A stretch of DNA of 64,000 nucleotides from Isurus oxyrinchus (Eukaryota): NCBI GenBank assembly GCA_026770705.1, contig JANJGN010000009.1, positions 79,794,001 through 79,858,000 on the forward strand. Direction: 5' to 3'. Every line of letters begins with the position of its first letter. The stretch's first letter is position 1. The notes below the pieces were generated by a model. That model saw only the letters and a list, made by a program, of their open reading frames with translations, made no database searches and was not told where the DNA came from. The position numbers and the translations under genes are program-made. Shown here piece after piece: positions 1 to 64,000 of this stretch.

Positions 1-678
1 GAGTATTTAAGAAATAAATGCTGTCGTTTAAAGAATGGCATCATGATTTTGCCATAGTGATACTTCCTCTTTAATGGAACAACACTTCCTCTCTGGTGAC
101 GTTTTTTTAAACTTTAAAGGCCTGTGGTAGACATTCTGGGGGGATGCATCTTGGGCATCTTAGAGAATTAAGGATTATTGTCAAACTTCTTTGTATCTTG
201 AGCAATTGGTCTTCTAGGATACATAGGGTGGGCTTTTAAGTGTTGACAGACAAATCTTGCCTTCTGATATAAAAAGTGCTTGTGTATAGAAATACATGAG
301 ACTAATGAAGTCAACCATGAGTGATTAAGGTCCAGCTTTAGACATTTAGGTATAAAGAAAGGCAGATGATTGATTAACTGTAGTATAGAAAGATAAAGCC
401 TGTTTTTCAAAGAGTTTAGGAATAGTTAAGTCAGTAACTCTTTTAAGGAAGATAAACAGCTACAACTACTTGCACGAGTTGACAGGGCTGGATTTACTGC
501 AGCCAATGTTGGTGCGAAACTTGGCAGTTGGGCCCACTTAATCATGGGAAAGGCAATTAAGCTGAAGGCTGGAAGGGACTCACGAGGGAAACTTGCCTGC
601 TCACGGTGGGATGTCAATTAGGCTTATTATTGAGCCAATTGACAACAATTATCCTTGAGCCCAACAGAATTTAGTGGA

Positions 679-2069
679 TAAAAACAAAGAAAACTGCGGA
701 TGCTGGAAATCCAAAACAAAAACAGAATTACCTGGAAAAACTCAGCAGGTCTGGCCGCATCGGTGGAGAAGAAAAGAGTTGACGTTTCGAGTCCTCATGA
801 CCCTTTGACAGAACTTGATTTCGAGTCCAAGAAAGAGTTGAAATATAAGCTGGTTTAAGGTGTGTGTGTGGGGGGCGGAGAGATAGAGAGAGAGAGAGGT
901 GGTTGTGTGGACAAACAAGCAGTGATAGAAGCAGATCATCAAAAGATGTCAGCAACAATGGTACAATAGGACACATAGGTGTTAAAGTTAAAGTTGGTGA
1001 TATTATCTAAACGAATGTGCTAATTAAGAATGGATGGTAGGGCACTCAAGGTACAGCTCTAGTGGGGGTGGAGGGAGCATAAAAGATTTTAAAATATTTA
1101 AAAATAATGGAAATAGGTGGGAAAAGAAAAATCTATATAATTTATTGGGAAAAAAAAGGGGGGAAAAAACAGATAGGGGGTGGGGATGGGGGAGGGAGCT
1201 CACGACCTAAAGTTGTTGAATTCAATATTTAGACCGGAAGGCTGTAAGGTGCCTAGTCGGAAGATGAGGTGTTGTTCCTCCAGTTTGCGTTGGGCTTCAC
1301 TGGAACAATGCAGCAAGCCAAGGACAGACATGTGGGCAAGAGAGCAGGGTGGAGTGTTAAAATGGCAAGCGACAGGGAGGTTTGGGTCATTCTTTGACCC
1401 AAACCTCCCTGTCGCTTGCCATTTTAACACTCCACCCTGCTCTCTTGCCCACATGTCTGTCCTTGGCTTGCTGCATTGTTCCAGTGAAGCCCAACGCAAA
1501 CTGGAGGAACAACACCTCATCTTCCGACTAGGCACCTTACAGCCTTCCGGTCTAAATATTGAATTCAACAACTTTAGGTCGTGAGCTCCCTCCCCCATCC
1601 CCACCCCCTATCTGTTTTTTCCCCCTTTTTTTTCCCAATAAATTATATAGATTTTTCTTTTCCCACCTATTTCCATTATTTTTAAATATTTTAAAATCTT
1701 TTATGCTCCCTCCACCCCCACTAGAGCTGTACCTTGAGTGCCCTACCATCCATTCTTAATTAGCACATTCGTTTAGATAATATCACCAACTTTAACTTTA
1801 ACACCTATGTGTCCTATTGTACCATTGTTGCTGACATCTTTTGATGATCTGCTTCTATCACTGCTTGTTTGTCCACACAACCACCTCTCTCTCTCTCTAT
1901 CTCTCCGCCCCCCACACACACACCTTAAACCAGCTTATATTTCAACTCTTTCTTGGACTCGAAATCAAGTCTGTCGAAGGGTCATGAGGACTCGAAACGT
2001 CAACTCTTTTCTTCTCCGCCGATGCTGCCAGACCTGCTGAGTTTTTCCAGGTAATTCTGTTTTTGTTTT
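679..2069. mobile_element. Palindromic (tail-to-tail inverted) Penelope-like element insertion: two copies of the 3' ~690 bp (GIY-YIG C-terminus plus 3' region)
   Basis: Flanked by a 13-bp TSD AGAATTTAGTGGA (666-678, 2070-2082). Arms fold about a 5-nt loop at 1390-1394. Mirror-image ORFs 1180-1584(+) and 1200-1604(-) encode ...PVACHFN...LEEQHLIFRLGTLQPSGLNIEF, matching the end of the 47-50 kb element. Confidence 0.92.
1967..2006 (+). ncRNA. Minimal type I hammerhead ribozyme-like motif in the Penelope 3' end (CUGUCGA core variant)
   Basis: AGT-CTGTCGA-A-GGGTC-ATGAG-GACTC-GAAA-CG-TC-AACT: stem II GGGUC/GACUC, GAAA, palindromic ACGU stem III, GUC site at 1999-2001. A mirror copy lies at 776-816 on the minus strand (core CUGUCAA). 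Confidence 0.65.
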
Positions 2070-2674
2070 AGAATTTAGTGGAGGCTCAGGGATTAAATGT
2101 GAATGACATTACTTATCCACACCCTTTGAATGCTGCCTGTGCCTTTGAGGGCGGGTCCCTCTTTCAAAGGTACTCAGTGCCTGATTGAGGGATCTGGCAT
2201 TGTGAAGGGGAATGTGACTGCTGAAAGCCAACCCCCCTGCTCTTGCCTCCAATCCCCATGTGACCCCTCCATCCCACCTCACTCACTCACCTGAGTCTAG
2301 GGATCCATAAACAATCCTTGTCAAAGACACTGGAGTCAGCCTCTGATTGACCAGCAGCTCTCAACGAGTGGGATTTCTGGCATCATGAATTATTATCTAT
2401 GACATTTACCTTTGATATAGATAAAATATAATGTATAAAGGAGCATGGTTTTTAATGGTTCTTTACAGAATTCAAAAGATAGGAATTAAAGCTGAAAGCT
2501 CCTCTGTTTTCCGGTTGAGCTGATCATTCAAGCTAGTCATGAATAAAGGCTATTCCATATACCATATGAAGAAGTGTCTTACTCAATGTGTTGTGAACCA
2601 TAGACCATAGAACTAAGAACCTGGTCTTTGTTTGACTGAATTTAAATGAACAATTTACACAGAAAAGTGCCTAC

Positions 2675-2782
2675 CTTTCCCTCTTTGATTTTCACAGCAA
2701 TGATCTGCTTCCTTTGCCTAATAATGTCCATCAGCTCATCGCATTCCTCTTTCAGTTTGCTCTCTTGTATTGCAGTGTTTAC
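2675..2782 (-). CDS. MID2: Internal coding exon (108 bp, phase 0/0) of a MID2/TRIM1-like E3 ligase, coiled-coil region
   Basis: Minus strand reads ...ctgacag|GTAAAC...GGAAAG|gtagg and translates to [36 protein letters not shown]. This matches the recalled MID2 exon ([36 protein letters not shown]) better than MID1. Canonical AG/GT ends. Not in the ORF track. Confidence 0.9.
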
Positions 2783-2954
2783 CTGTCAGCAAATATCAAT
2801 GCAACTGTTATCTTCTATTCTTCAAGAATTCATTGACTCTCAGTCTAGTATTCCAAGTCTTAGTGCAAACATAGAAGTAGATTGGTAACCTTTTTGCTTT
2901 GGCTATTATTCATCATTGATGTTATTCTTTGCACGGAGTTTGAGTGTGCTGTTT

Positions 2955-3425
2955 CCTCTCGAGTGTGATGGAATGCTTCCCATACCTGGGAATTGCATTT
3001 AGCTCCAATAACACCATCTGAGACAAAGTAGTGTGTTTGATTGGCACCCCATCCACTGGCCTAAAGCAGCTGCTTCCTCTACGATCAGCGGGTTGTGACG
3101 GCCGTGTACTATCTGTACTGGATGCAGTGTAGCAATTCAACATGGCTTCTTTGGCAGCACCTCCCAAACCCATGACTTCTACCGCCAAGATGGACAAATG
3201 CAGCATCTGCATGGAAATACCATTACCCTCAACTTCCCCTCCAAGACACATACCCCACTCACTTGGATATATATTGTTTCCTCAACATTGCTGGGTCAAA
3301 TTCATGGAATTCCCTACCTAATAGCATTGTGGGAGCACTTCGCCACACAAGCTGAAGAAGTTCAAGAAGAAAGATCATCACCACTTTCTCAAGGGCCACA
3401 GACGCTAGGGATTCCCAAATCTCAA
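2955..3425 (+). mobile_element. Decayed HER1-like LINE 3' fragment
   Basis: Similar to the reverse complement of 7300-7900 (gagtgtgatggaat..., gggtcaaaattcatggaattccct..., ttcaagaag...caccac...caagggc). Confidence 0.6.
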
Positions 3426-3684
3426 ATTAATTTAAAAAAAAAACTTCGAACTAGGGCCAGGTAACATTCCAACCAAGAATGTCTTAGCATAAGTTGGAAA
3501 ATTCATTGACTTAAATTACTGAAAGCTATACTTCATTTCTTTATTCTAGCAAATACTGTACAATACAAGCACTGCTCGTTCAGGTATTGCACTGATGAAG
3601 TTCAAAACCCACCCTAATGTACCCCATCTTCAGAAAACCACCTCCTACTGTACTAGTGGGGCACTAATTACCCACACCACACAT

Positions 3685-4367
3685 CGGCCTGAATTTTCCC
3701 GTTGGCGATTTGGGGGCGGGCACCGCTCGCCGATGGGAAAATGACGCGGGATGATGTCGGGAGGAACCCCCAACGTCATCCCGGTCCCTTTAAATTTTTA
3801 GGAAGGTGGACGGACAAGAGCCAATTAAGGCCATTGACAGGCTAATTAAGATAATTAAAGACCTGCCTGTCCAACCTTAAGGCTGGCAGGCAGGCCAGGC
3901 CCCAGTGGACTTCTGATAAAGCATGAAACCTTATCCACTGGCGGGATGAGGTTTCATGTCCATTTTTAAAAAGTCTAATAAAGTTTATGTCATTTTTATT
4001 AACATGTCCCATCTCGTGTGACATTGTCACATGAGGGGGACATGTTAATAATTTTTTAATTTTTCTATTTTTTGACTTTTCTTACCTGTCACTAATCTCT
4101 CTGAGACAGGACTTTGCCTCAGGGAACAGTGCGGTCTTTCCTGCGCATGCGCAAAAGAGTGCACTTTGACAGATGGGGAAATTCACCCCCCCCGCCCCCC
4201 CACCCACACACACAGGAAGCGCATAATGCTTCCTGTTGGGCAGGCTGCTGGGCAGTCCTTCGTTGGCCTGCCCACTCAAAATGGCTGCGGGCCCCGTTTC
4301 GGGTCGGCTGTCTGCCTTCCGCTGAGCTGGTGGGGCCTGCCCGCCATCTGAGGGCAAAATTCTGCCG
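3685..4367. mobile_element. Non-autonomous PIF/Harbinger-type MITE (~680 bp family)
   Basis: TIRs cGGCCTGAATTTT / AAAATTCTGCCG. Internal family palindromes ccaaccttaagg and acatgtccc...gggacatgt. Confidence 0.75.
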
Positions 4368-4491
4368 ATCATGTGGGCCTCTGAGTATGATTACCAATTT
4401 TGTACCATAAATAGGGCCAGTTTTGTGCTGTAAGATTATACGTACTGGCAACTAGATTGGGAGTGCCCAAATCCATTGCAAGTAGAATCCT

Positions 4492-4630
4492 CATAGAAAA
4501 GCAAAATAATGCAGATGCTGGAAATCGGAAATAGAAACAGAAAATGTTGGAAATACTCAGCAGGTCAGGCAGCACCTATGGAGATAGAAACAGAGTTAAC
4601 GTTTCAGGTTGATGAACTTTCATCAGAAGA
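4492..4630 (-). mobile_element. 139-bp Penelope 3'-end insertion (tail to hammerhead only)
   Basis: 12-bp TSD AAGTAGAATCCT (4480-4491, 4631-4642). Sequence homologous to the Penelope tail (gcagatgctggaaatc...actcagcaggtc). Confidence 0.8.
4593..4629 (-). ncRNA. Hammerhead ribozyme-like motif with canonical CUGAUGA core
   Basis: Minus strand reads TT-CTGATGA-AAGTT-CATC-AACCT-GAAA-CG-TT-AACTC. Stems are partly degenerate. Confidence 0.6.
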
Positions 4631-4799
4631 AAGTAGAATCCTTGCTGGCAGATGAGGGAAGAGACTTTCTATCTATGCATATAAACTGAATTTGAATCAA
4701 CATATTGGAGGTGAAAAGAATTTGCAATAATCCCACAAGCTAATTTTTATTTGGTTTGTTGTTGCCTTGTATGAAATAAATAGATTACTAAATTGCCAA

Positions 4800-5315
4800 C
4801 AACAAGTTGTATTTATTTAGCATCTTTGACATTATAAAAGACTCCAAGGTGCTTCACAGGAGAGTTATAAAGCAAAATTTGTTACCAAACCACACAAGGA
4901 GATTTTAGGGTAGATAACCAAAAGCTTGACACAAGAGGTAGGCTTTAAGGAGCACGTTAAAGGAGTAAAGGGAGGTGGAGGTTTAGGGAAGAAATTTTAG
5001 AGCTTATGGCTCAGGCAGCTGACTGCATGGCTGCCAAGTGTAGAGCAGTGAAAACCAGGAACATTCAGGAGACCAGAATCAGAAAAATTCATACATCGGA
5101 GGGTTGTAGGGCTGAAGGAGATTACAGGAAAAGGGAGGGGTGAGGATTTCAGAACAAGGATGAGATTTTTAAAAATTGAGGCATTACTTAACCAGGAGCC
5201 AATTTAGATTCAAGACACAAGACTGATGAGTGAATGGGTATAAGTTAGGATTCGGTAAGCAGAGTTTTGATGGCCTCAATTTTATGAAGGATAGAATGTG
5301 GAAGGCCAGTCTAGC
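4800..5315 (-). mobile_element. L2-type LINE 3' fragment
   Basis: L2-like tail (ttgtatttatttagcatcttt...ccaaggtgcttcacagg...gaggtaggctttaaggagc) followed by degenerate ORF2-end sequence. Confidence 0.6.
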
Positions 5316-5845
5316 ATGTGTTAGAATTCCATTTTCTACAGTAATCCTGCAATAGCCCTTGACTTCATATCTGCCCATTATTTTTTAATGTCAAGTTAAA
5401 CAGTTAAGTAACTGCTCACATTATAAAAGGGCTGTTACATACTGTGGGTAATGGTGAATCTTAGCAAAATGGCACAGCACCACTTATAAAGTATGGTAGT
5501 TGAATAACTATGTCTCTAAACTCATAACTCAAAGGTCATCAGTTCAAATTCCACCATGGTGAAACTGAATTTTGTGTGGGTTTGTACTGGAAAAATAGCC
5601 AATAGTTAAAACTCAACAGGTTTACCAATGTCCTTTAGGGAAGGGAATGTGCCATCATTACCCAGTCTAACTATCTCCGCATATATCCTTTCCTGGGAGA
5701 GGATAGACCCACAAAAGTTGTGAACAGCGGTATACTGTTGGATGGGCATGGGTTTGTGAGCCCTCAGCATGGAATTATTCTTTAGTATTTTATGCCAAAC
5801 AAGGCCAAGGCACCCCTTAAAGAATAACATATGAACTAAGACCAG

Positions 5846-6484
5846 GGGCAGAAATTTCCCCCAATAGAGGAGGTTGTGTGGGGGGCGGTGGGTGGGGGGG
5901 GGGAGGGGGGAGATGAACCCAATCTGTGCCCCCGATCGGGGCTGTACCGCCAGTTTATGTGGGCGGGCCAATTAAGGCCCTCCCAGCGTGAAGCATGCCT
6001 GAAAGCACTGAGCGGTCCCTGAGCGAGGGGGGGGCGGAGGATTCCCTGAGTCAGGGCCTGCGCTCTTCCACACAAAAAGGTGCCTCAGGGAGATTAGTTT
6101 AAGTTTCAAAAATTTAAATAAGGAAAATAAAAAAAATTAGGACATGTCCCCTCATGTGACAGCATCACTTGAGCTGGGATATGTCAATGAACATTAATGG
6201 AAAAATTTATTAAATTTATAAACCCCTCATGAAACCTCATCCCACCTGTGGATGAGGTTCCATGAAAAATGCAAAGGCCGCCTGAGCTCTTTGCCTGCCC
6301 AGCAACCTTAAGGTTGGACGGACAGCTCAGTTTATTACTTTAATTGCTTTTTAAATGGCCCTAATAGGCCTTTGACAGTTTGGTGGGTGGGCAGCCGACT
6401 CAGCTGCATGCCCGCCGAACTGAAAATCTAAATGACGCGCAGTGATGTCCAACGTCACCGCTGACCGACCCGAAAATTCTTCCC
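5846..6484. mobile_element. Harbinger-type MITE
   Basis: TIRs GGGCAGAAATTT / AAAATTCTTCCC with 3-bp TSD CAG on both sides. Confidence 0.8.
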
Positions 6485-6487
6485 CAG

Positions 6488-7030
6488 GAGTAGGTCATAC
6501 AGCCTCTTGAGCCTGCTCCACCATTCAATAAGATAATGGCTGCTTTTTTACATCACGTCCCATCCTATTGCCATATCCCTTTACTCTATTGGTGCCCAAA
6601 AATCTATTGGTTTCAGTCTCGAGTATACTCATTGACCAAGCTTCCACAGCACTTTGGAACAAAGAATGTTCTAGAATGGAGTGAAGGTTCAAGAAGGCAT
6701 CTCACCACCACCCACTCAAGGGCAATTAGGGATGGGCAATAAATTCTGGCCCAGCCAGTGATACCCACATTCCATCAATGAATGAAAGAAAAGAACTTCA
6801 AAGATTCACAACACTCAGAGAGAAGAATTCTCCTTATCTCTGTTATAAATGGCTGACCCATCATCCTGAGATGAAGAATCCTAGTCCTAGACTGTCCAGC
6901 TATGGGAAACAGCCTCTCAGCATTTACCCTTCTCAAGCTCTGTAAGACATTTATACACTTCTATGAAATCACCTCCTATTCTTCTAAAGCCCAGGCAACA
7001 TAGACCTATTCTACCCTGTCTGTCCTCACA
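6488..7030 (-). mobile_element. CR1 3' fragment with a HER1/HE1-like tail piece nested at ~6680-6790
   Basis: ggagtaggtcatacagcctcttgagcctgctccaccattcaataagat is the CR1 3' UTR motif in reverse. The nested piece reads caagggcaattagggatgggcaataaa. Confidence 0.6.
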
Positions 7031-7294
7031 GGGCAGCTATCTTAGAAATCAAATACGAAGAAAAGGTTGAATAAGCCTTTGTTAGAATAGAAGATTGTGG
7101 GTGATTTGATAAAGATGTCTCTATGCAGGGGTCAGACAGGGTAAATAAAAACAACTGTTTCCAGCTATTGATGGATATAGGACCAGGGGATATGGATGCG
7201 GGAGAAACATTTTTTAATCCAGAGGGTTGTGAATCATCACTGTAATTTGTGATTGACGCACAAAAGGAGGTCGCCTTGGGATCCAGCCCAGTTT

Positions 7295-8630
7295 AAAAAA
7301 TTCATTTATAGGATGTGGGCTCACTGGTTAGGCCAGCATTTATTGCCCATCCCAAATTGCTCTTGAGAAGGTGATGGTGAGCTGCCTTCTTGAACCAATG
7401 GAGTCCACATGGTGTAGGTACACCAGGTGGGAGGGAAGGAGGGAGTTCCAGGATTTTGACCCAGCCACAGTGAAGGAATGGTGAAACATTTCCAACTCAG
7501 GATGGTGTGAGGATTGGACAGGAACTTCCAGGTGCTGGTGTTCCCATGTGTGTGCTGCCCTTGTCTTTCTAGATGGTAGAGGTTGTGGTTTTGGAAGGTG
7601 CTCCCTAAGGAGCCTTGGTGAGTTCCTGCAGTTTGTCTTGTAGATGGTACACACTGCTGCCACTGTGCGTCGGTGGTTAAGGGAGTGAATGTTTGTGGAT
7701 GGGGTGCCAATCAAGTGGACTGCTTTGTCCTGGAGGGTGTCGAGCTTCTTGAGTGTTGTTGGAGCTGCACTCATCCAGGCAAGTGGGGAGTATTCCATCA
7801 CACTCCTGACTTGTGCCCTGTAGATGGTGGACAGGTTTTGGGGAGTCAGGAGGTGAGTTACTTGCCACAGGATTCCGAGCCTCTGACCTGCTCTTGAAGG
7901 CACAGTATTTATATGGCTAGTCCAGTTCAGTTTCTGGTCAATTGTAACCCCAAGTGGTTATTATGGGGGGATTCAATGACGTCCCTGAATGTCAAGGGAC
8001 GATGCTTAGATTCTCACTTGCTGGAAGTGGTCATTGCCTGACACTTGTGTGGCATGAATGTTACTTGCCACTTGTCAGCCCAAGCCTGGATATTGTCCAG
8101 ATGGAGTGAATCAAATTGGCTGAAGAATAACATTTGTGATGCTGGGGACCTCTGGAGTAGGCCAAGATGGAACATCCAGTTGGCACTTCTGGCTGAAGAT
8201 TGTTGCAAATGTTTCAGCCTTATCTTTTGCACTGATGTGCTGAGCTCCCCCATCATTGAGGATGGGGATAGTTATGCAGCCTCCTCCTCCGGTGTGTTGT
8301 TTAATTGTCCACCACCTTTTACAACTGGATGTGGCAGGACTGCAGAGCTTAGATCTGATCTGTTGGTTGTGGGATTGCTTAGCTCTGTCTATCACTTGCT
8401 GCTTACGCTGTTTGGCAGGCAAGTAGTCCTGTGATGTAGCTTCACCAGGTTGACACCTCAGTTTTAGGTATGCCTGGTTCTGCTCCTGGGATGCCTTCCT
8501 ACGCTGTTCATTGAACCAGGGTTGATCCCCTGGCTTGGTGGTAATGGTAGAGGGGAAGATATGTCGGGCATTGAGGTTACAGGCTGTGGTTGAGTACAAT
8601 TCTGTTGCTGCCTAGTCTTGAGTTGCTAGA
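7295..8630 (-). mobile_element. HER1-like LINE fragment (ORF2 remnants plus 3' tail)
   Basis: ORFs 7340-7903 (RSVMEYSPLAWMSAAPTTLKKLDTLQDKA), 8014-8256 and 8111-8599 (KPGDQPWFNEQ). Tail ...tgggcaataaatgctggcc. Confidence 0.8.
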
Positions 8631-9167
8631 TCAGGCTTGTAGTTAGGTCTGGACTCCTAAATACTGAGGGGGGAGAGAATGATATTCTTTGAAATTTTTA
8701 ATGTTTTCTCCTCACCTGTTAATTAGCAACTCTGGATTACGTTAAGCATGAGGGAGAGAAAGAAAATCAGAGTTTCTATACTCGTAACCGTTCTTTCGGC
8801 CCTGCTGGAATTGCTGTGTATCCATTGTCTCAGATTTGGACCTTGTACTGAACATCCCATCAAAAGCCCTGTCTAAGACAATACTTGAGCAAGGTTACCA
8901 GAAACTATTACTGCTGTGGAAAATTAGCTTGAGTTTTTGCCTTTTGCGGGGAGGAGGAGGGATAAGGGAAGAAAAGGAAGGTTAATAGTTACTAAAGTTT
9001 TGAGATGTCTCATTTCTCACTCTTTGGCCATTCCTCAAAACAAAACCATTTACTAGAGCGCCTTTTGTTTCTTATCATTCAAAAGAATGAACGTCTTTAG
9101 AAAGTAATCATCATTGATAAAATTCTTTTGTTTGACAAGGGAGAAGCCTTGTGTTTTTTTCTGCAAT

Positions 9168-10337
9168 GGCTGGAATTTTCCAAAAAGGCGAGACAGCCAA
9201 AAATCAGTTTCTCGCCATTGTGAAACCAGCTTGCAATTGTTTGCTCCACCCGTCAATGGTGTGCTGCGTTTCCCACCACCGCACACCGGGAACTTAATTT
9301 CAGTCCTTTGGCATCTCTTTATAAGCCCTGCTTGCCGGAATCATCCCCCTACGCTGGACCATCCATGCTTCATGCCGATGTGTTTCACAACTGTACATAA
9401 GTGACGTGCACCTGACGAGTTGCATTTCACTTGGGACTTTGATGTTTGTTTGCCTACCTTGCATTAGCAGCACTCGCAGTCATCATGCCAGGCTTCACAG
9501 GCAGCACCGCATCACTTTTAGGGTGGCTCATGGGAAGGTCTTTACCTACCAGACCAGGCAAAATGCAGGGATAGCTTTTCAATGGCTGTATGGCTAGGGC
9601 TTGCTTGGAGAAGGGGGAGAAGTGGCCCCACGCAAAGGAAGAGGGTAACCCAGGGTGTATGTGGGGGCGCATGTTGATTTTTGCAAGTGGCCTCAAGATG
9701 GTGAAGGCTGAGGAGGCAATCTCCAGAGGAGATGAAGCCAGATGGAGATGTGAGGGTGTGTGAGAGAGTGAATGTGATGTCCCTTGAGCTGCCAGTGAGT
9801 GAGATGCCAGTGAATGTGTAATGGCCTTGCAATGTGAGAGTTTAGAGTGATGAGATGATTGCCTTACCCTGGCAGCATGGGTGAGATCATTCATCCTCTT
9901 TCTGCACTGGACGGCCAACCTCTTGTGTGCAGCATTAGCGCTGACCACCACTGTCACCACCTCCCAAGCTGGAGTGGTGAGACTGATGGGCCTCCTGTGG
10001 CCAGAGGAGGGGTAGTGGAGATCACGGTGGGCTTCCACGATGTCCAGAAGGCATCCCAGGAATACGTCACTGAATTGGGAAGCAATACTGTTCTTTGCTT
10101 CTGGGGCCATGTTTTCGCCAGAGCAGTCCTGGGCTGCAAGCATTGAGAAATGTGCGCACAGCTGCAGTTTAAATATGACACCCTGCGTGAGGGAGCAGCA
10201 TGTTTCCTGTGGCTGCATAATTAATGAGGCAGGAATGGGACAATACAGTGTGAAAACTTGCTATTGTGGCCAGCGAGTAAAATGACTTTTTCGCCACCCC
10301 CTACCGCATTTTGTCGAAATCTGGGACGATTCCACCC
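9168..10337 (-). mobile_element. Internally deleted Harbinger element retaining the Myb/SANT-like ORF start
   Basis: TIR-like ends GGCTGGAAT / ATTCCACCC with AAT on both flanks. ORF 9454-10218 contains LLDIVEAHRD...PAWEVVTVVVSANAAHKRLAVQCRKRMNDL, a Myb/SANT-like (trihelix) domain typical of the second Harbinger protein. Confidence 0.8.
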
Positions 10338-10882
10338 AATGATACTACTATCTATAAAGTTATTTGTTTCCACAAAATTTACTTCATGATTTCTTGTGTT
10401 TTAGTGGGAGGAAAGCAAAATACCATCCATTTTCTTCTGAAGACTGTGCCCTTTTAAAAATACTGCCTGAGGATTGCTCATTCATAGTCTCAGTTGCAGC
10501 TATATACTGCTCAGCCTGCTGAGTTTGGGCAGAAAAGGAGGCTGACACAATTGGACAAGTCTCAAATGTACTGGATCTCAGATGTACTGCCTTTGAGAAG
10601 AGGAGGGGTGGATACCGGTCATGCGCTTTCCACTAAAACAGCTGGACAATTAGGAGCAATTCCGTAGAAATATCACTTACAAATAAGGAGTTATGAGCCA
10701 TATAGGTAGTCTAGCAGAAAACAACTTTAATGTTTCAAATGTCTAGCTAAATAGTTCTAGATGTGTACACAATGAAACTGGAGAAGCAATTGTTGTCCTT
10801 GATTAAACCAATCATGGAACTAGTGAAGGCTTGGTGTTTGAGAAGTGGTCATGTTTTTAGAAGGGCATTAAAAAGACCACAG

Positions 10883-11014
10883 AGATAAAAACAAAAAAAC
10901 TGCGGATGCTAGAAATCCAAAACGAAGGGTCATGAGTACTCGAAACGTCAACTCTTTTCTTCTCCACCGATGCTGCCAGACCTGCTGAGTTTTTCCAGGT
11001 AATTCTGTTTTTGT
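10883..11014. mobile_element. 132-bp tail-to-tail Penelope mini-insertion
   Basis: 16-bp TSD ATTAAAAAGACCACAG (10867-10882, 11015-11030). About 40 bp of antisense tail is joined to a sense segment that starts inside the hammerhead (gaagggtcatgag) and ends at ccaggtaattctgtttttgt. Confidence 0.88.
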
Positions 11015-11781
11015 ATTAAAAAGACCACAGGCTGCTTTCAGTGATCATCAAAACAAATGTACTACTTATTTGTCTTCTAAAACTTCAACAGCTAGCTATA
11101 AACTTCAACAGTCCAATTTATCTTGCGAACTCTTTCCAGGTGTAATGGCTCTGTCAGGAATATTTATAGCCATTACAGAAAAATAAAAGTAGCCTCATTT
11201 GTCCATTCTGGAAGCTCCAATGAGCTGCTCGCCTTTCTAATTGTTTTCAAGATTTGGTTTGTGCTTTGTCTGTCAAATGTGTTGTTTTTTTCATAGGGCC
11301 ACTTTCCCCACAGAAGAAAATGTTTGACATTTATTTGTGTTCTGGGAACGAGAAGATTGGACATAATTTTACTGATAATGTCATTACACAACTAGAACAT
11401 TGATTAACTTCACTGCTGTTTTCTATCTGGTGGATCAAATTGAAAAGGGAATATGATAGATTTATGGCAGAGAAATTGAGGAGGATGCGAAATGATTCAG
11501 ATGTATGAGACAGAACAGAGTATGACATTTGAGCTTTGGGGCTGACCAAGTGGATCATAATTGTCTATTTTGATCTGACTCATTACTATGTTTCTATAGT
11601 ATTGTATAATGTGTTTTTTTTTAATTCTGAGGTCATATGTAGTATGGGTCAGATAAAGGGTAAAGCTTCTTGGACATGCTTAAACATTTTCTGAACTTAT
11701 GTGGTATGGATTATTGCAAAGCAACCTTTGCACTGCTCATCAAGTACTCTCAGTCAGCAGAGAGAGAAGACACTTTCTTTT

Positions 11782-14700
11782 TGTGGTAATCTGAGGTGTA
11801 ATACACCTTTAAGAGTGTGTGAGCAGATTGACCACTTGACCATGAGGCCCGATAGCTGTGTAGCACGGGCTACCATGTAAATGTTAGTCTAGAGTAGGTT
11901 CTGACTGTAGAATCACACATCATGTTAATGCTCTGTTGTTTGTGTAAATAAATAGTTTGTGCTTAATTTCATATTGGTCTCTACATTTGCAGTATATTGT
12001 AATCGACTCACCTGCTGACAGATAAGTGTGCAACTGGTTCGTGAGCAAAGCGACCCCATAATAGAACATAACAACTGGTGATGAGGCAAAACACAACCAG
12101 TCAACGGTACCAAGAAAAGCTGCGAAAACTCAACTGAAGTGAATTAGCTGTATTTTGCAGGCTGATTGTAAGTACAGCCCTCATCATACTAGTCAATGTT
12201 ATCTCCCTCCAGTATGTCACAATTTGGCTGCATTGAACTGTTTGATCAGACCACTGATGACTGGTCACAGTATATTGAACGCCTCGCCACTTTCTTTTGG
12301 CCAACGACATATCGGGGAGGAGAAGAGGCAGGTGATCTTCTTATTGATGTGTGGCAGTAAAACATAAGGCCTAATCCAAAGTCTAACAGCACTCAATGCC
12401 ACAGATTCCAAATGCTTTGATGAGTTGGTGAATCTTGTGAAAAGCCAATTTTAGCCAAAACTCTCAGTACCAACACAATGTTTTAAATTCAATTCAAGGT
12501 GTTGCATCCCTGGAGAGACAGTCAGTTGCTATGTAGCAGCCTTAAAACAACTGACATGTTAAGAGACCGGTTAGTGTGTGGGATTAACTAAAATGCCATT
12601 CAAATAAGATTGTCAGAAACAAATTTAGACCTCAGCAAGGCGCTGGAGTTGGCATTCTCAATAGAGAGCGCAGTCAGGGATTCAGAAGCAATCAAGGGAG
12701 CACAAAATGGCGGCGTCCTTCACGTTGGGAGGGAGGCACCAGTTGGAAATGGCACGGCAGCGCAGGGCTCTGTGGAAAGGGGGAAACAGCCACCATTAAC
12801 AGACCAGCAAAAAGCAATGGTTTAACGGATAAAAACCACATTCATAATAGCAAAATTGGTAGCAGGGGAGGGTCCAACTTTACTTGGTTGGAACTGGCTT
12901 AAAGAATTAAAGTTGGAATGAACTGAGATTTTTCAACTCAGGATGAAAGAGCTGCAAGAATTATTACAGAAATATGCCCCTGTATTCAGGGAAGAGCTTG
13001 GGAAGATTCAAGGACTGTAAGCTAAAATCCACTTGGATCCTGGAGAAACCCCCAGATATTTGAAGGTGAGGCCAGTCCCCTATGCATCACAAGGAGAAAG
13101 TTGATGTTGAATTTGACAGGCTGGAAAGGTTGGGAGTCTTACAATCTGTACAATTTTCCGAATGGGCAGCGCCCATGGTTCCAGCACTAAAGCCTGACCA
13201 GAGAGTGTGAAAATGCAGGGACTACAAGTTGATTGTTAACAAAGCGGCCAAACTTGAGAGGCATCCTATACCAAAAATTGATGAATTGTACTCCAAACTG
13301 GAAGGGGGAACCACATAACAAAACTTGACATGAGCCACGCTTACCAGCAAGTTGAGCTAGAAAAGGCTTCTTGGGATCTTGTGACTATCAACACACATGG
13401 GGGTTATACCAGAATACCAGGTTACCCTTCAGAGTCTCATTGGTTTGTGCCATTTTCCAACGGACTATGGAAAATTTACTCTAAGGTCTACCCTGTGTAG
13501 GGGTTTAGCTCAATGATATCTAGTAAAAGGACAAACTGATCAAGAACACCTGGCTCACTTGGAAGAGATATTGAAGCATTTCTCACAAGCCAGAGTACGT
13601 TTGAAAAGTGAAAAATGTATCTTCCAAGTAAAAGAAGGGATTTACCTGGGTCATTGGGGCGACTGTCAGGGCCTTCACTCAGTAGAAGACAAGGTGAGAG
13701 CTATTTGTGAGGTGCCAGCACCGAAAACCGCCACAGAACTCAAGTCCTGCTTGAGAATGGTTAACTACTATGGTCGTTCCCTCTCAAATTTGTCAAAAGT
13801 ACTTGGCAAGCCCCACAACAACAGGCTTTGATGGCAATAAAGCAGTTACTATGTTCATCGGCCTTGTTGGTACATTTCAACCCAAAGAAAGAATTGATTT
13901 TAACTTGCGATGCATCGCCTTACGGAGTAGGGGCAGTACTCTCCCACGGATGGCGGATGGTTCTGAACTACATCTGAAGAACGCTCAGTGTGGCAGAATG
14001 AAAATACTCACAAATAGAGAAAGAAGGCTTATCCATTGTATGTGTCATTAAGAAATTCCACCAATACATCCATCATCGCCATTTTACCATCATATCCAAT
14101 CACATGCCACTACTGGGCTTGTTTGGAGAAGATAAGGCATTATCTTCAATTGCCTCAGATGGATTCAAAGGTGGGCACTGATTCTAGCTGCTTACGAATA
14201 TACTTTTATCCACCGGCCGGGAAGTAAGATTGCCAAAGCCGATGCACTAACCCATTACCCCTGACGGACAATAATGTGAATGTCCCCATCCCTCAAGAAC
14301 TTGTCTTGTTAATAAACTTTCCAGATTCGACAACAGTGAATACCAAACAGATCAGAGAATGGACAGACCACGATCCAGTTTTGTCTCATGTCAGGGAACA
14401 AGTCTTGCAGGGATGATTTAAGAGCCAAAGTCAGACAAAAGGAGGCCATGTTTTAACAGGAGATAGAGTTCACCTGCCAGGATGGCATCTTATTGTGTGG
14501 AGTGAGAGTCATTGTGCCTCCCAGAGGAAGACAACCATTATTGATAGAATTGCATAGCATTCACCCCAGTATTTCTAGAATGAAATGTTAACGCGCAGCT
14601 ACTTATGGTGGTCAGGGATGAACACTGAGAACATAAAAATGGTCAAGAGCCGCATGCAGTGCCAGCAGGTGCAGAAATTGCCTCCTTCTGCTCCACTGCA

Positions 14701-17043
14701 CCCTTGGGAATGGCCAGGGAGTAGCTCGCAGCAGAACACCCTTTTGATGCCGGGGTCCCTTGATAAGACTTTGAATGCAGTTGAACAAGGGATGCCTCCC
14801 CACCCCAGACAGGCAGGTGGGACTTCCACCCGAGGTCCTTAACCTTAAGGAAAGGCCCGCCGCCAGCCTGTCAAAATATCAGCCCTCAACTCTGTCTCTA
14901 AAGGATTCCCCACCACCAATATTAGGCACAAGGGTTTGCTTGTTGTGCTCCCCACATGGCAAGCTCCAACTGCTGGGTTAATACCAGCAGTGGTGGGATG
15001 AGGCCCTAAGGAGGCCTTAATTGGCCATTTAAGCATCTCAATTGGCAACAGGGCAAGAAGATCATCTGCAGGCCTTTCCACCATAGACTTAATTGGGGTG
15101 GAGGTGAGAATGTGGTGGGGTTCACAATAGCAGAAGATTTTGGCCAACATTAATTTTCACTTGGAAAAATATAAATGAATAACTGACAGCTAGGATGGGT
15201 GGCTTTGTTAAAGGCAAATCAATGATTGACCAACTTGATTAAGTTTTTTGATGAAATAATGGAGAAGGTTGATTAAAGCAGTATGTTTAATGCTGTATTT
15301 ATGGACTTTCAAAAGGCATTTGACAAAGATTTATATAATAGACTTGATAGCGAAATTCAGGCCCAAGGGATTAAAGGGTTAGTGGCTACATGGATATGAA
15401 ATATAAGACAGAAAGCAGAGATTAGTAGTCAATGCAAAAGCAGAATGCCACTGGAAATCTGAAATAAAAACTGAACGTGTTGGAAATACTCAGCAAGTCA
15501 TGGCAGCAGCTGTGGAGAGAAAAACGGAGTTAAAGAGTGGAATTTAATAGAACCCACCAGAACTGGCATGATAACAGGAGGACTGGGAGAATCGGGCAGC
15601 AGTACCCACATTCAGATTCCCGAAGTTGGGAAAACTGACTTCAGTTAAGTTGGGGGCAGGAAGGGCTCAATGTGGGAATCCCACCCACCAGTGCCAGGGT
15701 GTGGGTGAGCGCTGTGATGAGTCTTCAGGGAGGGTGCCTCCAGATTCCTCTTCAGAGATTTCTTCGGGGCTTGATTGGAGGCCCTTGGCCATAGACTCTG
15801 TCGGCCTTTTTAGGGCACAATGTTCCTCTTACTTATTGACTCATTCCAAATGGATGGATGCATCCGAGGTGAGGTCACCCACATCTGCCACCACCACAGA
15901 CAGATTGCATCAGAGTTTTGCAATACATGGTTTACCAGAGATAATAGTGTATGATAATGGAACAGCATTCACCAACGGGAATTCCAAAGATTAACAAATC
16001 ACATGTCAAGACCTTGCCATACCACCCTGTGTCCAATGGGTTGGCTGAGAAGGCAGCCCAGGCCTTTAAGGCTGGAATAAAAAAACTAAATGGGGACTCC
16101 ATAGCGACAAAATTATCACATTTCCTGCTCAGCAATTGGACTACGCCACATATGACCACCAGTGTTGCCCCCACAGAGTTATTAATAAAGAGACGTCTCA
16201 GGACACAGATAAGCCTCATAAGGCCAAATTTAGTGGGGAGGGTAGAGAGAAGGCAGGGGGCCAGAAAAATGAACACAATTACCACAGTTGTGAAAGAAAC
16301 TTCACTATAGGAGAAGCTGTTTTCACAAAGAACTTTGGAGATGGGCCCAAATGGCTATCAGGCAAAGTCAGTACAGAGACAGGACCCCTGTCCTACTATA
16401 TACTGGTTGATAATCAGGAGACATGTAGATCACCTCAGGAAAAGGGAAACAGATCCATAAGTAAAGGTGCATCAAACATTCCCATTTGGGTCTACACCAC
16501 AAGGAGAAGGAACTCCTCTTGCTTTGGAATTACCTGTAGGACCTGTTGAGCCTGAGAGGGTTGAAGAGGCAAACTTACAGGTTCCTACTGGGGAGCCTTG
16601 TTGACTGATAACTCCTGACAGGGAGGCCTCAGGTAAACCATCTGAAGTCGTAGAACTACATCAGTCGACATATTTGAAAAAGCCTCTTGAGAGGCTAAAT
16701 TTGCAAATAGTTAATATATTGTAAAATGTACCTTCAAGTAAAGGGGAGGGATGTGGTAATCTGAGGTGTAATACACCTTTAAGAGAGTGTGAGCAGATTG
16801 ACCACATAACTATAAGACCCAATAGCTGTGTAGCACGGGCTATCACATTACTGTTAGTCTAGAGTAGGGTCTGGTTGGAGGAGCATACATCATGTTAGTG
16901 CTCTGTTATTTGTGTAAATAAATAGTATATGCTTCATTTCATATTGGTCTCTGCATCTGCAGTATATTGTAATAGACTCACCAGCCGACAGATGAGCGTG
17001 CAACCAGTTCACAAGCAAAGCGACCTCATAGTAGAACATAACA
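11782..17043 (+). mobile_element. Decayed full-length Ty3/Gypsy LTR retrotransposon
   Basis: 292-bp LTRs TGT...ACA at 11782-12073 and 16752-17043. PBS TGGTGATGAGG at 12076 (degenerate tRNA-Ser(GCU)-type TGGCGACGAGG). PPT AAAGGGGAGGGA before the 3' LTR. Frameshifted gag, RT, RNase H and integrase remnants (EWAAPMV, MVNYY, CDASPYG, PYHPVSNGLAE, GPLSY). No TSD discernible. Confidence 0.92.
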
Positions 17044-17369
17044 CATCACAACCTGATTGAATCCAATCTAAGATTCCAGGCATGCATTTACCAATAAAGC
17101 CACCATTTCCTGGACAATTATTCATAAGTAAAGAGATTAAGGGATACACTTCAAGCAGTTATATATAGCTCGATGATTTTAAATGGAATTGTGCCTAAGG
17201 TGCTGTTTATACAACACCAGTCATCAGCTCCAGATGCATCCAACTGTCTGTGTCCCACAGCCAGGTTATTGTCAGCATTTGCATGAGCATTGATTTTCGG
17301 CCTTGCTGAGACTGCACTAGAGCTTGTGATTGAGTTCGTGCCTGCTCTATATGCTTTTGGAGACACCAA

Positions 17370-18009
17370 GGGCAGAATTTTTCGCTCATTGGGTGGGCGC
17401 GTGCCCGACCCGAACGAACGTAAAATGACATGCGATATTTCAGTCAGTGGGTGTGCATTGGAGTTGGCAGCGTGCTCCCCGACAATTAAAAGGCTTATTA
17501 AGGCCATTAAGAATGTAATTGATTTAAATTTTTTGCTGCTCATCTAACTGTCTGGTTGACAGGAAGGTGAAAAGGCTAAGCGGCTGTTGCATTTTTTGTG
17601 AAACCTCATCCATGGGTGGGATGAGGTTTCGGTTTGTCATTAGAAAAAAAAAAAAATTCATACTAATTGCTAACATGTCCCGGCTTATGTGACAGTCAGA
17701 TGAGGGGACATGTTTTTTAACATTTTAAAATGCTTCATTTTTAATTTTTCATATCTTCATTTCCCTGAGGCAGCTCTGTGCCTCAGGGAGCTTTACCTGC
17801 GCACATGCACAAAGTTCCCCGCTCACCCACCTCCACCACCACCCCCCTCCCTACATAGGTAGTGCTGAGCGCTGCAGCATGTGTTTCACGCTGGGCAGGC
17901 CTTAATTGGCCCTCCAGCGTGAAATCGTGGTCCGGCCCCGATCGTGGGCAGCAGTTGGATTCCCGACCTCTCCCACCCACCCCCGCCTGACGAGAGCAAA
18001 ATTCTGCCC
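17370..18009. mobile_element. Harbinger-type MITE
   Basis: TIRs GGGCAGAATTTT / AAAATTCTGCCC with TSD CAA on both sides. Confidence 0.85.
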
Positions 18010-18549
18010 CAAGTTACCAACAGGGATTACTTTGTTTCTGATCAAGCTGCTTTGTATTCAGCTCAGTGAGGCAGCAGGTCCTCCCTGCAATTAGACGACT
18101 GATGGAAAGAGTTTTGTAAAGCAGGAGGAGGGTGTCTCGTAGAGAAGCCAAATAAGGTGCTGTGTCCAGTGTTTATGCAATCTAAAATAAAAATGAATAA
18201 CGCCCATGACATTTGAAATTTTTAAGCCTGGTCAGGTTTATTGATGAGTGATCCAAGAATAAGTTCTCTAAGTCATCTGGAAGGGTGACTAAGTCACGCA
18301 ATGAATTTCATCTTTGAAAAGCAATGCACATGATATTGGAACTGATAGTATAAAAGTGAGAATTTGGAATTGATGCCTATAAACAGCAAATGCATTCACC
18401 TTCACTTTAGTCAACTTAAGTGAGCATCCTGCTGTAAGTGATAGTGTATCAAACACTGATGTAGCAGGAAGGGGGAAGGAGTTACAGTTAATTTATTGAG
18501 TCTTTATTGATAAATCATACTCTAGTTGAATCAATGAAAAGGGAAAGAA

Positions 18550-19575
18550 AAGACTTCTGTATGGTACTTCATCCCATCACAAGTTTCTAAGGCAATTTGT
18601 ATTCAGTAAATTATTTTGAAGTGCAGTGAGCTGTTATATAAGCAAGTGTGACAGCTGTTTTGCGGACAGCAAGATCCCACAGGCAGGAGTCAATCTATTT
18701 TAGGATGTGGGAGAAATATTGGCCAATGCATCAAGAGAAATCCCTGGTCATCTCCAAAGAGTGTCATGGAACCTTTAGCATTTGCTTGAACTACAGGATT
18801 GGCAGATAGGGTGTTGGTTTAATATTTCATCCAAGGAACAGCCCCCTCATTCAGCAACTGTCAGTATTGTACTGTGGTCTAGAAGGTTAGGATTTCCCAG
18901 TCAGCAAACAGGTGGCGGAGATTGCTCGCCGACGTAAAATGACGTGGGATGATGTTGGGCGGACCTCCCAAATCAGCTGTGTGCCCGCCAACCTGTCAAT
19001 GGCCAATTGAGGCCATTGACAAAATAGTTAAAAGTAATTAATGGACCTGCCCATCCAACCTTAAGGTTGGCTGGCAGCCGGGAGTCCTGAAGGGCTTCAG
19101 AAAAAGCGTCAAACTCAACCACGGGCGGGATGAGGTTTCATGTAGGTTTTAAAAATTTAATAAAATTGTCAATGAAAGTGATGGACATGTCCCAACTCAT
19201 GTGACAGTGTCACATGAGGGGACATGTCAGGGAAATTTATTTCTTCTGTTTTTAAAATTTTTTCAGGCAGCACTTAGCCTCAGGGAGATAAGTGTGCTCT
19301 TTCGCACCCTCGGCTCAGGGAATCCCTCCCATCCGCACAGGAAGCGCATAGCGCTGCCTTGTGGACGTCATGGTGGTTAAGGCCCGCCCATGTAAAATGG
19401 CGGCGCGCTTCTGATCGGGGGTGCCAATTGGAGGCGCGCCTCCACACGCCTGCTCCTAAACTTCCCCCCCAATAGGGGGAAAATTCTGCCCTATGAGCTA
19501 AAGATCTGGAGTGGGTTTAGAAACTACAAACTTTGACTCTGAAGTCATAATGCTCTCAATTGAGCCAAGCTGATA
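18550..19575 (-). mobile_element. Old tRNA-headed Deu-domain-like SINE split by a MITE (MITE at ~18884-19491)
   Basis: Reverse-strand head tggctcaattg...agagtca at 19500-19575 and Deu-like body (ggatgaaatattaaacc, ttgctgtccgcaaa) at 18550-18880. The MITE ends GAAAATTCTGCCC at 19491. Confidence 0.6.
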
Positions 19576-19699
19576 AACTCCAAAATATACCTAAGCCGAG
19601 GAGAGTTAGTGTGGTATTCTCCGTGTGGTATGTTTACTGCACTGCTAGTGCAAAGTAATAGGCTAACAACTTCTTTGGATGGTACACTCTGGATTTAGG

Positions 19700-20657
19700 T
19701 ATGAATTAGGCAGATGAGGGCGGGTGAAGAAATGGCCAGAAATCCTAAGACCCACACCTGAACACAGCATGTCCCTTTCTCATGGGGGCGGGAGTGGAGG
19801 CAGGCCAGGGTTCATGCATACGAGGTTCAAGGAGGCAGCTGGCCATTTAAGTCACCAGCTGCCTCCCCTGAAGTGGGATCTTGGTAGGCCAGGAGTGAAA
19901 AACAGAAGTGTGCAGATTAGGCCAATTAAGAGGAGCTCTGAACTTGTGGACTTGTTTGGACAGCCAGGGTAGCCCTTTGCAGAGGTAAGGTACCATTTTG
20001 GATCTGGTCCTGTGACACATTTAGGAGAGGTAAGGCACCCTTTGAAGTTGTTAAAAGTAAACATGATTGTGCATAAATAGTGCATAGGCTCATTGGAACT
20101 GTCAGGCTGTCAAAGAACTGTCAAGTTGACAAAGAACTGTCATATCAAGGACTATCAAAGAACTGTCAATGAACCGTGAAACGATACCAGGTGGGTTGGC
20201 AGAGAAGAGGGAAAGGGAAAGGAGGGAGATACATGGGTTGACACTAAGTTTGCATAGAGACTATAAAGAAACATGGGGATGTGAAGAGCATAGGGGGTAT
20301 AAGGGCCATGGGGGGTGGGTGAGGGGCATGAGGTGGCATAAGTTGACATGGGTGGGGCATGGGCAGTGTGTGGGGGTGGTGAAGGCTGGAAGGCTGTTAT
20401 TTTCTTTTTAAAATATTTCATTCAACACAGTGCCAAAGCATAGAGGCAGGCCTTATGCCAGTCTGCCTCAGCACCCAGCAGCCTCCGCACTCATTACGGG
20501 AAGGCGGGCCCAACTTCTAATCCAGCCTGATGCTGCCCCCTGTTCCACACCCGAAACAAGAATCCAATATATGGGTGGCTATTTTTAAAGGACGGGTTCA
20601 CAGACCCGGGAATTCTCCCACCTCTGTGTCCTCGACCTGGGAGTGAAAATCTAGGCC
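19700..20657. mobile_element. Degenerate Harbinger-like non-autonomous element (second family)
   Basis: Ends GTGAAAATCTAGGCC (TIR-like) and has a GC-rich body with ggccaattaa motifs. Left end uncertain. Confidence 0.4.
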
Positions 20658-20886
20658 AGGATGTTTCCCATGTTTATTCTGTGAGGTGGATATAAACAAG
20701 GCATTTTATATCAAACAGTATATTTTGGACAGCTTATTACTTATACTTATTATGGTACTTCTAAGTGCATTGTATAGACCAAACCCTTCAAAATTGCTTT
20801 CATGAAGAATTCGTGCTTCTCTGCAAGTTGCTAATAAGTTACTTAATTATTTTAAAACAACAGTTTTTCAAACAACATTCCACATA

Positions 20887-21495
20887 TGGCAGAATTTTTA
20901 GCTGAACTGGTGGGAATGCATCCAACCCGCTCGAGCATAAAATAATGCTAATAAAATCACGCGATATTGCGCACGGCAGGCATGTGCGGGCATTGGCAGC
21001 GCACCCGCTGACCATTATCAGGCCTATTAAGGCCAATTAAATTAATAATTAAATGGAAATTTTGGTCTGGCCTTTGGATTTTTTATGAAACCTCATCAGT
21101 GGGGGGGTGGGGGGGCGGGGATGAGGTTTCAAACAAGAATTAAAAATACAATAAAAATGTCCATTTATAGTGACAAAGCCACATGAGGGGGCATGTTTTT
21201 AACATTTTTAAATTCTTTATGTATGTTTTTAAAAATCTTCAGCTCCCGAGGCAGCTCTGTGCCTTCAAGGAGTTTTCAGTGCGCGTACCTGAGTGTATGT
21301 GCAAACCTTCGTGCTTGCCCTCCTCCCGCCCCCACCCAGGCAGCACTCATTGTTGTAGCGCGTGATTCACGCTGGCTGGCCATTAATTGGTTAGCCAGCA
21401 TGAAATCTATATCAGGGCCCGATCATGAGCGGCTGTCGACTTTGCAACCGCTCCTGGGCCCGCCCGCTGCGCCTGATGAGATAAAAATCCTGCTC
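20887..21495. mobile_element. Harbinger-type MITE
   Basis: TGGCAGAATTTT ... AAAATCCTGCTC ends and family motif aaacctcatc...gatgaggttt. Confidence 0.7.
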
Positions 21496-21907
21496 ACAGA
21501 GTATCAACTTCCAATCATCAGTTAAACTGAGAAGCAATCTCTGAATTTGGCAATCATAGTCCCCTCTATAAATTCACTCAACAAAACACCATTTGTTACA
21601 AAAGTATGGGGGGTTCATTCAATCTCCTAGAAACCTCATCAACTTGTTAGCAATAAACCTCTTTTCTTGACAATCTGGGATCTCCAGTTAAGTCTTCATT
21701 GCCTACCAGAATAAATAACACCCTCCAAGCTAATGAGGAAACAAACCATAAATCAATAATCTATTAAAGGCCAGATTATTACAGTTTTTCAATCTAAAAT
21801 ACTGCTGTTGAGCGTACTGCAGTAAAATTCCACAACTCACTTGTTTGCATTAGTTTGTGCCTCAGTGAGGTTCGTTAAGTAGCTGGCTAGCATAAGAAGG
21901 AACTTAC

Positions 21908-22003
21908 CTCCACCTGTTGGCAGATTTGAATGAGTCTGCCCATCTGTGACTCCAGCTCAGTGTTCCTCTTCACCAGATTTGTAAGGTTAGCCTCCAATGC
22001 TTG
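21908..22003 (-). CDS. MID2: Internal coding exon (96 bp, phase 0/0) of the MID2/TRIM1-like gene, directly upstream of the 2675-2782 exon
   Basis: Minus strand reads ...caccacag|CAAGCA...GTGGAG|gtaagt and translates to [32 protein letters not shown], close to recalled MID2 [32 protein letters not shown]. It splices in frame to the next exon across a ~19.1-kb intron. Confidence 0.92.
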
Positions 22004-23082
22004 CTGTGGTGAGACAAGAAATAGTCATGTGAGTTTTCAGCTGCTATGTCCTTCCATATTAGCTATTTTTTATGCTCATCAAGTTGAAGGGTGTAGGCAC
22101 ACAATTTCTGTCATGTTGAGTTACCATTAAAAAACATGGATCAAATAAAACCTGCAAAATGAATCTACTTTCCGCCCAAGTAACGTAAATTAGCTCAAAC
22201 TCAGGCGAATGTCCCTCTATCTGCACCAATCTGACATTTCCACATCCACTGATCAACTGTTAATTAGGGTCATGGTATGCAGTGGATTCATGCTCACCAG
22301 CAACTGGGTCAAAATGGCCTAAACCCATTTGACATAGGACCATCATAACAGCAGAGAGGGGGAAATCTCAATCCCGTCAATCTGGGCTAGATTCAACAAA
22401 TGTTCCGACGTTGAAAGGAGATTGCCTGGTCCGTGATCACCCAGTCTATGCACCACTTACATTTAACTTAAACTTCAAATCCAAAGAAGGTAGATATAGC
22501 ATGTTAAATCCTAATGCATTATGCCATTAATTTGTTTTTTAGCCATGTAGAGGAACATTTAGAAAATATTTCTTATGCGGCATTCATGACCATCATCTCA
22601 CGTTTATTCAAATAGTTTATGGAGATTAATTAATGGTGGAGGAAGATTACAGGAATATGTGCCATCTCATGTTAGTGTAGTCACCACACAAATGAATGGC
22701 ACATTTCTATTTCCTCTAGTATGGATTACATTTTACCTTCTAGCTGTCTGGGGGAATTGGACAACTATACTGCACACAGTAATTTGCTTTTATATCATTG
22801 TATTTACATAGGTTTTAAGACCATTATAAACATTTTGACATCTGAATTTGACATCATAGATGTAAAATATCAACCATATGCAGAAAACAGAATGGTGGCA
22901 TAACAGAGTGCATCACAAACAAGGGTGCAAAAGTTGGGAATTTGGTGCAGAGGGGATGGAGGTGTAGCTTTTGCTTTCAATACTTGTAGTGGTTCATGTT
23001 ACATGTAAACATTTAATCTATCTATAACTTAAGCAAGATCAAATAATTTGTTAAAAGATTAAAATGTATAAGCTAAGTGTAA

Positions 23083-23610
23083 ATAGAAACATAGAAACAG
23101 AAAAACTAGGAGCAGGAGTAGGCCATTCGGCCTTTTGAGCCTGCTCTGCCATTCAATATGATCATGGCTGATCCTCTATCTCAACGCCATATTCCCACAG
23201 CAGCAGGAGAGAAGGCCCAGGACAAAGCATGGACCTAAGTGGCATACGAGCAATTGAATTAGGAGCAGGAGTAGGCCACTCGGCCTCTTGAGCCTGCTTC
23301 GCCATTCAATAAGATCATGGCCTATCGGATTGTAACCTCGACACCACATTCCCACGAACCCCTGTTAACCTTTCACCCCCTTGCTTATCAAGAATTTATC
23401 TACCTATGCCTTAAAAATGTTCAAAGACTCTGCTTCCATCACCTTTTGAGGGACAGAGTTCCAAAGACTCACGACTTTCAGAGAAAAAAACTTCTCCTCA
23501 TCTCAGTCTTAATTGGGCGACCTCTTGTTTTTAAACAGTGACCCCTCGTTCTAAATTCTCCCACAAGGGGAAACATTCTTTACACATCCACCCTGTCAAG
23601 ACCTTACAGG
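23083..23610 (-). mobile_element. Two adjacent CR1 3'-end fragments
   Basis: Tail atagaaacatagaaac, then taggagcaggagtaggcca.tcggcc...gccattcaata.gatcatgg occurring twice (23107 and 23260). Confidence 0.75.
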
Positions 23611-23669
23611 ATAGCAAGTTGGTAATTGTCTTTTATTCTCTAAACTAAGAACTTTAGCGAGTAGTCTAA

Positions 23670-25260
23670 TAAATCAAGGTATGGCATTCTAGTTTTGTCA
23701 AATGCTCATCCTGTCCCATTTGGGAACTCCAGGACTCCCTGGACAGCCATATGTTCTGTCACCATTCCCTCATCAGCTAGAGCAGCTGAAGCAGTAGCTG
23801 GCATCACTGGTCATAAGGCTGAGGGCTATACGGATAGCACATTCCAGGAGAAGGTCACCTTACAGCCTAAGGGTGTGCAGGAGAGGGGAAAGGGGTGACC
23901 ACTGGACAGTCTAGGTGGTTCAGGCAGGTATTGCAGGAGCCTCTTGTGTGCATCTTGCTCTCTAACTGGGATTAGTTCTGCATTCTGGTGAGGACAATGT
24001 ACTCTGAGCAGTACAGTCAGAGCCAAGGCCACAACACTGTGGACAACTCAGCTATACAGGAGGGCTGAAGGCAGTGCAGTTCAGGAAAGCAATAATGGTA
24101 GAGTATTCAATAGTTAAAGGAAGAAATAGGTGTTTCTGCAGCTGCAAACTTGAATCTGGGATGGTATATTTTTCTTGAGGGTCAAAGCTGTCATTGAGTA
24201 GCTAAGAACATTCTGAGGGGAGGATGAAAAGCCAGAGGTTATGGTCAGTGTTAGTACCAATGACATAGTAGAAAGAGGTATGAGGACCTGCATGCAGATT
24301 TTAGGAAGTTAGGAAAGAAAAGAAATAGCAGGACCTCAATGGTAGTAATCTCCATAGTAATCCTGGTGCCACACACAGCAAGTGCAGAAATAAAATGTTG
24401 TAGATGGATGTATGGCTGAAGAGATAGTGCCGGAAGATATCAATGGACGGGTGAGGTGGGCGGAAAAGTCGCCACTGGAATTCAATCCAGAGGAGTATGA
24501 GGTATTGCAGTTGGAAAGGGCAAACAAAGCCAGGAGATACAGAATAATTAATAGGAAACTGAGAAGTAGAAAGGAACAGAGGAACCTTGGAGTGCATATG
24601 CACAGATTCATGATGGTGGCAGGGCTAGTAAATAAGGTGATTAAGAATGCTTACAGGATACTTTCTTTTATTAGCAGAGGAAAAAGAATAGAGGAGCAAT
24701 GAAGTTTTCCCAGAGCCATACAGAACACTAGTTTGGTCACAACTACAGTACAGCATACAGTTTTCTCGCCACATTACAGGAAGGAGGTGATCGCATTAGA
24801 AAGGATACAGAGCAAGTTTATGAGGATCATGCTAGGAACAGAGAACTTTAGCTATGAGGATTGGTTGGTGTTGCTTCTTTGGAACAGAAGAGGCCGAGGA
24901 TAGATTTAGTTGAGATGTATAAAATTATGAGGGGCCTAGATAGTGTGGATGGGAAGGCTCTATATCCTTAGCAGAGAATTTAGTAAAAAAAAGATTTAAA
25001 GTAATTGGCAGAAGGATTAGAGGGGAGTTGAGGAGAATATTTTTCACCCTGAGGTTGGTGGAGGCCTGGAACTCACTGTCTGAAAGGACAGTAGAGAGGC
25101 AAACCCTTATCACATTTAAAAAGTAATTGGATATGCTGCTGAAGTGTCATAACCTATAGGGCTACACACCAAGAGCTAGAAAATGATATTAGGCTGGATA
25201 ACTCTTTTTCAGAGTCACAATGGGCCGAATAGCCTCCTTTTGTGTGGCAAATATCCTATG
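23670..25260 (+). mobile_element. Highly decayed, internally deleted CR1
   Basis: ORF1-like remnants, then ORF2-end remnants (VRWAEK...EFNPEEYEVLQL, AYRILSFISRG) and 3' end gggccgaatagcctcct. Confidence 0.7.
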
Positions 25261-25314
25261 GGCTGCAGAATACACAGAAGGTGGATTCCCTTCACACTTG
25301 GCTGGCTCACTCCG

Positions 25315-25958
25315 CTTTAATTTTTCAGGTGATAGCCCTTTAATTAGTAGGAAGCGGGATTTCCATCTGCCTCCAGGAGGAAGTCCCACCTCATAGAGCT
25401 GCCAGCCAATCAGAGGCCAGCAGCTCTATCTCATAACAGGATCAATGGCCACTGCCAGTATTGCAGGAGACCTGGCAGGAAGAGAAGCCCAAACCCAGGT
25501 AAATCTGGGATCTCGCCAGGGCCATGTTGGCAGGGGGAAGGGGAGAGAGGACAAGGCAGGACAGTTGTGGGGAGGAAAGTGTGGATGTGGGGAAGCAAAA
25601 CTGTGGGGTGAGCCCACAATTGGCACAGAGGGCCCAGGAAGGAGGTACTCCTTCTTTCACTGATCAGCAGCCCATAGGGTCAAACTTGCCAGGCTACATG
25701 TTAGGCGCAGGCCTCTCCCAGAGCTCATTATGTTGGAGTGGCAGGTGAGGCCCTTAATTGGGAATTAATTGCCCACTTAAGAGCTTCAACTGGGCCAAGG
25801 AAGGATGGCCTACCTGGTGCCTCCCCCGTTACCTGTAAATTGTGGTGGGGGTGAAGGTGGGCAGGCCAGTGCTGAGCACACCACCGATGGCATTGTACCC
25901 TAATTTACATTCCACCCATCTGTTTTCCTGCTCACAGGTGGCACATAAAATTAAGCCC
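25315..25958. mobile_element. Degenerate Harbinger-type MITE
   Basis: Ends gctttaatttt / aaaattaagccc and cccttaattgg motifs. Confidence 0.5.
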
Positions 25959-28524
25959 TATGTTTCTGTGTTTGCTGACACATTTTGAGCAACTACTGAG
26001 AGCTCAATATGTAGTGAACTGCATTCTTATACTACACTGTTAATGGGCTAAATTCCTCTTATTAGTTCCAACATTTCAACACTCTTTCATTATTGCGTTG
26101 AAGCATCAGTCTAGATTATGAGCTGGTTTCTTGGTGTAGGATCTATACAATTTCTTCATGCACTGAGGATTGTGTACAAACTGACTTTCAGCTTTTAACT
26201 TTCTTCAATACTGAGGTGGATTTCCTCACACCAGTAAAGGCACAGATGGAGATAGAGATGCAGTTTATTTTGTGTATAAATTCTGAGTTTAATTCCGATT
26301 CACACATTATGGACATAAGTTTGACACAAATAATGACATGGTTCCTACAAACTGATCACATTACCTCACACATTTCGAATATGTCAGAAACAGTGAAGGG
26401 ACAGTCATTTTGAGTCATTGGGTAACAAAACAGCTGGCATTGGAGATCACCTGGAATGCTGACCTTGCAATATACAGTGTCATGCAGTCCTTACTTCAGC
26501 AAAAAATATGATTGGATTGAATGTGATTTAGTAAAAATCAATAAGCACTAGTTTGAGATGCAAACCATGTCTGGTTTGATTTCACCTTTCAAACTCAGTA
26601 ACATTCAGCCTTGATCCTAATATATAGTAAATATTGTTCTACTTATTTCTTTAAATCTGTTTAGCCATTGTCATACAGGCTAGTCTTGTCACTGGATTAG
26701 TACCAGCATGCTAAAGAGAAAATTGCATTTGTAATACCATGCTTTAAAGCTGTGCCAAATATGACACTTATATAATACTCTTCATTAGTCCGAATAGTTC
26801 CACCACCAATGGTGTCAGCACCTCTATAGAGATATATATATAACTCAAAAGCATTTCCTCCAGGTACAGCTGAAGTTCAAGATGATATTGTAGAGTAGAT
26901 TCTTCAAGACCTCACACTCATTGAGTACCTCACACGCCTTAAGTGGGGAACTGGAAAATCTAACCATGAAAATTTCATACCTTGTTCATTGCTGAAACTC
27001 TAGTGACAAGCCTGTGGAGATACACTAACTACAGCATAATGCTTCATAGTGTGTAATACCTGAATTACTGACCCCAGTGTAGGTCTGTCTGAGCCCAGTG
27101 GAAAACATCAGAGAGACCGATACTCTGGGTCCCCATTGATTTCAGGTTCTTCTAGTCAGCATCTTCTACTCTGGGAGTTCCTGCATCCCCAGCTCAAATG
27201 GGAACTGGCTTAACATTGGAAGCTAAGCTAAGTGAAGCTTACTGTCTTCCAGAAGAATAAGGGTTCCTTTTTACAAAAATTGGACTTTGCAAGTGGCCTA
27301 AAAGAGATCTGAGAAACTCTTGCTCCACAACCCACCCCTCCACCTCCTCCCCCTCCCCAAAATTGCAAGCAGATGCTTGATTTATCAGCTATATAGGAAG
27401 CTAGAGATATACCTGTAGTACTGTAGCAGTTGATCCCATAAACTTTAGCATCGTAGCCCATAGAATTTTGGGTCAATATATTTATTGATTGAGATTATGC
27501 CATCCATTTTCATGGCTGTACCTCAACCCATACAATTTTGAAAGAGCTAGATTTGGGTTGGTGCTACAAGTGCCAAACCATTTTCTTTTGTAGAACCAGC
27601 GAGTCAGTTCATTTTGCCAATTTGAATGTCTTGCATGCCACTGCTGTTTGTTGACATGTCTAATGCTGGGATGTCCCAATTTACATGTGTTAGATGTGAT
27701 TCAAGGCAGTAACCTACGAAAGATTGTATCCTGTGTTATATTCATTGCCCTCTGTGTTAATTATACAAATTAGAACCTCCCAGTACCTCAGCTCATTATC
27801 AGGTGAATTCAGCATTTCTTCATTGAGTCATGCTTGAAGTGACTGGTCAGAGATAGCCCTGATTCTTTAATACTGGCTCCTTTGATTCTGGCTCAACATT
27901 AAGAGTGTGGAATAATTTCTGAGCCATGCTGTGAAAAATCTCTGAAAAAAAACTATTTAGAATAAGTAATATTCATAAATCCCCAAGCAACACAGTGAAT
28001 ATTCAACATGACAGAGGCTTTTGTTGAGATTCAGCTTACAGCAGACAAAATTCCTCATATATATTGGCTGGAAGAATGTGATGAAATCTCATTTGTAACC
28101 TGAAGCTATGTATTTTAACATGAGCCTGAGATTAGCATTTGAATTAAAGTGACTGAAAAAATATTTATATCTTTAATTTTAGTTAACAGGATACTTCATA
28201 TTTTTCTGAATCTTCTGACCATGTTGCACAGAAAGGATTTAGAAAGTTACTTTAAACTTGTATTTTAAAACCTAGAATGTTCATGCAAGTTGAAAAAGGT
28301 AAAGATGTGCGACAGGATAGTTTTGATGTTGCATTCCCGATGACCAAAAGTAATTGATCCAATAGACTGCTTCAGGAATCGAAAATTGTCACAAAACGAT
28401 TGTTATAGGAAGTCCTATTACAATGAATGGGAAAATAAATGTTACCATACCAGAAGGGTACTAATGTCAAAAAAGCCTGACTACATTTTAACACCCATTT
28501 CTTGTTGTCAGAAAGAGGAATATG

Positions 28525-28905
28525 CTGATGTAATGGTTATGTTATTGAACTAGTAGTTAGATGCTTGCACTAATAATCCAGGGAAAGCAAATTCAAATCC
28601 CTCCATTGCAGTTAATGACACTTGAATTCTATTAAAAACAAAAAGGAAATTTTAAAAAGTGCTGCTATCAGTGAAAAACTGACCATGAAAGCTATCAGAT
28701 TGTCATAAAAACCCAACTGTTTATTAATATCCTTTAGGGAAACAAACTTGCTATCATTGTCCATATTAACCTACATGTAAATCAAGTCACACACAAGTGT
28801 GATCGATTATAAACTTTTGGAATGACCCAACAAGCCATTCAGTTGCCTCAGGGATGGGTAATAAATGGTGACAATGCCCATATCTGGACAATAAATCTTT
28901 TTTTA
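28525..28905 (+). mobile_element. HE1-like SINE
   Basis: taatggttat...actag...taatccag...ttcaaatccc head, gaccatgaaa...tcctttagggaa body, and gggatggg.aataaatg tail. Confidence 0.7.
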
Positions 28906-29864
28906 AAGAACTCTAATATATTGCATATACTTCTTGGAATTATATTTGAGCTGACAAAGGATGTGTTTTCCACTTGACATCCTGTGTTAAGTATAGCACA
29001 GGTCAGATCCATAATAAATCCCTCTAGACTCCCCTATACTCGCATAAGGTATATAATTCTTGGCTGCAAAATAAGTTATCCCCTGCTGCATAAATATGGC
29101 ATCTTCATTCTCCAGATCAGTCAGCCTAATGGCTTGAATAATGTTGCCCAATTAAAAGTCAGTCAGTGGTCATTTGTAGCTAGCCTTTTGCTACAGACCT
29201 AGTGCCTGTTATTAATTGGGTTGAGACTAACATAACTCACAAAGGACTTTCAGAACCAAAAAAAGGAGACTTGTATCTTCAAATTGGATTTCAATGGAAT
29301 GAAGGTCGCATGAGTTCAATGACAGCACACAAAATGCTCCACCTGGTTATTGTCCTTGTGGTGAACATTACCCTTATATGATCCTAAAATGGAGCCTCAT
29401 AGATCCCTCAAGCCATGTAAGTGTTGAAGAGAAGACTCATGAAGCTGATAGTGAGTGCTGAAGGTTTCATTACAAACCAGAATTTCCTTTGGGGCTTCTC
29501 TAGCTCAAACATCATAACTTTGGTAGAAGGCCTATTTACATCATAGGTTGGACAGCAGAAGCCCTGAAGAAAGGCTGAAGAAATAGGGAATCTTTGGCCT
29601 TGAGAAAATGCAACTAAGAAGGAATCTTATGGAAGTAGATCTCTTGTCTTATTAAAAAATCCCAGTGTCTATGTATGCTTTCTGTGCTCAAAACCTTACA
29701 GCCCATTGTCACATTCTTGTCATGTGTGTGTTAAAATGTTACCGTTACAAGTATATTTGTCCATATTTATAATGGAAAATATTACTGTAGTGCTGACTTC
29801 TATATTAATTGAATGTTCCAATTGAAAGAATGTAAATACTTTAAGAAATATCATTTAAATTGCA

Positions 29865-31100
29865 CTTTTGACAACTTCAGCAGGTCCCAAAGTACTTCAC
29901 AGCCAACAAATACTTCTGGATTGCAGTTACTGTGGGAATGTAGAAAAACATGCAATTTGCAAAAAGCAAGGTCCCACAAAGAGCAATGTGATAAATAAGC
30001 AGATAATCTATTATAGTGAAAGTGATTGAGAGATAAATGTTGCCCATGAAAGATAATAAATTATCTTGCCCTTTTTGGAATATTGCTATGGGAATTTATA
30101 GGTCCTGAAAGAGGAGGCAATGGTCTGAATTTTTCCACAGACATGGGACCCCAATGTTGCAATGAAAACCTGGTACCGTGCCCAGACTTACAGGCAGTGG
30201 GACCGGCTCAGCAATTTTACTGCTGGAAGCCTCCTAATTAGCTGCCTGCTTCCAATTAAGAATGGTGGATGGGCTCAGGGTGACTAACGCTTATGAACTA
30301 AAATAAAAGCCACTTCAACTGAGGGATTTATGGTGGGGTGCTGGTGAACATAAGAGTGGGAGTGGGGTCCCTGCTGGTAACCATATGGGCAGGGGCTTGG
30401 TCCCCCAAAACCTGCCCTAGAAATAACAGACAATGGTGGCCCTTAGGGGATGCAGGCCAAACAATCTCTTAAAATATGGGACAGTTGGCCATCCTGGGTG
30501 GGCTCCAGATGTTGCTGGCCCAATCACAGGGCTGACAGCTCTGATGCCTCAGTAGCACCACCTGGTGGCTACTGAGGAATACAGGAGACCTCAGGAGATC
30601 GACCAGGTCAGCTAAAAAAAAATTAAAGGTTCAGAGGGCCGAGGGTTGAGGGAAAACCCTCTGTGGAGATGCTGGGGCTGTGTGGGTGCCTTCTTATCTT
30701 GCGGTCTCCTTCTTTAGGTCATTGTGCCTCTGGCTACAAAGGACCCCCTCCTTCGTTGCTGCAGGTAGGCCACCTCCATTGAGCTGTTGGCCTCCCCACG
30801 TGGAGGAAGTTGCCCCGCCACACTGGCAAAATGCTGGCAGCCCCCTAAAATGATCCTTAATTGAGTCTTGGCTGCCTGCCTCCTTGGAGAAGGTAGCCAA
30901 TCTGCATCCGGTCTCGCGACTGGGAAAATCCCAGGTGGGGCGACCACATTGGGCAGCCATCCTGAGGTGGCTCCCTGATATTTTACTTGAACCTCCTGCC
31001 TTCATTCCCGCCACCTGGGAGTTGGTAAAGTTCAGGCCAATGCCTTGATTTAATGTCTCGTCTGAAGATGCAACTCTGACAGTAGTGGATCTCACTGAAA
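29865..31100 (-). mobile_element. Deu-domain-like SINE split by a MITE (MITE at ~30122-31038)
   Basis: Reverse strand cttcagacgagacattaaatcaagg at ~31045-31070 and body at 29865-30115. MITE ends GGTCTGAATTTT / AAAGTTCAGGCC. Confidence 0.6.
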
Positions 31101-31934
31101 TTGGTAAACACTGCGTTCTAACCTCTCAAACTAATGCAAAGCTCCCCATTTGCGTGCATACATAAGCATGTATAAGTCAGCAATTTAAAACAAAAAATAA
31201 ATGTATAAAACACCTTTATTCATGGACTCAGATCCTTGAGGCCTAGCCATGGATAAATCAAAGCATCTGAGAGATTCTATTCTAAATGGGCAGGCATTGT
31301 AGCAATTTCTGCCAGCCGATCATGAACATGTATGAGCTCTGAGACTTGAGAAGCCAACACAGTAAGGCAGACAGTGTAATGTAAATTCTAATTAGCCATT
31401 CCATTTTAACTTCTCAGTGTTATTATCATTCCCCAATGATATAATTCAAACATGAGGCATTTAGAATGGTGCATTATGCTCAACAGTTTATACCTCCAAC
31501 AGATCAGTGCACCTAATGCCTTGAACTATCACTATCTTGAAGTTGGTCTCTTCTCTGCCAAACATATCAAATAATAACCATGATACAAACCCCCCGGAGC
31601 AGCATGAAAGCTGCTACCAATTAGGAGAGAGATAGAGTCAGATTCTAAGATCAAAGGAAAATTATATTATAGAATCCTGAAAGTATTCAAATTTACTTTT
31701 CTGCAGAGTTGCTTACGTAGATGGTGTGTTTTTTGGGGGGCGGGGGTGAAATGGAGGAAGATTTACCAACACGGATGGCAAAAAACAGAATATGAGAATA
31801 ACAATATTTTTGACATTTTCTTGTACAATCAGACACTTCTGCTCTTGCTAAAGCAACTTGCAACATTAACAAAGGACGAATGTTTGTCATGCTATGACCG
31901 GTTGAGTTAATCCTCCATAAAATAGGTGGGAAAG

Positions 31935-32844
31935 TAAGTTGCAATGAAGAAATAAGAAATTTACAAATGGATATGGACAGGTTAGGTGAATGGGCCAAAA
32001 TTTGGCAGATGGAGTTTAACATGGATAAGTGTGAGGTTATCCATTTTGGTCAGAAGAATAAAAAGGTGCCTTATTATTTAAATGGAGAGAAACTTCAGAA
32101 TGCTTGAGTGCAGAGGGATCTGGGTGTCCTCATGCATGAATCACTGAAAGCTAGTATGCAGGCACAGCAGGTAATAAGGAAGGCAAATGGAATTTTGGCA
32201 TTTATTGTTAAAGGAATAGAATATAAAAATAGGGAAGTGTTGTTGCACCTGTACAAGGCATTGGTGAGACCGCACCTGGAGTTCTGTGCACAGTTTTGGT
32301 CCTCTTACTTCAGGAAGGATGTAGTTGCTTTGGAGGCGATTCAGAAGAGGTTCACTAGATTGATTTCAGAGATGCGGGCTTTGTCTTATGAGGAGAGATT
32401 GAACAGTTTAGGCCTATACTTGCTAGAGTTTAGAAGGATGAGAGGAGATCTAATTGAGGTGTGTAAGGTGCTAAAGGAGATAGACTAAGTAGATGTGGAA
32501 CGGACGTTTCCCCTTGTGGGGCATTCTAGAACGAGAGGCCATAGATTTAGGCTAAGGGGTGGTAGATCTAAATCAGATATGAGGAGGAATTACTTTTCTC
32601 AAAGGGTCGTGAATCTGTGGAATTCACTATCTCAGAGTTCAATGGATGCCGGGGTGCTGAATTAATTTAAGGAGGGGATAGACAGATTTTTAATTAGTAA
32701 TGGGTTGAAAGGTTATATGGAGAGGGCGGGAAATTGGAGTTGAGGCTGAAATGAGATCAGCCATGATCGTATTGAATGGCGGGGCAGGCTCGAGGGGCTG
32801 AATTGCCTACTCCTGCTCCTAGTTCTTATGTTTTCCTATGTTCT
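31935..32844 (+). mobile_element. CR1 LINE 3' ~900 bp
   Basis: ORF 32108-32488 (QRDLGVLMHESLK...LYKALVRPHLEFCAQFW), CR1 3' UTR and ttcttatgtt...cctatgttct tail. Confidence 0.9.
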
Positions 32845-33436
32845 AAAATGAAGACAAGCTTGCTGTAGTGTCCTTCCAAGGGTTCATTCATCAATCTAGA
32901 GTGCTGCTTAACCATATAAATCAGGAAGCTCTAAGCTCCTATTCTTGTTCCATGATGTTTCAATTTGGCTATGGTAGTGGTGGGGTAGCTACAATTAGAT
33001 TGAGTATCACTGGGTTAGATAAGGAAAGAAAAACTACATGATATTTTTCCTTGATAACCATCATAATCACCCTGCTGCATGGCAAGAACATATTTGTGGT
33101 TCTGGGATCTCTCTGATTGGGTCTCATTTGGCACAGTGGAGAAAAACACAATGAAGACCTGGCGGGTAACATCTGCTAAGCAGTGCTTAGCATCCAATTC
33201 AATGGGCAGATGGGTGGTGTATTGAGATGGAAACCATTAAATGGCGATCCTCTTCCCGCCCATTCTGGGCAAAGAATGGATGGAAAACAACTGGCAGTCT
33301 CTGGAAAATTGGGGAACAATATAGGCGAGTGTGGAAAAGAGGGTCCTGGGATTGTCTCATGAGAAGGAAGGGCCCCAAAAAGAATATACAAAAGTACCTG
33401 GAAAAACTCAGCAGGTCTGGCAACAGGTAATTCTGT

Positions 33437-36400
33437 TAAAATGCAGCCACGCGCACATCTCTAGTGCTCCCAGCCCAGGACTGCTGCATGGAACACATGG
33501 CCCTGAAAGGCAAGAAGACTACAGCCCCTGGTTTAGTGAAGCATCCCTTGAGCGCCTGTTGGACACCACGGAGGCCCGCTGTGATGTCCTCTACCCTGCT
33601 CTGGCCACAGGAGGGGCAGCAGCATCACCAATCCAGCATGGGAGGCGGTGGCAATGGTGGTCAGTGCCAATGCACTGCAAAAGAGGACAGCCATCCAGTC
33701 CTGTAACAGGATGAATGGTTATATCTATTTCACCAGGAAAAGTCACTGTTCTCAACTCACACACTCTCAAACCCATTACATATCCACAGGGATCTCACAC
33801 CTCAAGGGACAGCATCACTAACTCTCACACACACCCTCACATCTCCATCAGGCTCATATCCTCTCCAGCTCGCATCCTCATCCCATCCATGGCTCCTCTC
33901 ACCACACAAACATTCCAGGCAGTGCCAAGCATCCTGCTCACACTCTCTCCATCTGTTTTCATGCAGGCTCACAACAGCAGGGAGAGGTCCAGACAAGAGG
34001 TGGAGTGTCCCACAGTAGACCCCTCACTCACTTTGAGGAGCATGCCATCATGCTGACTGGTGAGGACATGGATGTGCCTGCGGCGACAGTGAGGTCAGTG
34101 GTGAACAACCACATGTGCACCACATCATCTCTCTCTCAACGCAAATGTGAGTGCTCTCCCTCCTACTTTTGACTCTGCTGCCATGCACTAATTATCTCTA
34201 CTTTGTTTCACAGGGAGCTCTGCCAAGCAACTAACGCCCTCAGCCAGCCAAGAGGTCGCGTTCTCCATTGAAGAGGTGGAAATAAGCAGCCTGGAAGGTT
34301 CACCACAGCACTTCCCACAGCCTCCACAAGCGCAGAGACACACACCTCGGTGGGACCTAGAACTTGAGCAGGCTCAGGTTCACATTCTGGTGGTCACTGC
34401 ATGGATAAGTGTCCATAGCAGGAAGAGGCAAGTTCAACTGAGCTCCCCGGCAGTCGGAGGGCTGCTGAGGAAGAGGCATCAGTAAGGTTTGAGTCAGATG
34501 ATGACCCTCTGGATTCGACCTTCCAACTCATCATGGAGACTCAGCAGCAGGCAGGGGAACATCATGCAGAGCTGCTGAAAGCCATAAACAGAGTGGCACG
34601 TGAGTTGGAGGGGTGAGTCCACCTGTTCTTTTATGAAATGGTGCCCACATATGTGCAAATAGAGGTCTCCATGGGAAGGATGGTGGACGCCATGGAGACC
34701 CTGGTCCAGCAGAATGCAGAGATGCATGCAGGGCTGTACCCATCACAGTTGCCACGGTTGAGTTCCTGCAGTGACAGTGCGAGGGGGTACGGGGCATCTG
34801 GCATCCCTCCAGGTGCTCTTTCCCCTCAGGGAGTCAGGCTGGGGCCTTCAGGCACCTGAAGGGAGAAGGAGCAGCAGCTGAACTCACTCCTGGTTCATCC
34901 ACTCAGGAATCTCAGAGGCTGTCCTCTCCCTCTGAGTCCCCTTTGCCTGTGAACCCCTCAACCTCGTCCTCTGTCACTGCACAGGGAGCAGCTGGACCAC
35001 AGGAGGGCAGCCAAAGTAAGCTGGGGCCCCCAAGGCCTTGGTTCTCCAGAGGACCCGTGCTGAAGTCATCAGAGGCAACAGGGCCAACCATTGCACAGGC
35101 TGCCTCCACCCTTGCTGCAGATGTCAGGACAACAGCTAGAAGTCTATAGCATAGAAAAGTCAAGAAATTCTGGTCACAGTTGGTTGCACGAGTGAACACA
35201 GTTTGTCACTTCACAAACTGAAAATGTATTCAGTTTCACTCAACGTGGAGTGGTGTGCTTTAGCTTTTAACTTCATTTCCAGGCTTTGCGAGTCCACCCC
35301 TGTATCCACCGCTGCCACAGCCACCACCCCCCCCCACCCACCCCCCGCCCCGGACTCCCTGCAACTAGCAGTTCAGTTGCACACAGCCAGCTCACAAATG
35401 ATTCTGGAGGGAGAAGTGTGTGTGTGGCAAGCCTTTCAGAGCATCATGCAAGCCTTCTCCCACACATGCAGATCCTTCCCCAATCACATTCATTTCAATA
35501 CTGCCAGCTGGGGCTCACTTTCAGCTGTCCATCTGAGCTGACCTGCATGTCTGTCCACCCACTGATCATACTTCCATGCAGCTCCTGTTCTCACCCACCA
35601 CGAGTCTCATTTCACTTTCAATTAAACAAGCATGGTAGTGGTACAGTTTTTCTTCCCCCTCCCCCAGTCATCCATTTCCTTTTCCGCATCACTGTTGACC
35701 TTCCCCGGCATCACCTTCCATCTCCCCACTGTCATCTACCAGCCACAAACCTTTTCTTTCGGGGATGTCCAGGTGCCCTTCCTTCCCAAAAATCCCACCC
35801 CCATCCACATTAACGCCCTGACCTCCTCCTTCCCACCTCCAGGATCCATGTCTGCCTCCGAGTACCTACCTACCACCCTTGTCGTCCCTTCTATCGATAC
35901 CGTCGCACCCTCATCCTCTCATATCACCTCACTCTCACCATTTACTCATACTACAACCACCCTCAGTTCGCTCCCCAGGAGGCAGTCATGAGCTCAACAA
36001 AGCCCTCCCTCGCATATTCACCTGGACATCCCCACTTGGAACTCCTCCATCCAACCCCCCCCCCCCTCAAACACCTTCAAATTACGCACCCCCAGACTCC
36101 TCCATCCCTCTTAGTCCTTCCCCTTTCCTCCATCCTTACTTCTTCCTCCATCCTTATTTTTTCCTCCAGCCTTACTCCTTCCCCCTTCCTGACTCCTTCC
36201 TCAGGCTTACTTCTTCCCCTCTCTGGGCTCCTTTCTCCCCTGGACTCCTTCCTCCCCCTGGACTCCTTTCCCTCTCCCCTCTGTGATCCCTCCCCTCTCC
36301 AGACTCCTTCTCCCCTCTAGCTTCCTTCCCTTACATCTTCCTCCCCCCTTACATCTACCTCCCCATTTGCCGGATTACTCCCTTCTTCCCCCCCCCCCAT

Positions 36401-36708
36401 ACTCCCTCCCACCCCCCCGAAATACACTTTCATTCCACCCCCCCCAACCTCATCCCCCACTGCCGTGCTTGAATGATCCAGCATGGGGGGATGATTCCGG
36501 TGAGCTGAGATTATGATGCTGTGCAGATGTATTACAATGAAGTCCCCGACATCTGACAGTGGAAAACACAGTCTGCCATTAAAGAGATGAGCAGACGATC
36601 GCAAACTGGTTTCACGACATTGTGAAACTGATTTTTGGCCTTCTCGCCATATTGTCTGCACACGCCACCGAACATGCCCAATGCCACCAGGCACGGAAAA
36701 TTCTGCCC
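33437..36708 (+). mobile_element. Harbinger element remnant carrying a decayed intron-containing Myb/SANT-like gene; left end missing
   Basis: APWFSEASLERLLDTTEARCDVLYP is homologous to the 9454-10218 ORF. Intron-like acceptors at ~33966 and ~34213. 36450-36660 matches the reverse complement of 9175-9370. Right TIR GGAAAATTCTGCCC. Confidence 0.78.
36040..36460. repeat. Polypyrimidine low-complexity tract (CCT/CTT-rich)
   Basis: About 420 bp that are almost entirely C/T on the plus strand, inside the Harbinger remnant. Confidence 0.8.
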
Positions 36709-39687
36709 CTAGCTTTTTGCTGTAGAGTTAGCATACTTATGTACTTTTCTCTTTCTAGCCAACTATCACCTCTAATTATTTTACAAAGTTAATATTTGAA
36801 ATCTGGGTAAGCTGCATCACTTGCTTGTTGGATTGGGAATTCAATTCCAGCTGATGGAATGAATGACACCTCGCTGTGCTGATCCTATGTGAAATGTGTT
36901 TTGATAGTTTTTACCTGAAGCACAGTACTGCCCAAAGGTGAGAACCAATGGGTGGTAAATTGGCAACTTCACTGCGTGAAAGGCCATGTTGGTGGAGCTC
37001 TGATATGAATAAGTGATTTTCTTTTTAAAGTGGCAATAAGGGGCGTTGATGGGTCAATGATTTTACATCTGACCAGCTACACATGTTCCTTAATTAATTC
37101 AATTAATTACTGCAGAATTTCTAGATGGCAAAGAATTATCCAAATAACTTAATGCCACCTTGATTACAATTCTAAGCTCACTCTTCCACTCTCGTTGAGC
37201 TTGCCAGTGACAGTCCCTTCCCTGCCCACAATGTGCAATGATGCTGAGATGAGGGAGAAGACACATTCTGGCTTCCCATTCCTATTCCTTCCTGTCTGCC
37301 CTGTTAAGACCAATTTATGGGATCACCTGTAAGAATGTAACAGTTAGCTCATACAGGGAGCCCCAATGTCTGCAAATGGAGGAAGAAAGCTCAGTGGGGT
37401 CTTCCTCTCCCTTGTCTTCCCTTCTTAGATGTACTTACTCGGCTTGTGCCATTTTTTAGGTCCTCTGCCCATCTAAGGTCCTTTACACTCTTCAGGTGCT
37501 GAGGCAGCAGTTTCTCTGGAGCATTACCTGATGTTGCTCAATGACACAGGTAGGCTTCCTTTTTTTAATTTGACCTTGGGACGTAGTGAGGCAGGCAAGA
37601 TCATATTTATTGCCCAGCACTGTTCACGTGGTGGAGATTCTCCATGTAACCTGGTGTTTGCGGTGACTGTATATGCTGGTAGAGATTCTAGGATCCTAAC
37701 CAAGCAATGAAAGAAGAAAGGCAATATTTGCCCAAGCTGGGATGGTGTATTGCTTGGAGAAGAACTTAAAGAGCTGCTGGTATTCTCACAATTCTCACAA
37801 TGTTCTTATTCTTCTTGGTGGTAGACATTACAGAGGAGAAAGGTACTGTTAAACTAATCTTGCCAAATTGCTGCAGCGTGTGCACACTAGAGTTAAAGTG
37901 AGCTAGTTATGGTGGGGAGTGCCCTCTGTGCATGGGTAATGATTCCTGACCTAGCTACACTGAAGCAGAATGGGTGCTAAAGAGTGGCAGGAAAATTAAT
38001 TTGAAGCCCAAGGAAAAATACAATATTCTATCCAGATTCTAGAAGACATTTTGAAATAATCGCTGCAATATACTAGGTTTTTACAGATGAAGTAAAAGCT
38101 TGGTCTATTTTGGGAATGAGAATGGTACCAAATTCAAAAAGATCAGTTTGAGGAAAAGATCACTGCTGGCTTCGGGTTAGAAGGAAATTGAACAGCCCCA
38201 AGGATTAAGAAGAGCTCATTCAGTTTCACTGTGCTGCATCAATTTCCTCTTGACATCCTGTACTACTCCAAATTTATGACACCACTAGGCAGAGATGAAC
38301 CAAAAAAACCTGATGTTAAATTTTCTGAATATAACTGAAGCAAGGAGCTTAAGTCAATGGCTCAAAATCTCTGTTTCCAATAAATTAGTGTTAGAATTAG
38401 CAGACTAGCAGAGGGTATTGTGACTGTGCTTGATGACTTCATAAGACAAAAAGACTATCAATCTTCACCATTTCTTCAATAGCTTATGGTTTGTGAATCT
38501 GTCAAAACTCAACAAAAAAGGAAGGTCGGGGGATAGGTGTATTCTTCCTCTTTTAGTTCTCTGCCCAAACTGACCCACAGGGCCACAACCTCCACCATGG
38601 GTAGGGCAAGAAGGCAGGTCCCAAATCCACCCCAGCCAGAGCAAGGATTTCACCCCTTGTTGATGGCACCAATCTGATCCACACCAAATCCAGCCAACTG
38701 AGCCAATCTGTCCCCCAAGAAGCCCTAGTTGCTATATAACATACATGTTTACATGCATGTTGTAGCCTGGAACTGTGAATGGTGATGGTAGAGGCTCCAA
38801 TTTTCTTTCTATCATATGGTTGACCAGGAATCTCTCCCACTCTTACTGTCTGCCATTGGTGGATGTTGGAAGGATTTACAGGTTGATTCTCAACCTGGTT
38901 TGGCCACATTATGAATGCACCTTCCCTGGCCATCAAGTCCTGGGCCAGAATTTTATGCAACCGCACCAGTGGGTTTTTAGGTGGGGCGGGGTGGGGGAGT
39001 CTGAAATTGAAGGGATGGGATTCCCTCTTGGTTCTCGCTGCTGGGCTGGCCAAAGCCAACTTTTGCCCCTATAAGGTTTTAAGTGACCAATTATTGGTCA
39101 CTTAAGGGCCATTATAAATGTGGACATAAGATTATATGATTATATGACTTTAAAATGATCCAGTTATGTCCTGCCCTCTGACCTCACTTCATCTGAAGGC
39201 TACAAGTGGTCTGGATTGCCTTGCCTGGATTTTCCTCTTTCTTGATCCATTTCCATGGTTAAGGTCACTTTGGTTGCACAGTGCTCACCTAGTGAAAGTC
39301 CTACCACCAAGATGTATTTTCAAGTATCCGTTCATGAGATGTGGGTGTCATTGGCGAGGCCAACATTTATTGCCCATCCCAATTGCCCTTGAGAAGATGG
39401 CTGAGCTGCCTTCTTGAAATGCTGCAGCTCATGTGGTGTAGATGTAGCCATAGTGTTATTAAGGAGGGAGTTCCAGGGTTTTGACTCAACAGTCAGGATG
39501 TTGTGTGACTTGGAGGGAAACTTGTAGGTGGTGATATTCCCATGCATTGGAGCTATGAAAATGAAGCCTGCCTAAGTTCAGCCACATGATTCCAGCAGTA
39601 TTGCAGAATTCTACACCCAGGCAGGTTAATAGGAAGAAGTATCCTGAAGATCACCAGGCCCACTACCATGCAGACCTCAGCAGACCA

Positions 39688-42315
39688 CACAGAATCGCAG
39701 AATTGTTACAGTGTAGAAGGAGACCATTCGGCCTATCTTATCTGCACTGGCTCTCTGAGCATTTTAACTCAGCGGCTTTTTCTCTTAGCCCTGCACAAAC
39801 TATTTAGATAATCATCCAATGCCCTCCTGAATGCCTCAGTTGAACCTGCCTCCACCACACTTCAAGGCAGTGCATTGCAAATCCTAACAATTCGCTGTGT
39901 GAAAAAGCTTTTCTTCACCTTGCATTTGCTTCTTCTGCAAAATACTTTAAAACTGTGCCCTCTGGTTCTCGATCCATTTACGAGCAGGAACAGTTTCTCC
40001 CAATCCACTCTGACTAGGCCCCTCTTATTTTGAAAACTTCTATCAACTCTCCTCCTAGCCTTCTCCTCTCCAAGGAAAACAGTCCCAACTTCTCCAATCT
40101 TTTCTCATAACTGAAGTGTCTCATCCCTGGAACCATTCTTGCAAACCTCTTCTGCACTCTCTCTAATGCGTTCACAGCCTTCCTATAGTGTGGCACCCAG
40201 AACTGTACACAATATACCAGCTGATGTCTAACCAGTGTCTTATATAAATTTATCATAACCTCCCTGCTGTTGTACTCTATGCCCCTATTAATCAAGCCCA
40301 GAATACAGTATGCTTTAGAAACAGCTCTCTCTTCCTGTCCTTCCATCTTAAAGACTTATGTACATATACAGCCAGGTCTTTTTGCTCCTGCGCACCCTTT
40401 AGAATAGTATCCTTTATTTTATACTGTCTCTCCATGTTCACCAAAGTGTATCACCTCACACTTCTCAAAACAGAACTTCATCTGCCATCTATCTGCCCAC
40501 TCCATCAATGTGTCAATGTCCTTTTGAAGTTCTACACTGTCCTCCTCACAGTTTACAATTCTCCCAAGTTTTGTGTTGTCCCCAAACTTTGAAATTGTCC
40601 CCTACACACCAAGATCTAGGTCATTTATATATATCAGGAAGAGCAAGAGTCCCAATACCGATCCCTGGGGAACTCCACTACAAACGTTCTTCCAGCCGAA
40701 AAATACTCTTTAACCATTACTTTGAGTTTCCGATCCCTCAGCCAATTTTGTATCCACATTGCTACTGCCCCTTTTATTCCATGACCTATAACTTTCCTCA
40801 CAAGACTGTTGTGTGGCACTGTATTGAACCCCTTTTGGAAGTCCATATACACCACTTCAGCGGCCTTGCCCTCATCAACCATCTCTGTTACCCCTTCAAA
40901 AAGCTCCAGCAAGTTAGTTAGACACGATTTTCCTTTAACAAATCCATGCCAGGTCTTCTGAATCAATCCAAATTTTTCCATGTGACTATTAAGTCTATCC
41001 TGAATAATTGTTTCTAGAAGTTTTCCCACCATCAACGTTAAATTGACTGGTCTGTAATTGCAAGGCAGATCTTCACAATCTTTTTTGAACAAGGGGGTAA
41101 TCTTTGCAATTAGCAAGTCCTCTGACACCTTTCCCAAATCCAGGGAATATTGAAAGATTATTGCAAGTGTCTCTGCAATTTTCACTCTCACTTCCTTCAA
41201 TATTCTTGGATGCATCTCATCCAGTCCCAGTTCCTTATCAACTTTAAGTACCGACTGCTTATCCAATATCTCCTCCTTATCAATTTTAAAGCCTTCTAGT
41301 GACTGAGTTTCCTCCTCTGTCACCATGGCCTGGGCAGCATCTATCTCGTAGGTAAAGACAAATGCAAAGTATTCATTTAACACCTCAGCCATGCCTCTTG
41401 CAAGGTCCCTTTTTGGTCCCTAATCAGCCCTACTCCTCCTTTTACCACCTTTTTACTATTGATGTGCTTATAGAATACTTTGGGATTTCCTTTTATGTTA
41501 GCTGCCAGTCTTTTTTCATAATCTCTCTTTGCTTCTCATATTTGCTTTTTCACATCCCTGCTGATCCTTCTGTATTGAGCTTGGTTCTCAGTTGTATTTG
41601 CTACCTGACACCTGTCATACGCACATATTCTATCTCCTTTGTCATCCAGGGAGCTCTGGATTTGTCTGTCCTACCCTTCCCTTTTGAGGGAACATACCTT
41701 TACTGCGCCCAAACCATCTCCTCTTTGAAGGTAGCCCATTGTTCAGCTTCTGTTTTTCCCACCAACCTTTGGTTCCAGTCAATCTGGCCCAGCTCCATTC
41801 TTGCCCCATTGAAGTCTGCTCTCTGCCGGTTGATTATTCTTACCCTGGATTGACCAATATCCTTTTCCACCTTCATCCTAAACCTTATGATACAATGGTC
41901 ACCATCCCCTAAATGTTCCTCTACTGTCACTTGATCTACTCGGCCCACCTCATTCCCAAGAACCAAGTCTAGCAGTGCCTTCTTTCTTGTTGGACTGGAC
42001 ACGTACTGCTGTAGGAAATTCTCCTGAACACAAACTAGGAACGCATGTCCCTCACTGCCCCTTACACTACCACTATCCCAGCCTATTTACGGGTAATTAA
42101 AGTCCCTCATTATAACTATTCTACGATGTTTACACCTCTCTGTAATTTCCTTGCAGATTTGTTCCTCTATATCCTTCCCACTAGCTAGTGGTCTATAAAT
42201 TACACTGAGCAATATAATTGCACCCTTCTTATTCCTTAGCTCTAGCTAAATCGATTCTGTCCTTGAATCCTCTGAGACATTCTCTTTCTCCAGTACTGCA
42301 TTACTCTCCTTAACA
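39688..42315 (-). mobile_element. CR1 LINE, ~2.6-kb 5'-truncated copy with broken ORF2
   Basis: ORFs 41700-42002 (ALLDLVLGNE), 40634-41392 (HGFVKGKSCLTNLLELFE...VYMDFQK) and 40014-40346. Confidence 0.92.
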
Positions 42316-44786
42316 CCCTACAAAGTGTAAGCAGAGGCCTATACGGACTCAGGAGGCAACTGTAGAAAGGACCTCTTGCTTTCTATATGGTCAATGCTAC
42401 TGATTGCTGGGGCTACTTTCTAGATGGGGGATCTTGGAAGTGGTGGTGATGGGTCAGACAGAAGGAAAGCCCATCACTTTCAAGTGGGGAATGCTTTGCC
42501 ACAGGAAATCGTTGAAGCAGAGACCCATTGCATTTTTAAGGGAAGAATAGTACATGACTGTGGAGAGGGAGAGGAGGGCAGTAAGATTAAATTTGATCTT
42601 TCTGGCAAAGAGGTGGTACAGGTGAATAAAAGGAGTGATCAACAACAGTATCAATCATCTCATTGCATCCTCCAAATATAATCGTGTAAACCTTGATGAG
42701 TGAGAAACACGGCAGATTTTGTTACGGGGTTCATTGCAAACAGCAGATTACTTCTATTGCAGTTATACAGGATGGATTTGTATAACAAGCAGCCACATAA
42801 ATATGTCAAACCAGTGACAAACTCTCTTCTGAATGTGGCTTATAGCAAGACTGGGTGCCTGGGATCTGAAGGTACATTAAAATGAAACAGAAGTACACTA
42901 TCATTGTACAATATTTCAGCACCTCACGACTGAGGCAGTGACATCTCATTACAGAGTTCTTGCAGTAACTGAAGATCTATTTGTTCCTGAAAGGCCAGCA
43001 TCACACCACCATGTTGCCTGTGTATCTGTAGCAGTGGAACTGAAGGGCACTAATAATTAGTAGTGGCAAACACAATCGATGTGGTCATAAAAACTTATGA
43101 GGCTGAGAAAAATCCAGCTGGCTTCTTGACATTCATCCCACTTATACTTTAACTCATCCATTAAGGCATCTGATGGTATTTCAAATAACCTTAATGCTTC
43201 TTCCTCTATTATCTTGGTTCTAAATTTTCCTTTGATTTCTCTTTGTATTTTTGTGACCCCAATGTTGCTTTGATGTGGTCTATGTAATCAAGCTTGATAG
43301 GCGATTGTTCTAGCAAGTTCCATGAAAATACTAAGGTGAATACATTCTCGCAGCTAAAAAAGTTTTAGTGCTTATCAATTTCTATTCATTGCCACCATTT
43401 TCTCTTTGTATAGTGGTATAGTGTATTGAGCTCTATAAGCATTGTCTTTCCAAATGTTTGCCCGAAGGGAATAGGTGACAAAATTCTTTATAAACTGTCC
43501 ACATAGTACACACTGTATTGTATCTTGCTTATACTGTTGCTTCTGGAAATCATTTTATTTGTAAATAAATTTGGACAATAGTTTAGCCTGTACAAACTGG
43601 CTGAACATTATGATATACTCCGTCTTCCAAATTGACATATGTAACAGACGTGCATTTTGTTCTTCAGTAAGCAAATTATATGGTCGAGGTTAATAAATAG
43701 GTCCGTGCTACACAAAAGTATCACAGTGATGTTTAAAAGACACAGGTTTCAGTTTGCTTACAGAAAATACCAGCAAGCGTTTTGCATGAGAAAAGAGATG
43801 CAAGTGAAAACCCAAACTGCAATAGTAACCATAGTAACCAGCAATTGCCTGTGGATAAATTGTGGGAAATTCTCCAGTGTTTATCATCAAGTGACATTCC
43901 AATATAAATCCTGAGTTATAAAATCAAGGAATGAAAAGCACATTATCTCCCTCAACCACTTGGCAGCTTATGCATTTACTCTGTTCATGCCTAATTTACT
44001 CTGTTCATGCCTAATTATAAGTAAATTAATGAAATAGTTATATATTACTATATTTATAAATTAAGTCTAAACTCAAGAGTTTGCAGTGCATAAAACATTT
44101 GAAGTTCTTTTTCAGCTGAAGCTGAATTAAATTTCTTCAGCTATTCAATAATTTATTAGCCACACTTACAAAAGGGCCCTTTAGAATTCCATCTTGTGCT
44201 TTTAATACTGTTAACCATGTAGCTATGCAGCCAGTAATGGTAAACAGCCAATTATTTCCCCTCTCTGCCTCAAGAACACTCAGTCTCAGTCACATCGACT
44301 GTAAAAACCACTGGAACCATTGTAGGTGGAATTGCTCTAAGTCAGTTGTGCGAAATGGGCTCATGATGAGTTGGCAGGCTGTTTTCACACTGCAGCCAAT
44401 CTTTGGTTCCATTGACTTCAATAGAGAAGTTAATTGGACATGTTGTAAAATAGGCTGCCAATTTGCTATAACCATGTTCCCGATGTAGACTAATTTCTCT
44501 CTCATTATTCCTACAAGTATCCATCCAGTGTATTGTGTAATGGAGAGGAAAGAAAATCAGCAAAATTCTCACTTTTTATCTTTGTCCAATTACTGCTGCT
44601 GGCAAATGACTGTTAAGCATATCTGTAATGCTTCCTCCTTCTCATTCTGAATGACTCAATCAGGAAAACAACTAAAAGGTTTTGGTAACTTGAGCAAGTT
44701 AATGCCTATTAAGAGCAAATTCTATGGTGAAAAGTATTCCTGTAAAATTATCCTTAAAGATCTACTTTGCACAGGCATTGAATCAT

Positions 44787-45323
44787 GGGCTTAATCTTAG
44801 GGCAAAATCTTGGATTGCGGGTGGGCCCCACCAGCTTGGCGGTGGGCAGGCAGCCACTGAAACAGACCCCACCGCCATTTTAAGTGGATGGGCCAATTAA
44901 GGCAGTAATCCGTGGGGGAGGGAATCCCCATCTGTCAAAGTGCGCTCTTTTGCGCGCTGAGGCAAAGTCCCGTCTCAGGGAGAATAGTGACATTGGAAAA
45001 AACTTTAAAAATAGAAACAATAAAAAATTATTAACATGTCCCCCTCATGTGACAATGTCACATGAGATGGGACATGTTAAAAAAGAACACGAACTTTATT
45101 ATTTTTGTTCAAAACAGACATAAAACTTCAACCCGCCAGTGGATGAAGTTTCATGAATAATCTGGAGCCCACTGGGGCTCCTGGCCTGCCCGCCAGCCTT
45201 AAGGTTGGCTGGGCAGGTCTTTAATTACTTTAAAAAGCCTGTCATTAGCCTGTCGATGTCATCCCGCATCATTTTCCTGTCGACCGGGCCCCGCCCCAAA
45301 TCTCCGAGGGGAAAATCCTGGCC
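44787..45323. mobile_element. Harbinger-type MITE
   Basis: Family palindromes aacatgtcccc...gggacatgtt and gccttaaggttggc. End GAAAATCCTGGCC. Confidence 0.72.
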
Positions 45324-47131
45324 TTAAAATATGAAGTTATGTCATCAATCCAGCTAAACAAGGTTAGATACAGTCACATGGCATCAAAAAATATTTTGCT
45401 TGAACAAGGTCAGAAATATGCCTGAAGCTCAAAATTAATTTTCCTTAACAAAAACAATCTTGAAGCATTTCTTTTTCTAAACTGCTTTCCTGAATATGAA
45501 AGACACATCAAGTGGGAACACAGTTAGAATTAAGATTGGCTGCAATGTCCTCCCATCCCCACATGACTCCCCATCAACTAGCATATTAAGGCTCAGATAT
45601 GAGATTATAATCTGGCCTAGGAACCACTTCTCAGCAAGGAATAAATGCCATCAGGAATGGTGAGGAAAAACCTGAGGGAGGGTAGAACCTCCTCTTCCTT
45701 AAAAGCACAGTAGGAGTTCAGCTAAGGGCAATAAACAACCATCTAGGGCATGGCAAGTCAAATTAGAGCCATTAAAATCAGGACATCTGTTACTTCTTTT
45801 ACAAAAACAGTTATTGTCCTCTTTCTCAATCAGGATTCTTTACTGCTGCTTTATTTGGTAATCTAATTCTGATACCTAAAATGGATGCCAATCCCTGATA
45901 TTGCAAGTGTACAGAGATTAATCCCCAGGCAGATTGGTAGAAAGGAGCCAAAAGCAGCTGTGAACAGTGAACTGATAAAAGAATAATGCTTCTATTTCCT
46001 CAAAAAAAATTTGGCAGATATTCATCTGTGCCTGCTTTCAACTCCTGACTGGAACGCATGCCCAACAGCAAAGTCCAAGGCCGACCCAAAGTTGAACCTT
46101 GGGCATCATTTCCCTACCTTTGGGAAGCTTCTACCACAGGCAGCTGGCCTTTTTGAGAAAATAAATTTAGTGTTGCTTGCCTCACCAGCAGCGGCCCTCA
46201 GGTAAAAGAGGCAGTTGCAAAGATAGTGGATGCGCTGGTTATAATTTTTCAAAATTCTTTAAATTCTAGAATGGTCCCAACTGATTGGAAATTAGCAAAT
46301 GAAACACCGCTATTCAAAAAAATGAGGGAGAGCGAAAACAGGCCAGTTAGCCTGACATTCGTCAGGAAATTGCTAGAATCTATTAAGGAAGTTTTAACAA
46401 TGCACTTAGAAGTCATAGCACATTCAGACAAAGTTGGCATGGTTTTACAAAAGCAATATATGTTTGATGAAATTATTAGAATCTTTCAATGTGTAACTAG
46501 TAGGTTAGAGAAACGGGATCCAGAAGATGTGGTAAAATTAAATTTCCAAAAGGCATTTAATAGGGTGTCATAGAAAAGGTTAATACACAAGATAAGGGCT
46601 CATGGAGTTGGGTGTGATATATTAGCATGGATAGAAGATTAGTTAATGGACAGGAAGCAAAGAGTAGGGATAAATGGGGCATTTTCAAGTTGGCAGTTGT
46701 GACTAGTAGAGCGCTGTAATGATCAGTGTTAGGGTCTCAGCTATCTATGATCTATATTAATCAACTTAGATGAAGAGACAGAGTAATGTATCCAAGTTTG
46801 CGGATAATGTAAAGCTAGATGGGAATGTAAGCTGTGATGAGGACACAAAGAGGCAGCAAAGGGATATAGACAGGTTAAGTGAATAGGAAAATAAGGTGGC
46901 AGACAGAATGTAATGGTGGAAAATTGAGGTTATTCACTTTTATAAATAAGAATAGAGAAGTAGAATAACTGACTATCAACTTTCACACCTTTTAAGAGGG
47001 ACTTGGTGTAATTCTTTCGAGTACAAACACATTTCCATCTGTTTCAGATGAATTTACATTGTTTCATAGTTTGCCATTGTGAGATTTGAATTCTTGATCT
47101 TGGGGTTACAAACCCAGTACCATAACCACTT

Positions 47132-50070
47132 CAAAAACAGAATTACCTGGAAAAACTCAGCAGGTCTGGCAGCATCGGCGGAGAAGAAAAGAGTTGATGT
47201 TTCGAGTCCTCATGACCCTTCGACAGACCTTGAGTTCGAGTCCAAGAAAGAGCTGAAATATAAGCTGGTTTAAGGTGTGTGTGGGGGGTGGGGGTGCGGA
47301 GAGAGAGAGAGAAGTGGAGGGGGGGGGTGTGGTTGTAGGGACAAACAAGTAGTGATAGAAGCAGATCATCAAAAGATGTCAACAACAATAGAACAAAAGA
47401 ACACATAGGTGTTAAAGTTGGTGATATTATCTAAACGAATGTGCTAATTAAGAATGGATGGTAGGGCACTCAAGGTATAGCTCTAGTGGGGGTGGGGAGA
47501 GCATAAAAGATTTTAAGATATTTAAAAATAATGGAAATAGGTGGGAAAAGAAAAATCTATATAATTTATTGGGGAAAAAAAGGGAGGGGGAAACAGAAAG
47601 GGGGTGGGGATGGGGGAGGGAGCTCACGACCTAAAGTTGTTGAATTCAATATTCAGTCCGGAAGGCTGTAAAGTGCCTAGTCAGAAGATGAGGTGTTGTT
47701 CCTCCAGTTTGCGTTGGGCTTCACTGGAACAATGCAGCAAGCCAAGGACAGACATGTGGGCAAGAGAGCAGGGTGGAGTGTTAAAATGGCAAGCGACAGG
47801 GAGGTTTGGGTCATTCTTGCAGACAGACCGCAGGTGTTCTGCAAAGCGGTCGCCCAGTTTACGTTTGGTCTTTCCAATGTAGAGGAGACCACATTGGGAG
47901 CAACGAATGCAGTAGACTAAGTTGGGGGAAATGCAAGTGAAATGCTGCTTCACTTGAAAGGAGTGTTTGGGCCCTTGGATGGTGAGGAGAGAGGAAGTGA
48001 AGGGGCAGGTGTTGCATCTTTTGCATGGGCATGGGGTGGTGCCATAGGGGGGGGTTGAGGAGTAGGAGGTGATGGAGGAGTGGACCAGGGTGTTCCGGAG
48101 GGAGCGATCCCTACGGAATGCCGATAGGGGGGGTGAAGGGAAGATGTGTTTGGTGGTGGCATCATGCTGGAGTTGGCGGAAATGGCAGAGGATGATCCTT
48201 TGATTGCGGAGGCTGGTGGGGTGATAAGTGAGGACAAGGGGGACCCTATCATGTTTCTGGGAGGGAGGAGAAGGCGTGAGGGCGGATGCGCGGGAGATGG
48301 GCCGGACACGGTTGAGGGCCCTGTCAACGACTGTGGGTGGAAAACCTCGGTTAAGGAAGAAGGAGGACATGTCAGAGGAACTGTTTTTGAAGGTGGCATC
48401 ATTGGAACAGATGCGACGGAGGCGAAGGAACTGAGAGAATGGGATGGAGTCCTTACAGGAAGCGGGGTGTGAGGAGCTGTAGTCGAGGTAGCTGTGGGAG
48501 TCGGTGGGTTTGTAATGGATATTGGTGGACAGTCTATCACCAGAGATTGAGACAGAGAGGTCAAGGAATGGAAGGGAAGTGTTAGAGATGGACCACGTGA
48601 AAATGATGGAGGAGTGGAGATTGGAAGCAAAATTAATAAATTTTTCCAAGTCCCGACGAGAGCATGAAGCGGCACCGAAGTAATCATCGATGTACCGGAG
48701 AAAGAGTTGTGGAAGGGGGCCGGAGTAGGACTGGAACAAGGAATGTTCCACATACCCCATAAAGAGACAGGCATAGCTGGGGCCCATGCGGGTACCCATA
48801 GCCACACCTTTTATTTGGAGGAAGTGAGAGGAGTTGAAGGAGAAATTGTTCAGTGTGAGAACAAGTTCAGCCAGACAGAGGAGAGTAGTGGTGGATGGGG
48901 ATTGTTCGGGCCTCTGCTCGAGGAAGAAGCTAAGGGCCCTCAGACCATCCTGGTGGGGGATGGAGGTGTAGAGGGATTGGACGTCCATGGTGAAGAGGAA
49001 GCGGATGGGGCCAGGGAACTGGAAATTGTTGATGTGACGTAAGGTGTCAGAGGAATCATGGATGTAGGTGGGAAGGGACTGGACAAGGGGAGAGAGAAGG
49101 GAGTCAAGATAACGAGAAATGAGTTCTGTGGGGCAGGAGCAAGCTGAGACGATCGGTCTACCGGGGCAGTTCTGTTTGTGGATTTTGGGTAGGAGATAGA
49201 AGCGGGCCGTCCAAGGTTGGGCGACTATTAGGTTGGATGCTGTGGGAGGAAGATCCCCAGAGGAGATGAGGTCAGTGATAGTCCTGGAAACAATGGCTTG
49301 ATGTTCAATGGTGGGGTCATGGTCCAGGGAGAGGTAGGAGGAAGTGTCTGCAAGTTGATGCTCAGCCTCCACGAGGTAGAGGTCAGTGCGCCAGACAACA
49401 ACAGCACCACCCTTGTCAGCGGGTTTGATGACAATGTCAGTGTTGGACCTGAGAGAATGGAGTGCAGTAAGTTCAGAGAGAGACAGGTTAGAATGGGTGA
49501 GAGGAGCAGAGAAATTGAGACGACTAATGTCGCGCCGACAGTTCTCAATGAAAAGATCAAGAGAAGGTAAGAATCCAGAGGGAGGGGTCCAGGTGGAGGG
49601 AGAATATTGGAGATGGGTAAAAGGATCCGTTGAACTGGGAGAGGACTCCTGCCCAAAGAAGTGAGCACGGAGACGAAGACGGCGGAAGAAGAGTTCAGCA
49701 TCATGCCAAGCCCGAAATTCATTGAGGTGAGGGCGTAAGGGTATGAAACTAAGTCCTTTACTGAGCACTGAACGTTCAGCATCGGAGAGGTGAAGGTCAG
49801 GGGGTATAGTGAATACACGGCTGGGGTTGGGATTGGAAGATGGGGTGGGGACGGAGGGACGGGCAGGGGTGGAGGGTCCTAGGTGTCGGTGTTGGTGTCG
49901 ATGAGTTGTTGGAGCTTGCGTTCCTTAGCACTTGAGAGAAAGAGAAAAAGTTTCTTGTTGAGGCGTCGGATGAGCCGAAGAATAAAATGAAACTGGGGGC
50001 ACGCGCAGCTTTGAAAAAGGGTACGACGGTGCTGCTGGAGCAAGAGGTCGAGTGTGTTCATATGGCGGCG
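47132..50070 (-). mobile_element. 5'-truncated Penelope-like retroelement (Neptune-type)
   Basis: 11-bp TSD CATAACCACTT (47121-47131, 50071-50081), RT plus GIY-YIG ORF, and a 3' region with a hammerhead motif at 47191-47230. Confidence 0.93.
47681..49768 (-). pseudogene. Penelope-like RT + GIY-YIG endonuclease ORF (695 aa open, premature stop)
   Basis: Motifs IKPADKGG, FTMDVQSLYTSIP, GVAMGT, RYIDD, Cys linker CPCKRCNTC (Neptune-like) and LVYCIRC...LYIGKT. CGA>TGA at 47681 truncates the conserved ...RLGTLQPSGLN tail seen in the 1.2-kb copy. The upstream N-terminal piece (49879-50070) is separated by a stop. Confidence 0.9.
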
Positions 50071-50912
50071 CATAACCACTTGGCTATTTAGGCCAAGCCA
50101 GGGACTTGGTGTAACTCTTTTGAGTACAAATACATTTCCATCTGTTCCTATTCAGATGAAGTTACATTGTTTCCCATTGTGAGATTTGAACTCTTGATCT
50201 TACAAACCCAGTACCATACCCACTTGGCTATTTAGGCCAAGCTAGGGACTTGGTGTAACTTTTTCGAGTACAAACACGTTTCCGTCTCTTCCTATTCAGA
50301 TGAAGTTACATTGTTTCATAGTTTGCCATTGTGAGATTTGAACTCTTGATCTTGGGGTTACAAGCCCAGTACCATAACCACTTGGCTATTTAGGCCAAGC
50401 CCAATAATTATATTGTTTCATAGTTTGCCATTGTGAGATTTTTTTGAACTCTTGATCTTGGGGTTATAAACCCAGTACCATAACCACTTGGTTATTTAGG
50501 CCAAGTGTGGGACTTGGTGTAACTCTTTCGAGTACAAACTCGTTTCCATCTGTTTCAGATGAAGTTACATTGTTTCATAGTTTGCCATTGTGAGATTTGA
50601 ACTCTTGATACTCTTTCGAGTACAAACCCATTTCCATCTGTTTCAGATGAAGTTACATTGTTTCATAGTTTGCCATTGTGAGATTTGAACTCTCGATCTT
50701 GGGGTTACAAACCCAGTACCATAACCACTTGGCTATTTAGGCCAAGCGTGGGACTTGGTGTACTTGTACAAGAAACATGGAAAATTAGCATGCAGGTGTG
50801 GCAAGCAATTAAGGTAAATGGCACATTGGCCTTTATTGCAAGGGGGGTTGGAGTACAAAAGTAGCCTTACTACAATTGTACAAGGCTTTGGTGAGACCAC
50901 ATCTGGAATACT

Positions 50913-51567
50913 GGGCAGAATTTTTCACTTGAACGGGCGCTTACTTGCTCAACCTGCTCGAGTGTAAAATAGTGCATGATGACGTCGGGTGAGCATCCCG
51001 ACGTCATCACGCACTCACGCGATATTTCGGTCAGTGGGAACGCACTAAACTCAGAAGCGGTCCTGTCAACAATTAAGAGGTCAAAAAAGCCCATTAATGT
51101 CACAATTAACAGAAATTTTTTGTTGCCTGGCTAAAGTCATGGCTGGCAGGCGGGCAAATTGGGCAGGCAGCCTTTCCATTTTTCATGAAACCTTGCCCAT
51201 GGGCGGGATGAAGTTTCCATAATAAATTAAAATAAAAATAAATTTCTGTTTGTAACATTTTCATTACTTACATTTTCAGGTGACTGATTATGAAGCTTGG
51301 ACACTATTTTTCTGGTTTCTGTGACCTTTATTTTAGGTTGTTCAGGTCATCAGCTCCCTGTGGCAGCTCTCTGCCTTCGGCAAGCTTTCTGTGAGCGCTC
51401 ACCCACGCCCGCACTGACTCCAGTGCCCGCCCTCCTTCCGATCCCCCACCATTAATTGGCCAGTCAGCATGAATTCGCAGTCGGGAGCTGATCGCGGTTC
51501 ATGGTCTGTTCCCCGGCCATCCTGGACCTGCCGATCGCACCCACCCATCGACCTAAAAATCCTGCCC
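50913..51567. mobile_element. Harbinger-type MITE inserted in CR1
   Basis: TIRs GGGCAGAATTTT / AAAATCCTGCCC with TSD ACT. CR1 reading resumes after it. Confidence 0.88.
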
Positions 51568-52401
51568 ACTGTGTGCAATTTTGGTCCCCATAACTATGAA
51601 GGATATACCTGCATTGAAGGCAATAACTGAAGGTTCATAAGATTGGCTCCTGGGATGATAGGATGATATGATGAGAGGCTGAGGAAATTGGAGTAATTTC
51701 TTGTGTTTAGAAGAATGAGAGGTGGTCTCATTGAAATATATAAGGTTCTGAAGGGACTTGACAGGGACTAGACATGGAGGTTATTTCTGCTGGTTGAGGA
51801 ATCTAGAACATGGGGGCACAGTCTCAGAATAAAGGGTTGATCATTTAGGATTGAGATGAGAAGAAATTTGTTCACCCAAAAGGGTTATGAATCTTTGGAA
51901 TTCTTTTACCCAGAGGGTTGTGAATGCACTAGTGAATATATTTAGGGCTAAGATAGACAGATTTTTGGTCACCCAGGGATTCAAGGGATATGGGGAGCGG
52001 GCAGGAAAGTGGAGTTGGAATTGAAGTAGAAGATCACTTTAAGTGACCACATGATCTATTCCTGCTCCAATTTCTTATGTTCAACAGCAGGCTTTTATCT
52101 TGGAAACATTCAATGATTTCAGTCTTGAAAATTTTCTTGTGAAAACGTTCTTGATTTTACCTCTAGGTGGCCTAATTTTAAATATATACTCCCCTTGTTC
52201 TGGATCCTTCCACCAGAGGGGATAACCTCTCTGTCTCTACCCTATTGCATCACTTAATAATGTTAAACATCTCAACTATATCACTTTTCTATTCTCAAGG
52301 GAATTCAAGCCAAGTTTATGTACTCATAATTTAACCCTAATTCTGGTGAATTTGTGCTGCACCTATTACATGGCCAATATATTCTTCCTGAACTGAGGTA
52401 C

Positions 52402-54520
52402 TGTAGACATCTGATATTAAGACAAATACTGTAATGTAAAATTACATGATCTTGATACCCATTAGCAGCGTAGTGCGGGCTACCTCTGTAGTCAGTAGTC
52501 TTGAGTCTGAAGAATAAAGGCAGAGTTTTGAGTTGTAAGCACACAAGCGTAGCTGCTGAGTTCCTTTTACAAATGAACAGAATGTGTTTCTTCTAGGAAC
52601 GGTCTACTGATCTTCTCTGTCTTGGTACCAACTCGCTCACCCCAAAATAAGCGTGCAACCAGGATCCTTTAACCATTTGGCACTGGATCCAACAAACTGG
52701 CGACGAGAGTAAAAAGCAAGAAAAGGCACAAAAGGATGAGGTAAAAAGCAAGAAAGGACAAACGAAATCAGAAGAACTGAAATCGGGCCGTACCTCACAT
52801 GGCAGTTGTAAGTAAAGAGAACAATTTCCTTCCTGGTCATCAAAACAGTCCCCTCAGTGCATGTCACAACTTGGAAGAGTTGAGCCTTTTGATCTAACCT
52901 TGGGCAACTGGTCTCACTATCTCGTGTTCTTCTTCCAAGCAAATGACATCACAGGGAGGAAAAGAAGTATGCAATCCTCTTATCGACGTGTGGGCGTAAG
53001 ACATATGGATTAATTTGAAATTTGTTGGCACCCAGTGCCCTAAACTCAAAGTTATGATGACTTAGTGAACATCATAAAGAATCATTACCAGCCCAAGCCC
53101 TCAGTGACGCTGCAAGGTTCAAATTTAGGAATAGAGCTGCGGGGGAGAGAGTTGCTGGTTATGTGGCAAGTCAGAAACAATTAACTGAACATTGCAAATT
53201 TGGTACATCTATCGATGATATGCTTAGAGATTGTTTGGTGTGAAGTATAAATGAAGATGCGATTCAGAAGCGATTACTGTCTGAAAAAAATTAAGATTCT
53301 CAGAAGGCATTGGAAATTGCTCTGGCAATGAAAGGTGCAGTGTGAGACTCGAAATACGTACAGGGAGTGCAAAATGGCACCGTCCTCTGTGTTGGGCAGA
53401 GGGCCTCAGCCAAAAAGAACGTGAAAGTGCAAAGCTTTACTCAGAAGTCGGAAGCAACCACCACCAGAAGACAAATTAAAAGAGATAACTTAGCAGCAAA
53501 AACATGGCATAGTGGTAACAAAGGCAGACAACCCTCTATTGAATCACAGTTTAAAAAGACCAAATGTTTTTCCTGTCATTGAAATGGACACCTCATGAGA
53601 CATTGTAAAGATAGAATCAGGCAGGCTTTCAGGCAAAACCAAAAACCCAATGAAAGTAACAACATTGAAAAGCCAGAAGTAATAGATTTGAATATTTATT
53701 ATATAATTTAAAGGTAGGAAGAATGACCTATGGAATAAGTAGCAAGAACACTCAGTACTGCAGAGGAATAGTACTGTCAAATAGAAAAAGGAGGCCTGTC
53801 AACCATTTTTGGTGTTGAGAAATTTACTAATATGTTCACAATCGTCATTTTACTATCATATCGGACCGCAAGCCATTATTGGGATTGTTCAGCAAAGACA
53901 AGGCTATACCCCTAATAGCCTCAGCAACAGTACAAAGATGGGCATTGATCTTGGTAGTGTATGAGTATAATTTCATTCATAGACCCAGAAGTCAAATTGC
54001 AAATGCAGATGCACTCAGTCGTTTGCCCACACAAATAAAAGATAAGGATGTTACAATTACTCAAGAATTTGTTTTATTATTGAACTTGCTGGACTCATCA
54101 CTGATATGTGCTGGACAGATTAAATATTGGACAAATTGAGACCCAGTCTTATCCAAAGTGCAAATCAAGTTACTCATGGTTGGTCACAAGAACAGGAATC
54201 GGATGAAATGAAACCGTTTTTCCAGAGAAGATATGAAATAACCAGCCAGGAAGGTATCTTATTGTAGGGAGCACGAGTGAATGTTCTTCTAGAAGGACTA
54301 AAGCCATTGTTATCTGAACTTCACAGCGCACATCCAGGAATTTCCGTTGATTGTGAAACTTTGTGGTAGCTTGTCTATTATAGCAGAAGATGTCAGCGAC
54401 CTCACTTCACATACAAGCTACCACAAAGTTTCACAATCAACGGACTACCAGAAGTGGTCGTATCAGACAATGGAACGGTATTTATGAGTGCTGAATTTCA
54501 CCGATTTATCAGCCTCAACA
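52402..54520 (+). mobile_element. Second Gypsy element: 5' LTR plus internally deleted gag and RNase H/integrase remnants, within an old minus-strand CR1
   Basis: LTR TGT...AACA 52402-52694 and PBS TGGCGACGAG at 52698. Gag is similar to 12200-12750. Remnants QRWALIL.YEY...IANADALSRLP and VVSDNGTVF. Confidence 0.82.
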
Positions 54521-55712
54521 GTATTAATCCCCCTTGTCCTCACTTTTCACCCCACCAGCCTCTGCATTCAAAGGATCATTCTCCGCCATTTCCACCACTC
54601 CAGCATGATGCCACCACCCCCAAACACATCTTCCGCTCATCCCGCCCATCGGCATTCTGTAGGGACTGTTCCCGCCGGGACAACCTGGTCCATTCCTCCA
54701 TCACCCCTAGCACCTCATCACCGTCCCATGGCACCTTTCCATGCAATTGCAGAAGGTGCAACACCTGCCCCTTTACCTGCTCTCTCTGCACCATCCAAGG
54801 GCCCCAAACACTCCTTTAAGGTGAAGCAGTGCTTCACTTGCATCTCCTTCAATTTGGTCTACTGTATTCGCTGCTCCCAATGTGGTCTCGTCTATATTGG
54901 AGAGACCAAATGCAGACTGACTGACTGCTTCCGGAACACCTTTGGTCCGTCCGCAAGCATAAACCAGACCTTCCTGTCACTTACCATTTCAACACACCAT
55001 CCTGCTCTCATGCCCACACGTCTGTATTTGGTCTGCTGCAATGTTCCAGTGAAGCCCAACTCAAACTGGAGGAACAGCACCTCATCTTCTACTTAGGCAC
55101 TTTACAGCCTTCCGGACTTAACATTGAGTTCAACAACGTCAAACGATGAATTCTCATCCATCCTCAACCCTTTTTACAATATTAATTTTTATTTTTCATT
55201 TTTTATCCACTTATTTTTATTTATTTTCATTTTTATTCATTTATTCATTGTTTTATCCCCACCTTTTATGCTATTTTTGATCTGTTTTCCCCACAATCAT
55301 CCCCTCCCCCCCACCCCACCCCCACAAGGGCCATCTGTTGCTTGTTCATGTCATTTTCAGAGTGCTTACCCTTGACCTGCTATTATCACATTCTGCTTTC
55401 TTACCTTAATGCCACTATCAGTACCTCCTTTAGCCCTTACCACTACTGTTAATACCCCCTTTGTCCTTTTGTTCATGACATCTTTATCAATCTCTCCCTT
55501 GCCCCCACCTATCGCTGGCCTTCTATCCAGCTTCGCCTGCTCCACCCTCTTAAACAGTGTAAACGTCATCACGTTTTTACTTCTCTTTAGCTCTGAAGAA
55601 AAGTCATACGAACTCGAAACCTTAACTCTGTTTTTCTCTCCACGGATGCTGTTAAACCTGTTGAGTTTTTCCAGCATTTTCTGTTTTTGTTTCAGATTTC
55701 CCGCATCCACTC
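54521..55712 (+). mobile_element. Older-subfamily Penelope 3' fragment with canonical hammerhead core
   Basis: IPLVLTFHPTSL, CNCRRCNTC and LVYCIRCSQCGLVYIGET remnants. AGCT-CTGAAGA...GAAA motif at 55589-55628. Tail ...cagatttcccgcatc. Confidence 0.88.
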
Positions 55713-56343
55713 TTAAATCAATTACTGTGCCTCCTAATTTGGTGTCATCTATTCATTCACCCAAGTAATTGATATTTATGGTGAAAAGCCAAGGTGGAGT
55801 ACAGATCTCTGGAGAATATCACTGGAGCTGGAGATGTAGCTTGGTGCTCAGCCATGCTATAGTTGAATGTCTACAACAATGCTCCCACTCACGAAAGCTG
55901 TGCATAAGATGATCCCAGCCCTCTAATGATCCAATGGATCCTATATTCTGCAAATAAGGTCAGTTCCATTGGTTCCTTTTCTCGGTCTCCTACACTAACC
56001 CATATACATGTACTTTTACTTTTGTAAATAATCTCATGTGGAACTAAATCAAATGCCTTCTGAAGTCCATATGAATAACATCTGCCTTTATCCACATGGT
56101 AGGTGACTTACCCAAAAAGTCTAACATTATAGAAATAAGACAATAATGCACCTTTTGATCTTCAAGCTGAAACAGATGGGTGCCATTCAAGATTTTAAAA
56201 AAATTAATCATTCACAGAATGAAAGAAAGTATTTTTAGCAAGGCCAGCATTTATTGCCCATCCCTAATTGGCCTCAAGGAGGTAGTGGTGAGCTACCTTC
56301 TTGAACTTCTGCAGTCTGTGTGATGAAGGAACTCTTCAGTGTT

Positions 56344-56513
56344 AAAGACAAAACAAAACTGCGGATGCTGGAAATCCAAAACAAAAACAGAATTACCTGG
56401 AAAAACTCAGCAGGTCTGGCAGCATCGGCGGAGAAGAAAAGAGTTGACGTTTCGAATCGTCATGACCCTTCAAGTTCTGTCGAAGGGTCATGAAGACTCG
56501 AAACGTCAACTCC
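56344..56513. mobile_element. 170-bp tail-to-tail Penelope mini-insertion inside a HER1-like tail
   Basis: 13-bp TSD ACTCTTCAGTGTT (56331-56343, 56514-56526). An antisense arm (56344-56471) is followed by a sense arm (56472-56512) that is essentially just the hammerhead motif. Confidence 0.9.
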
Positions 56514-58033
56514 ACTCTTCAGTGTTGTTAGCTAAGGGGTTTCAGGATCAAATGACAGTGAAGGAATGGCAATGTATTTCAAAGTCAGGATGGTGTGTGA
56601 CTGGAACTGGGACTTGCAGGTGGAGGTGGTCCCATGTGCCTGCCTGGGGGCGTTAGTGCCCCTGTTTTGTTGTTAATTGTGTGGGAAGCCATCCATATTA
56701 TTATTTAAATGATTATATTTGGGATGGAGTCATAGTGAAAGCATAATAGCAGGTGGAAGTTTTGCCTTGTCATCCATTAAACGATGCCATATATTGTCCA
56801 TCTTTATCATTCAATCAGATTAAAACACAGACTCAGGTAAACAGTCTACTGCTTATTGCACACATACATTAAATTAAGTAACTTACTAGACCTTCAAGTC
56901 AACAGTACATTGAAAGTGCTGAAGCTTGAGATCCAGTCATAATTGCAATAGGCCTGATGTGCCAAGAACACCCTTTATTGGTGGCAATGATAGGTACCCA
57001 TATGACAACAATGACTTCTTCATAGTAATCCATTGCGTGCTAAATATTTAGTCGTACTCATTCTGTTCATACTCTATGTATGTGCACTGGTCAAAAATGT
57101 CATAACCAGCAGGTGCCCGTAGCACTTTACAGGAAACTGGCTGTACAGCACAAAACTAATTGCAGAGCAGCACAGTTAGCTTACTTTTCCCAAGACTCAG
57201 GCTGCAAAGTAAAAGCATTTTATACTGGCTTACTGCTGGCATAAGCAAATGGCCATCATCATTGAAAAGTGCTCCGGTGCAAGTATGATGCTAATAGATT
57301 TATTTTTAAGATAGCTTGCAATTAGCAATTACTAACACAGTAAATATCTAATTTAGGGGGCTGGGATCAGCTTATGTACAGCTATCATGAGTGGGAGCTA
57401 CAGCATAGCTCCCACTCTATATCCCCAGCTCTAGTGGATCCCAATGGTCAAGTTTAAGTTTGTACTATTTTAAAAGGTATGGCTCAACTGCCAAATTTTT
57501 GACTGCAGGTGTAAAGAAAAATCCATTCTGTTTTAAAATAATTATTTTGCCCTTAAGCAGCACAATTAAAATTATAATCACAATCGCCATGGTAGATAAT
57601 AAAATGTGCAGCATTTCCTGTCTCTTTGATGGATGAATGCTCAGCAAAGAGACCAATTGTTCACTGTCTAGATTGGTGTCATCTCATAAGTAATGCTAAG
57701 CCAAATCTCAGTTTGCAGATCTAATTGCAAATATCATGGTTGGAGGGGTGGATGAAGGCATTTGCTTTGCAGTTTTCTCACTTGTCCTGCAGGGACCTGA
57801 CTCTGTTCTCCTCAAGATGTTGAGATTGCTTGATGACAGAGACTTCTCCATTTGGGTTTATCCAGGGTTGTTCTTTCCCTCATGTAATGAGGCCCAAATT
57901 ACAGGCTCTGAGATTGGCTTTGCATTGGAGTTTGGGATGTCCTATGGTGTCGGTTCCCATGCTCAGCTGGCTGTTAAAATATCGTCTTTGATATGCTGGA
58001 ATCTCCATGTAAACTACATGGCTGACCCAGCAA

Positions 58034-58463
58034 ATTTCCATTATTTTTAAATCTTTTATGCTCCCCCCACTAGAGCTATGCCTTGAGTGCCCTACCATCC
58101 ATTCTTAATTAGCACATTCGTTTAGATAATATCACCAACTTCAACACCTCTGTGTTCTTTTGTTCTTTTGTCTGTGACATCTTTTGATGATCTGCTCCTA
58201 TCACTGCTTGTTTGTCCCTACAACCACACCACCCCCCCCTCCACTTCTCTCCCCCCACCCAACCCTCCCCCCCACCCACACACCTTAAACCGGCTTATAT
58301 TTCACCCCTCTCCTTGGATTCACCTAGTTCTGTTGAAGGGTCATGAGGACTCGAAACGTCAAATCTTTTCTTCTCCGCCGATGCTGCCAGACCTGCTGAG
58401 TTTTTCCAGGTAATTCTGTTTTTGTTTTGGATTTCCAGCATCCGCAGTTTTTTGTTTTTATCT
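58034..58463 (+). mobile_element. Penelope 3' fragment with full tail and hammerhead motif (CUGUUGA core, 58326-58365)
   Basis: Homologous to 1670-2069 and extends through the ...ttccagcatccgcagttttttgtttttatct tail. Confidence 0.88.
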
Positions 58464-59020
58464 CTGCTGAGTATGTTCTCGCTACCAGCTATGCAACGCT
58501 TTTGCAAGAACTTCAGTGTTAGGGATTTTGTCCTTCCACCTGATGTTTTAGATAGATGCATTCACTGCATAAGTGCCTTCACTGCTTCAGATCTAATTGC
58601 TTTAAGTGGCACTGGAAGGTTTTTTATGGCTGTGACCATAAACCAGTGATGATGGAACCACTGGCTGGTAGACTTTGATTTTTGTTTTGAGTCTCTCTCT
58701 AAAGCTTGCAGTTGAGCCTGAAGAATGCTGAACTTGCTTTTACCAGGAATTCAGCAATCTCATCACCCAGAGTGGTATTGTTGGAGAGGACACTCCCAAG
58801 ATAGCAGAATTTCTGAACTCAGTTGAGGGGTGTATTGTTAATTGTGACTATGGGGTCTTGGAGTTTGTGGTCATGGTCAGGTTGATACAAAAATCTGAAA
58901 AAGACAGATCTTGTAAGGCCAAAGCATTCTAAGGCTTGGGCAAAGTTGTAACAAGCAGTTGGATGTTCTCCAGAGTGTGTGCTATGACAGCATAGTTGTT
59001 GGCAAACAAGAATTCACTTA

Positions 59021-59723
59021 GGGTAAAATTTTTAGTTCTGTGGGTGGGCGTGACAAGCATAAATGATGTGCGGTGACGTGGGGCGAGTGCACTCATGCGA
59101 TATTTCAGTTGGCGAGTGCCGCCGAAATCAACAACGCGCCTGCTGACAATTAAAAGGCCCGTTAAGGCCTTTAAATGATAAATTAACATGAGTTTTTCAC
59201 TGCCTGCCCAACTTTACGGTTGGCGGGCAGGCGAAAAGGCCAAGCGGCCTTTGCACTTTTTAGGAAACCTTATCCACAGGTGGGATGAGGTTTCCTAAAG
59301 CAAATAAAAATTGAAAAACTTAATTAATAGCATGGCCCTGTTCATGCAACAGAGTCACATGAGGGGATAGGTTTCATTACATTTTTATTTTCTTTGTTAT
59401 TATTTTCTAAAAACTCTTCATCTCCCTGAAGCAGCTCTGTGCCTCGGAGATTATGAAGCGCGCACTCGTGTGCGTGTGCGAAGTTCGTGTTCACCCAGCT
59501 CGCACCCCCCCTCCCCCCCCCCCCCCCCAACCCCACCACCATCACCACCACCACCACCTACAAAGGCAGCGCTGAGCACTGCCAGTCCCGTTTCACACTG
59601 GGCAGGCCTTAATTGGCGTGCCAGCATGAAATTGCCTTCCAGCCCTGATTGCAGGTGGCGGTTGGCTCCCCGACTGCCCCCTCCGGTCCACTGAGCCCAT
59701 CCGACATGGACGAAATTCTGCCC
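59021..59723. mobile_element. Harbinger-type MITE
   Basis: GGGTAAAATTT / AAATTCTGCCC ends with canonical TTA TSD. Confidence 0.85.
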
Positions 59724-61967
59724 TTAGTAACTTCTGTAACCGCTGTGTAAGCCTTGAGCTTTTGCAGGTTGAAGAGATTGCCATCTGTCCTGAGCCAAAT
59801 GTGTACTCCAAAGTTGAGGTCCTGGAGTGCACCTAAGAACATAGCTGAAAATCAGGCAGCAAACAGAACTGGAGCTATTACACAATCTTGCTTGGTGCCA
59901 TTCATGGCAGGAAAGGCATTGGGCACCATTTTATATCACACTGGCTATCATGAAATGTGCAGATGACCCTAGTTTGTACAGCATCTTTCACAGGTCTTCA
60001 CAGTTTACTGTGTCAAAGGCCTTGGTCCAGTCAGTGAACACCATATAGAGATCTTTGTTCTGTTCATGGGACTTTTCTTGAATTTGATGCACCACAAGGA
60101 TAATGTTGTTTGTTATTTGTCCAGCACAAAAGCCACTGTGCTTCAGGGTATACAATGTCTGTGAGATGAGTGACAATCCTGTTGAGAATAACCTTTGCAA
60201 GAATTTTTCCTCCTGTGGAGTAAAGTGAAATACCATGATGACTGCCATAGATAGATTTGTTTCCCTTCCATCTGTACAGACAATTGTGTAAATTTTTGAA
60301 GGGAGCAGCATCTTTGTATTCTTGGACACAATGCCCTCATTCTAAATGAAGCAAAGAAGGCTAATAAGTTTCCTAACCATGTGAGCTCCTCATTACTTGA
60401 ATCCTTCAGGTGGAATGCCATCAGCTCCCAGAGGCTTACCCACAGACAGTTGCTTATCAGCCTTGGTGACTTTGGCTTGAGATGGATCAAGGGCAAGCTC
60501 ATCAAGAACAGAATGCTGTAGAAATGATTCAATGGCATCTTCGCACACTGTGGATTCTAGGCTCAGGAGATAATTATTGTGCACTGCCCAATGAGAGAGA
60601 ACCTCATACCTGTTCATTAGATGCTGATTGATGTCTGTTGAGAAGACAGGTGTGGTACCATTGGTTTTGGGGCCATAGACAGATGGCAGGCCTTGAGAAC
60701 CTTTGGGTCATGCTTTGCAGGGCTTCAGGAAGCTGCCGATGTCTTGTTCTCCCATCAATGGTTCTTTGTTTCTTAGTTTGGTATGCAGTATGTGTTTGCT
60801 TGATGGCATCTGGCTTTCCTTGCTGGAGATTTTTTGTTAGAAATGTAGGATCTGTGAACTTGGCGATATCTTGATCATTCTTGTTAAACCAATTCTGATA
60901 CTTCCATTTGACTAATCGAACCTCAGGTGCCACGCAATGAACAACATCCCATAACTTCTTCAAGAATCTTCTGGGGTATCAGCAAGCTCTATGGCTAATT
61001 TTTCTATCAGTTCCTACCTCTTGCCCAAGTCTTTAGAATAGTTATATCAAGCTTCCTTTGTGGTTTGACTCCGTGTCATAGTGCTGGTCTGGCCAGCATT
61101 CAGCACTTTTAAGACAGCATGTAAAGCGCACATCCATGAAGTCTCTGTGTTGTACATTAATATAGTCCAAAATGCACCAATGTTCAGATCCGGGGTCCAT
61201 CAGTGTTATTTTCAATTTAATCACAATCTGTTGGAAGCTTGTATTTGTAATGCCAAGATCTAACTTGCTGCACTTCGAGGGAAGCTGACTGTTGGAGTTT
61301 ACTCTCCCATTCCATGGTGCCACAGTACTCCCTACATGTATTAGAGTCTGTACCAACACGGGCATTGATCCTACTGAGATTGTTGTAGAAGACCTCACTC
61401 ATCTGTGTGTCATTGTTGCGGTTGATGAGTGTTGCATACTGGTTTCTAGCAATACTTCAAAGTACCATTAATCAGTCATTGATACCCTTGGAAAGTAAGT
61501 CGAGCTTGCATTTCAATTCAGATCGAATGGCAAAACCCATACAGGATTGTCAACGCTAGTCCTTGTACTTGCCAATCCAGTAAAATATGTAGCTTGTGCC
61601 TACTTCAAGATGATACTCTTCTACAAATGTTGTTTCACTTCGAGCAGCTATATCAATATTGTACCTGTCCAGTGTTCTGCTTATGAGAGCTGTTCTTGTA
61701 ACATTGTCTGAAAGTGTTCTAATATTCCATGAGCCAAGTGTCATCCAGTAGTTAGTTGATTTTTTGACTGCAGTGATTGGTGACCAGCCAGGAGCAGTGA
61801 CCTGGCAGGCGCAGGGAGGGCAGGCTGTGTTTAGGGTTCCTTTTTTTCCACTTCCCTGGATTGGGGAGAACAATGCAGTACCCAAAAAGGTCTGCTTTGT
61901 CATTTTAGGAGAATACGCACTCCAAATCTACCCCAATCAGTGGAGAGTGACCATCATGACTGAGAAT

Positions 61968-63144
61968 CCATGTTTAACTTGACACACACAGCATTTTTTA
62001 AATTCCATTTGTAGATTATAACAATACTATACACTAACATGTGCTTTTTAAAATAGTGAAACATCCAAAAGCTCTTTGTACAGACTCAAATGAATGCTGA
62101 ACAATAACAGAAGAGTTAGAAAAGGTGAGCTAAGGTATGTTCACAAAGGATTATTTTGAGCAGGTGACCTTAGACTGTGAGAGCGGTAGCAAGGCCGAAA
62201 GGTTTTGAAGATAAGAAAACAACAATTCTTCAATAATAAAGAAGCTGTTCCGAATTTTCCCCATCTGCCATTAGCCATGCATTAGGATAATGACGCCTCA
62301 AAATCAGATAGCTCCGGGCATGCAGGGCTCGCCAGCCTTGGTTGGTGGTTGGCCTAGGAGAAAGAGAACTCTTGATTTTTAAATGCCCCATATATGGACC
62401 AAATGGTAATGTCTTTGTCAGCTGACAGTGCAGAAGAACATAGGCAGGAATGGACTAGATGGTAATACAGACAGGGCAGGTCAGGCTCTTTCACTTGTTT
62501 AGCACCTTATCTAGAAGGACAACTCCAAAATTAAAACCTGCATCTTTTCAGATGCTGTGCTTGTGAGAGTGGGAGCGACTCTGCACAAACCTCACCCACT
62601 TACATATCTGCACTCTCTTCCTTTGGAGAATTAGTGTGTAGAATATTGTGAAGTAATGAAGGGTTTGCAGGTGAGTTAACATTCTATTCTGACCAACCTC
62701 CATTAGCACCATGTACCCCAAAGCATTGAATTCAAAATCTACATGGTTATCTCCAAATCCCTCTATGGATTTGATGCTTCCTACCCTCCAGCTGTACATA
62801 CCAATACACACACTTTTCTCTCTGAATTCCCCTCTCTGTGCCTAACCTTGACTCCAAACTTCAGAAATCTCCTTCAAAACCTGTCTTGCTACCTCTCTCA
62901 CAATCTAAGATCAGCTCCTCAAAACAGTCCTTTTCTAGCATGCCTTAGCTCACCTTTTCTAACTCTTCTATTATTATTCAGCATTCGTATGCGCCTTTGA
63001 AATTATTCAGTATTCATTTGCGTCTTTGCAAAGAGCTTTTGGATGTTTCACTATTTTAAAAGCATTTATGTCAGTGTACAGTATTGTTATGATCTACAAA
63101 TAGATTTTTAAAAATGCTGCGTGTCGGGGCCAAATTAAACATGG
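61968..63144. repeat. Diverged inverted repeat (61968-62210 vs 62870-63144) containing an L2-like tail plus flank
   Basis: For example, ttttaaaatagtgaaacatccaaaagctctttg at ~62046 versus caaagagcttttggatgtttcactattttaaaa at ~63029, and agaagagttagaaaaggtgagctaagg versus ccttagctcaccttttctaactcttct. Confidence 0.85.
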
Positions 63145-64000
63145 GTCCAAATGAATGATTGTTGAAAGGGCACAAGACTGATCACAGATAGCATGATAAA
63201 GGCTGGAGATCTTGATGGATGGATGAGCTAGGATGGGCTGAGTAGCCTTCCTCATCTGTATCTTTTTGGTGATCTTGCAGCATTTTGTCTATTCCTATTT
63301 TATAGAATAATGAGCAGTCTATGATTTTCATTCTTCACTGAGATTTGGCCTAGGTCAATCCTGCATTCCTCCATATCTGCTCTACTGAAATCATAAATGT
63401 GACACTGCCAACTAGCATCCCTTGGCACTTACAGTAAACAGGTGGCGAGTAAATATTTATCATTTGGTTACACAGATGCCATTGTCTCCTCCCATCCCCA
63501 GGCAATCACAAAGCAAAAATAAAGCAGCCTTTTTTGAATTCAAGTGGTATTAAACTGATTTTGTTTTAATACATGGACACGAGCATGTTATCTTGTAATG
63601 CCATGTATTAGTCTACAACTAAAATACAACCATATATCACAAAGCCTGTAGCATAAATCTTGAAAGATCTATTTGCTATTAAGGGCATCCTGATATTAAC
63701 TGAAGGCTAATTTATCTGAGGAACAGAGATCATTAAGTGGGCTAATTGAGTCTGAAAGAAAAGAATAGGATGTTAGCTACACCAATGTCCTAAGAAGCTG
63801 ACTTATTAACATAGTCTACCAGCACACCAGTGTTGCAAATGATGTGCTTGGAGTCTACAGGGATCAGGTAGCCGATGTCCTGTTCCAACACTTCTTAAAA
63901 GAACTATTGGTAGTCCTTTAAGGTTAGGGACAGAATGGCCCTATTCATGGCCCTAACGTTAGAAATCCTGCTGCAGAAGTTCTACACTGAAGGGGTCACC

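What the first reader, a model, noticed from the sequence alone, without database searches (positions are those of the whole stretch)
46998..50762. Repeat-punctuated SINE array: one 13-bp host site apparently hit again and again
Seen: GGGACTTGGTGTA occurs five times (46998, 50101, 50245, 50509, 50750). It is part of the host CR1 coding sequence (the RDLGV region; CR1 resumes ...ggtgta|cttgtacaag after the last copy), not of the SINE. Four co-oriented blocks of a tRNA-derived SINE lie between the copies, always joined to the 13-mer at the same base. The units are not clones: two loop variants (ctgtttcag vs ctgttcctattcag), private deletions, and four different head junctions (gcCA, gcTA, gtGT, gcGT), with the duplication 14 bp in copies 1-3 and 13 bp in copies 4-5. 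Inference: this is what serial target-primed insertions at the same nick would leave, each re-duplicating the target, giving a CRISPR-like direct-repeat/insert architecture. A possible driver is that the SINE end (...GAAAGAGT-TAC) shares microhomology with the target, so each insertion improves the site. I do not recognise the family or its partner LINE.
Basis: partly seen in the sequence, partly recalled or inferred. Interest (0 to 1): 0.82.

Follow-up and report, generated by a model that had tools for sequence, protein, structure and literature searches.

The report
Shark SINE stacked repeatedly at one site
Six copies of a small tRNA-derived jumping element sit head to tail at one spot inside an old LINE gene of a shark, most likely because the element landed at the same DNA nick again and again, a habit already described for similar elements in crocodilians and flies.

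Summary
GGGACTTGGTGTA occurs five times, exactly, at the stated places. It belongs to the host LINE: a paralogous LINE copy in the window carries it once.

Between the copies lie six monomers, not four, of a minus-strand tRNA-Thr-like SINE. One monomer is split by a 2.9-kb Penelope-like element.

Public reads show tens of thousands of genomic copies. These end at ...GAGTTACA, so only 4 of the 13 letters overlap the SINE end. Both hairpin-loop variants are abundant genome-wide. Apart from one CpG column and two subfamily markers, every substitution difference between units is private to one unit. Both irregular junctions have one edge at a SINE terminus.

I read this as repeated target-primed insertion at one nick: at least three events, possibly six. 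Early unequal exchange is not excluded.

The kind is known. Tandem SINEU-3 copies "sandwiching a TSD" by sequential insertion are reported in crocodilians, and R1 arrays in Drosophila. The CRISPR likeness is only architectural.

Reads also show many other head-to-tail SINE pairs with short spacers of their own. The scan noted similar SINE multimers elsewhere in this genome.

The parts
46226..46997 (+). Left part of the decayed host LINE (reverse-transcriptase region, many stops)
   Evidence: ORF 46226-46573 reads like a LINE RT N-terminal region, but Pfam gave no hit at E 0.01. 46816-46940 aligns at 71% to a paralogous LINE copy at 31923-32047.
46998..47010 (+). 13-mer copy 1 (target-site copy next to the left host flank). 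Its last 4 letters overlap the SINE 3' end.
   Evidence: Exact match. Aligned to the paralog's RDLGV codons.
47007..47131 (-). Unit u1, 3' part (short-loop form)
   Evidence: Alignments.
47132..50070 (-). Penelope-like retroelement inserted into u1 and 5'-truncated. It is flanked by the 11-bp duplication cataaccactt (47121-47131 and 50071-50081).
   Evidence: 695-aa ORF at 47681-49768 on the minus strand. Pfam RVT_1 28.7 bits (cut-off 29.6) and GIY-YIG 19.8 bits (cut-off 22.6). In one search, 1273 X23 reads run on past 50073 with a 0.92-agreement consensus, so genomic copies extend further. The duplication was read.
50071..50098 (-). Unit u1, 5' part (head), followed on the + strand by one extra letter (50099) and the 14th duplicated letter (50100)
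50101..50113 (+). 13-mer copy 2
50110..50242 (-). Unit u2 (long-loop form, with private 6-nt and 8-nt deletions)
   Evidence: In one search, 71 of 160 reads have TTGGGG put in behind 50199.
50245..50257 (+). 13-mer copy 3
50254..50400 (-). Unit u3a (long-loop form, full length). Two extra letters lie at 50401-50402.
   Evidence: Rfam tRNA 24.3 bits at 50324-50395. Alignments.
50403..50506 (-). Unit u3b: full head, 3'-truncated within the tail, joined to the head of u3a with no 13-mer between. 50403-50411 may be decayed SINE sequence or filler.
   Evidence: TRF period 106.
50509..50521 (+). 13-mer copy 4
50518..50609 (-). Unit u4a: headless (5'-truncated, starts beside the B box) with a complete 3' end
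   Evidence: TRF period 88, 2.0 copies, 96% matches. Alignments.
50610..50747 (-). Unit u4b: full head. Its tail ends at ...GAAAGAGT and is joined directly to u4a. Two extra letters lie at 50748-50749.
   Evidence: Rfam tRNA 30.0 bits at 50671-50742. In one search, 1516 X23 reads have loose ends behind 50747, which marks the family's 5' end.
50750..50762 (+). 13-mer copy 5, continuous with the right host flank
   Evidence: An X1 contig of 152 nt covers 50725-50845 with 1 other letter (table 8).
50763..50924 (+). Right part of the host LINE (reads ...LVQETWKISMQVWQAIKVNGTLAFIARG...)
   Evidence: Translation and a 68% match of 50750-50924 to the paralog at 32115-32297.

Best explanation
A roughly 148-nt tRNA-Thr-derived SINE was inserted repeatedly by target-primed reverse transcription at one and the same nick in an old LINE copy. 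The nick lies on the + strand just after ...GGACTTGGTGTA.

In this model the left host flank and the 13-mer serve as primer each time. The last four letters pair with the UACA end of the SINE RNA. Each new copy therefore enters between the left-hand 13-mer and the tail of the previous copy. Where the second-strand break lay 13-14 nt to the left, the 13-mer was duplicated again.

Read this way, six events explain every junction. From oldest (right) to youngest (left):
1. u4b: full length, TSD 13.
2. u4a: 5'-truncated, no TSD.
3. u3b: full length, TSD 13.
4. u3a: full length, with loss of about 50 nt of u3b's tail.
5. u2: TSD 14.
6. u1: TSD 14.
Later a Penelope-like element landed in u1.

Shown: the host origin of the 13-mer, the SINE's genome-wide ends, two genome-wide subfamilies inside the array, and the star-like pattern of differences.

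Inferred: the order and number of events (at least three; six is the full reading), and that the SINE's own 3' end restores the nick site. The partner LINE is unknown here. A Tx1-type partner is suggested only by unchecked notes of this scan.
For: 1. The 13-mer is host sequence. It is present once in a paralogous LINE copy, where the left and right flanks meet.

2. Genome-wide SINE ends (X23 raw reads). 1069 reads have loose ends before 50518 and 1379 before 50610, with flank agreement of only 0.34-0.39. 1516 reads have loose ends behind 50747. The family therefore runs from GCTTGG... to ...GAGTTACA, and 9 of the 13 letters are not SINE. Depth is about 2000-2700 per read direction over u4, against 116-496 in the bins that hold 13-mers 2 to 4.

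3. The long-loop form is not a local mutation. About 950 reads per direction lie on u3a's loop bin, and no 5-nt 'left out' row appears among the shown rows. Those reads carry u2's letters at 50284 (1924 of 2008) and 50288 (1900 of 2080). The array thus holds members of at least two genome-wide subfamilies.

4. Star-like differences. Of 16 variable columns inside the units, 14 have only singleton minority letters. One is a CpG column. One (column 130) splits u4a/u4b from u1/u2/u3a, which is compatible with the split given by the loop indel. In all 15 flagged SINE places the genome-wide majority restores the letter held by the other units. No shared derived change of the kind expected from late local duplication was seen.

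5. Irregular junctions. The left edge of the 88-bp repeat (u4a/u4b) falls at the SINE 3' end. The u3a/u3b junction keeps a complete u3a head plus two extra letters. Both fit insertion-coupled 5' truncation and target deletion.

6. Variable 5' junctions: 13 or 14 nt duplicated, with 1-2 extra letters.

7. Precedent. Tandem SINEU-3 copies 'sandwiching a TSD' are ascribed to sequential insertion (PMC4494074). TSD-bearing tandem junctions and tail-to-internal junctions are taken as marks of multiple insertion (PMC5932611).

8. Other loci. Joints run from a SINE head to 50518 with 0-17 other letters between. 12 rows of 5c were shown (7 of them head-to-50518) and 724 were not. About 143 X23 reads show the direct joints listed.
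Against: - The two right-hand full units (u3b, u4b) share the same two extra letters at the head, and u1/u2 share a near-identical head junction. Duplicates made by unequal exchange would look the same.
- All five 13-mers are identical, while the units differ from each other by 3-9%. I estimate about 2 changes would be expected in 65 letters, so this is not significant.
- Private changes show no gradient from u4b to u1, so the proposed order of events has no independent support.
- The primer-side sequence here does not resemble the weak genome-wide flank consensus (TTAAGAAGA before TGTA). Why this site was re-used is therefore unexplained.
- One search listed only the best-supported rows (140 other-letter rows, 398 joints and 724 between-letter rows were not shown). 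Reads were also assigned to the most similar unit.
- No genomic copies could be aligned or put in a tree, and no run was shown to span the array.
Confidence: 0.58

Rival explanations
1. Double insertion followed by unequal exchange. Two or three independent insertions at the same site gave a short tandem. Unequal sister-chromatid or homologous exchange, plus a deletion and an 88-bp duplication, then raised it to six units.
For: - u3b and u4b share the same head junction, and u1 and u2 have nearly the same one.
- Neighbouring units share states: the long loop in u2 and u3a, and column 130 in u4a and u4b.
- This is the route proposed for the R1 array in Drosophila (PMC5932611).
- u4a and u4b are the closest long pair, at 85 of 88.
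Against: - No shared derived substitution links any pair. The only shared states are genome-wide subfamily markers and a CpG site.
- u1 and u2 have similar head junctions but different loop forms, so similar junctions arise independently.
- The edges of both irregular junctions coincide with SINE termini, which random exchange or deletion does not predict.
Confidence: 0.26
2. One insertion, then purely local tandem amplification by slippage or exchange between the two TSD copies. Later gene conversion from other genomic SINE copies made the units look different.
For: - A direct repeat of 13 nt flanking one SINE is a possible substrate.
- The five 13-mers are identical.
Against: - It needs conversion events to import the long-loop form and the column-130 state, both genome-wide variants.
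- It needs 13-bp and 14-bp duplications and three different extra-letter sets at the heads.
- No shared derived changes were seen.
Confidence: 0.07
3. One retrotransposition event made the whole concatemer. The reverse transcriptase jumped from the 5' end of one SINE RNA to the next, copying the target repeat in between.
For: - Direct head-to-tail joints with 0-4 letters between are common in genomic reads (about 143 X23 reads in the listed rows). These fit template jumping.
- All units look similar in age.
- Unchecked notes of this scan describe chained SINE transcripts elsewhere.
Against: - Template jumping explains direct joints but not an exact 9-10-nt copy of the local target at three internal junctions.
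- A template for that copy would have to be revisited after each unit.
- A headless unit in the middle of a single cDNA is awkward to explain.
Confidence: 0.06
4. Assembly artefact: a single SINE insertion expanded by misassembly.
For: No run was shown to span the stretch.
Against: - The units differ by 3-9% and carry private indels, which collapse or expansion errors do not create.
- An X1 contig covers the right junction 50725-50845 with 1 other letter.
Confidence: 0.03

Closest known systems
Tandem SINEU-3 insertions in crocodilians (partner Tx1-Mar LINEs), Kojima 2015, PMC4494074
   Same: SINE copies lie in tandem 'sandwiching a TSD' and are explained by sequential insertion at the same target inside another transposon (passages read).
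   Different: - That case has an snRNA-derived head, a defined target in Mariner-N4_AMi used genome-wide, mostly pairs, and a partner LINE shown by shared target preference.
- This case has a tRNA-Thr head and up to six units.
- The target here is a LINE coding motif not shown to be a general target, and the partner is not identified.
- The supplementary figures of that paper were not seen.
R1 tandem array and P/hobo tandem dimers in Drosophila (double-insertion model), McGurk and Barbash 2018, PMC5932611
   Same: [quoted passage not shown] Tail-to-internal junctions come from 5'-truncated non-LTR copies. Deletions and later TE insertions occur inside the array (passages read).
   Different: - R1 is an autonomous, strictly site-specific LINE in rDNA, and its array then expanded by unequal exchange to megabase size.
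- This case is a small array of a non-autonomous SINE.
- Here no sign of later expansion was seen.
Alu insertion next to or into the A-rich tails of older Alus (recalled from memory; no paper read here)
   Same: The inserted element's own 3' end recreates a good nick site, giving head-to-tail SINE pairs.
   Different: That case rests on the L1 endonuclease's taste for TTTT/AA and poly(A) tails. Here there is no A tail, and the shared letters are TACA.
CRISPR arrays
   Same: Only the layout: a constant short repeat alternating with inserts, probably added at one end.
   Different: - The genome is eukaryotic and has no cas genes.
- The 'repeat' is host target sequence and the 'spacers' are copies of one mobile element.
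- No adaptive function is implied.

Membership tests
tRNA-derived SINE | tRNA-like head with an internal pol III promoter region | tested here: met
   Rfam tRNA 30.0 bits (gathering score 29) for u4b and 24.3 bits for u3a, over the full model 1-71. ARAGORN called no tRNA gene, as expected for a decayed acceptor stem.
tRNA-derived SINE | Short, non-coding, dispersed in very many copies | tested here: met
   The unit is about 148 nt. X23 raw reads pile to about 2000-2700 per direction on u4, against 32-53 in the flank bin 50764-50799, from about 3% of the run. There is no other copy in this 64-kb window.
tRNA-derived SINE | 3' tail shared with a partner LINE | not testable with these tools
   No LINE 3' end with this tail is in the window, and the genome is not searchable here. 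Scan notes name a Tx1 LINE, unchecked by me.
Sequential same-site insertion (TSD-sandwich tandem, as SINEU-3 or R1) | The spacer between units is a copy of the local target that also flanks the array | tested here: met
   The same 13-mer lies at both ends and at three internal junctions. It is single-copy in the paralogous LINE.
Sequential same-site insertion (TSD-sandwich tandem, as SINEU-3 or R1) | The units are independent copies, not duplicates of each other | tested here: inconclusive
   Two genome-wide subfamilies are present, and no shared derived changes appear among the shown rows. No tree with genomic copies could be built, and two pairs share head junctions.
Sequential same-site insertion (TSD-sandwich tandem, as SINEU-3 or R1) | Tail-to-internal junctions from 5'-truncated copies | tested here: met
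   u4a starts beside the B box and abuts the 3' end of u4b.
Sequential same-site insertion (TSD-sandwich tandem, as SINEU-3 or R1) | The target is preferred by the element family, or by its LINE, genome-wide | tested here: not met
   The flank consensus before TGTA in genomic reads is TTAAGAAGA, with agreement 0.34-0.39. The local primer side, GGGACTTGG, does not resemble it. Whether this LINE motif is hit elsewhere was not testable.
Satellite-like array grown by unequal exchange | Neighbouring units share derived mutations and the period is regular | tested here: not met
   14 of 16 variable columns have only singleton minority letters, and the shared states are family-wide variants. Unit lengths and junctions are irregular.
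Penelope-like element (the 2.9-kb insert) | Reverse transcriptase followed by a GIY-YIG endonuclease in one ORF | tested here: inconclusive
   Both domains were found in the right order but just under Pfam's cut-offs: RVT_1 28.7 bits against 29.6, and GIY-YIG 19.8 against 22.6. No hammerhead was reported by Rfam at E up to 1 in 46900-50900.

The most novel reading that the evidence does not exclude
The SINE is its own landing pad. Because its 3' end (…GAGTTACA) reproduces the letters on the far side of the nick, every inserted copy leaves a ready-made nick site at its tail. Insertions would then pile up head to tail. Genomic reads suggest that a few per cent of all copies of this family sit in such pairs, directly joined or with short spacers of their own. 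That would be a retrotransposition-driven route from a dispersed SINE to nascent satellite DNA in a vertebrate, perhaps run by a target-specific Tx1-type LINE.
Probability: 0.3. Interest if true: 0.6.

Novelty: new member of a known kind. Interest (0 to 1): 0.36.

Why it matters
The array is a clear vertebrate example, with up to six layers, of a mobile element re-using one nick. Every junction type is preserved: TSDs of 13 and 14 nt, a 5' truncation, a target deletion and extra letters.

It can serve as a worked example of how dispersed SINEs start tandem arrays. It also gives a concrete DNA substrate for testing the cleavage preference of the unknown partner LINE: left flank, 13-mer, then either the SINE tail or the original host sequence.

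It does not reveal a new kind of system.

Tried and rejected
- I looked for other SINE copies or a LINE 3' end with the same tail in the window, using four patterns with up to 3 mismatches. Only the array units matched. No flank or TSD table and no tree with outside copies could be made.
- ARAGORN found no tRNA gene in the window.
- Rfam at E up to 1 found only the two tRNA-like heads in 46900-50900 and no hammerhead.
- Pfam found nothing in the host ORF 46226-46573, so the 'CR1' label stays untested.
- The idea that the 13-mer is part of the SINE is rejected for 9 of its 13 letters.
- The idea that the long loop is a local mutation spread by duplication is rejected.
- RNA folding of the tail: z = -2.5 for u4a's last 83 nt, where the 3' end GAGUUACA pairs with UGUAACUU; z = -1.9 for u2's tail; z = -0.3 for the whole of u3a. 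This is suggestive only.
- Literature. Searches for 'Tx1, SINE, shark' (7 papers) and 'SINE, elasmobranch, tRNA-derived, LINE' (10 papers) listed no title or abstract describing this SINE or a shark Tx1-SINE pair. A table in PMC3747384 (passages read) lists HE1, SacSINE1 and SINEX-1_CM/SINE2-1_CM with CR1-type or HER1 partners. I could not compare sequences.
- (listing only) gave nothing closer than the two papers used.
- Two findings look-ups gave nothing further.
- Array support in other individuals: one search listed only one relevant contig (X1, right junction), and no listed piece spans the stretch.

Full report
**What is there.** The 13-mer GGGACTTGGTGTA occurs exactly five times on the + strand, at 46998, 50101, 50245, 50509 and 50750. 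The only other match within two mismatches in the 64-kb window is unrelated.

The repeats between these copies are a SINE on the minus strand. Rfam's tRNA model matches the heads of two units over its full length: 30.0 bits (gathering score 29) at 50671-50742, and 24.3 bits at 50324-50395. The anticodon-loop letters read UGU, which is Thr by the standard code. ARAGORN calls no tRNA gene.

Alignment of the pieces shows six monomers, not four. In SINE sense, from right to left on the + strand, they are:
- u4b (50610-50747): full head. Its tail ends at ...GAAAGAGT.
- u4a (50518-50609): headless. It starts beside the B box.
- u3b (50403-50506): full head, 3'-truncated.
- u3a (50254-50400).
- u2 (50110-50242): carries two private deletions.
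- u1 (50071-50098 plus 47007-47131).

TRF sees the two compound blocks as periods 88 and 106.

u1 is split by a 2.9-kb element at 47132-50070, flanked by an 11-bp duplication read. The element carries a 695-aa minus-strand ORF. The ORF has RVT_1 and GIY-YIG matches just below Pfam's cut-offs. That domain order is the mark of Penelope-like elements, by established knowledge. Reads show that genomic copies of this element extend beyond 50073, so this copy is 5'-truncated.

**The 13-mer is host sequence.** BLAST of the two flanks against the window finds a paralogous LINE copy at 31923-32297. In the alignment, the left flank and the right flank meet at a single copy of the homologous run GGGATCTGGGTGTC at 32115-32128, which reads QRDLGVLMHE. 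The host reads ...EGLGVLVQETWKISMQV... across one copy of the 13-mer. The clade name CR1 was not tested, since Pfam found nothing in the one host ORF tried.

**Genome-wide copies.** No other copy of the SINE lies in the window. I therefore used public reads.

One search listed 19 runs from 6 studies that hold at least half of the sampled words of 46500-51300. Organisms are coded; earlier notes of this scan call the genome a shark.

I laid 49900-50950 on three sets of Logan contigs (X1, X5, X16) and one set of raw Illumina reads (X23), at 85% likeness. In X23:
- 1069 reads have loose ends before 50518 and 1379 before 50610. The flank consensus agrees only 0.34-0.39.
- 1516 reads have loose ends behind 50747, with agreement 0.33.

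The family therefore runs from GCTTGG... to ...GAGTTACA. The last four letters of the 13-mer (TGTA, which is TACA in SINE sense) coincide with the SINE's 3' end, and the other nine do not. The two letters at 50748-50749 are extra.

Depth is about 2000-2700 per read direction over u4. It is 116-496 in the bins holding 13-mers 2 to 4, and 32-53 in the LINE flank bin 50764-50799. This comes from about 3% of the run. My estimate of tens of thousands of copies assumes a genome of a few gigabases.

In the predicted fold of the tail, the 3' end GAGUUACA pairs with an upstream UGUAACUU (z = -2.5). That fits TACA being part of the element.

**Are the units copies of each other?** Pairwise identity is 91.0-96.6%.

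Of 16 variable columns inside the units:
- 14 have only singleton minority letters;
- one is a CpG column;
- one (column 130) separates u4a/u4b from u1/u2/u3a.

The only shared indel is the 5-nt longer hairpin loop of u2 and u3a.

One search shows that the long loop is a genome-wide form. About 950 reads per direction lie on u3a's loop bin, and no 5-nt 'left out' row appears among the listed rows. Rows with as few as 6 reads were listed, though 2 rows were not shown. Those reads carry u2's letters at 50284 (1924 of 2008) and 50288 (1900 of 2080).

At all 15 flagged SINE places the genome-wide majority letter is the one held by the other units. Each unit therefore differs from its family consensus by private changes. 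No shared derived change of the kind expected from late local duplication was seen. The caveat is that 140 other-letter rows were not shown.

**Junctions.**
- The tail side is the same in 4 of 4 cases: 13-mer, then ACTCTTTCG or a variant of it.
- The head sides differ. u1 and u2 have one extra letter and a 14-nt duplication. u3b and u4b have two extra letters (the same two) and a 13-nt duplication. u3a has two other extra letters and no 13-mer.
- The left edge of the 88-bp repeat coincides with the SINE's 3' end.
- The u3a/u3b junction keeps a complete u3a head.

Both irregular junctions thus have one edge at a SINE terminus. Target-primed reverse transcription predicts this, through 5' truncation and target deletion. 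A random later duplication or deletion does not.

**Mechanism proposed.** The + strand is nicked after ...GGTGTA. Its 3' end pairs with the UACA end of the SINE RNA and primes cDNA synthesis. The second-strand break 13-14 nt to the left gives the duplication.

After an insertion, the left flank and 13-mer are intact, and the letters to the right of the nick are again TGTA, now from the SINE tail. The same bond can therefore be nicked again. Each new copy enters at the left end.

Six such events, listed under Best explanation, account for every junction. At least three are needed if local duplication is allowed but recombination is not. At least two are needed if hybrid units are allowed.

What is shown:
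- the host origin of the 13-mer;
- the family's ends;
- two subfamilies inside the array;
- star-like divergence.

What is inferred:
- the number and order of events;
- the role of the SINE end in restoring the site.

**Against this reading.**
- u3b and u4b share their head junction, and u1 and u2 nearly so.
- There is no age gradient.
- The five 13-mers are all identical. About two changes would be expected, so this is not significant.
- The local primer side does not resemble the weak flank consensus TTAAGAAGA. The reason for re-use of this site is therefore open.

**Other loci.** One search lists joints from a SINE head (places 50098-50101, 50243-50244, 50401-50404, 50747-50748) to 50518.
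- Some have no letters between. About 143 X23 reads support the listed rows, against 2448 loose 3' ends at the two listed boundaries.
- Others have 5-16 other letters between, different in each row. 12 rows were shown (7 of them head-to-50518) and 724 were not.
- About 91 X23 reads cross 13-mer copy 2. The reads that differ there carry at least 6-7 further differences.

Head-to-tail pairs of this SINE, joined directly or with short spacers of their own, therefore seem common in the genome. Whether those spacers equal their own flanking TSDs could not be checked.

Unchecked notes of this scan describe multimers of a tRNA-Thr SINE and stacks of a Tx1 LINE at single sites elsewhere in this genome. 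One follow-up there found homing only weakly supported.

**Comparison with what is known.**
[quoted passage not shown] It says they are more likely made by sequential insertion, with Tx1-Mar LINEs sharing the target. It also says other Tx1 groups prefer (TTCC)n, (TTTC)n or (TTC)n repeats.
- McGurk and Barbash 2018 (PMC5932611, passages read) describe the double-insertion model. R1 tandems are separated by identical duplications of rDNA. TSDs sit inside the tandem junctions of P elements. Tail-to-internal junctions of non-LTR elements are taken as marks of separate insertions.

The present array is a further, unusually deep example in a shark SINE. The CRISPR comparison is one of layout only.

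My searches found no paper on this SINE or on a shark Tx1-SINE pair (listings only). Supplements were not seen.

**Verdict.** The finding is a new member of a known kind and of moderate interest.

Noticed in passing
window 47132-50070: A 5'-truncated Penelope-like element with an uninterrupted 695-aa RT + GIY-YIG ORF (47681-49768, minus strand) is inserted in SINE unit u1, flanked by an 11-bp duplication. Genomic reads pile up on its 5' part at about 1300 per direction, so the family is abundant.
   Followed up: partly
window 31923-32297: A second, diverged copy (68-71%) of the same LINE family as the host. It has the RDLGV site uninterrupted and served as the empty-site comparison.
   Followed up: yes
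window 50518 and 50610 (flanks of genomic copies): Loose-end consensus of genomic SINE copies just outside the 3' end reads TTAAGAAGA before TGTA (TCTTCTTAA after TACA in SINE sense). This is a weak purine-rich / TTC-like flank preference, reminiscent of microsatellite-targeting Tx1 groups.
   Followed up: no
window 50401-50404 joined to 50518 (reads from other loci): 129 X23 reads (54, 20, 39 and 16) join a SINE head directly to a SINE 3' end with 1-4 letters between. Direct SINE dimers therefore exist elsewhere in the genome, possibly by template jumping.
   Followed up: no
window 50616: 12-16 contigs per run leave the SINE tail at 50616 and continue with TAAATGAAAACCAAA... (agreement up to 0.96). 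Another repeat family seems to share the first few letters of the SINE tail.
   Followed up: no
window 50866-50913: Read depth jumps to about 1900 per direction in 50872-50907, with high-agreement loose ends on both sides (0.8-0.9). This is a short, highly conserved stretch of the host LINE family or an overlapping repeat.
   Followed up: no
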